A stretch of DNA of 64,000 nt, from positions 98,070 to 162,069 of the forward strand of contig JBDHKN010000005.1 of the NCBI GenBank assembly GCA_039586365.1, read 5' to 3'. Position 1 is the first letter of the stretch. Each line of letters starts with the position of its first letter. Below, piece after piece: positions 1 through 64,000 of this stretch. Made by a program: the position numbers and the translations under genes. The notes below the pieces were generated by a model that saw only the letters and a list, made by a program, of their open reading frames with translations, was not told where the DNA came from and ran no database searches. Source of the stretch: Gemmatimonadota bacterium (GTDB taxonomy: Bacteria > Gemmatimonadota > Gemmatimonadetes > Gemmatimonadales > GWC2-71-9).

Positions 1-866
1 GAGGCGTCGTACGGATACTGGTCAGCGAAGACCTCGACTCCCTGAGCACGGGCACGTTCAATCCTTTGCACTATCGCTGTGGAAAACCCCCAGACGCGTG
101 GTCCGAGAGCTTTGATGTGCGTTACAATCCCAGGCAAACGCGCTTCGCGCGCAATGCGGATGACCTCTTCGACAGCTGCGATGACCCCGATGTTGTAGTC
201 GGCTTCGTCGCGGATGTGACTCTGATAGACCCCGTCGAATTCGGCCACGACCTTGGCAAGCTCAATCACTTCCTCCGTTGTGGCATAGCTGCCAGGAGCG
301 TAGTAGAGGCCAGATGACAGTCCGAAAGCTCCCGCTGCCATGCCTCGTCTCACGATGCTCCGCATGCGATCGAGTTCGTCATTGGTCGGGTCCCTGTCAT
401 CCATCTCCAGAACCACTCCACGCACCGAACCCTGTGGAACAAGTTGTGCCACGTTGACTCCGAGTCCATGCTCCATTAGCCGGTGGCGTTGGCCCTCGAT
501 GTCAGTGGGCCCACCTCCATCAGGATTGATGACCACAGTGGTGATCCCTTGTGCCAAGAGCGGGCGCGTATGACTCAGTTCGGCGGTGGCGAGACCTGTC
601 CCAGCGTGAGTGTGAACGTCGATGAAGCCCGGTGCCACGTAGAATCCGGCGGCATCGATGATCCGATTGGCAGTTGCGGCCTTAAGAGTCCCCACTGCAA
701 CAATCCGGTCTCCGGCAACGGCCACATCAGCGTACCGCCATGGATTGCCCATGCCATCCAACACGCGGCCTCCACGGATGATTAGATCGTACTGTGCCTG
801 GGCGGCAGTTGCACCACACAACATCGTGATACAACAGAGCCCGGCGCGCAGTGGCCTCAATCGCAT
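1..866 (-). CDS. N-acyl-D-amino-acid deacylase (amidohydrolase family), exported; 3' end runs off the window
   Basis: Not in the ORF track; translated by hand from ATG 866: MRLRPLRAGLCCITMLCGATAAQAQYDLIIRGGRVLDGMGNP...APGFIDVHTH...QGITTVV...GLSSGLYYAPG...SHIRDE...ADQYPY. Signal peptide plus HxH metal motif. Confidence 0.85.
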   Translation of the reverse strand, partial: MRLRPLRAGLCCITMLCGATAAQAQYDLIIRGGRVLDGMGNPWRYADVAVAGDRIVAVGTLKAATANRIIDAAGFYVAPGFIDVHTHAGTGLATAELSHTRPLLAQGITTVVINPDGGGPTDIEGQRHRLMEHGLGVNVAQLVPQGSVRGVVLEMDDRDPTNDELDRMRSIVRRGMAAGAFGLSSGLYYAPGSYATTEEVIELAKVVAEFDGVYQSHIRDEADYNIGVIAAVEEVIRIAREARLPGIVTHIKALGPRVWGFSTAIVQRIERARAQGVEVFADQYPYDA

Positions 867-996
867 GGGTCCCCCTTGGAACCAGGTGGATCGAGCAACA
901 CAAGTCACACGAGTAAAGCCGGCACGCCCGAGAGACCGATTGATCCTTGGCCCCTCAGTGACGTCGCTGCTTTCATCGACTATGCGGTCCTCAGTG

Positions 997-1383
997 CTAC
1001 GCGTTTAGCAGAATCACGACAGCAGCGGCCTGTGTGTCAGAGTGAGTTAGCGAAACCAAGCATTGCGTGATGCCGAGCTCAGCTGCACTTGCCCGAGCCC
1101 GGTCGTACAACTGTAGGCCGGGCCGCCCACGTGAGTCGCGCACCACCTCAACGTGAGACCACCAAACGACTCGATCGGAGCCGCCCTGCGAAAGCGCCTT
1201 GTACGTTGCTTCCTTTGCGGCAATCCTTGCCGCCACGTGCCGGGCCGGAACTGCCTTCGCCTGGCAATAGGACCGTTCGTCCTCAGTGAGAAGTCTTCTG
1301 AGGATACGGTCGCCATGCCGCGCCAGCATACGCTCGACTCGGCTGACGTCAACAAAGTCGAGTCCCACGGCCACTACAGTCAT
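997..1383 (-). CDS. acpS: holo-[acyl-carrier-protein] synthase
   Basis: GLDFVD, AARIAAKEATYKAL, GRP and SLTHS motifs. ATG 1383 overlaps the upstream stop (ATGA). Confidence 0.93.
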   Translation of the reverse strand: MTVVAVGLDFVDVSRVERMLARHGDRILRRLLTEDERSYCQAKAVPARHVAARIAAKEATYKALSQGGSDRVVWWSHVEVVRDSRGRPGLQLYDRARASAAELGITQCLVSLTHSDTQAAAVVILLNA

Positions 1384-2123
1384 CGATCGAAGACTGCCGA
1401 CCACGCTGATTGCAGCCAGTTCGGTACGTCAACGTATCCCCCCAAGATCAAACCCAGCCAGATGGTCGGGAGCAGTACGAGCGCGCCAACGAGCCCCACC
1501 GGCCACAGGGATCTTCTCCAACCAGCCACCCGATCCGCCACCCCTTTCCAGCGGTACTCCTCCCGCTGTACTCCCTGCTCCAGCGCTAACCAGGCGGCCT
1601 CCAATTGTCGGGCAGCAATCTTCAAGCTCTCCTGCCACGCTTCCACTGCCCCTCGGTTCAGAGCCGTTGCATCGAGAACATTAGTGGCCCGTTCCTCCAG
1701 CTCATCGAGTGTGGGCACCAGATCGGAACCTGCCGAACCCAGTCTCGCAGCGAGCGCCCGACGGTCTGCAGCGCCAATGCCGAGTTCCCCCCGCTTCCCC
1801 CGACTCATACCGACTGCGACTGCCTCGGCCTCCAGCTGCTCAGCGATCCGACTCAACACCAGATCTGCCACGCTCGAAACCGCCTCCTCCCACGCCTCCT
1901 GCCAAGCTGCTCGCCCGATCGCCGCTAGCGCGGCCGCTCGTTCTCCATTGACCGACAGGCGGCGTGCTTCACCAGCGTTACTGATGATGCGAGTCGCGAG
2001 TCGGTAGCGAGCGCTGTCCAGAGGTAACCAGCCAGACGGGCGCGGAGTCCCGGTCACCAACTTGCCAAGCGACGGCCCCAACTCGGGTATGCGCAGTGGA
2101 AGCAGCAACTTGGGATTGCTCAC
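1380..2123 (-). CDS. hypothetical helical protein with C-terminal membrane anchor
   Basis: 247 aa ORF with 4-nt overlaps to both neighbours; Ala/Glu-rich helices then hydrophobic WPVGLVGALVLLPTIWLGLILGG. Confidence 0.7.
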   Translation of the reverse strand: MSNPKLLLPLRIPELGPSLGKLVTGTPRPSGWLPLDSARYRLATRIISNAGEARRLSVNGERAAALAAIGRAAWQEAWEEAVSSVADLVLSRIAEQLEAEAVAVGMSRGKRGELGIGAADRRALAARLGSAGSDLVPTLDELEERATNVLDATALNRGAVEAWQESLKIAARQLEAAWLALEQGVQREEYRWKGVADRVAGWRRSLWPVGLVGALVLLPTIWLGLILGGYVDVPNWLQSAWSAVFDR

Positions 2124-2821
2124 CGGTATATGGCCTCTATGACCCGTGCCGTATTCGAGAGATCTCTAAACAGAGCGTAGGGTCCAGCTGCTGCAAGCTG
2201 GTCGATATCGTAGGGACCGGTCGCGACAGCGATCGCCCGTGCTTGGATCCCCCGGCCGCAAGTCACGTCGGCCGGAGTGTCACCGATTATCACCACATTG
2301 TCGCCTTGGGGGACCCATCCCATTAGTGGCGCTGCACGTTCGGCAGCAATGGCGGGGAGATCAGCCCGATCCGAGGCGTCCGACCCGAAGGCACCAACCC
2401 GGAATTGCTTCACATCGATACCCACGGCTTCGAGCTTGAGCGCTGCGCCTTCCTCAAGATTGCCCGTCAGCAAACCAACAACCGTGTCTGCCCGCGCGGT
2501 GAGCACCGCCAGCAATTCCTCCACGCCGACGTACACCCTCAAGTCCCGGCTAGGGGCCGCCAGCTCTGAGCGGAGCAGTTCCTCATACCGCCTGCACACC
2601 CGCGCAACGTGGCTGTCGCTGTCAGCGTGCGGGTGGCCTGCTGCCATCAAGAGGTCGCGTACTATCTGGGGATCAGTCTTCCCCGCAAAGGAGTAGCTCT
2701 CGATTGGACCTGCAGTTCCCATCTCGTCAATGAGCGCCTCACGAATTGCTCTTCTTCCCGCTCCGTTTGTCCACAGGATCGTGCCGTCGAGATCAAACAA
2801 TACCAGCTTCTCAATACGCAT
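2120..2821 (-). CDS. HAD family hydrolase (phosphoglycolate phosphatase-like)
   Basis: LFDLDGT (motif I), LLTGN (II), IIGDTPAD (IV). Confidence 0.9.
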   Translation of the reverse strand: MRIEKLVLFDLDGTILWTNGAGRRAIREALIDEMGTAGPIESYSFAGKTDPQIVRDLLMAAGHPHADSDSHVARVCRRYEELLRSELAAPSRDLRVYVGVEELLAVLTARADTVVGLLTGNLEEGAALKLEAVGIDVKQFRVGAFGSDASDRADLPAIAAERAAPLMGWVPQGDNVVIIGDTPADVTCGRGIQARAIAVATGPYDIDQLAAAGPYALFRDLSNTARVIEAIYR

Positions 2822-2845
2822 ATTGCACTATTCGTTAACTGGTCA

Positions 2846-3826
2846 CTAGGTGAGCGACCGATCTGCGCGATGGGTAGGTCCAGCAAGCCCTGGAATTGCC
2901 TCGGTGCCAACCGCCAGGGTGACGGCCCGCTCCACCGCAACGGCTGTCGCATTTTGAGCCAACAATTCTACGGATACAGGCGACTCCAGCGGCACTTCGC
3001 CAGTGGATACCGCAAACACTAGATCACCATCATACATTGTCCCTACAGGCGTTATGCGCTGCGCCAAAGAGTCGGTCGCCATCTCGGCGAGACACCCCAA
3101 CTCCAACTGGTTCATGGCTACGTTGGTGGCGACCACTACCAGCGTCGTATTGACTCCTTCGGTGACGAAAGAACCGCCGGGTTTGCCGCCGTCCGCCAGA
3201 TACACTCTGGAGTCGAGAAAGCCCTCGTCACTGCGGGCTCCCGCCAAGATCACTCCGTCGCAATCGCGCACGTCACCGAACGCGTTGACTACGGCCAGGC
3301 TGCCAACCAATACGTCATCCCGGCATTCGGACCACGTCCCGACCCCGCCCTTCATCGCTCGGGAAATGCCGAGGACCTTGCCGACCGTGGCGCCTGTACC
3401 AGCCCCGACCGATCCCTCGGCGACAGCGGTGCCAGCAGCTTCGCAGGCTCGATACCCATCTGCGGGGGCGGGCCAGCCCAGCTTGCCGAAGGCCAGGTCG
3501 AAGATCACCGCGCTGGGCACAATCGGCACGACGCTAACGCCAGCATCGAACCCACGGCCACGCTCCGCGAGCCATCGCATGACTCCGTCTGCCGCACCCA
3601 GCCCGAAAGCTGAGCCACCTGTGAGGAGGATGCCGTGGACTCCTGCAACAAGATGCGTGGGTGAAAGGGCGTCAAGTTCACGGGTTCCAGTTGCTCGCCC
3701 CCGAATGTGCACAGCTGCTCGCATGCCGTTCGCCGGACCCAGGACTACCGTGCAGCCCGTACCCGATTTGCCGTCCGTGAAATGTCCCACGAGAATGCTA
3801 GCTACATCCGTGATTCGCTGTGGCAT
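2846..3826 (-). CDS. P1/S58 (DmpA-like) peptidase
   Basis: GTGCTV, GTRELD, LTGGSAFGL, GSVGAGTGATVGK, NTT, DGD motifs. Confidence 0.9.
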   Translation of the reverse strand: MPQRITDVASILVGHFTDGKSGTGCTVVLGPANGMRAAVHIRGRATGTRELDALSPTHLVAGVHGILLTGGSAFGLGAADGVMRWLAERGRGFDAGVSVVPIVPSAVIFDLAFGKLGWPAPADGYRACEAAGTAVAEGSVGAGTGATVGKVLGISRAMKGGVGTWSECRDDVLVGSLAVVNAFGDVRDCDGVILAGARSDEGFLDSRVYLADGGKPGGSFVTEGVNTTLVVVATNVAMNQLELGCLAEMATDSLAQRITPVGTMYDGDLVFAVSTGEVPLESPVSVELLAQNATAVAVERAVTLAVGTEAIPGLAGPTHRADRSLT

Positions 3827-3864
3827 GATCCTGTGCGGATGGACCGCTGAGTGTGCAGGACGGA

Positions 3865-4062
3865 CTACTGGTTAACCTGCTCACCCTTGGCCGTGTCGGA
3901 TGCACCCGGTGCCTTCGCCTCACATTGCCGGCACAGCGTCACGCCACGGATTGAACACACTAGACAGATGAAGGTACCACAGCCGCTGCATGGGTATCCC
4001 TCAGAAGCACGCTCTTCGTTGCCACAGGCACGACATATCATGCCATCGTGTTCCTGGCCCAT
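3865..4062 (-). CDS. small 8-cysteine zinc-finger protein
   Basis: Four CxxC pairs (CRAC, CSGC, CLVC, CRQC); GAGGAGG RBS 5 nt before ATG 4062. Confidence 0.75.
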   Translation of the reverse strand: MGQEHDGMICRACGNEERASEGYPCSGCGTFICLVCSIRGVTLCRQCEAKAPGASDTAKGEQVNQ

Positions 4063-4098
4063 AGGCACCTCCTCAGAACGTAGACAATGGCTCGAGCA

Positions 4099-4992
4099 TC
4101 AACCGTGCACAGGGAGGATGACGCTGATTCCACCCTTGATCACTTCCGCAGTGAACGGCGTCATCCCAGCCGGTTCCCCATCGAGTTCAACTGGTCGCGG
4201 CATGTCGCTCTCGACCGACACTCGCAAGCCACGGATGTGTTTCACCCGACCGTTGTCTCCCGTCTGCCCGGTAGCGAGCTGCCATAACACCGCGGCACTC
4301 TCTATCATCCCAGTTGCGTTCAGGACGACGACATCCAATAGGCCGTCATCCGGCAGGATTCCAGGACGCAGACGGAGAAACGGTGGGATGATCTCGCCAC
4401 AGTTGGCGACAATGACGGACGCCGCCTCAACTTCGAACTTGGCTTCGTCTACAGCTATTCGATACTTCACGGTCTCATTCGCCGCCATCACCCCCCACGC
4501 CGTAGCGACATACGCCCCCATCCCCCAACGACGCTTAGCTTCTCCAGTGGTAGCGGCCATCAGTTCGGCGTCGAATCCGGCACCGCAAGCCACCGTGAAG
4601 TGTCGAACACCGCCGCTGCCAGTGAGCCGACCCAAATCAATGCATCTTGGAGCCCCTTTGACTATCACACGCGCCGCTTGAGTGGGATTGCGCGGCAGCC
4701 GCAAGTTACCTGCGAGTAAGTTTCCTGTTCCGCCGGGGATCAGTCCAATCGGTATCTGACTACCTACCCTGCCGGCTACGGCGTTCACCGTGCCGTCACC
4801 CCCATAGACAGCAATAACGTCGACTCCGGCAGAAACACCTCTATCCGCGATCTCAGCTGCGTGATCGGGATGCTCAGTTCCCGGTGCCTCAACCGACCAG
4901 CCCGCTCCTTCGAAGACGTTACAGATAGACCGCACGATGCTGGATTCCGTACGGGCAGCTTCAGGATTGTGAATCAGCAATACCCTAGGCAT
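4099..4992 (-). CDS. diacylglycerol/lipid kinase family protein (YegS/DagK-like)
   Basis: HNPEA, GGDGT, IPGGTGNLLA, GAGFDA, DDGLLD, LDGE motifs. ATG 4992 overlaps the tamB stop (TGATG). Confidence 0.9.
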   Translation of the reverse strand: MPRVLLIHNPEAARTESSIVRSICNVFEGAGWSVEAPGTEHPDHAAEIADRGVSAGVDVIAVYGGDGTVNAVAGRVGSQIPIGLIPGGTGNLLAGNLRLPRNPTQAARVIVKGAPRCIDLGRLTGSGGVRHFTVACGAGFDAELMAATTGEAKRRWGMGAYVATAWGVMAANETVKYRIAVDEAKFEVEAASVIVANCGEIIPPFLRLRPGILPDDGLLDVVVLNATGMIESAAVLWQLATGQTGDNGRVKHIRGLRVSVESDMPRPVELDGEPAGMTPFTAEVIKGGISVILPVHG

Positions 4993-7900
4993 CAGTAACG
5001 CTTCTCCCAATACAGATCCACGCCCAATTGGTATTTCTCCGTAAACTGCCTGGTGGAAAAAACCGAGCAACTTTGTACTGGATCACCGCTCAAGAGCAAG
5101 AGCCACGTGCTACTTAGCCGATATTCAAGACTGGCACCCAGGTTACGCAAGGTCTCGACCCAGCTGTCCCTCGAACACACGCGAGGATTGACCGTCAAGA
5201 ACCACTTCTCACCCAGTCGCTTGCCCACGGCCACGTCAACCCCGTAAAGCTGAGTTCCGACTCCAGTCGGCCTAATCTGCAGATAGTCGAGCGGCACCTT
5301 CAGGTCAGAGATGAGAGAGTACTCAAGCTGACCGGACACTGCACCGAGAAACTGGTTCAACCCCTGCTCGACGAGACGTTGGTCGGCAAAGTTGCCGGTT
5401 CCGGCAAGCGCCTCGACGCTTGGAGCCCCAAAAAACAGGTATGATAGAACCTCCGTCTCAGAAATGGGCGGGAGGATATCACTGGTGAAGGTGAGGCGTG
5501 GTTCGTACACCGTGCCGCCGATGTGAACGAACACAGTCACATCCTGACCTCGTACACTGCGCAGCCTGTGGCGAGCCTCGATATCCACCGCAGCGTTCAA
5601 ATCAGTTGTCCCCAAATACGTTACCTCCCCACGGGTGACTGTGAACTCGCGCGTCGCCACAAGTTGTACCAACGAGGGCCCTGGGCTGACACGATAGCTT
5701 CCCCGAGGGGTCTGTAGGGTACCGCTCAGGCGATACTGGCGAAGCCTCTTATTGACCGTGACGTCACCGAGCAGTTGGATGTTAGCTTCAGTGGAGCGCA
5801 TCCAAACGTCGGATCCCATTCGCAACTGCAGGCTATCAACACTCAGGGATTCGAGAAAACGGTTCTGGAAGGCTACTCCAAGGCCTTCACGACGAATCAA
5901 TCTGGTATCTACGAATTCCGTGTATAGCGTGTCCTCGATGTTAATGATGTCTTTGGAAATCAGATCGGCATAGTACAGCACCCCACGAGTAACGGTCCCA
6001 GCTCCAGTTGCCGTGGCGCTAAATATCGGCCCGCTGAGCCTCAATGTGCCCGATGCAGTCAGTGACAAGAAGTCACGCAGGTCGATGCCCCGAAAATCCG
6101 TTGCGTCAATTGAGAGACTGAGAATCGGTTGGGTGAGTTCCTCCAGACGCAAGTAACCTGTGACTTGGGCCCTGCCCCCACCACTCGTAAGCGAAAGTCC
6201 CTCGACGTGGATCGTGTCACCTGAGAGACGCAACTGGCCGTTGATGTCTTCGTGCGTTACCCCAAGGCCAGGGAACGTGGCCAGGCCGCTGTCGATGACG
6301 ATTTGTCCGGTCAGTTCGGGATTCTCCCACGTACCGGCGACACCGAAATCTGCATCCAGCATACCGCCGGCGTCCCGAACCGTTGGGATCATTGCATCCA
6401 AGAACGAAAGGTCCACGCCGTCCGCGTGTGCTTGCACCTTTATCGGCTGTGGCAACCTGCGCTGTTCGACGCCCACCAACGAGAGATCGAGCGGGAGGTT
6501 CACGTCGATATTCATTATCTCCTGACCCGTCCGCAGCAGCTCAAACTTTCCCTCGACAGCCCGATTGCCGTAACTGAGCGTTCCCAAGAGCTGAGGAGCT
6601 TGAAACCGCTCGAACCTGGCATTGCGCAGCGACACAGACAGCTCCATCGTAGGATCATCTCGTGTACCGTTGAAGCTGAAGGTACCCCCGATTTCACCGC
6701 CGACGTTGCGATACTGCCGCTGCAGCAATATCCAGACATCCTCCACCGGAAGTGCCTGGACTGAAATCGTGAGGCTCCCCGCTCCCTGGAAGGGGAGCCT
6801 GCCGTTCACATTCACATTCCCAGCGCCGACATCGCTCGTCACCGCTATCTGCCTCACATCAATGCCGCTGTCACTCAGTTGTACCAGTGTGGGGCTGTCC
6901 ACAAACCACGCTCCACTGGCGAGCAGGAACCCCATCAATTCGATCGGCACTGAGCGCCCGCCGTCTTGCTCAATCAGTTTCCCCTCAGCAATCCAAGCTC
7001 CAAGGCCGTCAGGACCGAAACGGGTTCGTGCCAACCAGTCCAGCGAGTCGGTCGGACCCTCGACTCGCAGTTCCGAGTCAGCAAACTTCCAGTGGCCGAT
7101 TTCCATCGAATCGATCGAACTACTGAGTTGGAGCTGCCGCGACGTGTTGCGCCAAGTGCCTTCGGCCATGATGCGGGTAACGTGTAGGTCCCCTCGATCG
7201 ACGTCCCGCGCGTCTAGTAGACCCGAGACCAGGAAGTCGGACAGAGCCCCTTCTACGCTCATGGTCAGCCGAAGTGATCCCCAGGGTTGGCCAGCTTCTC
7301 GAAACACCGGGTCGAGTGAACCTAGGAGGGACTGGAGCAGTGGCTCTATTGAAGCGATTGAGTCGTTCGCGGCGGCGAGGCGTATCTCGCCAGGCGATCC
7401 CCCTGACAGGCCGATCTCACCGGCTCCGGACATACGAAGCTGCCTACCCCACACCTCCAGTGTATCGAGCCCCAGGGTGCCGTCGGCGACTCTCAACGTC
7501 ACTGATGCACTATCTAAACGCACACCCTCCAGGGAGGAAGCTCTGATCATTGCGCTGGCTTGCGCCCAGGAACCATTCAGAGAGTCGAAAGCGCCCGCTC
7601 CGCGGAGTCGGCCGAACAGCACTGTCTCTGGTAGCTGTGAGTTGAGCCGCTGTAGGTTGAAGCGGGACACCCTCAGATCTAGATCTGACGCTCCCTTGCG
7701 ATTCGGTAATAGCGCCAGTGTGCCATCCACGAAGATAGCACCTGCCGGCCCCTCGAGATTCGCGTACAACGATGCAGCATTGACATATCCCTCAACCACT
7801 ACGCGCCCCGCGAACGATCCGCCAAGTTCGGTCAACTCCGGGTAGCTCGAGTGCATCCCGACGATGCTAAGCGAGTCGAAATCCAGATCGGCCCAGACGC

Positions 7901-9380
7901 CGAGCGTATCACGGCGAGCGTCTACGCGGACCGTGCCCCTAGCGTTAGTCTGCGGCTGGAGGGAGTCGGCATGGCCAAGATCCCCTTCGAACTGAACTTC
8001 TAGCCAAGGGCCATTGAGCATCCCCATCCCACTCAGCGTCCCGACCAAATCGACAGCAGGCAGGATACGCCGCACCGTTCCCAGGTCGAGTTGCGCTTCA
8101 CGCACCTCGTAGTCTCGAAATACTATGTCACCAGGTACCCCAACGGCGACTATCCCGCGCCCAGCAACTCTGGTGACCGGCCAGCCCTCGACTAACGAAT
8201 CACGGAACGTTACGTCCAGACCCAGATTCATTTCATGACTGGGCCCATCTGACTCGAACCGTCCAGTCGCCCTACCGGCGATGGGAAGTGTATCGAAGAA
8301 CCCTCGAATGTATTCAAGATCGAAATCTCGAAGGTCCAAACGCGTCTGCTGAAATGCCCACTCATCGCCTGGTCCCAACACCATGGCAAGTTCCCCATTG
8401 GCTGCACCACCGCCCCCGGTTCCTTCCACGCTGAAATCCACAGCGCGAAATGAAAGTACATCTTCGGAGAGCGACTGAATCTGCAGCACGCCATCTCCCG
8501 TGAGCCCGGCAGGAACGGCTCCCACCAACCCCCTGATATCATCCGTCGTCAGCTGGCGGGCGTGGATCCCTAGGCTCAGCATCAGAGTACCCGTCGCGAA
8601 GCCGAGCGACCCCTGTAACTCCGCCTGACTGGCTGGCAGCTCGACTTCATCCATTTCCAGCTGAACCGAGTCCCCCCGCACCTCAATGCGGCCACGGGCA
8701 TTCATGACGGTGAGCGACGGATCGGAAACGACTCCACGCAACGCAGCCGCATCGATACGGATTCCGTCCTCATTGGGCAGTGGGGATGAAACCCGCACGT
8801 AGGGCAGCGTCCCGTTGAGGTCGGTGATGCGCCGGATCCGCATCCACCCGTCAGGAGTCTCCTCAACCTCAATCAGGGAATCCCTCCGGTCTGTAGGGGC
8901 CCGTACGATCAAAGTGCCGTCCGTGATCTCGACGTCATTGAATGCAATCAGTGGTCTTCGACCGTCACCTCCTCCAGGACCGCCGAGGCCCAGAACCTCT
9001 TCGAGGTTGAGGCGACGGCCGGGTCGCTTGATCAGGTTGACCTGCGGTGATGTCAGTCTGAGCCTACCGAGTACGATCCGCCCACCGAGTATGTCACGCA
9101 GCCCGTATCCCAGCTGGAGTTCTGGGATCTCGGCCAAAACGGTACCGTCAGGCTCGCGAATGACCAGGCCTCGAGCGACCAATCCGCCCAAGAAGGAACC
9201 AGAGATCTCACGCGCTTCCATCGAGCCATGGAGAGCATTGTTCGCTCCCTCCAGCACCGCACTCACCAATGCGTTCCGGCCCGCGCTCGTGCGAAGACCG
9301 GCCGCGGTCATTCCCATGGTGGTACCCAGTAACCAGCTCCCAGTGAGTGCCAGGAGCCCAGCAACTCGCTTCGCGTTCAA
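4992..9380 (-). CDS. tamB: translocation and assembly module TamB-like protein
   Basis: 1462 aa, N-terminal hydrophobic anchor, long Gly/Leu-rich beta repeats, DUF490-like end (GTVYEPRLTFTSD..ETEVLSYLFFG..VGKRL); directly follows an Omp85 gene. Confidence 0.85.
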   Translation of the reverse strand: MNAKRVAGLLALTGSWLLGTTMGMTAAGLRTSAGRNALVSAVLEGANNALHGSMEAREISGSFLGGLVARGLVIREPDGTVLAEIPELQLGYGLRDILGGRIVLGRLRLTSPQVNLIKRPGRRLNLEEVLGLGGPGGGDGRRPLIAFNDVEITDGTLIVRAPTDRRDSLIEVEETPDGWMRIRRITDLNGTLPYVRVSSPLPNEDGIRIDAAALRGVVSDPSLTVMNARGRIEVRGDSVQLEMDEVELPASQAELQGSLGFATGTLMLSLGIHARQLTTDDIRGLVGAVPAGLTGDGVLQIQSLSEDVLSFRAVDFSVEGTGGGGAANGELAMVLGPGDEWAFQQTRLDLRDFDLEYIRGFFDTLPIAGRATGRFESDGPSHEMNLGLDVTFRDSLVEGWPVTRVAGRGIVAVGVPGDIVFRDYEVREAQLDLGTVRRILPAVDLVGTLSGMGMLNGPWLEVQFEGDLGHADSLQPQTNARGTVRVDARRDTLGVWADLDFDSLSIVGMHSSYPELTELGGSFAGRVVVEGYVNAASLYANLEGPAGAIFVDGTLALLPNRKGASDLDLRVSRFNLQRLNSQLPETVLFGRLRGAGAFDSLNGSWAQASAMIRASSLEGVRLDSASVTLRVADGTLGLDTLEVWGRQLRMSGAGEIGLSGGSPGEIRLAAANDSIASIEPLLQSLLGSLDPVFREAGQPWGSLRLTMSVEGALSDFLVSGLLDARDVDRGDLHVTRIMAEGTWRNTSRQLQLSSSIDSMEIGHWKFADSELRVEGPTDSLDWLARTRFGPDGLGAWIAEGKLIEQDGGRSVPIELMGFLLASGAWFVDSPTLVQLSDSGIDVRQIAVTSDVGAGNVNVNGRLPFQGAGSLTISVQALPVEDVWILLQRQYRNVGGEIGGTFSFNGTRDDPTMELSVSLRNARFERFQAPQLLGTLSYGNRAVEGKFELLRTGQEIMNIDVNLPLDLSLVGVEQRRLPQPIKVQAHADGVDLSFLDAMIPTVRDAGGMLDADFGVAGTWENPELTGQIVIDSGLATFPGLGVTHEDINGQLRLSGDTIHVEGLSLTSGGGRAQVTGYLRLEELTQPILSLSIDATDFRGIDLRDFLSLTASGTLRLSGPIFSATATGAGTVTRGVLYYADLISKDIINIEDTLYTEFVDTRLIRREGLGVAFQNRFLESLSVDSLQLRMGSDVWMRSTEANIQLLGDVTVNKRLRQYRLSGTLQTPRGSYRVSPGPSLVQLVATREFTVTRGEVTYLGTTDLNAAVDIEARHRLRSVRGQDVTVFVHIGGTVYEPRLTFTSDILPPISETEVLSYLFFGAPSVEALAGTGNFADQRLVEQGLNQFLGAVSGQLEYSLISDLKVPLDYLQIRPTGVGTQLYGVDVAVGKRLGEKWFLTVNPRVCSRDSWVETLRNLGASLEYRLSSTWLLLLSGDPVQSCSVFSTRQFTEKYQLGVDLYWEKRY

Positions 9381-11476
9381 AAGGCCTGCCCAACAGAAAA
9401 GTGCAGACGGAGTCGGCTGATGAAGCTATCCACGCTCGGTGTGTAGAGGTTGTCGGTGTCCGTCACCAGTTCTCCGGTTGAAGTGTCCTCAACGTACAAA
9501 TGACTGGCTTGAGGGGCATAGGGATTGAACCCCACATCCAATCTCATAGGTCCCAAAGCGGTCGCCACACGAAATCCCACACCAGGCGTCACACGCAGCT
9601 CATACAATGGGTCCTCGCTAGTCTCACTCTCAATCACCTGCCCCGCATCCACGAACAGCGCACCAAACACGCGCGGACTGAAGAAAGACAGAGGAAATCG
9701 CAGCTCGGCAGTGGCAAGCAGCAATCGATCGCCTCCCGTCGCCGACCGACGGATTATGCTGTCTGCCTTCCCCGTCGCAGTGTCGACGGTGACCCTATCA
9801 AGTACACGTACCAGGGGACCCAACTCGTTCTGCGCATAACCGCGCACGCTGTTGGGTCCTCCCCCGTATAGTCGGTCCTCCGGTGGAACGTACCCACTCT
9901 TGCCTGCTGCTTTGACCGCTCCGAATCGGACTCTCCATGCAAACACGCTGCGGCGGCTCACTCGATGGAAGGACGCCAGTTCTGCAATTCCTCTGGTGAA
10001 CTGTATCAGCGAATCGGAGCCAATCATGTCAGAGGCGTGGCGAAACTCACCCGAAAGTCTGGTACCCCGCGTTGCTGATACCGGCGAGTCCGTTCGGTCC
10101 CAGACATATCCCAGACCGATCGTCGCACGGGAGCGGCGCTCAGTGAACACTCTAGTGTCCTCGACCAAGCACACGTCGAGAAACGCGCAGAATGTTGCGG
10201 GATCGGCATCCGTTCTGGCCCTTGAGAAGGAATATGAGGCAGTGATAGGGATCTCCACCGGCGTGCGCCATGTCAGCGAGAACTCAGCGCCGTACTGTTC
10301 CTGGAGGTAGGCCTGGAATTCACTGTAACGCTCCGCCGCGACCGTTATACCCGCACTGGTCCTACGGGAGAAGAAAAATGGCTCCCGCAGACTCGCACCC
10401 AGATTGTAGTTGAGCTTTAAGCGCGTGGAGTCCTCGGAAGCGAGTGCCCAACATACTCCATTTTCCAATCCAAAATCGATGGGATCTCCGACCCCCACCT
10501 TGGAGAATTGTACCGATAGATCGAGAGTGCGGCCGCCGCCCAAGAAATCATAGATGGTCCATGCGCCGAGTCCTCGAAAACAATCATACGTCCCATAGCC
10601 AGCCCCCAGCCGTATGCGGCGAAGCGCAGCCTCCGCAACGCGAACCCGTACTGCAATCGTGGAGTCCTCCGGATCGCGTGACAGGGTGTCCACTAGCTCC
10701 ATGCCCACATAGTTGAAGAGGTTCAGCCGGTACAGATCCAGTTGGCTCTTTCGTAGCTTCTCTGAGCTAAACAACTCGCCCTGCTTGAACGATAAGGCCC
10801 GTTGAATTACATCCTGCCCGACCTCGGCAGTCCCTGAGATCTCAATAGCCTCGATTGTAGCGGGTCTGCCGGACACCACGTGAAACGACACATCTGCCCT
10901 ATGGTTTGCGAGATCTACATCGAAGTTCTGAAACACCTCGGGCAAGGGATAGCCGTGGTTCCCCAAAATCATGCGGAGACTGTCCACCGATGTCTGAAGC
11001 AGAATGAGGTTGAACGGATCGCCAACCTGCAGCGGGAGATCTCGCACCACCGCGTTCGCATCCACGATTCCATCAATGCCGGTGACACGCAATGAGACAA
11101 CCCGAACTGGTTCCCCCTCATCGATTATGAAGCGCGCGTACACATTCCCGTTGGTGCGACGAACGAGGGTGTCCACCGTCGCTTCGCGATAACCACTGCG
11201 ATCGTAGAGCAAGCGAATACGCCAAGTGTCTACCCGAAAATCCGTCTCGTTGAAGTACCGCTTTTCACCCAGACCGATCCAGCGAACGAGAGGCCAGCGG
11301 GCAAAGGCCGAGGACTGGGTGGTTGCTATGGATGCCCGCAGGGTCAGGTCGTCGACGGCGTGATTGCCGCTGAAAGACAGACCGCGCACAACCAAGTCTC
11401 GAGCAGTTCCAGTCTGCCCGAAGACATCTCCTGGGACTACCACCATTAGGAGTACAAGTGACAAGCTCCTCATCAC
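9377..11476 (-). CDS. tamA: BamA/TamA (Omp85) family outer membrane protein
   Basis: Signal peptide, about three POTRA-like repeats, YGGGPNSVRGY loop motif, GPMRLDVG, C-terminal HFSVGQAF; coupled to tamB. Confidence 0.87.
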   Translation of the reverse strand: MMRSLSLVLLMVVVPGDVFGQTGTARDLVVRGLSFSGNHAVDDLTLRASIATTQSSAFARWPLVRWIGLGEKRYFNETDFRVDTWRIRLLYDRSGYREATVDTLVRRTNGNVYARFIIDEGEPVRVVSLRVTGIDGIVDANAVVRDLPLQVGDPFNLILLQTSVDSLRMILGNHGYPLPEVFQNFDVDLANHRADVSFHVVSGRPATIEAIEISGTAEVGQDVIQRALSFKQGELFSSEKLRKSQLDLYRLNLFNYVGMELVDTLSRDPEDSTIAVRVRVAEAALRRIRLGAGYGTYDCFRGLGAWTIYDFLGGGRTLDLSVQFSKVGVGDPIDFGLENGVCWALASEDSTRLKLNYNLGASLREPFFFSRRTSAGITVAAERYSEFQAYLQEQYGAEFSLTWRTPVEIPITASYSFSRARTDADPATFCAFLDVCLVEDTRVFTERRSRATIGLGYVWDRTDSPVSATRGTRLSGEFRHASDMIGSDSLIQFTRGIAELASFHRVSRRSVFAWRVRFGAVKAAGKSGYVPPEDRLYGGGPNSVRGYAQNELGPLVRVLDRVTVDTATGKADSIIRRSATGGDRLLLATAELRFPLSFFSPRVFGALFVDAGQVIESETSEDPLYELRVTPGVGFRVATALGPMRLDVGFNPYAPQASHLYVEDTSTGELVTDTDNLYTPSVDSFISRLRLHFSVGQAF

Positions 11477-11487
11477 GGCGCGCAGGA

Positions 11488-12891
11488 CTATCCCCGTCCC
11501 AAGGACTTCAGCATTTCATGGATCTTCGTGAACTTGACCCGAGGCCGGCCAACGTCCTCTCCTCGCTGAACTTCCAGTTCATCGAGCCGCTGCCAATCCT
11601 CGTATGACACCCAGTCCGGCTGTCGCTCCCCGACCAAAGTCTCTACAGTAGTCGCTGCCGGGAACTCAGGATCGAGCACCTCACCTGCCGCGAGATCCTC
11701 GAGCATCGCCGCAACAGTTTCCGCCGCATCCGGCTTGTTGGTCCCGATCACGCCGTAGGGACCCCGCTTTATCCACCCGGATACGTATATACCCACTACT
11801 GCCACGTCGGTGTCGTGCTCAATGACACGCCCCTCCCGGCTTGGAACGACGCCCCGTCTATCGTCAAATGGCAGGCCGGGAATCGCTTCCCCCCGATATC
11901 CTACCGAGCGGAACACCAAGCCCACCGGCATCTCCTCTGCCTGATCTGTCGGCTTGGGCCTCAGGGTACCGTCTTCACTCCGGTACAGTGAGTTCCTCAC
12001 CACCCTCATTCCCGCTACACCACCAGCTGCATCCCCGATCAACTCCATTGGAGACACCAGAAAACGGAGTGTCAACCGGCGGGGCTTGCCGGTACCAGCG
12101 TACCCGGCGTACCGACGGAGAATCTCAACCTTCCTCTTCAGCGCTGCGTCATCGCTAGCATCGACCTCAGACTGGCTCAGGGGATCCAATTCCATGTCCT
12201 CAGGAGGTACCATCACATCCGCTCTGGCTAGCTCACCCAGTTCCTTTGCCTCGGCGTTGGTGAACGCCGCCTGAGCAGGGCCCCGTCGACCTAGTATGAT
12301 GACCTCCTTGACGCGGCTCTGTCGCAGTGCGTCGAGAGCGTAGTCGGCAACGTCGGTGTTCATCAACTCGTCGTGCGTACGACATAGAATGCGAGCAACA
12401 TCAATCGCAACGTTACCAACACCCACCACCGCAACCCTCTCCGCGGAGAGGTCGAACTCCAGGTCACGATAGTCCGGATGGCCATTGTACCACGCCACGA
12501 ACTCAGTAGCTGGATGGCTCCGATCGAGGTCTTCCCCCGGAATGTTCATGCGGCGGTCGCTCAGCGCGCCGGTCGCAAAGCAGATCTGGTGGTAGTGCTG
12601 CCTGAGGTCCGTCAGACTGATGTGCCGCCCGATCTCGACGTTGCCAAGAAACCTGAAGCCACCCTTGCCTGCAACCCTCTCGAAAGTCCGGCAGACGTTC
12701 TTGATCTTCTGATGATCTGGAGCCACGCCGAATCTCACGAGGCCGAACGGAGTGGGAAGTCGCTCGTACATGTCGATCTCCGCAACCAGGCCGTCTCGCT
12801 TCAGCAGATGCTCGGCCACATAGAAGCCAGCGGGGCCAGAGCCCACGATCGCAACTCGCAAGGGCATACCAGCCGTACCCGGTCGTTTCAC
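11488..12891 (-). CDS. ferredoxin-NADP+ reductase (FprA/adrenodoxin reductase type)
   Basis: GSGPAG, PFGLVRFGVAPDH, WYNGHP, GVGNVAID, GWIKRGP.GVIGTN motifs; GAGGAGG RBS. Confidence 0.92.
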   Translation of the reverse strand: MKRPGTAGMPLRVAIVGSGPAGFYVAEHLLKRDGLVAEIDMYERLPTPFGLVRFGVAPDHQKIKNVCRTFERVAGKGGFRFLGNVEIGRHISLTDLRQHYHQICFATGALSDRRMNIPGEDLDRSHPATEFVAWYNGHPDYRDLEFDLSAERVAVVGVGNVAIDVARILCRTHDELMNTDVADYALDALRQSRVKEVIILGRRGPAQAAFTNAEAKELGELARADVMVPPEDMELDPLSQSEVDASDDAALKRKVEILRRYAGYAGTGKPRRLTLRFLVSPMELIGDAAGGVAGMRVVRNSLYRSEDGTLRPKPTDQAEEMPVGLVFRSVGYRGEAIPGLPFDDRRGVVPSREGRVIEHDTDVAVVGIYVSGWIKRGPYGVIGTNKPDAAETVAAMLEDLAAGEVLDPEFPAATTVETLVGERQPDWVSYEDWQRLDELEVQRGEDVGRPRVKFTKIHEMLKSLGRG

Positions 12892-13096
12892 GCTATCGCC
12901 TCCTCATTGTTCTCGATGCATGATGTCAAATCGGCGGTGCGCTGAAAGGTAGGGCGGCGGTGGAAGGGTAGTAAGGCCACGAGCGGCGTTCAATGGGACG
13001 GAAGGAGCCCCGGTGGCCGACGGGCAACAGATGAGTGAAGGCACTACCAGCGATACCTTCCGCCCGACCCGACTTCCACCTAGCTTGGAGTCCATA

Positions 13097-13642
13097 GTGA
13101 AGATCTATACCAGGACTGGTGACGGCGGCGAGACATCGCTTCTGGGCGGGAAGAGGGTCCCCAAGAACAACCCGCAAGTCGCGGCCTACGGAGACGTTGA
13201 CGAGCTGAATGCTGCAATTGGAGTTGCGGCGGCACAGCAACCACGGGAGTTCGAGAGCACGTTGCTGACCGAAATCCAACGCGACCTGCTCGCCATTGGA
13301 TCGACACTCGGCACCCCGGCACCGGAGAGAGTCAAGCAGCGGTGTGGGAAGGCATCCCTGGGCCAGCATCGCGTGGATGAACTTGAGTCGGCCATCGACC
13401 AAGTAGCCTCGCAACTTCCCCAGCTTCGGGTTTTCGTGCTCCCAGGTGGCACCACCAAGAGCGCGCTGCTCCACAAGGCTCGCACCGTGTGCCGGCGGGC
13501 TGAGCGGAGCGTGGTCGCTCTCCGTGAGCACCAGGATGTACCTCACATCGTTCTAGTTTATCTCAATCGACTTTCCGACCTGCTCTTCGTGCTGGCGAGG
13601 CTTGCCAACCACCGCGCCGACGTCACCGAGATAGAATGGTGA
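13097..13642 (+). CDS. pduO: PduO-type ATP:cob(I)alamin adenosyltransferase
   Basis: KIYTRTGDGGET, YGDVDELNA, ARTVCRRAER, YLNRLSDLLF. GTG 13097 follows GGAG. Confidence 0.92.
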   Translation: MKIYTRTGDGGETSLLGGKRVPKNNPQVAAYGDVDELNAAIGVAAAQQPREFESTLLTEIQRDLLAIGSTLGTPAPERVKQRCGKASLGQHRVDELESAIDQVASQLPQLRVFVLPGGTTKSALLHKARTVCRRAERSVVALREHQDVPHIVLVYLNRLSDLLFVLARLANHRADVTEIEW

Positions 13643-13643
13643 C

Positions 13644-14531
13644 ATGAACAACTACAAGTTCTACCAAGCTGACGTGTTCACAAACCAGCCACTCACCGGC
13701 AATCCGTTGGCTGTGTTTCCAGACGCCCTGGGGCTCAGGGAGATGAACCTGTCTGAGACTACGTTTGTGTTCCCGTCTGACCAAGCCACCAAACAGGTGC
13801 GGTTCTTCACGCCGACTGCAGAGATCCCCTTGGCCGGTCACCCAACCATCGGAACCTGGTGGATACTCGCCGAGCTGGGAAATGTGGCACTGCCCAAGCA
13901 GGGAACAAAGAGAGTCACCCAAGGAACCGGTGTTGGCGTCTTGCCGGTCGACATTCACGTCCAGGACGGTGCGCCTTCGCGGGTCGTCATGGTACAGGCG
14001 CTTCCCAAGTTCGGGCCCATCTTCCCTGACACGGCTCAGTTGGGCGAGGCTCTCGGTGGAACCAGGACGACCGTACTTGGGGATCCTGCTCCGCAGGTCG
14101 TGTCGACCGCGCTGCCGCAGCTCATGGTCCCAATCCGGTCGCTCGCCGAGCTGCAGGAGCTGCCCAGTGGTGGTGGTGGCCGGCTCTCAAACCTGCTGCG
14201 CCAAGTCGGAACTGACTGCGCCATGTGCTACACCTTGGAGACCACTGACCCATCCAGCACCGTTCACTGCCGCATGTTCGCCCCCGGGCTTGGCGTCCCC
14301 GAGGACCCCGCCACCGGAAGCGCCGCAGGAGCACTGGGGTCCTATCTGGTCCAGCATGGTGTGGTTCAATCCCGCAGCGGGGTTGCTGCAGTCGTCGTCG
14401 AACAGGGTATCGAGATCGGACGACCTAGCAGGATAGACGTGGAGATCTCGATTGGGGAGCTGGCCGAGATCCATGAAGTGCGGGTTGGCGGACAGGCCGT
14501 GACCGTCATCCGGGGCGAGGTGCAGATATAG
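13644..14531 (+). CDS. PhzF family isomerase/epimerase
   Basis: DVFT, GNPLAV, NLSETTF, FTPTAEIPLAGHPT, EDPATGSA, QGIEIGRPS; appears to lack a short N-terminal helix (see findings). Confidence 0.9.
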   Translation: MNNYKFYQADVFTNQPLTGNPLAVFPDALGLREMNLSETTFVFPSDQATKQVRFFTPTAEIPLAGHPTIGTWWILAELGNVALPKQGTKRVTQGTGVGVLPVDIHVQDGAPSRVVMVQALPKFGPIFPDTAQLGEALGGTRTTVLGDPAPQVVSTALPQLMVPIRSLAELQELPSGGGGRLSNLLRQVGTDCAMCYTLETTDPSSTVHCRMFAPGLGVPEDPATGSAAGALGSYLVQHGVVQSRSGVAAVVVEQGIEIGRPSRIDVEISIGELAEIHEVRVGGQAVTVIRGEVQI

Positions 14532-15631
14532 AGACCGCGACGATACCCGTCCGCTTACCCAGTACAGCCTACGATATTCTACTGGGAGAAGGGCTCCTCT
14601 CGGATATGGGGCCCATACTCGAGGCCCGGGTTCCTGCCGACCGGTACGCAGTAATCACCGATTCCAATGTAGCAGCCCTCTACGGTAAACAACTGGTCCA
14701 GGAACTGGGGGGCGCACCCCGCTGCCTGCTATTCCAGTTCCCGCCGGGTGAACCAAGCAAGACCCGGGAAACGTGGGCAACTCTTACCGACGAGATGCTC
14801 GCTCGCCGGCTGGGGCGCGACACCGCAATCATCGCATTGGGCGGTGGGGTTACTGGTGACCTCGCCGGATTCGTTGCAGGTACCTACCTACGAGGCGTTC
14901 CATACGTGCAGGTACCGACTTCAATTCTAGCTATGGTCGACAGCTCAATCGGGGGCAAGACCGGAATCGACACCGCCCACGGTAAGAACCTCGTTGGAGT
15001 TTTTCATCAACCGCAAGCCGTCGTAATCGACCTCACGACCATAAACAGCCTGCCAACTCGACACATCTCAGCCGGTGCCGCGGAAGCGCTGAAGCACGGT
15101 GCGATCTGCGACGCAGAGTACTTCGACTGGCTGGTCTCAAACCATCGGGGCGTCTTGGCACGAAACAGTGAGGCTCTGTTCCACCTTGTCAGGCGTAGCG
15201 TGGAGCTCAAGGGCAAGGTCGTCACCGATGACGAAAGGGAACTGGGCAGACGCGCCATTCTCAACTTCGGACACACAATTGCGCACGCACTAGAGTCCGT
15301 TTCAAGTTTCGAGATGCTGCACGGGGAGACCGTCGGGGTGGGTATGCTCGCCGCAGCTAACCTCGGGATTGAACTGGGAATAACGGATCCTTCCGCTTCT
15401 CAGAGGCTAAACACCGCCCTAGACATGCTCAACTTACCCACTAGGCTGCCCAGCTCGGTGGATCCTGAGAGGATGCTGGCGGCGATGACACATGATAAGA
15501 AGAATCGAGGTGGGTCTGTCAGGTTTGCACTCCTCAAAAGCATAGGCCAGGCAGCGCCTGGACCTAGGGGGACGTGGACTCACACCGCACCAGACTCCAC
15601 ACTTCGAAGCGTTCTCGCCCGTCTGATGTAA
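14528..15631 (+). CDS. aroB: 3-dehydroquinate synthase
   Basis: GGGVTGDLAGF, VPTSILAMVDSSIGGKTG, KNLVG, LNFGHTIAHALE, HGE, DKK. First ATG is 14606, but AroB-like sequence extends in frame to ATA 14528. Confidence 0.93.
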   Translation: METATIPVRLPSTAYDILLGEGLLSDMGPILEARVPADRYAVITDSNVAALYGKQLVQELGGAPRCLLFQFPPGEPSKTRETWATLTDEMLARRLGRDTAIIALGGGVTGDLAGFVAGTYLRGVPYVQVPTSILAMVDSSIGGKTGIDTAHGKNLVGVFHQPQAVVIDLTTINSLPTRHISAGAAEALKHGAICDAEYFDWLVSNHRGVLARNSEALFHLVRRSVELKGKVVTDDERELGRRAILNFGHTIAHALESVSSFEMLHGETVGVGMLAAANLGIELGITDPSASQRLNTALDMLNLPTRLPSSVDPERMLAAMTHDKKNRGGSVRFALLKSIGQAAPGPRGTWTHTAPDSTLRSVLARLM

Positions 15632-15659
15632 CCGGTTGTTAAGCAATGAGTTGCACATT

Positions 15660-15802
15660 TTGCCAACACTGTGCATGTGTATTAAGTTTATATAGGGCAA
15701 CACATTGAGACGTTATCAACAATATCGCTTGTCCACAGTGGATGTGTATTAGTTGACAAATTCCGGAATGCACATCCCAACAACCATTTGTGATGTGGAA
15801 AA
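15660..15802. promoter_or_regulatory. cluster of DnaA-box-like 9-mers in an AT-rich spacer
   Basis: TGTGGAAAA 15794-15802 (reverse complement fits TTWTNCACA); one-mismatch copies TTATCAACA 15713, TTGTCCACA 15729, TGTGTATTA 15676 and 15743. Confidence 0.5.
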
Positions 15803-15813
15803 CTGATTTTCGC

Positions 15814-15842
15814 TTGACTGGCTATCTGGCGTTTCCTATATT
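15814..15842 (+). promoter_or_regulatory. sigma-70 type promoter for the sigma factor gene
   Basis: TTGACT-N17-TATATT, about 90 nt upstream of ATG 15931. Confidence 0.7.
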
Positions 15843-15930
15843 CGGCCCGCATTAGTCGGCCATTTTGGCGGGTTCCCTCAAGCCACCCGCCCCTGCCCGC
15901 GTGGTCCGATTCTGTATAACAGGAGCGCGT

Positions 15931-16824
15931 ATGACCCAGCTCTCAGCGAGCAAGGCAAGAGCCTTTTTCTACACCGGTTCCTCCACTGCCTTCGATCAGT
16001 ACTTGCAGGACATCCAGAAACTCCCCTTGATCAAGGACCCGCAGGAAGAGCGGCGTCTGGCCCGAAGAGCCAGGAGCGGCGATCAGAGAGCAGCCGAGCA
16101 GCTAGTGACGGCCAACCTGCGGTTTGTGATCTCCTACGTGAAGAAGTATCAGGGACACGGGCTGGATCTGGCCGAGTTGGTTGCAATCGGCAACGAGGGA
16201 CTTCTCAAGGCGGTGAAGAAGTTCGATCCCGATCAGGGCGTGAAGTTCATATCGTACGCGGTATGGTGGGTACGGCAGGCAGTGCTCAAGGCTCTGGCAG
16301 AACAGACTCGTAGCGTCCGCATTCCGCTGAACCAGAATAGCCAACTCATCCGGATGTCTCGCACGGAGACGTTTCTCTCCCAGGAACTGGGGCGTGAGCC
16401 GACCGATAAGGAGATAGCACGAGCACTGGACGAGACAGTGACCAACGTGCGGAACGCGCGACGGATGACAGCAGCAGAGGTCTCGCTCGATGCCCCAATT
16501 GACCGGACCGACAAGGACGCCGCAACACTCGGTGAACGATTTGCTGGCCAGGAAGGCACAGAGATAGAAGATCACACCGATGGGAACCTCATGCGGGAGT
16601 TCATAGATCGAGTCTTCGAGAAGTACCTCACTCCTAGGGAGCGGAAGATCCTGTACTTGTATTACGGTTTGGAGGAAGGATCTGAGGGGATGACGCTCGA
16701 GAAGATCGGAGCTCTCATGGGGGTCACCCGCGAGCGGATCAGACAGATTCGCGAGCGGGCTTTCGAGAAACTTCGGGAAAGCCCGGACGGTGCCGCGCTC
16801 ATGGGATTCTGGAGGGCCGCATAG
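15931..16824 (+). CDS. RNA polymerase sigma factor, RpoD/SigA family, lacking region 1.1
   Basis: DQYLQDI (1.2), ANLRFVISYVKKY, GNEGLLKAVKKFDP, KFISYAVWWVRQA, TLEKIG..GVTRERIRQI; AGGAG RBS before ATG 15931. Confidence 0.93.
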   Translation: MTQLSASKARAFFYTGSSTAFDQYLQDIQKLPLIKDPQEERRLARRARSGDQRAAEQLVTANLRFVISYVKKYQGHGLDLAELVAIGNEGLLKAVKKFDPDQGVKFISYAVWWVRQAVLKALAEQTRSVRIPLNQNSQLIRMSRTETFLSQELGREPTDKEIARALDETVTNVRNARRMTAAEVSLDAPIDRTDKDAATLGERFAGQEGTEIEDHTDGNLMREFIDRVFEKYLTPRERKILYLYYGLEEGSEGMTLEKIGALMGVTRERIRQIRERAFEKLRESPDGAALMGFWRAA

Positions 16825-16858
16825 CGGATCTACCTCATGGCAACGCAGTGACTCCTCC

Positions 16859-16899
16859 GAGGGGACCCTGGCGTTTGCCTGGGTCCCCTCCTTCATTTT
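16859..16899 (+). terminator. intrinsic terminator-like hairpin after the sigma factor gene
   Basis: GAGGGGACCC-T-GGC / GTTT / GCC-T-GGGTCCCCTC followed by CTTCATTTT. Confidence 0.65.
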
Positions 16900-17039
16900 G
16901 CATCTGGACGCCCCCTGAACACCACCACAGCCTTATTATTCGTATGCGTAGTCACCCCCACCGATCGCATTAGCTCCACGGTCACACGTGGCCCCCGAGG
17001 TAGAACCATGGCAATAGGCAACCCTAGCAGCTACACCGT

Positions 17040-18560
17040 GTGGTTGACCCACAGTCTGAGATGACGATTCCTCCGGCCGCAATCGACGCGCTATGCTCCG
17101 TGGTCGGCGACCAGTGGGTTCGCACCAGCGCTGCCGCATTGGAGACCTATGCCAGCGATGGTCTGCCAACGCACCACTCATGTCCTGGGGCTGTAGTGAT
17201 TCCTGAAAATGCAGCCCAAGTCGTGGGGGTGTTACGAGCCCTCGAGCAACACGCGGTGCCGTTCGTGGCGAGAGGAGCGGGCACCGGTCTCTCGGGTGGA
17301 GCGCTCGCTTCAGAAGGTGCTGTCTTAGTGGCTCTAACCCGCCTCACCCACATTTGCGAAATCGATCCCATGAACCGAAGAGCGGTTGTGGAACCTGGGG
17401 TCATCAACGCGCAGCTGTCGGCCGCCACTGAACCGTTCGGGCTACACTACGCTCCAGATCCTTCCAGCCAATCGGTCTGTACGCTTGGCGGGAATGTCGC
17501 TGAGAACGCTGGGGGGCCCCACTGTCTCAAGTACGGTGTGACTGGCAACCACATTCTGGAGCTGGAGGTTGCTCTGCCGAACGGGGAGTTAACCACATTG
17601 GGGTCACCGGGGGGAGAGCCCTGGGGACCGGATCTGGTAGGACTCTTTGTCGGTAGCGAGGGAATGTTCGGGATCGCTACCAGAATCACCGTCAAGCTCA
17701 CTCCCTTGCCTCGAGCGGTGCGCACCCTGCTCGCCGATTTCTCATCACTCCGAACGGCTGGGGAAGCCGTTACCGCGATCATCTCGTCCGGCATAGTGCC
17801 GGCGGCCCTCGAGATGATGGATCAGAAATGCGTGACCGCCGTCGAGGCGTCCATCTACCGAGCAGGCTATCCAACTGATGTCTCTGCTGTCTTGATAGTG
17901 GAAGTGGATGGCACGACCGAAGCGGCGGTTGCGGAAGAGACAGGACAGATAGCCTCGATCTTACAGAGCTCAGGGGCACGGAGTGTCACCACAGCGAGTG
18001 ACCCGAAGCAGCGGGCACGCCTCTGGCAGGGCCGCAAGAAAGCCTTTGGAGCGATGGGCCGAATCGATTCCGACCTATCTGTGCAAGATGCGGTCGTCCC
18101 ACGCACGCTGCTTCCTGACATTCTCGAGCAGATAAGCCGGATCGGAATCGACTACGGCCTCTCAGTCTGCAACGTATTTCATGCCGGTGACGGCAACCTC
18201 CATCCTAACATCGCTTTCAACGGCAAGGATCCGGTCATGCGCAAGCGCGTAGAACGTGCTTCCAACGCCATCATGCACCTGTGCGTTGAGGGGGGAGGGA
18301 CGATAACCGGAGAACACGGAGTCGGATTGGACAAGCGCAACCTCATGCCGCTCATCTTCGATCCGGACACGCTGGGGTTGATGCGCCGCATCCGACGCGC
18401 ATTCGATCCTGATGAACGGGCAAATCCCGGCAAAGTCTTGCCAACCCACAGCTGTAGGAAGCAGCGGATGGGATCACCACAACCCCAGGAGCGATTCGAC
18501 TACGGATCCGGGACGCGACGGACCGCGCAATTGGCACCGCAACCCCCGGCTGAACGATGA
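17040..18560 (+). CDS. glcD: glycolate oxidase FAD-linked subunit
   Basis: RGAGTGLSGGA, PDPSS, GGNVAENAGGPHCLKYG, GSEGMFG, HAGDGNLHP, GEHGVG, NPGK; start may be ATG 17061. Confidence 0.9.
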   Translation: MVDPQSEMTIPPAAIDALCSVVGDQWVRTSAAALETYASDGLPTHHSCPGAVVIPENAAQVVGVLRALEQHAVPFVARGAGTGLSGGALASEGAVLVALTRLTHICEIDPMNRRAVVEPGVINAQLSAATEPFGLHYAPDPSSQSVCTLGGNVAENAGGPHCLKYGVTGNHILELEVALPNGELTTLGSPGGEPWGPDLVGLFVGSEGMFGIATRITVKLTPLPRAVRTLLADFSSLRTAGEAVTAIISSGIVPAALEMMDQKCVTAVEASIYRAGYPTDVSAVLIVEVDGTTEAAVAEETGQIASILQSSGARSVTTASDPKQRARLWQGRKKAFGAMGRIDSDLSVQDAVVPRTLLPDILEQISRIGIDYGLSVCNVFHAGDGNLHPNIAFNGKDPVMRKRVERASNAIMHLCVEGGGTITGEHGVGLDKRNLMPLIFDPDTLGLMRRIRRAFDPDERANPGKVLPTHSCRKQRMGSPQPQERFDYGSGTRRTAQLAPQPPAER

Positions 18561-19771
18561 TCGACAAGCAACTCCGTGTCTTGGTCGGAGAAAGAGGATT
18601 GCTTGGCGCTGACGCCAGCGGCATTCCGAGAGTAGCCCCTCATACAGATGAAGAGTGCGCCCTCGTACTGAGCGCCGCATCCAGCGAAGGCTGGCACGTG
18701 CGGATCGAAGGTTCGGGCACGTGGATCCCGAGTGACGCACCAGCAGACTTCGCTCTGACGACCCGCAATCTGAGGGGAGTGACCGACCTCAATCCCGCAG
18801 ATCTAGTTGCCACTGTGCGGGCAGGGACCGGCTGGGCCAATCTACGCTCGACAGTGCTGGATCAGGGGGCGTGGGTCGTAGCTGACCCTCCAGGAAGTGG
18901 TCGATCCGTCGGATCCATAGTCGCCACCGCCAGCTCAGGTCCACTCAGGACAGGGTTTGGAACACTCCGGGACCAGATGTTGGGACTTACACTGGCCACT
19001 GGCAATGGAGAGATCGTACGAGTGGGCGGCAGAGTTGTTAAGAACGTCGCAGGTTATGACATCACGAAGTTAGCCGTGGGCAGCTTTGGCGCGTTTGGCG
19101 TCATCACTTCCGTGAACCTCCGCCTCCGGGCCGTCCCCCGCGTTGACGCTACCATGCTGGCGTACGGGGAGCGGGATGGGTTACTGAGGGCGGCCAGGAG
19201 TATTCTCGAAGCCGGTACCACACCAGCGGCACTAGAAGTAGTATCACCGCTCGCGACCGGCCAGTCACGGTGGGCCGTGATAATACGACTGTTGGGATCT
19301 GACGCCGCTGTCAACGCGGACCGTTTGACCATTGCTTCCGCCGTCGCTCCCATCGCTCTGAAGGAGCTGGACACGAGCGAAGCCGCCCAGCTATGGCAGA
19401 CTCTGCTGACCAAGGCAACAACGGGGGAGACAACTCTGAGGCTTGGCGCACTCCCGACTGCTCTTGAGACAGCCCTCGACACCCTGGCACACCATGTCGA
19501 CGAAGCGTGCGACGACTGGATTATGGTGAGCGTTCCAGCAGGTGTCGTCCGATGGTCGGGTGCGGCACCCCCCAACCGGCTACGTCTTCTGCGTGGGGTC
19601 TGCGCCCAACACGAGATGCCGATGACAATCGAGCGAGCTCCCTGGCACATACGTTCAACCATCGGTCATTTCGGAGCCTACCGTGAAAGCGTCGGCCGGA
19701 TCATCGCCTCACTGCGTCGATCCTTCGATGGCCGTGGGATTCTAGTGGTCCCCTTGAGTGACGAGTCGTGA
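18557..19771 (+). CDS. glcE: glycolate oxidase FAD-binding subunit
   Basis: GGRVVKNVAGYDITKL.VGSFGAFGVI; lies between glcD and glcF with 4-nt overlaps. Confidence 0.87.
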   Translation: MIDKQLRVLVGERGLLGADASGIPRVAPHTDEECALVLSAASSEGWHVRIEGSGTWIPSDAPADFALTTRNLRGVTDLNPADLVATVRAGTGWANLRSTVLDQGAWVVADPPGSGRSVGSIVATASSGPLRTGFGTLRDQMLGLTLATGNGEIVRVGGRVVKNVAGYDITKLAVGSFGAFGVITSVNLRLRAVPRVDATMLAYGERDGLLRAARSILEAGTTPAALEVVSPLATGQSRWAVIIRLLGSDAAVNADRLTIASAVAPIALKELDTSEAAQLWQTLLTKATTGETTLRLGALPTALETALDTLAHHVDEACDDWIMVSVPAGVVRWSGAAPPNRLRLLRGVCAQHEMPMTIERAPWHIRSTIGHFGAYRESVGRIIASLRRSFDGRGILVVPLSDES

Positions 19772-21045
19772 ACGGATACGGAATTGTGGGTCTCAACCCT
19801 TGCGTCCACTGCGGCTTCTGCCTGCAGAGTTGCCCAACCTATTTGGCGACCGGTGATGAGTCCGACAGTCCGCGGGGTCGGATAGTCCTGATCAAGGCCC
19901 TAGTGGAAGGCCGTCTTCCGCCGACCGAGCAGAGTCTGGCCCACCACATTGATCGATGCCTCGGCTGCCGCGCATGCGAAACCGTCTGCCCATCGGGCGT
20001 TGAGTACGGGCCCGCGTTGGAGCATACCCGGGCAATACTCGCCCATACGCGGCCCATACCGTTGACCGCACGTCTTGTGAACGCGGTCCTTGCCGAGGTT
20101 CGGCTACGCCGACCGCTTCTGGCGCTGGCCCGGACCGCCAGACCCACTGCACGAGCACTCGCTGGTAATTCACGACTTGGATTCGCCTTAGGCATGTTGG
20201 GCGCGACAGCCGCATGGCCCAGCGGTAGGGAAGCCGGTGGACCGGCACTTTCCCGCGGGACGATGAGAGACGATGGACTGGCAACACATAGGTCGCCCGA
20301 CACCAGACCCAGCATCCTGTTCATGGGTTGCATAATGGAGGGCCTGTTCGCACACGTACACAGGGCCACACAGCGAACTCTCACCGCAAATGGATTTGAT
20401 TTTGCGGCCGTACCAAGCCAAGTCTGCTGCGGGGCACTCCACGCGCACACTGGACAGCACGCCAAAGCAATGGAACTGGCGCGGACGAATGTTGCAGCCT
20501 TCGCAGCTCATCCGGACGCGTTCGTCGTGGTCGACAGTGCCGGCTGCGGGGCCATGCTCAAAGAATACGGTCGCCTCCTTGCCGGAGATCCCCTGGAGTC
20601 AGAGGCAGTTGCATTGTCCGGACGGGTGCAGGACGTCTGCGAACTTCTGGCTGAGGCGGGTCCCCGAGAGGGAGCGAAGATACGGCTTCGCGTGGCATAT
20701 GATCCCCCCTGCCATCTCTTGCACGCGCAGGGCATCCAGGAGGCACCTCTGCAGATGCTGAGTTCAGTTCCCGGTTTAGAATGTGTTCAGCCCCGAGCAG
20801 CGGAGCTTTGCTGTGGCAGCGCCGGCAGCTACTCGCTGACCGAAACCGTGCTATCACGCACCGTTCTGAATCAGAAAATCGAGGCCCTCAGAGCAGTCGA
20901 GCCGGATCTGGTTGCGTCCGGGAATCCAGGTTGCATCATGCAGATTGGAGCAGGCCTGGCTGCCAGCGGCTCCGAGGTTCGCGTAGTACATCCCGTGGAA
21001 ATACTCGATTGGTCATACCAGGAGGCCGGGATGTATGACCTCTGA
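19768..21045 (+). CDS. glcF: glycolate oxidase iron-sulfur subunit
   Basis: CVHCGFCLQSCP, SPRGRI, CLGCRACETVCP, two CCG domains, NPGC. Confidence 0.9.
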   Translation: MNGYGIVGLNPCVHCGFCLQSCPTYLATGDESDSPRGRIVLIKALVEGRLPPTEQSLAHHIDRCLGCRACETVCPSGVEYGPALEHTRAILAHTRPIPLTARLVNAVLAEVRLRRPLLALARTARPTARALAGNSRLGFALGMLGATAAWPSGREAGGPALSRGTMRDDGLATHRSPDTRPSILFMGCIMEGLFAHVHRATQRTLTANGFDFAAVPSQVCCGALHAHTGQHAKAMELARTNVAAFAAHPDAFVVVDSAGCGAMLKEYGRLLAGDPLESEAVALSGRVQDVCELLAEAGPREGAKIRLRVAYDPPCHLLHAQGIQEAPLQMLSSVPGLECVQPRAAELCCGSAGSYSLTETVLSRTVLNQKIEALRAVEPDLVASGNPGCIMQIGAGLAASGSEVRVVHPVEILDWSYQEAGMYDL

Positions 21046-22054
21046 CAAACAGAACATCTCGCGCATCGCCACTCCGGGCGTCTCCGTCGTCGGTTCACAC
21101 GACATAGAACCGTACCTGGCAGACGCCGTCCGTTTTGGAGCCCTCGTCGCTCCAGCAAGCGATGTCGCTGTCATAAAGGTGACTGGCCCAGGTGCCGTGG
21201 ACTGCATGCAGGGACTACTCACCAATGACCTAGAGAGCCCTGGTGACAACGCTTTCATCTACGCCGCGCTACTGACTCACAAGGGGATGATCGTGAGTGA
21301 CATGTGGGTTGCTCGGCAAGCATCCGATCTGACTCTATTCGCTCCACACGCTGGAGTTCACGCGCTCACTACGGCACTAGAACGCTCCCTGCCCCCACGG
21401 CTGGCTCGATTCGAAGATGCCTCTGGCCTACGCCATGTACTCCGTCTCGTTGGCCCTGGTAGTCCTGACGTTGTCGCCCGCGCAAACTTGCCTGAGACAG
21501 GGCCCGGTCAGCTAGTGGAGCGCGACGGTGTCGTGATTGCCCGGCCTTCCGACGACGGGCCGTTCACAGTACAAATCGAGGGCCCGCAACGCGACGAGCC
21601 ACGCTTGCTAAAGACCCTTGCTACAGCAGGAGCAGAGGTAGGCGCTCAGCCAACTCTCGAGCTAGCCCGCATACTGCGCGGATGGCCCCGTCTGGGCGCA
21701 GAAATCGATACCAAGACCCTACCCCAAGAGGTACGCTACGACGAAATCGGCGGCTTGTCGTATTCGAAAGGATGTTACGTCGGTCAGGAGACCGTGGCGA
21801 GACTTCACTTCCGTGGACACACGAACAAACGCCTCGTTGGACTACTCTGGGATGCTCCACCCAACCCGAACGCGCGAGAGGTCTCTCTGGACGGAACCAA
21901 TGTAGGGAGGGTCTCGAGTCTCGCCTCTCTCGATCACAGCAACTTGCACGTGGGGATCGCGATGATTCGGCGAGAGGTGGACGTGGGGACCAGCGTATTA
22001 GCCGGTGGTCTGAAAGCGAGAACCGTGGAACTTCCGTTCCAGTTCGAACGATGA
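21035..22054 (+). CDS. ygfZ: YgfZ/GcvT family folate-binding protein
   Basis: QGLLTND and signature KGCYVGQE. Confidence 0.85.
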   Translation: MTSDKQNISRIATPGVSVVGSHDIEPYLADAVRFGALVAPASDVAVIKVTGPGAVDCMQGLLTNDLESPGDNAFIYAALLTHKGMIVSDMWVARQASDLTLFAPHAGVHALTTALERSLPPRLARFEDASGLRHVLRLVGPGSPDVVARANLPETGPGQLVERDGVVIARPSDDGPFTVQIEGPQRDEPRLLKTLATAGAEVGAQPTLELARILRGWPRLGAEIDTKTLPQEVRYDEIGGLSYSKGCYVGQETVARLHFRGHTNKRLVGLLWDAPPNPNAREVSLDGTNVGRVSSLASLDHSNLHVGIAMIRREVDVGTSVLAGGLKARTVELPFQFER

Positions 22055-23271
22055 AGCGTTGGCGCGGGGTTGGACCAGGTGTGATCGTGGCCGCGGCGTT
22101 CATCGGGCCAGGGACCGTCACCACCGCCACGCTTGCAGGCGCCCGATTCGGAGTCACATTGCTCTGGGCTCTGCTGTTTGCGACGGTGGCCACAATCGTG
22201 CTCCAAGAAATGAGCGCCCGTTTGGGACTCGCCACCGGATCGGGATTGGGGCAGGCACTCCGCGGGGTTGGGGGGCCTCCTTGGCTTGGCATCATGCTGG
22301 CAGCCTTGGCAGCCGTGGCGGTCATCGGAGGGGCAGCCGCATACGAGGCAGGCAACCTCACCGGGGCTGCACTGGGAATGGAATCCGTCACGGGCATCCC
22401 CCTGCGTGTGTGGGTCAGCGTAGGCACGGTCCTGGCTGGAATGCTACTCTGGACGGGACAATACCGTCTCGTTGAGCGCGTGCTTGCGGTGTGCGTTGCG
22501 GTAATGGGAGTGGTGTTCCTGACCACGGCGATCTTGGTTGCACCACACCTGGCCGAGTTGCTTCAAGGGATGTTTGTTCCACGGCTTCCCAGCAGTTCTG
22601 AGTCCACCCGTTTCTTCCTGAGCAATTCCGAGTTCACCGCTCTTGCACTCGTCGGAACAACCATCGTTCCCTACAATCTCTTCCTCCACGCGGCTGCGGT
22701 GAACGAAAGATGGTCAGACGTACGCGAGTTGCCCGCAGTGCGCTGGGACCTAATCCTGGCGATCGGGTTGGGCGGTATTGTTTCAGCTGCCGTGGTGGTC
22801 ACTGCGTCGGCTGCCCTCAATGGAACAGAGGTGGGTTCTGCTGGTGAAATGGCGACCCAACTCGAGCCTCTCCTGGGACCATGGGCGCGCCAAGCATTTG
22901 CCATCGGCTATGCGGCCGCAGGAATATCATCTGCGATCACCGCCCCTTTGGCAGGAGCCTACACCCTCCTTGATACGCTGGGCCGAGGTCGCGACGTACG
23001 GCAAGTCGGAGCCCGTGCAGTGTGGTTCGGTTGCATTCTCGTAGGTGCCGGGACAGCACTTGTCGGAATGCGGCCCGTGCCACTCATCTTCGTCGCGCAG
23101 ATCGTGAACGGACTGGTACTCCCCATCGTCGCAGTCGTTCTCTTGATTGCGATGAACGACAAACGCCGACTTGGAGGCTACGTCAACGGCTGGCGCGGAA
23201 ACGTCGCTGGTGGAGCCGTGGTCATACTCTGCACTGTGCTCGGTGCGCGTGCCGTGCTACTAGCATTCTGA
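22051..23271 (+). CDS. Nramp-related divalent cation transporter
   Basis: AAAFIGPGTVTT, QEMSARLG, ALVGTTIVPYNLFLH, about 11 hydrophobic segments; ATG 22051 overlaps the ygfZ stop. Confidence 0.85.
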   Translation: MKRWRGVGPGVIVAAAFIGPGTVTTATLAGARFGVTLLWALLFATVATIVLQEMSARLGLATGSGLGQALRGVGGPPWLGIMLAALAAVAVIGGAAAYEAGNLTGAALGMESVTGIPLRVWVSVGTVLAGMLLWTGQYRLVERVLAVCVAVMGVVFLTTAILVAPHLAELLQGMFVPRLPSSSESTRFFLSNSEFTALALVGTTIVPYNLFLHAAAVNERWSDVRELPAVRWDLILAIGLGGIVSAAVVVTASAALNGTEVGSAGEMATQLEPLLGPWARQAFAIGYAAAGISSAITAPLAGAYTLLDTLGRGRDVRQVGARAVWFGCILVGAGTALVGMRPVPLIFVAQIVNGLVLPIVAVVLLIAMNDKRRLGGYVNGWRGNVAGGAVVILCTVLGARAVLLAF

Positions 23272-23287
23272 AGGCCTTAGCAAATCC

Positions 23288-24280
23288 GTGATGGACGTCT
23301 TTCTCACTGGTGGTACCGGCTTAGTGGGCAGCCACGCAATCCAGCACCTGCGGGCTGCCGGACACACTGTGCGCGCCATGGTGCGCGATGCTGCCGGCGC
23401 AGATCAGGTGCAGTTCCTGGGAGGCATACCAATACGAGGGCGCATAGAAGATGAATCGTGTTGGGATGCAGCTGGAGTGGCTGACGCCATCGTGCACACC
23501 GCTGCTATGGTGACCCAGCAACGATCGTGGGAGACCTACCGGGCCGTGAATGTCACCGGCACGAGGTTCGCCGCCCAAGCAGCAGTCCGTTCGGGCGCCA
23601 GGTTGGTGCATCTTTCATCTGTATCCGTATACGGTCGGCGATCGGCGATTAGCAGAGGCGCCGTGGACGAGGATGCACCTTGGGCACCGCTGGCATCCAC
23701 CGATTACTACGCGCGTTCAAAGCGCCTGGCCGAACAAGTACTATGGAGTGTGACGCGGGCGAATGGAGTCTCTGCGCTTGCACTGAGACCCTGCGTCATC
23801 TACGGTGAGCGCGACAGGGTGTTTCTTCCGCATGTCATCAGAGCTCTCAGATTCAAGATGTCACCTATCATAGGTCACGGCAACAACGTGCTGGCTGCGG
23901 TGTATGCTGGTAACGTTGCCGCGGCGATCGTGGCAGCCCTCGGGCACCCAGACGTGGAGGGCCCATTCAACATCACAAATGATGGGCCAATGACTCAACG
24001 CGAATTCTTCGCTGCCGTGGCCGAAGCTATGGGACAACGCGTGAAGCTCGTCCGCATCCCGTTAGTGGCAGCCAAAGCTCTCGCAGTATCGTACTTTCGA
24101 CTGCAGCGACTCATCCGTCCCGGGAGGTACCCCGGTATGCCGGCTTCGGCGGCTTCGTTTCTAGCCACGGAAAACCCATACACTTCGGAGCGGGCCGAAC
24201 GACAATTGGGGTGGAGGCCCACAACAGCGCCCATCGAGGCGGTAGCTCGAGCGGTGAGATCGTTCATGAACCAGAAATGA
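23288..24280 (+). CDS. NAD-dependent epimerase/dehydratase (extended SDR)
   Basis: TGGTGLVG, HTAA, NVTGT, SSVSVYG, YARSK, LRP..IYG. Confidence 0.9.
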   Translation: MMDVFLTGGTGLVGSHAIQHLRAAGHTVRAMVRDAAGADQVQFLGGIPIRGRIEDESCWDAAGVADAIVHTAAMVTQQRSWETYRAVNVTGTRFAAQAAVRSGARLVHLSSVSVYGRRSAISRGAVDEDAPWAPLASTDYYARSKRLAEQVLWSVTRANGVSALALRPCVIYGERDRVFLPHVIRALRFKMSPIIGHGNNVLAAVYAGNVAAAIVAALGHPDVEGPFNITNDGPMTQREFFAAVAEAMGQRVKLVRIPLVAAKALAVSYFRLQRLIRPGRYPGMPASAASFLATENPYTSERAERQLGWRPTTAPIEAVARAVRSFMNQK

Positions 24281-24346
24281 GAATGAACCGGTTGGCAGTT
24301 GCCGGCCATATTCCCTAGCGTTGGCCACCGGAAGAGGAGTGTTTGC

Positions 24347-24598
24347 GTGGATTTCTTCACATTCATAGCGATCATCATCGTTGGTGCCCCACTGGCAAAG
24401 GCCATTGCCACGCGCATTTCTGGGCATCCGGTCCCCCACGCACTGCGGGGTGTCATCGAGCAGACTGAACAGCGGCTCGAAGAAACCGAACAGCGTCTGG
24501 CCGACACTCTCAGCAGACTCAGCGAGGTCGAGGAGAGGCTCGACTTCGCTGAACGGCTACTTGCCCGGCAAGACACCGCCCACAGGCTTGGCCCCTGA
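24347..24598 (+). CDS. small membrane-anchored coiled-coil protein
   Basis: GAGGAG RBS then GTG 24347; N-terminal hydrophobic helix, heptad repeats ending EERLDFAERLL. Confidence 0.7.
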   Translation: MDFFTFIAIIIVGAPLAKAIATRISGHPVPHALRGVIEQTEQRLEETEQRLADTLSRLSEVEERLDFAERLLARQDTAHRLGP

Positions 24599-24615
24599 CT
24601 TACCGCGGAGCCAAT

Positions 24616-25404
24616 ATGTCGTTCGATCGCATTCACCTTGTGTCTGTCCTGCGCCACGAAGATGGGGTGACGGAGCGACTGACGGACTCGGTCGCAGCTG
24701 AGGATCCCCTGGAGATCCGCCTCGGAAACACCGCGCTTGCAGTGACCATGCGCACTCCGGGAGAAGACAGCGATCTCGTCCTCGGTTTCTTGCTCTCTGA
24801 GGGAATCCTGTTGAGCCCGCATGAGGTCCGTTCGATCAAGAGGGTTGACGACTCAGTTGTGTCGGTCCAGCTGATTGAAGATGTCACTGTCGATCCTACT
24901 CGATTCCAGCGCAACACGTTCATATCGAGCTCGTGCGGTGTCTGCGGCAAAGCTTCGCTGGAAACGGTTAAGCTCTTGGCGCCGCCCGTAGCCGATTTCA
25001 AGGTCCCGCGTTCGGTGCTGGGCCGTCTCACAGACGAGCTGCGAGCACACCAACCCACGTTCGACACCACCGGCGGACTGCACGCGGCTGGCGTGTTCGA
25101 CTTGGCGGGCAACTTGGTCGCAGCACGCGAGGACGTAGGCAGACACAACGCAGTCGACAAGGTGATCGGCGCCACTGCGGCTGAGAATTGGCCACTACCA
25201 CGATCCTTGCTGGTGGTTTCGGGCCGCCAAAGCTTCGAAATCGTGCAGAAGGCAGCGGTCGTCGGCATCAGTGGAGTGGTTGGTGTGTCGGCTCCATCTT
25301 CGCTCGCCGTCGACCTCGCCAATACTGTCGGACTCCTCTTGGTGGGATTCGCTCGCGGAGACACGTTCAACGTATATGCCGGCGAGCAACACATCAAAGA
25401 GTAA
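24616..25404 (+). CDS. fdhD: formate dehydrogenase accessory sulfurtransferase
   Basis: MRTPG, GFLLSEG, SSCGVCGK, TGGLHAA, EDVGRHNAVDK, SGR, SAPSSLA. Confidence 0.93.
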   Translation: MSFDRIHLVSVLRHEDGVTERLTDSVAAEDPLEIRLGNTALAVTMRTPGEDSDLVLGFLLSEGILLSPHEVRSIKRVDDSVVSVQLIEDVTVDPTRFQRNTFISSSCGVCGKASLETVKLLAPPVADFKVPRSVLGRLTDELRAHQPTFDTTGGLHAAGVFDLAGNLVAAREDVGRHNAVDKVIGATAAENWPLPRSLLVVSGRQSFEIVQKAAVVGISGVVGVSAPSSLAVDLANTVGLLLVGFARGDTFNVYAGEQHIKE

Positions 25405-25852
25405 TTGGTGGCTTTCCCTGGCAGTCGTGATCAGTCAAGTTGTGAAGCCACGCCGCCGGGATACCTGTGGTCTTCGAAACAAGCATCTCCTGGAACGGAA
25501 CTAGCTCCTCGGACGTTGAATCACTAGACTCGGGTGGTGAATCGTTTTTCGGGTACGCAGAACCAAAAGGACGACCTCTGTACCAGACAACCTGCAATCC
25601 ACCATGCCAGTAGTGCGAGCTGCAAGAATGCTCTACGACCTGGAGCGGTTTTGGCGTGTCGAGAGCCGGTTGCTGCGCCCGTCGGAATACCCGATCTGGA
25701 GGCTGCAACGCTTGCAGGGCCCACCAGTGCCTAGGTGGGAAATCTAACTGCCACTCCTCACAACAACTTATATTGCCCAGTTGTCAGCCAGCTGCCCGAA
25801 TTTGGTTGTCATGTGGCTGGGCCGCCGTTCTGGTTGAATCCTGGCCCAGCGT

Positions 25853-25870
25853 CGGGATCGATTCTTGCAA
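25853..25870 (+). promoter_or_regulatory. candidate sigma-54 promoter for the exopolysaccharide operon
   Basis: GG(25855)-ATCGATTCTT-GC(25867): GG-N10-GC with TTGCA, 35 nt before the start codon; the -24 flank is imperfect. Confidence 0.4.
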
Positions 25871-25903
25871 TGTGTTCCCTGGGTCCCTCAGGAGAACCGC
25901 GCC

Positions 25904-27382
25904 ATGAAGCGCATCAATACGGGCATCGGCCCCTTCGACCAGCTAACAGGTGGAATTCGCGCTGGCGGGATTTACGTTGTAGCTGGCGTCCCCGGAAGTG
26001 GAAAGTTCGCGGCTCTGCTCCAGTTCCTGAGTAGCGGCGTTGCAGCCGGCGAATCCGTCGCTCTGCTCACCGGAACTCCGCCGCACCGCGTGTTCGAGCA
26101 AGCGGACCACCTGGGTTTCGGTCTCGAGCGGGCCTGGAAGAGTGGAAAGCTGCGACTGCTGGGTTTCACCGACAATTTTGAACGTTTGCTCCAGAGGGCA
26201 GCCGACCCGGAGGACGTATTCAAGGAACTGAGCGCTTTCATCGGGAATGAGGTGTCACGCCTCGGCATCGATCCGGGGAAGCCGCTGTGGGAAACCAAGG
26301 CTGGTACGGCACTCGGTAATCGTTTTGTACACTGGGCTGAATCTTACGCAGCGACCACCTGGGTGACCCTTGGCAGCGATCTCTCCGAATCCCTCTCCCC
26401 AGCCACCGAATGGGTCCTGCAGACCGCCTCCGGCGTCTTGAAGATCGAGCGACTACCCAATGGAATCAGACAGCTCTGGATACGCCGGCGCAGTCCCGCT
26501 ACTGACTCCCAAGGGCCGATCTCTCTCGAGTTGGTGCCGCGTAAGGGATTGCAGCAACTGTCGGGCCGATTTGACAGACGCCGAACCGATGCTCCATTCG
26601 GCGCCGAGCGGCGCCTCATCCTGCTCAGCCTGGCAGACAAAGTGCCTGCAGAGATCGTCGGCTGGGCTCGGAGCCAGTACGATGTGGTAGAACTCGACCA
26701 ACCTCTTACTCTGGTAGCACGGCTCCAGGATGGCGAAGCCTGTGGGGTGATACTTGCATATGTGGATCGCCGTCGGAGCCGCGACGCGGCAGAAGCCTGT
26801 CGTGCCCTCCGACCCCTGACCGCCGCACCGATAATAGTGGTTGCGGATGATCGACTCAGAGCCTCGGACCGAACCAGTGCGCTCGATGCGGGTGCAAACG
26901 ACTTCTTGAGTGATAATTTCAGCGTCGCTGAGCTCGCGTCCCGCATTGAAAGAGCTGTTCAGTCCACTCGTGGCTTGTCACCGTCCCGCCGGTATCAAGA
27001 CGTTCCTGCTGAATCGCCTCCTGCAGTCACGTTGGAGCAAGCCGAATTCGTGAAGCGAGTCAGGGAACGACTCGCAGCTACCCATGACACGATGTTCACT
27101 CTCGTCACAGTGACAACCGAACATGACCTAGATGACGTGATTGGGGAGGTGCTTGCCCAGCAAATCCGCAGCGACGTCGGTGATTTCGTGGGCCGGACTG
27201 CTGCCGGATATGGGGTCGTTCTCCAGGGAGCCCGGCCGAACCAAGCCGCAGCCTTCCTAGGACGAGTACAGAATGCTCTGGACCAAGCAGGCCTCGGTGA
27301 TCGGAGGCTCGATGTTGCCCTGTACAACAGCGCTAATGAGGCGAGCCGGATTGCCGAGATTCTGGAAGCGGGGTCGGGCTGA
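25904..27382 (+). CDS. KaiC/RAD55-like ATPase + pseudo-receiver + degenerate GGDEF protein (BcsE-like architecture)
   Basis: RINTGIGPFDQLTGG start, Walker A GVPGSGKF, RLGID; REC-like PIIVV..ALDAGANDFL..ELASRI; GGDEF-like QIRSDVGDFVGR..YGVVL..AAAFLGRV. AGGAG RBS before ATG 25904. Confidence 0.75.
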   Translation: MKRINTGIGPFDQLTGGIRAGGIYVVAGVPGSGKFAALLQFLSSGVAAGESVALLTGTPPHRVFEQADHLGFGLERAWKSGKLRLLGFTDNFERLLQRAADPEDVFKELSAFIGNEVSRLGIDPGKPLWETKAGTALGNRFVHWAESYAATTWVTLGSDLSESLSPATEWVLQTASGVLKIERLPNGIRQLWIRRRSPATDSQGPISLELVPRKGLQQLSGRFDRRRTDAPFGAERRLILLSLADKVPAEIVGWARSQYDVVELDQPLTLVARLQDGEACGVILAYVDRRRSRDAAEACRALRPLTAAPIIVVADDRLRASDRTSALDAGANDFLSDNFSVAELASRIERAVQSTRGLSPSRRYQDVPAESPPAVTLEQAEFVKRVRERLAATHDTMFTLVTVTTEHDLDDVIGEVLAQQIRSDVGDFVGRTAAGYGVVLQGARPNQAAAFLGRVQNALDQAGLGDRRLDVALYNSANEASRIAEILEAGSG

Positions 27383-27431
27383 ACCGTGATGGAATTCCAT
27401 CAACGGTAGCTCGTTGTAGGCCTATCTCGCC

Positions 27432-29630
27432 ATGCTAGCCCTGCCGCGTCGGCAAACAACTCGCACTCCCTACTGGCTGAGGTTCTCGCTCATTCTGGCC
27501 ACTTTGGGAGCGACTACTTCGGCATTCGTACTGATTGTGCTGCCGCGGCGGTTCGTGTTGAATGCGAATCTCATCGAGTCAGGCATTACGTTTCCGACCG
27601 GGACAATACCGTTCTGGCATCTAGGGCTGCGACACGTGATTCCGCCGACCCCGATCATCATACCCGAGCCGATCCTCCCAGGGCCCGCTGAAGTCTTCTG
27701 GAGTGAGGTTGTGCCGCTGCTCGACGCGGAGGCGTTCGAGCGTGCGCAACCAGTGTTCGAGCAGTACCTGGCGGAACATCCCGACGACATCGACGCTTGG
27801 CGGGATTACGCCGTGACACTACAGCGCCTCGGCCATTACGAAGCGGCGGAACAGATCTATCTGAGGCTGGTTGATACTTTCGGAGAGCCAACTGACAAGC
27901 TCGACTTGGCCAGACTGCTCCGTGATCAGGGCAGATTCGAGTCGTCGCTCACACTGTACCGCGAACTGGTGGCAGCGGATCCCTCGGATGTTGAGCTCCA
28001 CCATGAACTGACACAGACTCTCGTCTGGGCCGGGAATTACCGCGAAGCGACCTACGCATATCGGACCCTCATGACGGAGTCACCCGACGAGCAGCAATAC
28101 AGGTTGGAACTAGCTCAGGTGCTGTGGTGGGATGGTTACCCGGTGAACGCCCTCAAGCTTCTCCGGGCCTTTCCGAGTGACGCCCCGCAGGCTTCTGAAG
28201 CTGAGGTGTTGCGAGCGTACCTCGATTCGCTCCTGACTGCCGCACTGCCTCCCGGCGAGACACTGATTGAGCAGGCGCGGAGGGCCTTAGAGGTCCAGCA
28301 CTTCGAACAGGCCACCGCGCTGTATCGAAGAGCGATATTCCGCGATCCCGCTGATCCCGGCCTCTGGCTCGAATGGGCCGACTTCCAACAGCTTCACCTG
28401 CAGGATCTCGCCGCAGCGAGGGATGCACTCATCCACGTAGGAACACTGCGCAACCTGACGTCGACGGAGCGTTTTCGTCTGGCTCAGCTCTATTCGTGGA
28501 CTGGACAGGAAGAGGCTGCTGAGAGTGTGGTGCTCGCCCTATTGGAGGACGATCCGAACTACACAGAGGCTTGGGTGTTGCTGGGGGATCTATACTCGTG
28601 GCAAGGCCACCGAATCCAGGCGGCAAGAGCTTACCGCCAGGCCCTGGCAAGGGCTCCCACCAACGAGACAGCCCGGCTCGGGCTGGCCAGTGTCCGACAA
28701 CAGACTGCCGACGCTATTGTTGAGAGTGAGAGACCTCGGGCCGGGCCACAGGTTCTGCTGTTCCAGGACTCCGACGATTTCTTGCGCCTGGATGTCATGG
28801 CGACGGCTAGCCATGTGTGGTCCAACGCGAGCGCATTGGTGCGCAGCGGCTACCGTCGGATCGAGGGTGCGGCTCTTGACGGAACTCCAGCAACAGAGCA
28901 AGGGCCATTCTTGGAAGTGGAAATCGCACGCTGGTGGCGTTTGGGTACCGTTCGAACATCCTTGGCAACGGGATTGGAGAACTTCAATGATTCTGGCACT
29001 GAGCCCACCCTCGAAGTGGGGCTGGAAATGCCCGACATACACGGCACCTCTCTCACCGCCATCTACCGCCACGGAAGAGCCTTCCCTCAGGCAGTGACGC
29101 TTGAGAGCGTGTTAGGTGGCCTCTTAACCGAACAACTGGAAGCGTCCTTCTTCCGCCGATTGGACACCTCTTGGGATCTCAGTGGAGCCGCGTCCGTAGC
29201 AGCCTTACACGGTACCGATGAGAGCAACACACGCCTTCAACTGGCATTCACCACGCGGCGAGCGCTGACGCAGCATTTTAGTGCAGCCATAACGTCACAA
29301 GTCCTGACGTTCGGCGAGGCTGCCCCTGTTATTCAAGGCAGAAGGCTCTATTGGGATCCTGCGGTATTCTGGTCCAACGGGTTGCAGCTCGCGGTCAGCA
29401 GCCCAACCGACAACCCTCTACAGCTCAACGTCCGGATCACGCCAGGAATGGCACTGACGAAAGAACGGGCCGGCGGGTCTTTGGATTTGGTACCACAGCT
29501 CGGAACAGAGGCAGGCTTCGGGTACGAGACCGATCACATCGAGTTCCGCACCAACGTTATGTATTGGCAGGGCAGGGAAGGCGATTACAGCTCCTTTGGT
29601 GCGAACATAGCGTTCGCGATAAAGTACTAG
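27432..29630 (+). CDS. TPR-repeat protein with C-terminal putative beta-barrel (PgaA/BcsC-like export porin)
   Basis: N-terminal hydrophobic segment, many TPR-like helices, then alternating beta-strand pattern ending ANIAFAIKY (terminal aromatic). Confidence 0.72.
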   Translation: MLALPRRQTTRTPYWLRFSLILATLGATTSAFVLIVLPRRFVLNANLIESGITFPTGTIPFWHLGLRHVIPPTPIIIPEPILPGPAEVFWSEVVPLLDAEAFERAQPVFEQYLAEHPDDIDAWRDYAVTLQRLGHYEAAEQIYLRLVDTFGEPTDKLDLARLLRDQGRFESSLTLYRELVAADPSDVELHHELTQTLVWAGNYREATYAYRTLMTESPDEQQYRLELAQVLWWDGYPVNALKLLRAFPSDAPQASEAEVLRAYLDSLLTAALPPGETLIEQARRALEVQHFEQATALYRRAIFRDPADPGLWLEWADFQQLHLQDLAAARDALIHVGTLRNLTSTERFRLAQLYSWTGQEEAAESVVLALLEDDPNYTEAWVLLGDLYSWQGHRIQAARAYRQALARAPTNETARLGLASVRQQTADAIVESERPRAGPQVLLFQDSDDFLRLDVMATASHVWSNASALVRSGYRRIEGAALDGTPATEQGPFLEVEIARWWRLGTVRTSLATGLENFNDSGTEPTLEVGLEMPDIHGTSLTAIYRHGRAFPQAVTLESVLGGLLTEQLEASFFRRLDTSWDLSGAASVAALHGTDESNTRLQLAFTTRRALTQHFSAAITSQVLTFGEAAPVIQGRRLYWDPAVFWSNGLQLAVSSPTDNPLQLNVRITPGMALTKERAGGSLDLVPQLGTEAGFGYETDHIEFRTNVMYWQGREGDYSSFGANIAFAIKY

Positions 29631-29632
29631 CA

Positions 29633-30973
29633 ATGGCAGGAAAGATTCGTCCCATCGTCTCCATCCTGAGCACCACCACAGTAGTGTTAGCCACCGTGCT
29701 GTTCGTTTACTGGGCAATCCACTCGCCACTCCAGGTGCAGCGCTTCCTTGTGCGTCTAGTGCTGATCAGCCTGATCATCTTCCTGGCAATATTGTTCGCG
29801 CGGTATTTCGCACTCCTGTGGTTCAGCTATCTCCAGCATGCCGAGAAAGCGGCGAGGGGACGTGTTGAGAGTCATGATCTCCCACCAGTCTCGGTGGTCG
29901 TGCCGGCGTACAATGAAGCCAAGGTGCTTGATCACGCAATGGAAGCGTTGCTGAGACTCGATTATCCCACCTATGAGGTGATCATCGTCGATGATGGATC
30001 GATAGACGAAACCGTTGAGGTGGCACGGCAATGGGAAGGCCAGCATGGCGACGTCGCGGTCCGGGTGTTCACGAAGGCGAACGGAGGTAAGGCAACCGCA
30101 CTCAACGCCGGGATTGCACAGGCCCAGTACTCGTTTATCCTTTGCATGGATGCCGACTCTTGGATCGAGCCGCAGACCCTACACGTCGTAATGCCGCACT
30201 TCGAGGATCCATCTGTTGGCGCAGTGGCAGGCAACGTCAAGATCTTCAACCGGGACAACTTGCTGACTCGCCTGCAGGCTCTGGAGTACATTGAAGGTCT
30301 CAACATGCCGCGTCGTGCCCAGGGATTCCTGGGTGCCGTGAACGTAGTCCCGGGCCCAGTTGGCGTGTTCCGCCTGGAGGCTCTCCAAGAGGTTGGCGGA
30401 TATGATGCTGACACGTTTGCCGAGGATGCGGACCTGACGTTACAGCTCATCACCGCCGGATGGCGGATCATCTATGAGGACAGCGCAATAACTTGGACGC
30501 AAGGTCCGACCAACCTCATCGACCTCATACAGCAGCGCTATCGCTGGACTCGAGGAATCTTGCAGGCGGTGCGCAAACAGAAGTGGATTCTCCTTCAGCC
30601 ATTCCCGGACTTTCCGCTATGGGTCTCGGCGGTGGAGATGGCATTCGAGGGCGTTGTCTGGCCGGTCCTAAACGTCTATGCTCACCTGTTCTTCGCTATT
30701 GTCGCCCTTCTGTTCGGGATGGGGGAGCTGTTGTTGTATTGGTGGATTCTGCTGACACTGCTCGATCTGGTAGTGGCTCTGATCACGGTTTCGATGGAGG
30801 AGGAGTCCCTTTCCCTCGTACCGTTAGCTGTGGTGTACAGGTTCTTTTTCATACTGTTCCTGGACGTAACGAAAACCTTCGCTGCTGTGGAAGAAGCGCT
30901 GAACCTTGGGATGGATTGGGGGAAGTTGCGCCGAATCGAGCTGAGTCAGAGCACCCGTGCAGGGCAGCGCTGA
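29633..30973 (+). CDS. processive GT2 glycosyltransferase (PgaC/IcaA-like synthase)
   Basis: VPAYNE, DDGS, NGGKATALN, DAD, LQALEY, AEDAD, QRYRW; two N-terminal and several C-terminal TM helices; 446 aa, no PilZ extension. Confidence 0.88.
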   Translation: MAGKIRPIVSILSTTTVVLATVLFVYWAIHSPLQVQRFLVRLVLISLIIFLAILFARYFALLWFSYLQHAEKAARGRVESHDLPPVSVVVPAYNEAKVLDHAMEALLRLDYPTYEVIIVDDGSIDETVEVARQWEGQHGDVAVRVFTKANGGKATALNAGIAQAQYSFILCMDADSWIEPQTLHVVMPHFEDPSVGAVAGNVKIFNRDNLLTRLQALEYIEGLNMPRRAQGFLGAVNVVPGPVGVFRLEALQEVGGYDADTFAEDADLTLQLITAGWRIIYEDSAITWTQGPTNLIDLIQQRYRWTRGILQAVRKQKWILLQPFPDFPLWVSAVEMAFEGVVWPVLNVYAHLFFAIVALLFGMGELLLYWWILLTLLDLVVALITVSMEEESLSLVPLAVVYRFFFILFLDVTKTFAAVEEALNLGMDWGKLRRIELSQSTRAGQR

Positions 30974-31021
30974 CGAGCCGCTGCCCAACGTGACCACCAC
31001 ACCCAACGGACTGGTAGCCCA

Positions 31022-31237
31022 ATGTCTGTAATCGATCTCCTGATCACGATTATCGTCGTCACCATACTAGTAACAATCGCGTTGGGAGTGATGTCGTACC
31101 TCGCCTACAAACTGCGCCTGGCACGCCGTCCGAGCCAGCCGGAGGACGACATGGCTGAGAGCCGATACTTCGTGATCCATGAACCGCCGCTGGAGTCTGC
31201 GCCTGAAACCGAGGACACTAGTGTCGCCGAAACGTGA
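31022..31237 (+). CDS. small single-pass membrane protein (possible PgaD/IcaD analogue)
   Basis: 71 aa, strong TM helix followed by YKLRLARR and an acidic tail; directly after the GT2 and overlapping the next gene. Confidence 0.65.
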   Translation: MSVIDLLITIIVVTILVTIALGVMSYLAYKLRLARRPSQPEDDMAESRYFVIHEPPLESAPETEDTSVAET

Positions 31238-33107
31238 TCCCGTTCCCCGGGCACGCTCGCCCCTCCAGTGGTTGGGGGGAATTCTCATGCTCGGTGTGCT
31301 CGCGGCCGGAGTAGTCGCTGCAGGTGTGCGCCTTTGGCAGGACATCGATATTCAGAGACTCACGAGTAGCGCAGCCTTGGCGGAACCGCACACAGTGCCA
31401 GCCGCCCTCTTAACCAACGCACCAGCTGTAGCCCAACAGGATTACGAGGCGGCGTTGTTCCACTCTCATTCTAGCCGGGGGTTCTTTCCTGATTCACAGT
31501 ATTACCTAGACCAGCTTGACCAATGGGAACGACTCATTGCGGAGACTGGCGGGCGTGTAATTCGGGTATCTTCAGCCGCGGAAATCGAGGCGCTGTCGGG
31601 TGATGAGTTATTGGTCGCTACTTCCGCAGTGTGCCTGCACCGCAACGAAGTGAGGGCCCTTCGCAACCATGCCGAGCGGGGGGGCGGCTTGCTCGTGACC
31701 TGGGCGGCGGGCGCCCGTGACTCGAATTGCGAGTGGCTGGGGTGGGGCGCGCTCAGAACACTCACAGGAGCCACACAGATCCGTGAACTGCAGCAGCGAG
31801 AAGCTCTCTATTTCACGGTTCCCGCCGGCACACCTTTATCCCTCGGATTCGATCCCGGCACTCGAGTTGAGTTACGGTACGAAGCCCAACTCGCCGCCGC
31901 GACTAGCGGCCCCAGAGTATATTGGTCGGATTGGGCATTGAACGCAGCACCGGCGGATGCCAGCGAAGAGGTCCATGCGGCTGCCACCACCGGCTGGACC
32001 GAGAGGGGAGGGCGCATCGTCTGGTTCGGGTTCAGGCTGGGACATGGCGCTCGTTCAGAGGACGAAGAGCGAATGTCACTGCTGTTCTCAAACGGTCTGC
32101 GCTGGGCTGCCCAAATCCCCATGGCAGGGATCACTGCCTGGCCTGGTGGTTCCCGCTCCGCACTGATGATCTCCCAGGATGTCGAGTCCCAGTTCGGCAA
32201 TGCCGTAGCCCTGGCTGACCTGGCTAGGCGCAAGAGCGCCCCAGTCAGCTTCTTCGTCGTCTCGCAGATGGCACTGGACTTTCCGGAAGTTGCGGATTCT
32301 TTGAAACTGGCAGGCGAGATCGGCAGCCAGACCTCTGATCACACAATCTTGGCGGGCCTTGCCTACAACGATCTGCGTCCCCGTCTCAGCCGGAGCTGGG
32401 CAGAGATCCGTGGTTGGACCGGAGACTCGACATACGGATTGCATCCTCCAGAAGAGCGATTTGACGAGAACACGCTGAGAGCGTGGCGCGAAGTCGGCGG
32501 TACCTACGTGCTCGCCGTGAACGAGTCCCGAACTGCGAGCCCTGAGGTATTCGCCACACCAGCGGGTGAGATAGTGTTGCTGCCCAGGATACTAAAGGAC
32601 GACTACAACGTCTTCGTACAGGAAGGTGCACTCCGGTCTATGCGCCTGACCGAAGCATACCTCGAGGGTATGGCGAAAGCCAGAGCTTTGGGCGGTCTCG
32701 CCGTGATATCGACTCGAAGTCAGGTCGGCGGAGAACCCAGCAGAGTACGGGTGGTCGGCGAGGTGATCGACAGTGCTCAAGCGACAGGTGAATGGTGGAT
32801 AGCATCTGGAAGAGAGATAAGTGATTGGTGGCTCGCGCGCCGGGAGAGTGGCGTGCAGGTGCGTCGCACAGTGGGCGGCGGTGTGGAAATCACAGTCACC
32901 GCACCCATGAGAAACGCACTTGCTGGCGCGTGGCTCGAGATAATCCCCCCGGGATTCCCGGAGAATTGGCTGCCAACTACGAACGGCCAGCCTATCCAAT
33001 ACTTCGAGAGTGAGTGGGGAATCCGTATCCCCATCGAACAGTTGCTGGCTGGCGAGCAGGTTGTTTTTGTCGTGCGTCAGCAGGGTCCACAGACTCCAGG
33101 TGGCTGA
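31221..33107 (+). CDS. polysaccharide deacetylase (CE4/NodB-like) with extra N-terminal domain
   Basis: WPGGSRSALMISQDVE, PVSFFVV, EIGSQTSDH, GLHPP, WIAS..EISDWW; N-terminal TM anchor; GAGGA RBS before GTG 31221. Confidence 0.75.
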   Translation: MSPKRDPVPRARSPLQWLGGILMLGVLAAGVVAAGVRLWQDIDIQRLTSSAALAEPHTVPAALLTNAPAVAQQDYEAALFHSHSSRGFFPDSQYYLDQLDQWERLIAETGGRVIRVSSAAEIEALSGDELLVATSAVCLHRNEVRALRNHAERGGGLLVTWAAGARDSNCEWLGWGALRTLTGATQIRELQQREALYFTVPAGTPLSLGFDPGTRVELRYEAQLAAATSGPRVYWSDWALNAAPADASEEVHAAATTGWTERGGRIVWFGFRLGHGARSEDEERMSLLFSNGLRWAAQIPMAGITAWPGGSRSALMISQDVESQFGNAVALADLARRKSAPVSFFVVSQMALDFPEVADSLKLAGEIGSQTSDHTILAGLAYNDLRPRLSRSWAEIRGWTGDSTYGLHPPEERFDENTLRAWREVGGTYVLAVNESRTASPEVFATPAGEIVLLPRILKDDYNVFVQEGALRSMRLTEAYLEGMAKARALGGLAVISTRSQVGGEPSRVRVVGEVIDSAQATGEWWIASGREISDWWLARRESGVQVRRTVGGGVEITVTAPMRNALAGAWLEIIPPGFPENWLPTTNGQPIQYFESEWGIRIPIEQLLAGEQVVFVVRQQGPQTPGG

Positions 33108-33135
33108 ACGGGCGTTCCTACTGCCGGAACCAAAC

Positions 33136-33843
33136 CTAGCCAGCCGTCCTATGAAGTCTTTTGATCAGCCTAGGCACTTCCTCTATACTGCTTGCTCTGA
33201 GAAACCTGTACTGCTGGAGTACCTCGTCTGGCAGGACTTCATGCTGCCAAGGGGTCTCATACGGGACATGAATGGCGAGGCACCCAGCTTCCATCGCGGG
33301 TATGACATCGGATCTGAGGGAGTCTCCTACCATGACGAGTTGTTTGGGTTCGATCCTATTGCGTAAGGCGATCTGTGCGTAGATCGTCTTGTCCTTATCA
33401 CTGACGATCTCGATTTCTGAGAAACAATCACCCAAGCCCGAGCGGGCAATCTTGGATTCCTGGTCGAACAGGTCTCCCTTGGTGACCAAGACTAGTCTGA
33501 ACGAACGGGCAAGCTCGGTTATCGTCTCTGTAACCCCTTGCAGAAGTTGGACTGGGGCTGCCAGCATCTCTTTGGCGAGGGAGAGAATCTCGCCAATCTC
33601 GTCTCCCTTGATGCGACCCTCAGTGAGCTCGATTGCAGTTTCGATCATGGATAGCGAAAAGCTCTTTATGCCATAGCCGTAGTGACGCAGGTTGCGAAGC
33701 TCGGTCTCCGACAGCCTCTCGTCGATCCAAGCGGACGAATGATAGGAGGAGAGCAACTCGCGAAATCGTGTGGTGGTCCTAGCATACAGGGGCTCGTTGT
33801 GCCAGAGCGTGTCGTCTGCGTCGAAGGCGACTATCTCAATCAC
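33136..33843 (-). CDS. HAD family hydrolase
   Basis: FDADDTLWHNE, YGYGIKSF, VTKGDL, MVGDSLRSDV. Confidence 0.9.
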   Translation of the reverse strand: MIEIVAFDADDTLWHNEPLYARTTTRFRELLSSYHSSAWIDERLSETELRNLRHYGYGIKSFSLSMIETAIELTEGRIKGDEIGEILSLAKEMLAAPVQLLQGVTETITELARSFRLVLVTKGDLFDQESKIARSGLGDCFSEIEIVSDKDKTIYAQIALRNRIEPKQLVMVGDSLRSDVIPAMEAGCLAIHVPYETPWQHEVLPDEVLQQYRFLRASSIEEVPRLIKRLHRTAG

Positions 33844-33867
33844 GGGACTCTGACCACTATCATCACC

Positions 33868-34130
33868 TCAGTACCCCTTTCCTTCAAGGGTCACCTTGCC
33901 ACCGAATCGGCGATACACGTATAGAAAGTAGGCTGCTAACGCCACAAAAATATCTTCGCCCAAAAGCGAGCAGCTTGGTCGTGGTGTCTGCTGTCCCTTC
34001 GCACTGCGATCGTCTTAAGAATCACGATGACGAGCGCCAGACCCATCGTGAGTTGGAGAACCAAGCAGTTATGGGCTCCCGTGAAGGCGAAGCGAAGTCG
34101 ATGAACGGCAAGGACTTCAGCCATGAACAT
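33868..34130 (-). pseudogene. cydA: collapsed cytochrome bd oxidase remnant: CydA N-terminus joined to CydB C-terminus
   Basis: HRLRFAFTGAH..QLTMGLAL..ARFWAKIF then a stop at 33936; an overlapping shifted frame reads ALAAYFLYVYRRFGGKVTLEGKGY* ending at 33868. Confidence 0.75.
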
Positions 34131-34299
34131 CTCCCGGGTACATTCGGGCCGTTAGGTCTGCTTCCGTCCGCCCGTGACCCATTGGAACGGAACATAATGG
34201 CTGGACGCAGCGGGTGAAGATCCGGACACCAAGAGCATATGTGCCCACGGTTCGAGCTGGAGTGATGATGCCAATTCGGGCTCGGTCGCACTATCATCA

Positions 34300-34316
34300 C
34301 GCAAGCGGGGTGCCGG
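34300..34316 (-). promoter_or_regulatory. candidate sigma-54 promoter upstream of the cydA remnant
   Basis: Minus strand CCGGCACCCCGCTTGCG: GGCAC-N5-TTGC. Confidence 0.5.
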
Positions 34317-34415
34317 AGGCCAACTCCGAAGAAGCCAACTGGCATGTGAGGTGTAGATTACACGGTCCAACCGGAGGTGATCCAATGCAAGCGACCAACT
34401 CACGTCCCAACTACG

Positions 34416-36737
34416 ATGACGGACCGTAGATCGTTCATATCCATCCTCTCCGCTCTGGGAGGTTGGTTCGCTGCACCGGCATGGAGCAGAATAGGTAGCC
34501 CATATTTGAGCGTCGAAGCGTCCGCATCAATCTTCTACGCTCACCCTGATGGCCAACAATGTCTCGTGCGGTTCATAGCCGCGGGGATTGCCGCACAGGC
34601 TGGCCGACTACGTGTCTACGACGGAGCGCGTCGCCTCCTGGGAACAGCGGGGGTCCTGCGCCGAGACGACGGTCTATACGGAGAACTATGGTTACCCCTC
34701 TCTCAACCGACCATGATCGTGTCGGAACTCGAAGCTCCCGGCTTGCGTGGTCCAGTCAGGACAACTCACAGAATAGCACCTCCAAGGAGATGGACAGTGC
34801 ATCTCCTTACCCTCGTGGATCCCAATGTGCTCATGGACGAACTGCTGAGCCTGCGACCAATCTCGCGCGTAATGCAAGCCGCTGTGTACAGGAACTATGG
34901 TCTGCGAGCTAATGCACTACCAATATCGTTCGATATGGGCGGCTGGGACCATCTTTCGCTTATCAGTTCCATAGGTCCTCGTGTCAAGGAACTGAGTCGG
35001 CTCGGCATTACAACTGGACCTGCGGTGCTGGTGGAGGATCCGGGAGTACTGTCGAACACTGTGTCGCTACTGCTCGCCGGATCGGGCGTTCAACTTGTAA
35101 TCGTGCCCAACAGGAAGGATGCTTTCCGTTGGCTCGAAAGTCCGGATGGGACACAAATCCTCACTGTAGCGATACCTCCGGGTGGTACTCCGCAGGAACT
35201 TGGCTTCACGCAAACTCGCGGAGAGATGACCGCCCGGATCGAAGGATGGCTCACTACTTCTCCGCACTTTCTGCATTCAGCCTATGAACAGAGTGTGGCT
35301 CTAGTTCTCAACTCTATCGCCGGAGATGAACTGTCTGCAATCCATGCAGCCGTGTCCGACTGGAATACGCGCTTCGCCTATCCGAGCTTCAGAGTGGACG
35401 ATGTGGACGGCATTCTGGGCTCACTTCAGTTGGCGCGTGGAGCCGCTGTCCCTGTCACTAAACCGGAGCCGACACGACGCTCGAGCATCCCATCCTCTCT
35501 ACAGCTGCGGGACTGGAACCGCCAAAGATCGACCGCGGATGCGGCTCGAACTGACCACATGCTCGGTATCTTCGCAGGGCTAATGCAGCCGGGAGCGGCT
35601 GATTTGACCTCGATCACATCCCAAATCTCCGCCATCGTCCCGGGCACGGTTGTGTTCAACCCGTCACCGTTCTACCGCTCGGGTTTCGTGCGCCTCTTCG
35701 ACGGTAACGAACGGGTCGTCACCAACATCCCGGGGCTGGGGTACGCATACTTCCCCGACGACTCGAAGGCAGAAACCGGGAAATGGACAGCAACGGGGCA
35801 ACTTGATGAGGTACAAGGTCAGCGGATGCGTGTGAGACTGGATACAGTCTCGGGGGCGATTCGGTCTCTCACAGACCGATCAGACGGGCGCGAATTGGTC
35901 CGCGATGATTCGGCAGGACTGAATGCGGTGGATGCAGCTCGGCTCGATGGAATCGCCAGTTGGCGGCTGCCCAACATAGCCACCCGTCTCGAAGCGCAGC
36001 GGTGGTCGCCGGGTCGAGGTCCTTGGAAGACCACCGTGACCGCCTACGACCGGCTCCCGTGGATTGACATCGAGAACGATGCGGCGTCTAACGGTGACCA
36101 AAGTCTCACGTATCGGTTCGGGTTTGCCGTACCCGATCCACTTGTATCGTGGGAAGTGCCTTTGGGCCAGGAACAGTCCGGCACCCCGGTGGTTGGCTTG
36201 GAGCACCTGCGTTGGGTGCGTCTCGCTGGTGACTGGAACGCGATTCTCTTCAGGGGGTTCGACGCACCGCTCGCCTCGGTCGACGCAGCCGGGACTGTAA
36301 CTAGTCATGCACCCGCCGGGCTGGCCCGATACCGGCTAGGCCTGCAATCCCACGACGATAGCCCCGACCTCCCTTGGCAATTCGGATGGGCCACGATCCC
36401 CTTCGAGACCGCCAGGCTAGAGCCTGGCAATGGGGGTCCTCTGCCCACCTTTGGAGCGTTCCTGGAGATCGACCGAGTCGGAGTGGCCGTGCTGGGCTTG
36501 GTACCGACATTCGAGGAAGGCGCACTCATTCTCTACCTGCAGGAACTTCTGGGTGTCCCCCGAGACGTGTCCGTAAGCTGGGGCCTAATCCGCTTCGGGG
36601 TAGCCCAGCTTGTCGATTTCTTGGAACGGCCTAGCGGGGAACCCCTGCGACCCCGAAATGGTACTGTCACCGTACCTATTGCCGCCCGTGGCGTGACGGC
36701 TGTCCGGTTGGCCGCCCTGGAACCGAACCTCGACTGA
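34416..36737 (+). CDS. Tat-exported protein, distant GH38 alpha-mannosidase-like
   Basis: MTDRRSFISIL twin-arginine motif; RRWTVHLL, VVFNPSPFYRSG, IPGLGYAY, GAIRSLTDR..GRELV, LYLQELLG resemble GH38 scaffold segments. Confidence 0.55.
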   Translation: MTDRRSFISILSALGGWFAAPAWSRIGSPYLSVEASASIFYAHPDGQQCLVRFIAAGIAAQAGRLRVYDGARRLLGTAGVLRRDDGLYGELWLPLSQPTMIVSELEAPGLRGPVRTTHRIAPPRRWTVHLLTLVDPNVLMDELLSLRPISRVMQAAVYRNYGLRANALPISFDMGGWDHLSLISSIGPRVKELSRLGITTGPAVLVEDPGVLSNTVSLLLAGSGVQLVIVPNRKDAFRWLESPDGTQILTVAIPPGGTPQELGFTQTRGEMTARIEGWLTTSPHFLHSAYEQSVALVLNSIAGDELSAIHAAVSDWNTRFAYPSFRVDDVDGILGSLQLARGAAVPVTKPEPTRRSSIPSSLQLRDWNRQRSTADAARTDHMLGIFAGLMQPGAADLTSITSQISAIVPGTVVFNPSPFYRSGFVRLFDGNERVVTNIPGLGYAYFPDDSKAETGKWTATGQLDEVQGQRMRVRLDTVSGAIRSLTDRSDGRELVRDDSAGLNAVDAARLDGIASWRLPNIATRLEAQRWSPGRGPWKTTVTAYDRLPWIDIENDAASNGDQSLTYRFGFAVPDPLVSWEVPLGQEQSGTPVVGLEHLRWVRLAGDWNAILFRGFDAPLASVDAAGTVTSHAPAGLARYRLGLQSHDDSPDLPWQFGWATIPFETARLEPGNGGPLPTFGAFLEIDRVGVAVLGLVPTFEEGALILYLQELLGVPRDVSVSWGLIRFGVAQLVDFLERPSGEPLRPRNGTVTVPIAARGVTAVRLAALEPNLD

Positions 36738-36798
36738 GCAGTATTCCTCTGATTGAGCCGTTGCTTCACTGGCAGCAGTCAGCCACAAAAAGGAGCCC

Positions 36799-38265
36799 AT
36801 GAAGTCCAGACCCCGCACCCTGGGAGATCTCAGGCAATCCGAATGGGGAGATCCGGCACGACATCTCCGATCCGTGAAAGATGAGATGCGTCAGAACCTC
36901 ATTCAGATTCTAGAAGAAGGCAGAGAGGTATTCCCCGGCATTGTCGGTTATGAGGATACCGTCGTGCCGCAGATCATCAACGCTGTATTGGCACGGCACA
37001 ACTTCATTCTCCTGGGCCTTCGCGGTCAGGCAAAGAGCCGTATCCTGCGCGCTTTGGCGGACCTCCTGGATCCGGAGTTACCCATTCTGGCTGGAAGCGA
37101 GGTTAACGACAATCCGTTCCGCCCGCTATCCAAGTACGGCCGTCAGCTGCTGGAGGAACATGGCGACAAAGCGCCTATTGAGTGGGTGCAGCGTGATGCC
37201 AGGTATGTCGAGAAGCTAGCCACTCCGGACGTCACGGTTGCCGACATCGTTGGCGACGTAGATCCCATCAAGGCCGCCCGGGGCGGGCATATCTTGTCTG
37301 ACGAGCTGACCATCCATTTCGGACTCTTACCCAGAAGCAATCGGGGAATATTCGCCATCAACGAGCTGCCCGACCTGGCAGGCAAGATTCAGGTGGCGTT
37401 GTTCAACATCATGCAGGAGGGTGACGTGCAGATCAAAGGATATCCTGTACGGCTTCTGCTCGATGTGCTTCTCGTATTCTCGGCTAACCCTGAGGACTAC
37501 ACCGCCCGCGGCAAGATCATCACTCCTCTCAAGGACCGCATCGGAAGTGAGATTACGACGCACTACCCGATCACCCTGGAACACGGCATCGCCATCACTC
37601 AGCAAGAGGCGTGGACCGACCGAAACAGACACTCTCTGTATGTCCCGGACTTCATCCACGAATTGATCGAGCGCATCGCCTTCGAGGCGCGGCAAGACAA
37701 GCGCGTCGACCGGCGGTCTGGTGTAAGTCAGCGGTTGCCCATAAGCGTTACGGAACAGGTCGTCTCAAATGCTGAGCAAAGGGCAATTCTGACGAAGGAG
37801 AAGCGTGTCGTTGCTCGAGTATCCGACGTATTCTCCGCGCTTTCGGCGATCACCGGCAAGATCGAACTCGAGTACGAAGGAGAGTTGCAGGGAGCGGAAA
37901 AAGTGGCTCACGACCTGGTTGTTCGCGCCGCAGGTGGTACGTTCGAGTCCCGAGCGGGTGGTGCCGACTGCGATCAGATCGTTGAGTGGTTTGAGGATGG
38001 TGGCGCGCTGAAGATCTCGCTGAATGAGCGAGCCGAACTCTGCTTGAAGGGGTTTTCGAGCGTCACCGGTCTGCTGGATCTCGTGTGCAACCTCGGGTTG
38101 GCACCGATCAAGGACCCGGCCGCCATGGTTGCTGGTTGCGAGCTAGTTCTCGAAGGACTGGTTGCACAGAATCAAATCTCACGCAACGAGGACCTTGGCT
38201 ATACCCGATCACGGTCCGAGCGGCCCCGCTCTTTCGGAAAAGGTGGGCCCGAGTTGTTTGCCTAA
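36799..38265 (+). CDS. AAA+ ATPase, Mg-chelatase ChlI-related family
   Basis: Walker A GLRGQAKS, EKLATPD, GIFAINELPDL, ANPEDYT.RG.IITPLKDR. Confidence 0.87.
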   Translation: MKSRPRTLGDLRQSEWGDPARHLRSVKDEMRQNLIQILEEGREVFPGIVGYEDTVVPQIINAVLARHNFILLGLRGQAKSRILRALADLLDPELPILAGSEVNDNPFRPLSKYGRQLLEEHGDKAPIEWVQRDARYVEKLATPDVTVADIVGDVDPIKAARGGHILSDELTIHFGLLPRSNRGIFAINELPDLAGKIQVALFNIMQEGDVQIKGYPVRLLLDVLLVFSANPEDYTARGKIITPLKDRIGSEITTHYPITLEHGIAITQQEAWTDRNRHSLYVPDFIHELIERIAFEARQDKRVDRRSGVSQRLPISVTEQVVSNAEQRAILTKEKRVVARVSDVFSALSAITGKIELEYEGELQGAEKVAHDLVVRAAGGTFESRAGGADCDQIVEWFEDGGALKISLNERAELCLKGFSSVTGLLDLVCNLGLAPIKDPAAMVAGCELVLEGLVAQNQISRNEDLGYTRSRSERPRSFGKGGPELFA

Positions 38266-38280
38266 GAGGCGGTAATCCAA

Positions 38281-39579
38281 ATGAGGTTCACCACATATTC
38301 GAAGTACATCCCCGAACTCATTGACGCCCTGAACCTCGAAGACCTGCTCGAGGAGTTGAGCGACTTTCTGTTGCACTCGGGTTTCGCTGGGGGGTCGCGG
38401 TATGACCCTTTTTGGGGCGATTTCGGAGGTGAGGAACCGGACAGGTCCGTTGAAGCCCTGAAACAGGCGATCATTCACAGATTGATTGAATCGGGCAAGC
38501 TGACTGCCGAGATGCTTCAGGTTCTGCGGGGCGAGTCTTCTGGCGACGAGGTTAGAGACAGCGAGATACGACAGCAGTTGGCCGATCTCCTCGACCAGAT
38601 TGTGCAGAGGCTCATCGCCGAAGGGTACCTGAACCTTCAACCGGTCCCTCAGATCCCAGATGCGCACCATCGTATGGTCGGCCCCGGTGGGCAGGCTTAC
38701 TCGGCAGCTCAGGACGTGAAGTTCAGCTTGACAGCGAAGGGGATCGACTTCCTCGGTTACCGGGCCTTGAAGCACCTACTTGGAAGTATCGGGAAATCGA
38801 GCTTCGGAAGCCACGAGACACCCTACCTCTCCACCGGAATCGAGGCAGAGTCAGTGCCGAAACAGTATGAGTTCGGTGACACACTCAACCTTGACGTCTC
38901 CGGCACCCTACGTAACGCAATTGCCCGGAACGGTCTGCGGGTGCCCATCGAGATCGACTACCCGGATCTGATGGTGCACCAGTCCGAGTACCGCTCCAGT
39001 GCTGCAACAGTTTTGATGCTGGACTGCTCCCATTCCATGATACTCTACGGAGAGGACCGATTCACGCCCGCGAAGAAGGTAGCCCTGGCTCTCACTCACT
39101 TGATCCGTACTCAGTTTCCCGGTGACTCCATCCGAATAGTGCTGTTTCACGATACCGCTGAGGAAATCCCGTTGGCCAAGCTAGCCCATGCTCAAGTGGG
39201 ACCTTATCACACCAACACAGCGGAGGGATTGAAACTCGCCAGGCGGACCCTGATCGCGCAGAAAAAGGACATGCGCCAGATCATCATGATCACAGATGGC
39301 AAACCATCGGCACTCACCATGCCTGACGGTCGCATATACGTCAATTCGATGGGCCTTGATCCCATGATCGTCAAGGAAACATATCGGGAAGTCTCGGCCT
39401 GCGCTCGAGCAGGTATCATGATTAACACATTCATGCTGGCCCGGGAACGCGCGCTGGTGGAATTCGTCAAGCAGGTCTGTGAAATCTCGCGCGGGAAGGC
39501 CTACTTCACCAGCGCTTTGACCCTCGGGCAGTACATACTGATGGACTTCATGAACCGAAAGACCCGGCGAATACAATAA
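38281..39579 (+). CDS. VWA domain-containing protein
   Basis: MIDAS DCSHS, TNT, ITDG; immediately follows the AAA+ gene. Confidence 0.87.
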
Positions 39580-39701
39580 CCCGACTATCAAGCGGCCTCT
39601 ACATCGCAACCACTCACGGCCGCCACCCCAACTCGACTTGCGCTCGAGGGCGTAGCTTCATTCATTCAAACCGATGATCCGAACCGGAGCGCGATCCAGT
39701 C

Positions 39702-42700
39702 GTGTTTGACAACATCTTCGAAACGGTCAATTCGGGCTTTGCTCAGGCTCTATATGAGGAATACCTGCGCGACCCGGCAGCAGTGCCAGAGGAATGGAGA
39801 AAGCTGTTCGCGAGCGGCCTGAGGGGAGAACCTCCAGCAACCGTGGGTGGCGGCCCTGAGCACGACGATGCTCCTGTTGCTGCTCATCCGATACAAACCG
39901 TCACGACTTCAGTTCCCATCCAGGGGCCCGCACTGCGCCTGCTACAAAACATGGAGGACAGCCTCGCCATCCCAACCGCGACTTCTTTCAGAGATGTTGA
40001 CGTTGCGTTGTTGTGGGAGATGCGGGCCAAGTATAACGACGCCCTCAAAGCGCAGGGGATCAAGCTCTCTTTCACTCATTTGGTTGGCTGGGCGGTTGTC
40101 CGGGCAAGCCAGGCTTTGCCGACGTTGGGCCATACGGTCGTCGAGCACGACGGATCACCTCACCGAGTAGAGTCGGCCACAATAAACCTCGGCCTAGCCG
40201 TCGACACGGAAGGGCGAGATGGGAGGCGGAAGCTCATGGTACCAGTGATAAAGGGGGCCGACCACATGGGCTTTCGTGAGTTCTACGAAGAGTACGAACG
40301 CCTGGTGGCTGGCGCTCGTGACGGCAGTCTCATGCCGGACGCGTATATGGGGGGAACCATCACCCTGACTAATCCCGGCACTATAGGGACAGTAGCGTCG
40401 GTGCCCCGCCTAATGAGAGGGCAAGGTTCCATAATCGCGACTGGAGCTATTAGGAGGCTCGCTGATCTGAAGCTGATGACGATCTCGTGCACCTACGACC
40501 ATCGAATCATCCAAGGCGCGGAGTCCGGGATGTTCCTGCGCACGGTCGATCTCCTCCTACAGGGAGATGACGGATTCTACTCGGACGTAGCAGCAGCAAT
40601 GCAGATTGTCATTCCGGACTCCTTTGTTGAACCTGGAGAGGAGTTCGGTCAATCACCCCGGGCCATTCCAGCAGCAAAGGCCCACACGGGGCTCCTAGAC
40701 GAGCTAGTCCCCCAGGTGGCCGCTGCGATGTCCCTCGTGGGCGCCTACCGCACGCACGGCTACCTGGCTGCCCAGCTGGACCCGTTGGGCACGGAACCGA
40801 TTGGAGACCCGGCTCTACAACCGAAGTCCACTGGCCTAACACCTGAAATCATGGCACAAATACCGGCCGATGTGCTAGGCGTATTCGCACAAGGTAACAC
40901 TTTGGCAGATGTACTCCCCAAGCTTCAGAGGACCTATTGCGGGACCATTGCGTACGAGATAGAGCACATTGCCAGTCACGAAGAACGAGACTGGCTTAGG
41001 CAGCTAATCGAATCGGGTCAGCACAGGCATTCGTTGTCCAGTGAGGAAAAGCGAAGAACCCTACTCAGTTTGATACGAGCAGCGACATTCGAAGAGTTCC
41101 TCCATCGGACCTACCTCGGACAGAAGCGATTCGGAATCGAGGGTCTAGAAGCTCTGATCCCCATGCTCGAGGCTGCGATCGAAATGGCCGGAGACGTGGG
41201 AGCGCGGGAGGTGGTCATGGGCATGGCTCACAGAGGCCGACTGAACGTTCTCACCCACATCCTGGGCGTCCGCTACGAGACGATCTTGTCCGAGTTCGAA
41301 GGCGGTAGAGACATCCACGACACTCTCGCCACTGGGACCGGCACCGGTGATGTGAAGTACCACTATGGTGCCAGCGGCGTATTTGAGACAGCCCTGGGTG
41401 CCAAGTTGGACGTAATCCTGATGCCCAACCCGAGTCACCTCGAGGCCGTCAATCCCGTTGTCGAGGGTCACGTACGGGCAAGTCAGACAGATCGCTCAGG
41501 GCGCAGCATTAGGCACCACCCTCGGCGTGTGATCCCGATTCTTATGCACGGTGACGCGGCATTTGCGGGTCAGGGTGTCGTTGCCGAAACGTTGAATCTG
41601 GCTTGCCTCGAAGGGTACGATACCGGTGGCACATTGCACATCATCACCAACAACCAAATCGGATTCACTACGACGTCCGCTGAAGCTCGGTCCACTGACT
41701 TCGCCAGCGATCTCGCCAAGGGGTTTGACATACCTATCGTTCACGTAAATGCGGACGATGCCGAAGCGTGCATTGCTGCTGTCCGGCTCGCCATGATGTA
41801 CAGAAAGATGTTCCACGATGATTGCGTCATAAACTTGGTGGGATACCGGCGTTACGGACACAACGAGAGCGATGAGCCACGCTACACCCAACCCCTGATG
41901 TACGCCAGGATCGACTCGCAACTCCCGGTTGCGGAATCGTACGCAAGATCCCTCACAGAGCAGGGTGTGGTGACCGCAGACGAGATTGCGCAAGAAAGAG
42001 ATCTCGTGTACCACGAGCTGGCGCAGGCTCATGCTCGCATCAAGAACGAGGCGGGCCGGCCCGTAGGGATGCAGCCCATCAGCGTGAACGGAGACGAATG
42101 CGCCACCCCCGAACCCGATACGAAGGTAGACCGGGAACTACTCCGCGATCTCAACGGCCAACTCCTGCGGCAACCTGACAGTTTCACGGTTAACAGCAAG
42201 CTGCGGCGCCAACTCGACCGCCGGGAGAAGGTCTTTGACACCGATGGTGCCATCGATTGGGCACACGCTGAGATCCTCGCCATAGGTTCATTACTTGCCG
42301 AGGGCATTCCTGTTCGATTGGTTGGGCAGGACACCGCTAGGGGCACGTTCAGCCAACGACACCTGACCCTGCACGACGCCGACACCGGTGACCGCTATAC
42401 GCCGATTCAAAACCTGCGCAATGCTACGGCTCCACTCGAACTGCATAACACTCCGCTATCCGAGTACGGCGCACTGGGATTCGAGTACGGATACAGCGTT
42501 GCAGCGCCAGAGACTCTGGTGATGTGGGAAGCGCAATTCGGCGACTTCGCCAACACTGCCGAAGTCATAATCGATCAGTTCATCATTGCCGGGCTCGCCA
42601 AATGGGCTCAGACGTCGAGACTGGTACTCCTCCTCCCCCACGGCTATGAGGGACAGGGACCGGAGCACTCCAGCGCGAGGTTGGAGCGCTACCTTGCACT

Positions 42701-43307
42701 GGGCACCGAATGCAACATTCGGGTCGCGAACTGCTCAACACCCGCGCAGTATTTCCACCTGTTACGGCGCCAAGCCAAGCATTTGCAGCTGCGGCCGCTG
42801 GTATTGATGACGCCGAAGAGTCTGCTGCGTCATCCATCTGCGGTCTCACGGCTCGGGGATCTCGCAGAAGGACGGTTCCAGCACGTGTTGGATGATCCGA
42901 CGCTACCAGCGTTGAGAGGGGACGTCGACCGCATCGTCTTGTGCTCCGGCAAGGTCTACTACGACACCATAGGATCGCCACTCCGTGCCGAGGCGAACAA
43001 CGTCGCCATAGCGAGGATCGAGCTACTTTACCCCTTCCCCGAAGATGCAATCAGCGCGCTGATTGCCCTATACCCAAAGGTGCGTGAAATCGTGTGGCTG
43101 CAGGAAGAACCTGCAAACATGGGGGCCCGTAAGTGGGTCATGCCGCAGTTGGCAGAGCTTGTGCCTGAGTGGACGACGACGAGTCACGTCGCCCGCCCCG
43201 AACGGTCCAGTCCTGCAGAGGGATACCTGATCAAGCACCGGGAGGAACAAGCCCGACTCGTTGCCAAGGTCCTGGGGCCGGCCGCACGTGTCAAGAAAGG
43301 TGCCTGA
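39702..43307 (+). CDS. sucA: multifunctional 2-oxoglutarate dehydrogenase/decarboxylase (E2 catalytic + E1 fusion, Kgd/OdhA type)
   Basis: TLTNPGTIGT..SVPRL, YDHRIIQGAESG (E2 domain); GMAHRGRLN, GDVKYH, NPSHLEAV, HGDAAF, WEAQFGDF, LPHGYEGQGPEHSSAR (E1). Confidence 0.95.
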   Translation: MFDNIFETVNSGFAQALYEEYLRDPAAVPEEWRKLFASGLRGEPPATVGGGPEHDDAPVAAHPIQTVTTSVPIQGPALRLLQNMEDSLAIPTATSFRDVDVALLWEMRAKYNDALKAQGIKLSFTHLVGWAVVRASQALPTLGHTVVEHDGSPHRVESATINLGLAVDTEGRDGRRKLMVPVIKGADHMGFREFYEEYERLVAGARDGSLMPDAYMGGTITLTNPGTIGTVASVPRLMRGQGSIIATGAIRRLADLKLMTISCTYDHRIIQGAESGMFLRTVDLLLQGDDGFYSDVAAAMQIVIPDSFVEPGEEFGQSPRAIPAAKAHTGLLDELVPQVAAAMSLVGAYRTHGYLAAQLDPLGTEPIGDPALQPKSTGLTPEIMAQIPADVLGVFAQGNTLADVLPKLQRTYCGTIAYEIEHIASHEERDWLRQLIESGQHRHSLSSEEKRRTLLSLIRAATFEEFLHRTYLGQKRFGIEGLEALIPMLEAAIEMAGDVGAREVVMGMAHRGRLNVLTHILGVRYETILSEFEGGRDIHDTLATGTGTGDVKYHYGASGVFETALGAKLDVILMPNPSHLEAVNPVVEGHVRASQTDRSGRSIRHHPRRVIPILMHGDAAFAGQGVVAETLNLACLEGYDTGGTLHIITNNQIGFTTTSAEARSTDFASDLAKGFDIPIVHVNADDAEACIAAVRLAMMYRKMFHDDCVINLVGYRRYGHNESDEPRYTQPLMYARIDSQLPVAESYARSLTEQGVVTADEIAQERDLVYHELAQAHARIKNEAGRPVGMQPISVNGDECATPEPDTKVDRELLRDLNGQLLRQPDSFTVNSKLRRQLDRREKVFDTDGAIDWAHAEILAIGSLLAEGIPVRLVGQDTARGTFSQRHLTLHDADTGDRYTPIQNLRNATAPLELHNTPLSEYGALGFEYGYSVAAPETLVMWEAQFGDFANTAEVIIDQFIIAGLAKWAQTSRLVLLLPHGYEGQGPEHSSARLERYLALGTECNIRVANCSTPAQYFHLLRRQAKHLQLRPLVLMTPKSLLRHPSAVSRLGDLAEGRFQHVLDDPTLPALRGDVDRIVLCSGKVYYDTIGSPLRAEANNVAIARIELLYPFPEDAISALIALYPKVREIVWLQEEPANMGARKWVMPQLAELVPEWTTTSHVARPERSSPAEGYLIKHREEQARLVAKVLGPAARVKKGA

Positions 43308-45105
43308 GCTCGTAACACACTTGGGACCGGAGCCTGGAATACTCTTCCTCGAATCCAGCCCCTTGCAGGCTCTGCCGCAGACGCCTGCCGACTGGAAGAA
43401 CCATAGGCGGTGCATGCCACTTGATTGGCACGTTGGTGGCCTTGTCCACCACCGCTCCCTGCTCAATCAGGCGGGTGGCATCGGCCAGTCCTTGCTCATT
43501 AACAGCCTCCTGCATCGCGTCAAATGCTGCAGCATCAGCGGCGTGTACGAACCTCAGGTGGCGGTGTCCCAGCGCCGCCATGTAGTAGTGAGCTGGAACG
43601 AACATTATTCCGTCCAATTCGATTTGCTCGCAGATCAGCACCAACAGGGCGACGATCTCACGCAGCAATCCAAGCCCTGGCTTCTCTTGCCCCGGCAGGC
43701 GTGATCGGTCGGCAGTGAAATGCGCCCGGGGATTCTGGAGCAACAACCACTCAACGTAGAGCATCTCCATCCCCGGCACGGCAATGCGGTCTCGACGTAG
43801 CCGCAACTCCATGAGGAGTTCGGCTCGGTCTGTGTTTCCGAAGAGTCGGATCGTGTGGCCTAGTTCCGACGTGTCCAGAGTGACCGTGGGTGCTGCGAAC
43901 CCTTTGGCCCGAATTTGATTGAGGATTCCGAGCCGCTCCAGCTGCAGTTCGAATCCGACCTTGGTGTACTGGCCAAGGATCCGGGAATCGGCTGCGCCAG
44001 CAAGCCCCGGCAGTAGGTCCTCATCGCTCAACCGCCAAGCGGAGTCTCGTGGCCGGGTTCCCGCAGCAGCCTCATTCTCGATTCGGCGGAACCGCCTGAC
44101 AATCGCATCGATATCCTCCTGTGGGTCATGCTCCTCGCCCGCTAGCATCCAGGCATAGAAGCGAGCCGAGTATCGCCAGGCCTTGCCCCCATAGCCACCA
44201 CCCAGTACGACAACCAGTGGCACTCTTCTCCCATCGCACTTCACCTGCTCGAACACAATCCTATCCCTAGTCAGCAGGCCCTTGTCGGATATGTGCCAAT
44301 TACCGATCTGGTCATCAGCTGCAGGATCCACGCCGGCTACATACAGCACAAGACCGGGTTTGTGGTTAGCGACAACCGGTGGTAACTCCCTTCGGATCAC
44401 CTCAAGGTACCGGTCATCGTCGACATCGGGACCGAGCGCGATTGTCGAGTCAGCCACTGCCGGGCGGTCATCCCAAGTCTCATTGTGGATTGACAGGGTG
44501 TATACCGTGGGATCGTTCCGGAAGGCCACTCGCGTCCCGTTGCCGTCATGAATGTCCAGATCCACGACCAGAATGCGGTGTTGATAGCCCTTGGCTCGCA
44601 GGCGCTTGATGGCCACTGCAACATCGTTGATGATGCAGAAGCCAGCACCTCGCTCCGGATTAGCGTGATGGAAGCCGCCACCGAGGTTGACCGCATCACA
44701 GCCAGTTCGGAGTGCGAGCCGCGTCGCTTGGATCGTGCCGCCAGTCATGAGGCGCTGCACATCGATCAGTCCCTGCCACCCTTCATCCGTGATGGAGAAT
44801 CCCAGAACGGACACCATGGTCTCTGTATGATCCAGTCGATCCAAGTACGCCGGTGTGTGGACACGGGAGATATTCTCCAGAGAAGCCGGTATGGGAGTAG
44901 ACAAGTCGCGCTCGCCGATGAGCCCCTGGTCCAGCAGATAGGCTAGGGTTCGCTGCGCCCGAAGTGGATCCGATGCGATACCTCCGATGGTGTATTCGTA
45001 GCCGCCGTGATACACGAAGTGCACACGGCGCCCGTGCAACGAATGAAGAAACCTGCTCAGAGAGCGTCGGATCGATTCGTGGAACCTACTCAGGAGATCC
45101 CTCAT
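43291..45105 (-). CDS. histone deacetylase family protein with C-terminal extra domain
   Basis: GGGFHH, GFC, DLDIHDGNGT, GVD..DQIG, GGGY; about 270 further residues follow the HDAC domain. Confidence 0.88.
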   Translation of the reverse strand: MRDLLSRFHESIRRSLSRFLHSLHGRRVHFVYHGGYEYTIGGIASDPLRAQRTLAYLLDQGLIGERDLSTPIPASLENISRVHTPAYLDRLDHTETMVSVLGFSITDEGWQGLIDVQRLMTGGTIQATRLALRTGCDAVNLGGGFHHANPERGAGFCIINDVAVAIKRLRAKGYQHRILVVDLDIHDGNGTRVAFRNDPTVYTLSIHNETWDDRPAVADSTIALGPDVDDDRYLEVIRRELPPVVANHKPGLVLYVAGVDPAADDQIGNWHISDKGLLTRDRIVFEQVKCDGRRVPLVVVLGGGYGGKAWRYSARFYAWMLAGEEHDPQEDIDAIVRRFRRIENEAAAGTRPRDSAWRLSDEDLLPGLAGAADSRILGQYTKVGFELQLERLGILNQIRAKGFAAPTVTLDTSELGHTIRLFGNTDRAELLMELRLRRDRIAVPGMEMLYVEWLLLQNPRAHFTADRSRLPGQEKPGLGLLREIVALLVLICEQIELDGIMFVPAHYYMAALGHRHLRFVHAADAAAFDAMQEAVNEQGLADATRLIEQGAVVDKATNVPIKWHAPPMVLPVGRRLRQSLQGAGFEEEYSRLRSQVCYELRHLS

Positions 45106-45141
45106 AGAAGGGCTGTTCGTCCTGCTATCGATCGGCTGGGA

Positions 45142-45651
45142 CTACTCAGGAGGCACATCACCCATCGGTATCTCTCTCAGCTCCCTCCGCAGCAGCGGAT
45201 GTGTCCTGAGCAGATACCAGCCCATCGTAACAGCAGCGGCGATACCAGCTATACTGACTATCACCCACGCTCCACCACCAAGCAGCGGTTCAGCAAAGAG
45301 CAACAGCGCCCCGAATATGTGAAATGCTACGAAGATGAGAGCGACGAGGATGAAATACTGGGCTGCCGGGTACTTTTCGGCGAGTGCCACGAGCCATGAC
45401 ACGACCGTGCCGATGGCTAGGAATGCGAGTACGTGCACCATGTTGTACGCCAGGACCGGCCCGGGTTCAACTTGAAGAGCGGCGGGATCCTCGAGTCCGT
45501 AGAATAGGGCTGACCCGAACAGTGCAGCCGTGTAGAACGGAGAACGGCCGCTAAGCAAGTTCAGCAGACTCACGACGACAATGACTGTTCCATACCCTAT
45601 GAGTCCTGAGAAGAGCCCGCCCACGAGTATCAGCTTGGTTCTACTAGTCAC
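45142..45651 (-). CDS. hypothetical membrane protein (about 4 TM)
   Basis: Hydrophobic ORF; GGAGG RBS before GTG 45651. Confidence 0.7.
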   Translation of the reverse strand: MTSRTKLILVGGLFSGLIGYGTVIVVVSLLNLLSGRSPFYTAALFGSALFYGLEDPAALQVEPGPVLAYNMVHVLAFLAIGTVVSWLVALAEKYPAAQYFILVALIFVAFHIFGALLLFAEPLLGGGAWVIVSIAGIAAAVTMGWYLLRTHPLLRRELREIPMGDVPPE

Positions 45652-45907
45652 CGTACACCTCCAGTCGTATGGCCAGGCGCTGTACTTGCTCGTGCCATCG
45701 GGTACCATTGTAATGAAGGTATGTCAAATGACGGTCCCATGTTTAGCTTAAGATTCATTCATGCTCAGATGCCGGAACCTGCTGGGGATAGCTCACGAGC
45801 ACCTTCGTTGTCCCCGTTCCGTATTGATGTACTGGAGCTGTAGGGCCAATTGACATTCGCATTGCTCAGGATCTGTAGAGCTGTAAGATGGAGGTCATCA
45901 AACTCAG

Positions 45908-46477
45908 ATGCCAATACTGGAAGCCGTACGGGTTCTTGTGTTTGGACTGTTCCTTCTTGGCAGCCTGGTTGCTGTCGGGTCTTGGGCCATCCGGACACGA
46001 CGTATCAATCCGTTTAGTTCAACAGGCCAGTTCATTCGCCGGACCACCGATCCCGTGCTGAGGCCAATAGAGCAGTGGCTCCAGCGGAGAGGTAGCAATC
46101 CCCAGAACGCGGGTTGGTGGCTTCTCGGGCTCAGCGTGGTCGGCGGAATAGTGGTAGTCTCATTGTCCGAGTGGCTCGTAGTCCAAGTGATGCGACTCAA
46201 TGCCGCTGGAGCGTCGGGGCCCCGTAGCATACTGCGGCTCCTCGTCTACTATGCTGGTCAGCTGGTGATCATTGCGCTGATCGTTAGGGTGATCGGCTCA
46301 TGGTTCCATGTCAATCGGTTCAATCGCTGGATGCGCCCTGCCTATCTACTCACAGACTGGATCGTCAATCCGCTGCGTAGAGTCATCCCACCCATAGGCA
46401 TGATCGACATCACGCCGCTCGTGGCTTGGTTGCTGCTCCAGATATTGGTGATACCTATGCTGCTTAGGCTGTTGTGA
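45908..46477 (+). CDS. yggT: YggT family membrane protein
   Basis: Two YggT repeats (TDPVLRPI; VIGSW..LTDWIVNPLRRVIPPIGMIDITP). Confidence 0.9.
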   Translation: MPILEAVRVLVFGLFLLGSLVAVGSWAIRTRRINPFSSTGQFIRRTTDPVLRPIEQWLQRRGSNPQNAGWWLLGLSVVGGIVVVSLSEWLVVQVMRLNAAGASGPRSILRLLVYYAGQLVIIALIVRVIGSWFHVNRFNRWMRPAYLLTDWIVNPLRRVIPPIGMIDITPLVAWLLLQILVIPMLLRLL

Positions 46478-46749
46478 AGGTGGCGATCCTCACGGTCCAC
46501 GTTCAGCCGCGGTCCAGCAGGACCGAAATCGTCGGCTGGCACGGGGACGCCCTCAAAGTCAGAGTGAAAGCCCCGCCAGTCGACGGAGCCGCAAATGACG
46601 AGCTGGCGCGGTTTGTCGCTCAAGAGGCGGGAGTAGCCAGGTCGGCGGTACGCGTCGTCAGCGGCACCACGGGGCGCCGCAAACGAATCAGCGTTGACGG
46701 TTTGAGCACCGAGCAGCTCCTCGTATCACTGGGGATCAGTGTCAAATAG
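46474..46749 (+). CDS. yggU: DUF167/YggU family protein
   Basis: VHVQPRSSR, LKVRVKAPPVDGAAN, SG.TGRRK; coupled to yggT. Confidence 0.9.
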   Translation: MKVAILTVHVQPRSSRTEIVGWHGDALKVRVKAPPVDGAANDELARFVAQEAGVARSAVRVVSGTTGRRKRISVDGLSTEQLLVSLGISVK

Positions 46750-46989
46750 GGCGCACTTCCATTTCTCATTCTGGGCTCTAAATTGGTTGTGGACAAGTGA
46801 AGGTACGTGGTGATTTGCGGCATATTGCGGCCACGCTAAACAAGTCGCTAAAAAGCCTGCCCTGGCGCAGCTAGCGACCGGGGTTTTGTCGTCCGGTGAA
46901 TAGTAGGTGAGCCAGTGAGTGAGCCAGCGAGAAGGCTCCTCAAACCTCACCCCTCAGACTCATGAGTCACGACTCGTGGAGAGGTCTCC

Positions 46990-49900
46990 ATGCCCACGTC
47001 TGCGGCTAAGCGGGTTGACATGCTACGAATGCTGCTCGAGGAGCGTATTCTCGTCCTGGACGGTGCGATGGGCACCATGATCCAACAGTACGACCTAAGG
47101 GAAGACGACTTCCGTGGTGAGCAGTACGCGGATCACACCACCCCCCTCAAGGGAAATAACGACCTACTGTCACTCACCAAACCAGATGTGATCGAAGCCA
47201 TCCATCGTGCATACGTGGCAGCAGGTGCGGACATCATTGAGACCAACACATTCAACGCGAATGGTGTATCCCAAGCCGACTATGGCATGGAGTCGGTGAT
47301 ACGTGAAATGAATGTCGCCGCAGCGAGGCTGGCACGGCGAGTAGTGGACGACTCCACCGTTACGGACGGCCAGGGAGCTGTCTTTGTTGCGGGGAGTATC
47401 GGCCCGACAAACAGGACTGCTTCGATATCTCCGGACGTGAATAATCCTGCATCTCGCAACATCACTTTCGATCAACTGGCGGACGCCTACTACGAGCAGG
47501 CACATGCCCTCGTCGAGGGTGGAGTCGACATCCTCCTGGTTGAGACAATCTTCGACACTCTCAACGCGAAAGCCGCCATATATGCGATTCGCAACGTGCT
47601 GCGTGACCGTGCAGTGGACATCCCCATTGTCATCTCCGGCACCATCACTGACGCAAGTGGTCGTACTCTATCGGGCCAGACCACTGAAGCTTTTTGGTAC
47701 TCCATCTGCCACACGGAGCCACTTGCAGTCGGACTCAACTGCGCGCTGGGCGCCGCCGAACTCCGACCCCATATCGAAGAACTGGCTGCGCTAGCTGACG
47801 CATACGTCAGTTGCCATCCCAACGCCGGTCTTCCGAATGAGTTTGGTGAGTACGAACAATCACCCGATGAGATGGCGGAGATCCTCGGCGAGTTCGCTAG
47901 GAGTGGGTTCCTGAACTTGGTGGGTGGCTGTTGCGGAACCACACCGGACCACACCATGGCGGTAGCCGCTGCCGTGGCTGGAGTATCACCACGTGTTGTC
48001 CCCGCCATCGAGCCACGCCTCCGTCTGAGCGGTTTAGAGCCACTCGTGATTCGACCTGATACGCTGTTCGTGAACATAGGCGAGCGAACCAATGTGACAG
48101 GTTCAAGACGGTTCGCAGAGCTGATCCAACGTGAAGACTACGAAGCCGGACTCGAGGTCGCCCGACAACAGGTAATGAACGGCGCGCAGATGATCGATGT
48201 GAACATGGATGAGGGCCTGCTTGACTCAACAGCGGCGATGGTTCGATTCCTAAATCTCGTTGCGACGGAACCCGACATCAGTAGAGTCCCCATCGTAATC
48301 GACTCCTCCGTGTGGGAGGTCATCGAGGCTGGACTCAAATGCATTCAGGGTAAAGGTGTCGTCAACTCCATAAGCCTGAAGGAGGGTGAGGCAGCATTCA
48401 TCGAAAAAGCACGACAGGTCAGACAATACGGGGCGGCTGTCATCGTCATGGCATTCGATGAGGAGGGCCAGGCTGACACTGTCGAGCGAAAGGTCGAGAT
48501 CTGCAGTCGTGCTTATCGGATCCTCACCGACCAACTAGGGTTCCCACCGCAGGACATAATACTCGACCCCAACATCTTCGCAGTTGCCACTGGAATCGAG
48601 GAACACAACCAGTACGCAATGGCTTACCTAGACGCCGTTCGGACCATCAAGGAGACGCTGCCCTACGCGCATGTCAGTGGTGGCCTCAGCAACCTTTCCT
48701 TCGCATTCCGTGGGAACAGCATTGTGAGGGAAGCAATGCATTCCGCCTTCCTCTATCATGCGGTGAATGCGGGCATGGACATGGGAATCGTCAACGCAGG
48801 GCAGTTGACCGTTTATGACGATATTCCGCAGGACCTGCTGGTCGCAGTCGAAGATGTTCTCTTCGATCGCCGACCCGACGCCACGGAGCACCTCACACAT
48901 CTAGCTACTACCGTTAGCGGCACCGTAACCAAGCAGCAGCCGGAGCTGCAATGGCGGGCAGAGTCTGTAGAGAAACGCTTGGTGCATGCCCTCGTCGACG
49001 GAATAGTCGACTTCATCGAACAGGACATAGAGGAAGCCCGGAAGCAATGTGAGCGACCAATTCAGGTCATCGAAGGACCGCTCATGGACGGGATGAATGC
49101 GGTGGGGGACCTGTTCGGTAGCGGGAAGATGTTTCTCCCCCAGGTGGTCAAGAGCGCCCGTGTAATGAAGAAGGCTGTTGCCTACCTCATTCCCTTCATC
49201 GAACAGGGCCAATCGAATGCCGGGTTACAGGACGCGCCGGCCGGGAGGTTGATCCTAGCTACGGTCAAGGGTGATGTGCATGACATTGGCAAGAATATCG
49301 TCAGCGTGGTGCTCGGCTGTAATGGTTACGAGATCATCGACCTTGGTGTAATGGTGCCAGCGAGCCGCATCCTCGATGCGGCCAAGCGGGAGCAGGCGGA
49401 CGCCATCGGATTGAGCGGTCTCATAACGCCGTCACTGGACGAGATGGTGCACGTCGCCAAAGAGCTGGAGCGACAAGAACTGGAGATTCCGCTCCTCATT
49501 GGCGGAGCCACCACCTCCCGCCTGCATACCGCTGTGAAGATAGCACCGCATTACAGCGCCCCCACGATTCACGTATCCGACGCATCTCGCAGTGTCGGCG
49601 TTGTCAGCAAGCTGTTGCGGTCCGTTGAGAGAGACAGATACGTCGATGAGATCCGCAATCAATACACTGCTCTTCGTGAATCTCACAGGGATCGGGCAAG
49701 CGAAAGGCGCTTGATAACGCTGGAAGAGGCTCGGCGCCGCAAGTTCGACTTCGACTGGGACCATTATGACCCACCGCGACCCAGACAGCTGGGGCTGCAG
49801 GTATTCAGTGACGTGCCAATCGATTCATTCGAGCGCTACATCGATTGGTCTCCCTTCTTCAGGGCCTGGGAACTCAAAGGACATCATCCCGAGATACTCG

Positions 49901-50709
49901 ACGATCCCGTCGTGGGCCCTGAGGCTCGCAGATTGTTCGATGATGCCCAGACTCTACTGCGCTCGATCGGTGAGCAGAAACTTCTTACCGCCCGTGGTGT
50001 GATTGGGCTCTTTCCAGCCAATGCGGTGGGTGACGACATAGAACTGTACCTGGACGAGACCCGCGATACGACTCTCCGGACGGTTCGCAACCTACGGCAG
50101 CAGACTGCCAAACCACTCGGACGGTTCAACCTTTGCCTCTCAGATTTTGTCGCACCCAAGGCCACGGGTATCCCTGATTACCTCGGCGCCTTTGCAGTTA
50201 CCGCGGGCATTGGTGTTCAGAATCTCTGCGAGACCTTTGAGAGAGACCATGACGACTACAATAGCATAATGAGCAAGGCTCTCGCCGATCGGTTGGCTGA
50301 GGCTTTCGCTGAGCAGCTGCACGAGCGTGTGCGCAAGGAGACCTGGGCCTACGCTACACATGAGGAGTTCACTAATGAGGAGCTAATCAGGGAGAGCTAC
50401 TTCGGCATCAGGCCAGCTCCAGGCTATCCAGCGTGTCCAGATCATACCGAGAAGCGTACGCTATTCGAGTTGCTCAATGTGACCGGAAACACCAGCATTG
50501 TGCTCACGGACAGCTACGCCATGTGGCCGGCCGCGTCAGTATGCGGCTGGTACTTCTCCCATCCCCGTTCGATGTACTTCGGCCTTGGCAAGATCAAGCG
50601 CGATCAGGTAGAAGACTATGCGCAGCGAAAGGGGCTTAGTCTCGCTGAGGTGGAGCGCTGGCTAGCTCCCAGTCTTACGTATGATCCAAGTGGAAACCCG
50701 ATCCAATGA
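46990..50709 (+). CDS. metH: cobalamin-dependent methionine synthase
   Basis: [64 protein letters not shown]. Confidence 0.97.
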
Positions 50710-52541
50710 ACAAGCTGCTTAGCGAACTCATCGCCGATGGCCAGGTGCACGTGATAGATGGAGCCATGGGAACGATGATCTATAGCAAGGGTGTATTCGT
50801 CAACGTGTGCTACGATGAGCTGAACATCAAGGACCCAAGGCTCGTCCAATCCGTCCATGAGGAATACGTGCGTGCTGGCGCCGAAATAATCGAGACCAAC
50901 ACGTTTGGAGCCAATCCCGTCAAACTGTCCGCCTTTTCGCTCGACGCCCGCACGGAGGAGATCAATAAGGCCGCCGCTATTGTGGCCACTGCTGCCGCCA
51001 AGAGCAGGGCGTGTGTGGTTGGAGCCATTGGACCCTTGGGAATAAGGATAGAGCCCTGGGGTCCGACTGCGCGCGAGGAGGCAGTCGAGTTTTTCCGGCG
51101 ACAGGTCAGTGGACTCGTTGACGGAGGTGTAGGCGGCTTCATTCTCGAGACATTCGCTGACCCAGAGGAACTGCATGCGGCGCTTCGCGCGGTACGCGAT
51201 ATCTCCGACCTCCCCGTCATTGCTCAGATGTCATTCGGAGAGGACGGGACTACTGCATACGGCACCAGCGTGGAAACCGCAGCTCAGGCTCTCACCGAAT
51301 GGGGGGCAGACGTGATCGGCCTCAACTGTTCGGTCGGGCCAGCGGCAATGCTGGATGCGATTGAGAGAATGGTCCAGGTGACCAGCCGTCCCATCTCGGC
51401 TCTGCCGAACGCGGGCCTGCCGAGGGACGTGGGCAACCGCAAGATCTACCTCGCAGCTCCCGAATATATGGCGCGGTACGCCCGTCGAATGATCGAAGCC
51501 GGTGCCAAGTTCGTAGGCGGATGTTGTGGCACTACTCCTGCTCACATTGAGAAGATCACGGAGTTCGTGGCTGGTGCACGGCCAAGGATAGCTTCCCGCT
51601 ACGTCTCCCGACAGGACGTTGCCGCACCCAAGGGGGCCGAACCCCTGCCGCTTGCCGCCCGCTCCCGTTTGGGTCAGAAGATTGCCCTGGGTGAGTTCGT
51701 GCGCAGCGTTGAGATTCTACCGCCAAGAGGCTGGGAACCCAAAGGGATGCTGGACAAGTGCCGAATTCTCGAAGCAGCCGGTTTGGATGCTGTGAACGTT
51801 CTGGATAGCCCCCGCTCCCGAAGTAGAATGGGTGCACTGCCATCGGGTATCATCATCCAGAGTGAGTTGGGGATCGAACCAGTGGTGCACTACACCTGTC
51901 GCGACCGCAACATGCTGGGAATGCTGAGCGACCTGCTCGGCGCTGCAGCAGCCGGCTTGCGTAATCTCCTGATTGTCACCGGCGATCCGCCGAGCATGGG
52001 GACTTACGACTTCACTGGCGTGTTCGATATCGACAGTATCGGACTCACCAATGTAGTCTTCCGTCTCAATCACGGACTCGATCCCGGCGGAGACGCCATA
52101 GGGGCACCGACGCAGTTCGTCACCGGTGTAGCCGTGAATCAAAGCGCTGTCGACGCCGACCGTGAACTGCGGCGTTTCTATTGGAAGGTCGATGCGGGTG
52201 CTGAATTTGCGGTGACACAGCCGGTCTTTGATACCGGGCAACTTGAGCACTTTTTGAAGAGCATTGAGCAGTTCAACATCCCTGTCATCGCAGGCATCTG
52301 GCCGCTGAGATCGTTGCGGGATGCTGAATTCCTAGCCAATGAGGTTCCCGAAATAGTGGTGCCGCCCTCCGTCATTGCCAGAATGGCTCGGGCGCAGAAG
52401 AAGGGGGACGACTTCGCTACCACTGAGGGCATCCGAATCGCGCGCGAGGTGCTTGGGGAAATCAGGAGTTGGGTGCAAGGTGTTCAGGTCAGCGGAGCCT
52501 CTGGGCGCGTGGAGAACGCATTGGAAGTGCTTGAGGAATAG
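50706..52541 (+). CDS. bifunctional homocysteine S-methyltransferase / methylenetetrahydrofolate reductase (YitJ-type)
   Basis: [19 protein letters not shown] in the N-half; [30 protein letters not shown] in the C-half. Confidence 0.92.
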
Positions 52542-52547
52542 GATCAG

Positions 52548-53423
52548 TTAGGTCTCGTTGAGAATTGCAAGTATCCGACGGTACCTGTCCTCCGCACTAC
52601 GGAAGCCCAGGTTACTCACATACACGTTGTTGCCCCCGACTTCACGCAGTGCACTAATTGTCCTGGCGCAGATCGCTTCTGGAGACATGCCCGAATCGAA
52701 TTCCCGAGTGATTGCCTCTGCGGGGACAGGGAAGAACTGTCCCAATTGCCTGAGAGTCTTGGGGTTGGCGCTGCGATAAAGAAACACGCCGAACACACCT
52801 GGCAGGGAGAGCCTCCGTTTCTCCAACTCTCCCACGAATTGCTCCACCGCTCTCATGTCGTGGTGCGAAACGATTTGTGTCAGGAAGAATTCGCCGGTGA
52901 AATCCTCCCGCGACATGAAATCGACCTGTTCCTCGGCGTCTCCGTGTGGATTTGCCCAGCCACCCAATTGCAGAGTACCCATTCGATGACGGATAGTCTG
53001 CCTCAGTTCGAACGCATGCGAGACACAGCGCGGAGGCCCCACCGATTTGTCCCCGCCGAGCACGGTAAGAGCTGCCACTCCTTGAGATGCGGCCCTAGCG
53101 GCATACATGAGGCAGTAGTCCAACGAGTGTTTGCAGGTCAAGAATGGAACGACTCTCGCTGGATCAACTTCGTGGGCAAGATTGGCTGTAATGTGTTGGA
53201 GGTTCTCCTCTTCTGATTGACCCACCGCGTTGTCCGTGAGAAACACGACAGTGTCTCGGCGCGTCAACTTTCGCACCGAGTGGTACATATCGATCCAAGT
53301 ATCCATGCTTTCGGAGTAGGACAGGCCACTTCGCGGCGGTCGCAACTCGACCCCGATCAGAGGGCGAGGATCCACCAGGCGATTGAGGAAGACGCTCTTC
53401 GGGATTTGGCCGGGCGTGGGCAT
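52548..53423 (-). CDS. MTHFR-like flavoprotein (divergent)
   Basis: VELRPP, LTDNAVG, PFLTCKH, LGGD, ANPH, FFLTQ follow MTHFR motif order. Confidence 0.7.
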   Translation of the reverse strand: MPTPGQIPKSVFLNRLVDPRPLIGVELRPPRSGLSYSESMDTWIDMYHSVRKLTRRDTVVFLTDNAVGQSEEENLQHITANLAHEVDPARVVPFLTCKHSLDYCLMYAARAASQGVAALTVLGGDKSVGPPRCVSHAFELRQTIRHRMGTLQLGGWANPHGDAEEQVDFMSREDFTGEFFLTQIVSHHDMRAVEQFVGELEKRRLSLPGVFGVFLYRSANPKTLRQLGQFFPVPAEAITREFDSGMSPEAICARTISALREVGGNNVYVSNLGFRSAEDRYRRILAILNET

Positions 53424-53514
53424 CTGTGGGGCTCAACATACTCACGCTCAGAACATAAGTCTACGCCAAGCGGTGACGAGTCGGGGGACAGAAATACTGA
53501 CCACGCCACGGGTC

Positions 53515-53531
53515 TAGGCGCGGATTTTGCT
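53515..53531 (+). promoter_or_regulatory. candidate sigma-54 promoter upstream of the S41 peptidase
   Basis: AGGCGCGGATTTTGCT: GG(53517)-N10-GC(53529). Confidence 0.35.
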
Positions 53532-53718
53532 GCTCTTCAATGTCTCAGCGTTTGCGCCATGAGGCCTCTGTCGGGTAAGCTTACAGGTTTGGATTTGCCC
53601 TGGCCCGGAGGTTTTCAGGCGGCCTCACTTGTTGCCTCGGATGACCTAACAAGGGAACCAGCTGCTGGACATTGGGGTTCAACGGTCGTGGGTACACTGC
53701 AACAGTTGGAGGAAGTGA

Positions 53719-55311
53719 ATGAAGGATCGACGAGTCTTCCTAGTATCGCTGATCACTTTTTTGGCGTTCGTATCAGGTGGCTGGCTCATGCAGCGACCAG
53801 TCCAGAGAAACGCCGGCACGCGCGACTCGCAGCGACTCTTCGAACAGGTGCTTGGGTATGTCGCTGACTTATACGTTGACTCCGTCGACATTTCGGATCT
53901 CTATGAGTTCGCGATCGAGGGCATGCTCGATCGGTTGAACGACCCCTACACCAACTTCCTCCGTCCACGCGAGTACCAGGAACTCAGTCTCTCCACGACT
54001 GGCAACTATGGAGGAGTTGGCATCCGGATCGAGTCGAGGGACGGATGGGTTACTATAGTGGGACCGTTGGCCGACACACCGGGAGAAAGGGCCGGCCTGA
54101 CATCTGGCGACCAGATCACGGCGATAGAAGGGAAGTCAACGGAGGGATGGACCACCGATCAGGCTGCTGCTCTCATGAGGGGCGAACCGGGTACCGACGT
54201 ACAGCTCACCGTTGTGCGGGCCGGCCTGGATCAACCTCTGCATTTCACGATCACGCGGGCTCTGATTCACGTTAACTACGTGGAAGGACAGACCTTAGTG
54301 GCCCCGGGGATCGGTTATCTGAACTTGACATCGGTGAGCCAGACCGCCCCTGGCGAGCTCAGGGAGGCCATCAACGAGCTCCGTAGCCAGGGCGCCCGGG
54401 AGTTGATTCTCGATCTACGCACCAACCCAGGTGGTGTACTCGACCAAGGCGTGGCCATCGCGGACTTGTTTTTGGATCGGGGAGATAAGGTGGTTGAGAT
54501 GAAAGGGCGCGCCGAGCGCGCTTCACAGATCTTCACCGATACGCGGCCCCAGCTGTGGCCGGACATGCCCATGATACTTCTGGTTGGACCTGGCACGGCC
54601 AGCGCTGCGGAGATTATCGCCGGTGCATTGCAGGACCACGATCGAGCACTCATTCTCGGGACCCGCACTTTCGGGAAGGGTACGGCCTATAGTCTGCTGA
54701 GGCTCACGGAGACCGAGGCTTTGACCGTCACTACCTCGCGGTGGTACACACCCAGCGGCCGTTCTATCGACCGCCGACGCTTTCGTCACCTTCCGGATCA
54801 GAATGTTGCCAGCGCGCTGCTGGCTCAGGACAGCCTTGCTCTGGATACCACAATCGCATACCGCTCTGACTCCGGCCGCATGCTCAAAGGTGGTGGCGGA
54901 ATTCAACCGGATGTGGAGGTCCTCGACACTCTGACTGCACCGGAGCAAGAGTTCGCTCAAGCTCTTGGTGCTGACGTGCCGAAATACCGCGACGCGCTCG
55001 CTCGGTATTCCCTGGATATCAAAGCGCGCAATACGATCAGCGACGAGGACTTCGTTGTGACCGACACCATGCTCCATGAGCTGCTCACGATACTCCGCCA
55101 GAAAGGTGCCACAATGCCCGATTCCACCTGGTTCGGCGCACGCGGTTTCCTGGCTGAACAGCTGGGCTTCGAGATTTCACGCTATGCCTTCGGCCGCCCA
55201 GCAGAATTGCAGCGTCGCCTCCGCCACGATACCCAGGTAGCGCACGCCATTGACCTCCTACAACGGGCAAGCACCCAAGAGGAACTCCTGGCAATTGCGC
55301 CCAGCAACTAG
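53719..55311 (+). CDS. ctpA: S41 family C-terminal processing peptidase
   Basis: LNDPYT, YGGVGI (PDZ), LDLRTNPGG, TASAAEI (Ser), TFGKG (Lys), YTPSGRSI, GGIQPD. Confidence 0.92.
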   Translation: MKDRRVFLVSLITFLAFVSGGWLMQRPVQRNAGTRDSQRLFEQVLGYVADLYVDSVDISDLYEFAIEGMLDRLNDPYTNFLRPREYQELSLSTTGNYGGVGIRIESRDGWVTIVGPLADTPGERAGLTSGDQITAIEGKSTEGWTTDQAAALMRGEPGTDVQLTVVRAGLDQPLHFTITRALIHVNYVEGQTLVAPGIGYLNLTSVSQTAPGELREAINELRSQGARELILDLRTNPGGVLDQGVAIADLFLDRGDKVVEMKGRAERASQIFTDTRPQLWPDMPMILLVGPGTASAAEIIAGALQDHDRALILGTRTFGKGTAYSLLRLTETEALTVTTSRWYTPSGRSIDRRRFRHLPDQNVASALLAQDSLALDTTIAYRSDSGRMLKGGGGIQPDVEVLDTLTAPEQEFAQALGADVPKYRDALARYSLDIKARNTISDEDFVVTDTMLHELLTILRQKGATMPDSTWFGARGFLAEQLGFEISRYAFGRPAELQRRLRHDTQVAHAIDLLQRASTQEELLAIAPSN

Positions 55312-55320
55312 CTGAACCTA

Positions 55321-55355
55321 ATGGCAGGGCTCGCAACATAGCCCTGCCATCTTCT
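55321..55355 (+). terminator. terminator-like hairpin after ctpA
   Basis: Perfect 11-bp stem ATGGCAGGGCT / AGCCCTGCCAT with an 8-nt loop; weak U-tail (CTTCT). Confidence 0.6.
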
Positions 55356-55361
55356 GGGGTA

Positions 55362-55396
55362 TTGACTTTGTATTATAAAGTACTTTATCCTTTAGT
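55362..55396 (+). promoter_or_regulatory. promoter with overlapping palindromic operator for the DUF4173 gene
   Basis: TTGACT 55362, TATCCT 55386 (18-nt spacer); ACTTT-N7-AAAGT at 55365-55381 and perfect TAAAGTACTTTA at 55376-55387. Confidence 0.6.
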
Positions 55397-55417
55397 AAAA
55401 ACTGAGGAGGTAGTCCT

Positions 55418-56890
55418 GTGTGCGCTGATACCCGACTTGCTTCCACCACCCTGGCCACCGCTGTAGTACTCGGCGTCGTCGGCGATGCCCTGCTTCGCGG
55501 CACGCCTTGGGGATTGAACTTCTACCTCTGGACCGTGGCCCTGAGCGTCGGTCTCACCCTGGTAGCGTGGGTTCGCTGGTCTGCCATCCCCAAGTTCATG
55601 TTCCTCCCTTCTCTCTTTGCACTATTCATCGCCTGGCGAGATGCCCCCTTCCTCCGCATCTGGGATACTCTCGCCGTGCTGGCTGCTCTGGCAATTGCCA
55701 TGGTGCAGGTGCATGGTGTGCGGCTGAGAGTGGCCTCTCTCTTGGATTTTCTGGCAGGAGCCCTGGTCACAGGCGTCAGCATGACAGTGGGAGCGCTGAT
55801 ATTCCTGCTCAAAGACCTCAGATGGAACGAGATCAGCTCTCACACAACAACCCAGCGCATAACTGCTGCGATCGTGGGTGTCTTGCTTTCAATACCACTC
55901 GTGTTGGTCTTTGGCTCGTTGCTCACATCCGCCGACCCTGTGTTCGACGCCCTGGCGCGTTCGGTAATCGACTGGAAATTCGAGACAATCGCATCGCACT
56001 TGACCCTTGCAGGCTTCGTCGCATGGGTCACACTGGGCTACTTGTGGGGCCTCGCATTTGGCGACCGCCCGAAGCTCGAAATCTCGGCGGACGGCAATCA
56101 CCCTAAACTCGGTATCCTAGAAGTAGGCATCCCGCTTGTGGCGCTGGTTCTTGTCTTCCTGGCTTTCTTGGTTGTGCAAGCCAGATATCTATTCGGCGGT
56201 GAGCAAACAATACAGGTCGTCACCGGACTCACCTACTCCGAGTATGCCAGGCGCGGATTCTTCGAACTCGTAGCGGCCACCGCACTGGTAGTACCGGTAC
56301 TTCTCACTGCTGACTGGATCCTGGACCGGAGGGATCACCGGGGCCAGCAAAGCTACAGGGTCATAGCTACCGTGCTGCTGGTGCTTGTCTTCCTCATGAT
56401 GGTCTCGGCAGGCCAGCGCATGCGCCTATATGTGGATGCCTATGGTCTCACGGTCGACCGATTCTATGCCACCGCATTCATGGTTTGGATAGGCTCTGTG
56501 CTACTCTGGTTCAGCATCACTGCGCTATTTCGCGACGGCAGACACTTTGGCTTCGGCATGGTGACGAGTGGATTCGCCCTCCTAGCTGGTCTCAACGTTC
56601 TCAATCCCGATGCACTTATCGCCCGAAGGAACCTCGCTCGTGTTGATCTCGGGCAATCTCGGGACGTTTCCTACCTGGCCTCGCTGAGCGCCGACGCGGT
56701 GCCTGCGTTGCTCGCAGGCTTGCGAGACCTCGACGCGCAGGACCGATGTGTCATCTGGGAGCAGATCGAGCGGCGGCGGTGGATATATAGCAAGAACGAC
56801 TGGCGGAGCTGGAACCTAGGCCGTGCGAGAGCGATCAAGGCGCTGGCACACCCCACAGTCACCAGCAGCCGGCTAAGTTGCGAACCATGA
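55418..56890 (+). CDS. DUF4173/DUF4153 family membrane protein
   Basis: LLTSADPVF, VQARYLFGG, TYSEYARRGFFEL, RMRLYVDAYGLT, NPDALIA, YLASLSADAVP, WRSWN. Confidence 0.87.
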   Translation: MCADTRLASTTLATAVVLGVVGDALLRGTPWGLNFYLWTVALSVGLTLVAWVRWSAIPKFMFLPSLFALFIAWRDAPFLRIWDTLAVLAALAIAMVQVHGVRLRVASLLDFLAGALVTGVSMTVGALIFLLKDLRWNEISSHTTTQRITAAIVGVLLSIPLVLVFGSLLTSADPVFDALARSVIDWKFETIASHLTLAGFVAWVTLGYLWGLAFGDRPKLEISADGNHPKLGILEVGIPLVALVLVFLAFLVVQARYLFGGEQTIQVVTGLTYSEYARRGFFELVAATALVVPVLLTADWILDRRDHRGQQSYRVIATVLLVLVFLMMVSAGQRMRLYVDAYGLTVDRFYATAFMVWIGSVLLWFSITALFRDGRHFGFGMVTSGFALLAGLNVLNPDALIARRNLARVDLGQSRDVSYLASLSADAVPALLAGLRDLDAQDRCVIWEQIERRRWIYSKNDWRSWNLGRARAIKALAHPTVTSSRLSCEP

Positions 56891-56897
56891 GTCTGCC

Positions 56898-58211
56898 CTA
56901 GAGCCGGCCTCTGCGCTTTAGCTCCATGTATTTCTCAACCACGGCTGAACTGGCACGATCGGCACTGACGTCAAGTACCACGGCACCAGAACGACGCATT
57001 TCCCCCAGAGCTTCGTGACGTGCTGACAGTAATGCCTCAGCGGCAGCCTTGCGATATGCGTCCCGAACCGTCCCGGGCTTGGCGTGTGCGAGTCGGTCCA
57101 ATTCCGGATTTCGGATGGTGACGACCAATGGCAAGTGCCGAGTTCTGAGCGATCCAACATGCAATAGCAATGTCTCGGAAGCAAACCGATCGATCACATC
57201 AGTGAAGAACACCGTCAACGCTCGTTTTCGACTCCTCACAGCTAGATGCCTGAAAGCGGCAGGGTAGTCCGGTTCCACCAATATGGGTTCAACAACCGCT
57301 AGTACATCCAGCACCTGTCTGAGGCCTCGCTTACCTGGTTGTGGTGGCACATAGTGAAGGATCCGGTCGGCGATTACCATGACCCCGACGTTGTCGTCGT
57401 GATGGAACGCAGCCAGCGCTAGCCAAAGTGCAGCACGGACTACATGCTCCATGCGGGCTTCACCAGCCACATCAGCTGTGATCAAACGACCCGCATCCAA
57501 CACCAGCAACACCTGCTGCCGACGTTCCTCTTCGAATTGCCGAGCAATGATCTTGTTACGCCGTGCAGTAGCCTTCCAGTCGATCTGGCGCGTGTCTTCA
57601 CCTGGCACCCACTCCCGCAGGCTCTCAAACTGGCTGCCTTCACCGAGCTGCCGAGTGGGCCTGATACCGCCCTCAGGGCGACGTGCGGCCTCCGCTATGG
57701 ATGCCTTGAGACGGGTTACCGGGAGACTCGGATACACGGTCACTGTCCACGGTAACAGCAGACGGCCCTGGCGTTGCCCCAGCCCCAACGGCCCCCTACT
57801 CCTCACAGCGAACCAACCTTCCGCCTCCTTCCCCCTCCGATTTGGCATCGCCGCAGCACTCTCAACCAGCACCGCCCCACTCTCTATGCACAGTTCTCTG
57901 GGCATCAACACTCCACCGAGGAGACGGGGGCGCGTCTCTCTCACCCAAAGTCGCGCTGGTCGCCTAGCACCATTCCTCCAAGAATATGTGAACTCAGTCG
58001 TCCGACCGACCGAGAAGACGCCCGGTGCGTTCCGCATCACTTCGATCACGCGAGGATGTACCGCTAGCGCACAGTCAATCCCGACCGCCACGAATAGGAT
58101 GGCGTCCAGCAGCAACATGAAATCGAGTGCAAGAGGTGTGAGAAAACCAGCCAAACCCACAACGGAAATGAGAGCAAAGAGAGTGAGCGCACGTGGAGTC
58201 GGAAGAATCAC
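56898..58211 (-). CDS. DUF58 domain-containing protein
   Basis: GPLGLG, FESLREWVPGED.RQIDWKATARR, LVLDAGR, ELKRRGRL. Confidence 0.9.
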   Translation of the reverse strand: MILPTPRALTLFALISVVGLAGFLTPLALDFMLLLDAILFVAVGIDCALAVHPRVIEVMRNAPGVFSVGRTTEFTYSWRNGARRPARLWVRETRPRLLGGVLMPRELCIESGAVLVESAAAMPNRRGKEAEGWFAVRSRGPLGLGQRQGRLLLPWTVTVYPSLPVTRLKASIAEAARRPEGGIRPTRQLGEGSQFESLREWVPGEDTRQIDWKATARRNKIIARQFEEERRQQVLLVLDAGRLITADVAGEARMEHVVRAALWLALAAFHHDDNVGVMVIADRILHYVPPQPGKRGLRQVLDVLAVVEPILVEPDYPAAFRHLAVRSRKRALTVFFTDVIDRFASETLLLHVGSLRTRHLPLVVTIRNPELDRLAHAKPGTVRDAYRKAAAEALLSARHEALGEMRRSGAVVLDVSADRASSAVVEKYMELKRRGRL

Positions 58212-59164
58212 GTCGCTGGTACCTCTATCTGCTCCACAATCGACTCGAGCACCTGATCAGCCGTGACACCCTCAAGCTCGAGTTCAGGAGCTATCGTGAT
58301 CCGATGCCGCAGGACTGCTGGCGTCAGCGTTTTGACATCATCAGGTATCACGAACTCCCGGCCTTCCAACAAGGCCAGTGCTCTGGCGGTTTTGAGTAGC
58401 GCTATTCCACCGCGAGGGCTAGCACCCAATGTGAGAGACGCAGCTCTGCGTGTTGCGCGGACGATCGCCGCGATGTAAGTGGTGATCTTCGCTTCCACGT
58501 GAATCGCCCGGGCCGCTTCCCGGAGCCTCTCCAGACCTCTAGCATCGATGACTGAATGAACTCCATATGTATCTGGTAGATCGGCCTCGAAGCCCTCTGT
58601 GTATCTGGTGAGAATCCGTTGTTCAACTTCATTCGATGGGTAATCCAACGTAACCTTGAGCATGAACCGATCTAGCTCAGCCTCAGGCAGAGGATACGTT
58701 CCCTCGAATTCGACTGGGTTCTGTGTCGCGAACACCGCGAAGGTGTCGGACAAGTCGTGACTCTTCCCATCCACAGTCACCGTGCGCTCCTGCATTGCCT
58801 CCAGGAGAGCCGCCTGAGTCTTGGCTGGTGCCCTATTTATCTCATCGGCAAGCACGCAGTCGTGGAACAACGGTCCAGGGCGGAATACGAACTCCTGAGC
58901 ACTCGAGAATACCGAAGTACCGGTGATGTCCGATGGCATCAGGTCCGGAGTGAACTGGATGCGTGCAAAGGTGACATCAAGTGCCTGGGCCAGTGTCCGA
59001 ACCAATAACGTCTTTGCCGTCCCAGGCACACCCTCTAACAGAACATGTCCACGCGAAATGAGTGCGAGTAGGCAGTCGCGCGTGGCTGTCTGTTGACCCA
59101 GAACGACGTTGCGCACAGTACTCAGGATAGTCTGAGCTTCTTCTGTTGCCCCATCGCTTCCCAA
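58208..59164 (-). CDS. moxR: MoxR family AAA+ ATPase
   Basis: EGVPGTAKT, RIQFTPDLMPSD, LADEINRAPAKTQAALLEAM, ATQNPVEFEGTYPLPEAELDRF, GASPR. Confidence 0.95.
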   Translation of the reverse strand: MGSDGATEEAQTILSTVRNVVLGQQTATRDCLLALISRGHVLLEGVPGTAKTLLVRTLAQALDVTFARIQFTPDLMPSDITGTSVFSSAQEFVFRPGPLFHDCVLADEINRAPAKTQAALLEAMQERTVTVDGKSHDLSDTFAVFATQNPVEFEGTYPLPEAELDRFMLKVTLDYPSNEVEQRILTRYTEGFEADLPDTYGVHSVIDARGLERLREAARAIHVEAKITTYIAAIVRATRRAASLTLGASPRGGIALLKTARALALLEGREFVIPDDVKTLTPAVLRHRITIAPELELEGVTADQVLESIVEQIEVPAT

Positions 59165-60357
59165 AGTTCCTCCACTGCTAGGGCAGTGTCGAGCACTCGC
59201 TCTCCACCGCCATGTCCACGAATCAATGACGCGAGCCGCCTGATCCTGCCACGTTCATCTGGAGCCAGCACAGACAATTCCATAGCGCTCAGCCAACTGT
59301 TCCACTCTGTCTGCCCGGCCGTGAGTGCAGATCGTCGACCTAGACGTCTCGCCAGGCCGGCCATGAAGAGGTTGACAGCCTCGTCATCGCCATCTGCGCG
59401 CTCCAGACCAGCTGCAAGCGCTTCCAGATGCTCTAGTGCCGAACGTCGCCGGCGCTCCACTAGTCTGAGAGCAGGACCAAAACGCACCGACATGAACCCC
59501 AACGCAATGATGGCTACAGCCACTAGCTGAAGTATGGTCCAACCCAGCGGCGATGTCCGTGCCCAGCTCCAAGTAACACCGAGGATAGACCGTCTTTCCT
59601 GAAAACCGTGATGCAACTCATCTACAACCATCAGATCGGGGTCGCTGAATAAAGTCCAAGCGATCACCAGTAATCCTGCGTCTGTCTCTCTCAGCGCTTG
59701 GTTAGAGAGTAGCCGTGAATCAGCGACCAACGTGACCAGTCCACCACTACGAAAGGACAGCCGCACAGCGGCCGGGTGATCCCCTTCCGTCCGGAGCAAG
59801 GTGTCCACCCTACCGGGAAGTAATACCGGACACTCCTCGCCGGTGAACCGGCCAGAACGGACAAGGGAGTCGAAGGGGATCTCTTCTATGAATGCCTTGG
59901 CTTCGGGAAGAACGTCAATCCCAAGGGGCAACACGACTGGCCTGGAGGTGTCGCCTACCCACCCTCGAAAGGGAGACACCCGGTATCCAAAACACCGTTC
60001 GATGCCGTTCTGTCCCGCTAGCAGTAGCGCGTTACCGCGAGCCACATGGTTGCGAATGACCCTCTCCTCAACCTCTGTGAGCGAAACTGCGACATCAAGT
60101 AGAGCCAACAGCACCGAGGAGTCAGCTCCGGACCTCTGGTTACCCCAATCGAACCAGGGACGTTGGCGCACTTTCACGACCACGCCCAGTTTGCGCAGTG
60201 CATCTGCCAGACCTTTGGCCCCCAGCGGACCGTCGAGGAGCGTCGAGGGCCGCGTATCCCGCAGGCTAGCCCGCGGTGCTGCGTGCTGCCCAACGACAGC
60301 CGCGACCACAGCCGCGAACGCCACGCCTGCGATGAGCCAGCGTTCACTCGGACGCAA
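59122..60357 (-). CDS. DUF4350 domain-containing membrane protein
   Basis: N-terminal TM, PST..GPLGAKGL, LLSNQAL, VDELHHG, second TM then RFGP; GGAGG before TTG 60357; position in the MoxR cluster. Confidence 0.75.
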   Translation of the reverse strand: MRPSERWLIAGVAFAAVVAAVVGQHAAPRASLRDTRPSTLLDGPLGAKGLADALRKLGVVVKVRQRPWFDWGNQRSGADSSVLLALLDVAVSLTEVEERVIRNHVARGNALLLAGQNGIERCFGYRVSPFRGWVGDTSRPVVLPLGIDVLPEAKAFIEEIPFDSLVRSGRFTGEECPVLLPGRVDTLLRTEGDHPAAVRLSFRSGGLVTLVADSRLLSNQALRETDAGLLVIAWTLFSDPDLMVVDELHHGFQERRSILGVTWSWARTSPLGWTILQLVAVAIIALGFMSVRFGPALRLVERRRRSALEHLEALAAGLERADGDDEAVNLFMAGLARRLGRRSALTAGQTEWNSWLSAMELSVLAPDERGRIRRLASLIRGHGGGERVLDTALAVEELWEAMGQQKKLRLS

Positions 60358-60967
60358 GATACGCCTCCAAAGCCCCCGCCAGCACCTCAAAATGCCGTAC
60401 ATCTGGTTCAGTACACTCGACCCCACCAAACAGATGCCGATACAGAATGCTCACGAGTTGCGATAGGGTACCGTAGCCCGCGTGTCCCTGGGACAGCTCC
60501 GATAGGTACTCGGCTGGGGTTTTGGAGGGGTGGAATGTCAGGTCTCCCCGAGCATCCAGTCTGAGAAGGAGCGCCTTGAAGCGGTAAGCAACGGCTGCGA
60601 CAAACGGCCCGTCCCGCCTCAGGCGCTTGGCCTCATTCAGATACCAGTCGGCGTCGTGAGGCTTTATAGTGGGGGGGCCTTCACCGAGTCGGGCGGCGCG
60701 TGGGGGTCTTACAACTTGCCAGATGATGTGGCCGACATGAGTGATTATGGCAATGAGCAGGCCAACCACTACGCCCACTACAACATAGTAGACCGCAGGA
60801 TGTGCATCACGAAGACCCTCCAGAACACCCAATAAGCCGTACCACCAACCTCTCAGGGTATCGATAACACTTCGCCTTTCATCCCACTGATATTCGGGAG
60901 CGGCAAAGACTTGCTGCAGAACAGTGCGTATCGAGTCTCGCAGGGACTCCTGTGCTGGCGAACTCAT
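60344..60967 (-). CDS. DUF4129 domain-containing protein
   Basis: TM helix then EA..G.F.AAV..FKALLLRLD..SKTPAEYL..LFGG; ATG 60967 overlaps the upstream stop. Confidence 0.8.
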   Translation of the reverse strand: MSSPAQESLRDSIRTVLQQVFAAPEYQWDERRSVIDTLRGWWYGLLGVLEGLRDAHPAVYYVVVGVVVGLLIAIITHVGHIIWQVVRPPRAARLGEGPPTIKPHDADWYLNEAKRLRRDGPFVAAVAYRFKALLLRLDARGDLTFHPSKTPAEYLSELSQGHAGYGTLSQLVSILYRHLFGGVECTEPDVRHFEVLAGALEAYLASE

Positions 60968-61800
60968 GCGGGGACTGTCCCGATCCCGAGCTGGCGACCG
61001 AGGTATTCGATATCGAAGGCTTCCTTCCGCACGCGAAGGTCGTAGTAGAGGAGAGTGAACGCACAAGCGTACACCGGATATATGATGAGCTGGAGCAGTC
61101 CAGCGAAACCGGCAATTGGCGCCTCAAGACCTGGAGACAAGATCGTCAACCCGCTGGATGCAATTATCGGAAGTGACAGGAGAACCCAGAGAACCACACC
61201 CAGAAAGAACGCCTTTGTCCGAAATCCCTTCGTTAACTCCCACGAGCGGCCAAGTCCCTCGGTGGCTGACGTATCGTCTTCTAGGACGACCGCCTGGGTT
61301 ACCACTGAATAACCCGCGACCAGCACCAACATGGCGATCATGGTCCCGACAACAACTGCAGCACCCACCAATGTGACCAGCACGAGGTCCTGGACCACAG
61401 CACCCAGTATTCCCATCACAATCGCCGCCCCCAGCCACGGCAGCCCAATCATGAGATACTTCGCGAGCCCCGAGAAAAAGATCTTACCCATCTTGCCCAA
61501 GGCGAAACGAATCGACTCACCCAGCTCCGGGTCGAGTCCGAGATATGCCTCAGAGACTACCCGAATTGTCGCGCCGGCAGCTATCAGGCCGCCAACGCCG
61601 TAGAGGAAAACCCACAACAACAGTGTGCCCGGATGGACTGACTCCATTCCGACCATCGACATGTAAACATTGATTACAGTCGGTATGCCGGTGCAGGCAG
61701 CTGCAACGCCGACGAGAACCCCGAAGTGACGCCGGTAGACAGCGAACGCACCGTCGAGAATCTCGCCGAACTTCAGCACGCGCAGCTCGTAGGTAGCCAT
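60964..61800 (-). CDS. integral membrane protein (GDPD membrane-domain-like)
   Basis: LRVLKFGEILDGAFAVYR, LGRSWEL, TLLYYDLRVRKEAFD; about 6 TM helices; AGGGGG before ATG 61800. Confidence 0.8.
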   Translation of the reverse strand: MATYELRVLKFGEILDGAFAVYRRHFGVLVGVAAACTGIPTVINVYMSMVGMESVHPGTLLLWVFLYGVGGLIAAGATIRVVSEAYLGLDPELGESIRFALGKMGKIFFSGLAKYLMIGLPWLGAAIVMGILGAVVQDLVLVTLVGAAVVVGTMIAMLVLVAGYSVVTQAVVLEDDTSATEGLGRSWELTKGFRTKAFFLGVVLWVLLSLPIIASSGLTILSPGLEAPIAGFAGLLQLIIYPVYACAFTLLYYDLRVRKEAFDIEYLGRQLGIGTVPA

Positions 61801-61831
61801 AGTCCCCCTGCGGCGATAAGATGCAGTCAGG

Positions 61832-63658
61832 ATGGCCCCGACGCGACCCCCCGATATCTCCCGGTTCTCACGCCGGATCGCGGTCGAGACCCCAGAGCAC
61901 ATCCTGCTCGAATTCGAACTTGCAGGCCTAGGATCCCGTGCCGCGGCAGCGATCTACGACTTGGTCATAGTACTTGGCCTCTCGGTCTTGGCATCGGTGG
62001 GTTTTAGCACCACCCATTTTCTCCCAGATGCAACCGGTGCTTGGCTCGCCGCATTCTTGATTGCGTCGCTCTTCGCCATAGTCTGGGGATACTTCGCTCT
62101 CTTCGAAGGGCTTGGAGGGGGTCGCACTCCGGGTAAACGACGGCTCGGCATCCGCGTCATCATGGACACTGGCCATCCCATAACATTCTACGCTGCAGCG
62201 ATCCGCAACGTAATACGAGTAGTGGACATCCAGCCCGCCGGATCATCCTTGCTTGGCATGTCCTTCGTATTCTTGCATCCGCAAAACAAACGCCTGGGAG
62301 ACCTCGCAGCCGGAACGGTGGTAGTCCGCGATGCCGATGACGAGATCGCGCGCGTCGGCCAGGAAAACGACACAGGCCCGGTACTCGATGTCGGACAACC
62401 CGTCCTAACGGATGACGAGTTCCGGCTGTTGGAGCAGTTCCTAGATCGAATGGATTCGTTGCCTGCGTCTATCCGGCTCCGGTTCGCAGTCGACCTTCAT
62501 AAGCGGTTCCACAACCGAATCCCTGCGGCGGGTCCCCGAGCCGAGGATTCCTTGATCTCACTCCACCACTTGGAGAACACAAGGAGGCGCAGCCTTCCGG
62601 CAACGAGGACCGCGTCGCAGGAAAGGAAAACCACTGGTCTGGCGCGCCGTTTCGTGGCCCTCCGAAGGAGCACTTGGGATGCTTTTCGTTCACGCGGTAC
62701 TAACCTTCAGAAGGCCGGACTCAGACGTCTGACGGGTGCTGAGGTTAGGAGTTTCGCACTCCAATATCGAGAAGTCGCCGCCGATCTCGCGCGGGCCCGG
62801 ACGTACGGAGTGGACACACGAGTGGTAGAACACCTGGAACGCGTAGTCGCCCTGGGCCACAACGTGCTTTATGGGATGCGCGGCACCCCGGCGGTCTCAC
62901 TGAAATCGTTGGTCTTGAACCGTTTCCCGGCTGCAGTGATTCAGGCCCGCGCGTATGTGTTGGCCGCCTTCCTCGTATTCGCCGTCCCAGGATTGGTGGG
63001 ATTCGTGCTCTTGCGCGAGCAACCTGGTTTGGCCGAGGACATCATGCCGCCAACCATGGTGGCACGAGCCGAGGCCGGACATCGGATGATCGTGCAGGGC
63101 CGCGGGTACGCGGAGACACTCTCTCCCTATCTACCCATCGTGGCGTCGAATATCGTAGCCAACAATGTTCAGGTTGCCTTTGGAGCCTTTGCTTTCGGGA
63201 TCTTGGCCGGGGTCGGCACCGTCATGCTGCTCGCGTTCAATGGTTACTTCTTCGGGTCGGTACTCGGTCTGTTCAGCAACTACGGTCTGCTGGGATGGAT
63301 TTTGACGTTTGTCGCCGGCCATGGCTTCCTGGAACTAACGGCGATCTTCATCGCCGGGGCCGGAGGACTGTTGCTTGGCCGCGCAATCGTTGCGCCCGGG
63401 GACTTGACGAGGCGAGATGCCCTCGTCGTTCACGGTCGTCTTGCCATAAAGCTCGTGGGTGCTGCCACTGTGCTTCTCTTGATGGCTGGGCTCATTGAGG
63501 GATTCCTGTCGGCGAGCGACGCACCCCCACCTTTGAAGCTAGGTGTGAGCACCGGTAGCGTTGTTTTGCTAACGCTATACTTCGCAGCCGGACGCCAGGC
63601 TCGCATCGGCGAGGATGCTGCTGCCAGGCTCGAAGCTGCAGAGGCACCCAGACCCTAG
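61832..63658 (+). CDS. RDD domain + SpoIIM (DUF95) fusion membrane protein
   Basis: ETPE..LAGLGSRAAAAIYD, GRTPGKR, KRLGDLAAGTVVVR (RDD); YREVAADLA, NNVQVAF, FNG, HGFLELTAI, AGLIEGF (SpoIIM). Confidence 0.88.
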   Translation: MAPTRPPDISRFSRRIAVETPEHILLEFELAGLGSRAAAAIYDLVIVLGLSVLASVGFSTTHFLPDATGAWLAAFLIASLFAIVWGYFALFEGLGGGRTPGKRRLGIRVIMDTGHPITFYAAAIRNVIRVVDIQPAGSSLLGMSFVFLHPQNKRLGDLAAGTVVVRDADDEIARVGQENDTGPVLDVGQPVLTDDEFRLLEQFLDRMDSLPASIRLRFAVDLHKRFHNRIPAAGPRAEDSLISLHHLENTRRRSLPATRTASQERKTTGLARRFVALRRSTWDAFRSRGTNLQKAGLRRLTGAEVRSFALQYREVAADLARARTYGVDTRVVEHLERVVALGHNVLYGMRGTPAVSLKSLVLNRFPAAVIQARAYVLAAFLVFAVPGLVGFVLLREQPGLAEDIMPPTMVARAEAGHRMIVQGRGYAETLSPYLPIVASNIVANNVQVAFGAFAFGILAGVGTVMLLAFNGYFFGSVLGLFSNYGLLGWILTFVAGHGFLELTAIFIAGAGGLLLGRAIVAPGDLTRRDALVVHGRLAIKLVGAATVLLLMAGLIEGFLSASDAPPPLKLGVSTGSVVLLTLYFAAGRQARIGEDAAARLEAAEAPRP

Positions 63659-63799
63659 CATCCGACATCTCTCCGGGGCTGTGCTGTAAGTCTTGGTACT
63701 TCAATAAGTTATGGGAGAAATTCGACATATCCTCCCAACCGACCTGCTACAATCCATTGTCCGCCCCAAAGAACCCACTACCCTAAGGACGTAGCGGCC

Positions 63800-63826
63800 T
63801 GAAACCAATGCTGTGGTTCCTACGTC
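63800..63826 (+). promoter_or_regulatory. candidate ECF-sigma promoter
   Basis: TGAAAC-N17-CGTC, 45 nt before the next start codon. Confidence 0.45.
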
Positions 63827-63871
63827 CGAATAAGGTGTAGTAGCGGGCTTACGTAACCAGGAGACCCTCCT

Positions 63872-64000
63872 TTGGACATCGCCCGGGAGCCACCTCCGAA
63901 GAGGAAGAAGTATTTACCGGCTGGGATAGCGGCACTGGCGATAGTGTTGACGACGGTTGGGTTGTCGCGTCTGAAGCCGGCGGCACCGGGTGTGGACCGA
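63872..64000 (+). CDS. probable efflux periplasmic adaptor (HlyD-like) subunit, 5' end only
   Basis: Translated by hand from TTG 63872 after AGGAG: MDIAREPPPKRKKYLPAGIAALAIVLTTVGLSRLKPAAPGVDR (basic patch plus TM); only 43 codons visible. Confidence 0.55.
   Translation, partial: MDIAREPPPKRKKYLPAGIAALAIVLTTVGLSRLKPAAPGVDR

Follow-up and report, generated by a model that had tools for sequence, protein, structure and literature searches.

Which secretion system five closely packed genes in a Gemmatimonadota contig belong to, and what could place their synthase under c-di-GMP control, is the question raised by the 64,000-nt stretch of DNA analysed here (the window). The initial annotation placed five co-directional genes behind a spacer of about 500 nt, and all five were found as open reading frames on the plus strand, with gaps of 49 nt between genes 1 and 2, 2 nt between genes 2 and 3, and 48 nt between genes 3 and 4. 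The spacer (25405..25903) measures 499 nt, presumably contains the promoter, and parts gene 1 from an fdhD-like gene. As an Rfam scan of this spacer gave 0 matches up to an E of 1, it holds no known c-di-GMP riboswitch. Gene 5 (31221..33107) more likely starts at GTG 31221, giving 628 aa and a 17-nt overlap with gene 4, than at ATG 31179, since its homologues open with M-x-P-x-R-D-P-V-P-R.

The five genes are a widespread operon type rather than a one-off hybrid. Their order recurs in many Gemmatimonadota genomes; among 80 related loci compared by gene neighbourhood, 53 carry all five in this order, 25 are cut by contig ends and two are exceptions, so the expectation that they are conserved together elsewhere held. 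With flanking genes that differ between loci, this conservation is far beyond chance. A distant metagenome contig (L149) has the identical five-gene order and a GT2 46% identical to that of gene 3; in the metagenome scan of 80 loci, only L148 and L149 were full-length matches, two further ones were truncated where their contigs end, and the others were weak and partial. A tally of 346/401 was discarded as a count, being mostly single-domain ATPase or receiver matches, with a near-full-length match in 19/401. That the combination is not a described operon type is upheld as far as the openly accessible literature goes, where no description was found; the supplements of PMC7112194 lay outside that search.

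We consider it probable that this conserved five-gene operon serves the synthase-dependent secretion of a polymer of N-acetylglucosamine, with c-di-GMP likely turning it on by way of a BcsE/BcsF-type module. The initial annotation had proposed a Pga-like core headed by a BcsE-like sensor; the secretion operon and the BcsE-like gene 1 stand, but the mapping onto PgaABCD is not supported by the GT2 clade, gene 4 or gene 5. The resemblance to PgaABCD and IcaADBC lies in a GT2 that lacks PilZ and is alike in size and motifs, a TPR-barrel exporter, a small membrane protein and a CE4-domain protein. It is conceivable, if improbable, that this is a rearranged pga (PNAG) system in which gene 4 is the PgaD equivalent and senses c-di-GMP jointly with the GT2, gene 1 being merely accessory. 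PgaC also lacks PilZ and, as described in the accessible text of PMC8892547, c-di-GMP is sensed at the PgaC-PgaD interface.

Gene 3 (29633..30973; 446 aa from an ATG) encodes a membrane GT2 synthase with the catalytic motifs DDGS120, DADS173, EDAD264 and QRYRW301, that is, D,D,D,QxxRW. Given QxxRW and its membrane segments, a non-processive GT2 is ruled out; the sole non-processive reference in our GT2 tree was poorly placed, with 25% of columns filled. A Pfam scan found no PilZ domain, and there is no room for one because only about 35 residues lie behind the last of five hydrophobic segments. A processive-type, PilZ-less GT2 was thus correctly recognized, but the proposed likeness to PgaC is not supported. 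PgaC_IcaA is the best named family for gene 3 in NCBIfam, and identity to E. coli PgaC is 32% over 271 columns; however, the score of 223 bits is below the cut-off of 422, and in the tree gene 3 falls in a clade of its own outside PgaC/IcaA (support 96/98 versus 100/100).

Gene 2 (27432..29630; 732 aa) encodes a conserved N-terminal hydrophobic helix (residues 14-44), a Pro-rich linker modelled at low confidence, TPR repeats (85-433) and a predicted 16-strand outer-membrane barrel (436-731), in keeping with the TPR and barrel protein first annotated. The PgaA barrel family is among its Atlas look-alikes. Nevertheless, the best structure matches of the model are to BcsC, with PelBC also among the matches, so that the protein is predicted to be closest to BcsC. 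At the sequence level, its profile matched E. coli PgaA over 73 TPR columns only (E 0.008), and the barrel region matched no Pfam family at E 1e-6.

The small protein and the CE4-domain protein also argue against a rearranged pga system. Gene 4 (31022..31237) encodes, as annotated, a 71-aa membrane protein with one hydrophobic segment (residues 6-24), but its proposed role as a PgaD-like partner is not supported: the match to PgaD has an E of 0.084 over 14 columns, and a PgaD family search of the whole genome, which is 86% complete, gave no match. The membrane helix is followed by a basic YKLRxxRRP stretch, a variable linker and a conserved aromatic tail motif (RYFV here). E. coli BcsF, in the sources as far as accessible, is likewise a small single-pass protein with a basic stretch, a proline and an aromatic tail (PRYVKP behind the basic stretch), and its gene adjoins that of BcsE or lies in the same operon. 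In three of 16 variant stretches (L132, L133 and L141), gene 4 keeps to gene 1, lying directly behind it although the vicinity lacks a synthase. In layout and gene partnership gene 4 thus appears to resemble BcsF, not PgaD, although it scores only 13 bits against the BcsF family PF11120 (cut-off 23; E 0.007 over 21 columns), and a search of its profile against the PDB listed generic membrane helices only and not BcsF. The gene 5 protein, predicted to be periplasmic, has an N-terminal anchor, a class-I-amidotransferase-like region (weak ThuA, DUF4350 and GH42M matches), a CE4 domain and a C-terminal region. Its CE4 domain (Pfam E 2e-8) bears out the CE4-like assignment, but PgaB was not matched (hhalign E 0.25); compared with PgaB, the CE4 subfamily and domain layout are different, and GH18 takes the place of the PgaB hydrolase domain.

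An extra gene relative to PgaABCD and IcaADBC is gene 1 (25904..27382; 492 aa), which encodes a KaiC-like ATPase domain (residues 1-220), a degenerate receiver (235-357) carrying R319xxD322, and a degenerate GGDEF domain (about 375-490) carrying R422xxxxD427. Pfam matches the KaiC-type ATPase (E 1.5e-12) and, weakly, the receiver, and the family profile matches the REC-GGDEF region of PleD over positions 230-468 (E 3e-25). In a Foldseek search with the predicted model (pLDDT 89.6), ranks 1-4 were chains from E. coli Bcs complexes (514-541 aligned columns, E 1e-16 to 2e-15, identity 12-14%), which chain length and entries identify as full-length BcsE. The gene 1 protein is accordingly predicted to have the three-domain fold of BcsE, as the initial annotation had proposed, despite this low identity and a host in a different phylum. 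It scores 18.1 bits against the BcsE family TIGR03369 (cut-off 244.65), and one of 50 distant relatives scanned matched PF10995, at 22.9 bits against a cut-off of 25.

E. coli BcsE is described as a degenerate ATPase-REC-GGDEF protein (PMC7439463, PMC7840130) with c-di-GMP sites at R306ATD and R415TGD (PMC7840130), which align with R319ASD and R422SDVGD of gene 1, respectively. Among 105 family members, R319 is conserved in 103, D322 in 92, R422 in 104 and D427 in all, against a mean column identity of 31%. Judged from the alignment, both c-di-GMP sites of BcsE have candidate counterparts among family-conserved residues of gene 1. The R319/D322 pair on the receiver corresponds to I-site II. 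In the GGDEF domain, four residues separate the Arg and Asp (I-site I) in gene 1, a spacing that differs from BcsE, and two in the most distant family members. The ATPase domain is still clearly KaiC-like, and across the family the motifs of ATPase and receiver run from intact to decayed; Nitrospiraceae- and Ignavibacteriota-type proteins are among the relatives. Gene 1 is not a true KaiC clock protein: it has one ATPase domain, and its Walker A lysine is not followed by Ser/Thr (L145, a double-domain KaiC, was set aside). Nor is it an active cyclase, as it lacks GG(D/E)EF, or a phospho-receiver, as it has Tyr in place of the acceptor Asp of a distant member and Asp in place of the conserved Lys. 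The genome encodes 10 GGDEF domains, seven of them with GG(D/E)EF.

These features bear on whether the gene 1 protein may instead be a BcsE-like assembly scaffold or a sensor of ATP or another nucleotide, leaving the synthase ungated by c-di-GMP, which we regard as quite improbable. The GxxGxGK motif is mostly kept, with K34 present in 94/105 members and followed by Ser/Thr in 42/105, the I-site spacing of gene 1 is non-canonical, and in L149 gene 1 is preceded by a gene without a Pfam match that we take, from its motif, to be cyclase-like. However, the Walker A lysine is followed by Phe or Leu in the clade of gene 1 (Phe in gene 1 itself), and the most conserved residues of the family are the Arg and Asp that match both c-di-GMP sites of BcsE.

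The nature of the polymer is less constrained. With positions set by alignment to PDB 3rxz and by the CE4 motifs, the residues of the gene 5 site are D,E,Q,H,H,D,R where a complete one has D, D/E, H, H, R, D, H. With three of seven positions altered (Q370, H408 and R499), the CE4 site appears degenerate in this genome; the complete set is present in 16 of 52 aligned gene 5 members and at 19 of 74 loci. L149 and L052 each combine this complete set with GH18. In 24 of the 80 related loci, and in L149, gene 5 is followed by a GH18 gene, so a beta-1,4-linked polymer is possible in place of PNAG; no GH18 hydrolase was found in this genome (86% complete). A beta-1,6 linkage is our tentative first choice, beta-1,4 is possible, and any other linkage is rather doubtful. 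The highest GT2 similarity to gene 3, in a reference set without MatB, is to GH18-CE4-GT2 fusions (L233 and L234; E 3e-66 to 7e-60 over ~400 residues), a closeness judged by E value rather than by branching in the GT2 tree. These fusions, of which L234 alone has a GH18 domain above the Pfam threshold, unite the same enzyme trio as the five-gene loci with GH18, whereas here the enzymes are separate genes accompanied by an outer-membrane exporter and a regulator. That the GT2 product is instead cell-attached or short, such as a surface glycan or an oligosaccharide signal, is very improbable: NodC, which was included in the GT2 tree, shares the motifs and makes short oligomers, and the deacetylase site is decayed here, but the operon keeps a TPR scaffold and a predicted 16-strand barrel like BcsC/PelB, and ligase, flippase and ABC exporter are all absent from the five genes.

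Under secretion of a c-di-GMP-switched polymer, the gene 4 protein would lie in the inner membrane, its tail facing the cytosol, and would anchor the gene 1 protein there by contributing a beta-strand to the KaiC-like domain, as BcsF is described to do for BcsE (10.1101/2024.06.05.597511, as far as accessible). The gene 1 protein could then hold a c-di-GMP dimer clamped by R319xxD322 on one side and R422xxxxD427 on the other and, in an operon without BcsQ and BcsR, activate the PilZ-less GT2 directly or via gene 4; we infer this activation. The GT2 would polymerise UDP-GlcNAc while threading the chain through the inner membrane, and once in the periplasm the chain would be bound by the gene 5 protein, which would also deacetylate it where a lineage has kept the whole CE4 site, though probably not in this genome. 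The gene 2 protein would guide and export the chain, which the optional GH18 may trim.

The accessible parts of PMC7439463, PMC7840130 and 10.1101/2024.06.05.597511 assign BcsE and BcsF to cellulose systems of the E. coli type, in which BcsE is a secondary sensor beside the PilZ domain of the synthase. Here, a BcsE-like protein heads a minimal system and would be the sole sensor, as the synthase lacks PilZ. The operon is without BcsA, BcsB, BcsG, BcsQ, BcsR and BcsZ, family scans having found no cellulose synthase, BcsG or BcsRQ among the five genes; the single BcsQ-family match of the genome is on another contig, and the same family matched all 14 control genomes. If gene 1 is the switch, c-di-GMP would gate a polysaccharide synthase in yet another way, and the operon would offer a compact setting for probing what BcsE does alone. 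The intact-to-decayed span of its family bears on the origin of BcsE. The gene 3 GT2 defines its own clade in Gemmatimonadota, for which we found no study of matrix polymers in the openly accessible literature, and a beta-1,4 amino-sugar polymer would add a new type to the matrix polymers of bacteria. A bolder reading, which we think unlikely as a whole, is an undescribed multi-phylum system that secretes an exopolysaccharide resembling chitin (beta-1,4-GlcNAc), with the BcsE/BcsF module as the sole c-di-GMP switch acting directly on the PilZ-less synthase. Such a system would be ancestral, and the cellulose systems of enterobacteria would have taken over BcsE and BcsF from it; in its distant members Walker A is still intact and the I-site canonical, and separate lineages would have tuned polymer charge by keeping or disabling the deacetylase.

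Parallels extend beyond cellulose and PNAG. Like the five-gene system, Pel places a separate degenerate-GGDEF c-di-GMP receptor (PelD) on its synthase and has a TPR-barrel protein, consistent with the PelBC matches of gene 2. The soluble Pel glycosyltransferase is a GT4 enzyme. Pel pairs this soluble enzyme with a separate transporter, according to the accessible text of PMC8892547, whereas a single membrane GT2 is encoded here. Streptomyces MatB, likened to the five-gene system by its description in PMC5972031, as far as accessible, combines CE4 and GT2 and yields a PNAG-like product.

The five forward-strand genes proposed in the initial annotation were borne out at 25904-27382, 27432-29630, 29633-30973, 31022-31237 and, for gene 5, up to 33107, behind a spacer of 499 nt. 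Comparison with homologues' starts suggests that gene 5 probably begins at GTG 31221. The GC content of the cluster is that of the window, and homologues with names are from Gemmatimonadota. The cluster probably encodes a secretion system of a known kind with an unexpected regulator, the BcsE-like product of gene 1. Literature searches found no description of the five-gene operon, and the works naming both BcsE and Gemmatimonad appear to concern other topics. An operon survey did not include bcsE among its query genes, and the available part of its main text does not mention Gemmatimonadota (PMC7112194); one review, in its accessible sections, describes hybrids solely within cellulose systems (PMC8892547).

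Among 60 relatives searched, gene 5 gave a strong match in all seven genomes of the same genus and in one other, with weak CE4 matches only in two further genomes. The gene-neighbourhood comparison suggested by the initial annotation found the five-gene order complete in seven of eight fetched stretches, the contig of the eighth beginning within gene 2; in this set gene 1 is frameshifted in one copy, gene 5 is truncated in one, and the flanks vary. Species-representative genomes, when scanned, gave 102 confirmed stretches. In the best 80 of these, which come from kin genomes and are not independent counts, the full order is present in 53 and retained in 25 cut by a contig end; the two exceptions are L093, where genes 3-5 adjoin a run of N, and L101, with half of gene 5. 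Within the phylum the system is patchy, since just 19 of 401 genomes have a near-full-length gene 1. A divergent gene 5 used as query retrieved 534 relatives. A 786-aa protein with a twin-arginine-like N-terminus (34377-36737, forward strand; no Pfam or NCBIfam match) also lies close to the operon in two relatives (L013 and L016).

Stretches surrounding 16 more distant gene 1 matches were also compared. The full order occurs in five, and L139 has an N-terminal-only gene 1, an additional gene and then genes 2-5. Gene 5 is absent from L134 and L138, three contigs end inside gene 2, and in L140 gene 1 is present while its partner genes gave no match. One match, a true KaiC, was set aside. In the remaining three (L132, L133 and L141), gene 4 directly follows gene 1 with the synthase not nearby, and these isolated pairs are the best support for gene 4 as a predicted BcsF-type partner. 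Of 75 family sequences recovered, 66 were aligned; they share a single membrane helix and a basic stretch with a terminal proline, joined by a variable linker to a conserved aromatic motif. These elements recur in the same order in Escherichia coli BcsF, which has PRYVKP. According to the available text of the sources, the BcsF tail past P43 completes a β-sheet of the BcsE N-terminal domain (10.1101/2024.06.05.597511), and BcsF recruits BcsE (PMC7439463). By sequence alone the match of gene 4 to BcsF is not significant, and the evidence for PgaD is weaker still.

The TPR and barrel architecture ascribed to gene 2 is found in its predicted model (pLDDT 88.8), with TPR helices as far as residue 433, after which 16 strands run to the C-terminus. 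BcsC is the top structural match (E 5e-14), with PelBC lower, and Atlas protein-cluster look-alikes are the barrels of BcsC, PgaA and PelB. The model opens with a helix (14-44) and a low-confidence linker; because residues of this helix are conserved, it could serve as an uncleaved anchor in the inner membrane. Gene 3 carries the full set of processive motifs, invariant across 21 aligned members, and, as initially proposed, has no PilZ domain. In a tree of 21 sequences, ten gene 3 proteins form one clade (96/98) separate from PgaC/IcaA (100/100) and BcsA, the deeper forks being without resolution and the reference set small (11 proteins).

Gene order, motifs and partnerships are seen directly in the sequences, and the folds are predicted. 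The most likely mechanism, one we consider fairly probable, is as follows. The gene 4 protein would hold the BcsE-like protein at the membrane, where the latter would use two sites to bind a c-di-GMP dimer and, so bound, switch on the PilZ-less GT2; the chain would then move past the gene 5 protein and exit via the TPR-barrel. Here we infer the c-di-GMP binding, the activation and the identity of the polymer. A DRRRTD linker motif at the ATPase-receiver junction of gene 1 (residues 224-229; 26575-26592), conserved in the close clade, is a third RxxD-like site and lies in a low-confidence model loop; R225 and R226 occur in 64 of 105 family members and D229 in 60 of 105.

Compared as a profile, gene 5 matches structures of the CE4 family, with PDB 3rxz on top (E 6e-21), and did not match PgaB. 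The seven site positions read D,E,Q,H,H,D,R in the window, whereas the complete set is D,E,H,H,R,D,H; 16 of the 52 members aligned have that complete set, as do 19 of 74 loci. From these residues the window's CE4 is likely inactive or non-canonical, and as the gene is nevertheless retained, a binding or scaffold role is suggested.

Of the best 80 of 102 loci, 24 have a GH18-like gene downstream of gene 5; Pfam confirmed GH18 in all six loci tested and in the GH18 genes of L139 and L149, and one protein inspected has a lipoprotein-like start and retains DxE. GH18 enzymes characteristically cleave β-1,4 GlcNAc bonds. Its presence downstream suggests a polymer of GlcNAc and makes a β-1,4 linkage more likely. 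In none of the 14 loci initially taken to carry GH18 is the CE4 site complete, which counts against a simple story, and no such GH18 gene was found in the window's genome (86% complete). By BLAST against the 11 references, gene 3 is nearest to large fusion synthases (E 3e-66 to 7e-60), then PgaC (1e-46, 4e-42); domain scans of two fusions gave GH18, CE4 and GT2 in one and CE4 and GT2 in the other. These relatives are compatible with β-1,6, since a PNAG-like polymer is the product of Streptomyces MatB, itself a CE4-GT2 fusion, as stated in the available part of PMC5972031. Bacterial chitin synthase operons differ from the five-gene operon in their epimerase and DUF1800/DUF1501 genes, as far as the accessible text of PMC5122149 describes them.

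On metagenome contig L149, a distant gene 1 is followed by genes 2, 3, 4 and 5, GH18 and an opposite-strand second gene 5 homologue. The two gene 5 homologues (16098-17978, forward; 19074-20930, reverse) face each other with GH18 between; the second retains the metal-motif His pair, a pattern to which the first gave no match. Both L149 (8922-9983, forward) and L148 (2861-4021, forward) encode a membrane protein immediately upstream of the distant gene 1, a possible extra signal input; the L149 protein has no Pfam match at E 0.01, and its C-terminal region resembles, by motif, a class III nucleotide cyclase.

In L139 (5556-6817) and L144 (5840-7812) the match to gene 1 is confined to the ATPase part, and a small membrane/TPR gene stands between it and gene 2; no receiver-GGDEF part was found within the stretch in this clade. 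A sulfotransferase gene adjoins the distant gene 1 homologue in L141 (2753-5568), beside gene 1 and gene 4, and in L142 (1514-5017; Pfam-confirmed), beside gene 1 and a TPR gene, possibly a variant making a sulfated polymer. Nitrospiraceae is named for one member of one distant gene 1 cluster. Gene 5 look-alikes in the Atlas, a lead only, fall most often in clusters from Pseudomonadota, Ignavibacteriota and Myxococcota. Archaeal-looking contigs (L153, 6471-11866; also L152 and L156) carry PelF-like (DUF3492 and GT1) and PelG-like genes that are transcribed divergently from a KaiC-like gene cluster, one KaiC-like protein being fused to a small GTPase domain.
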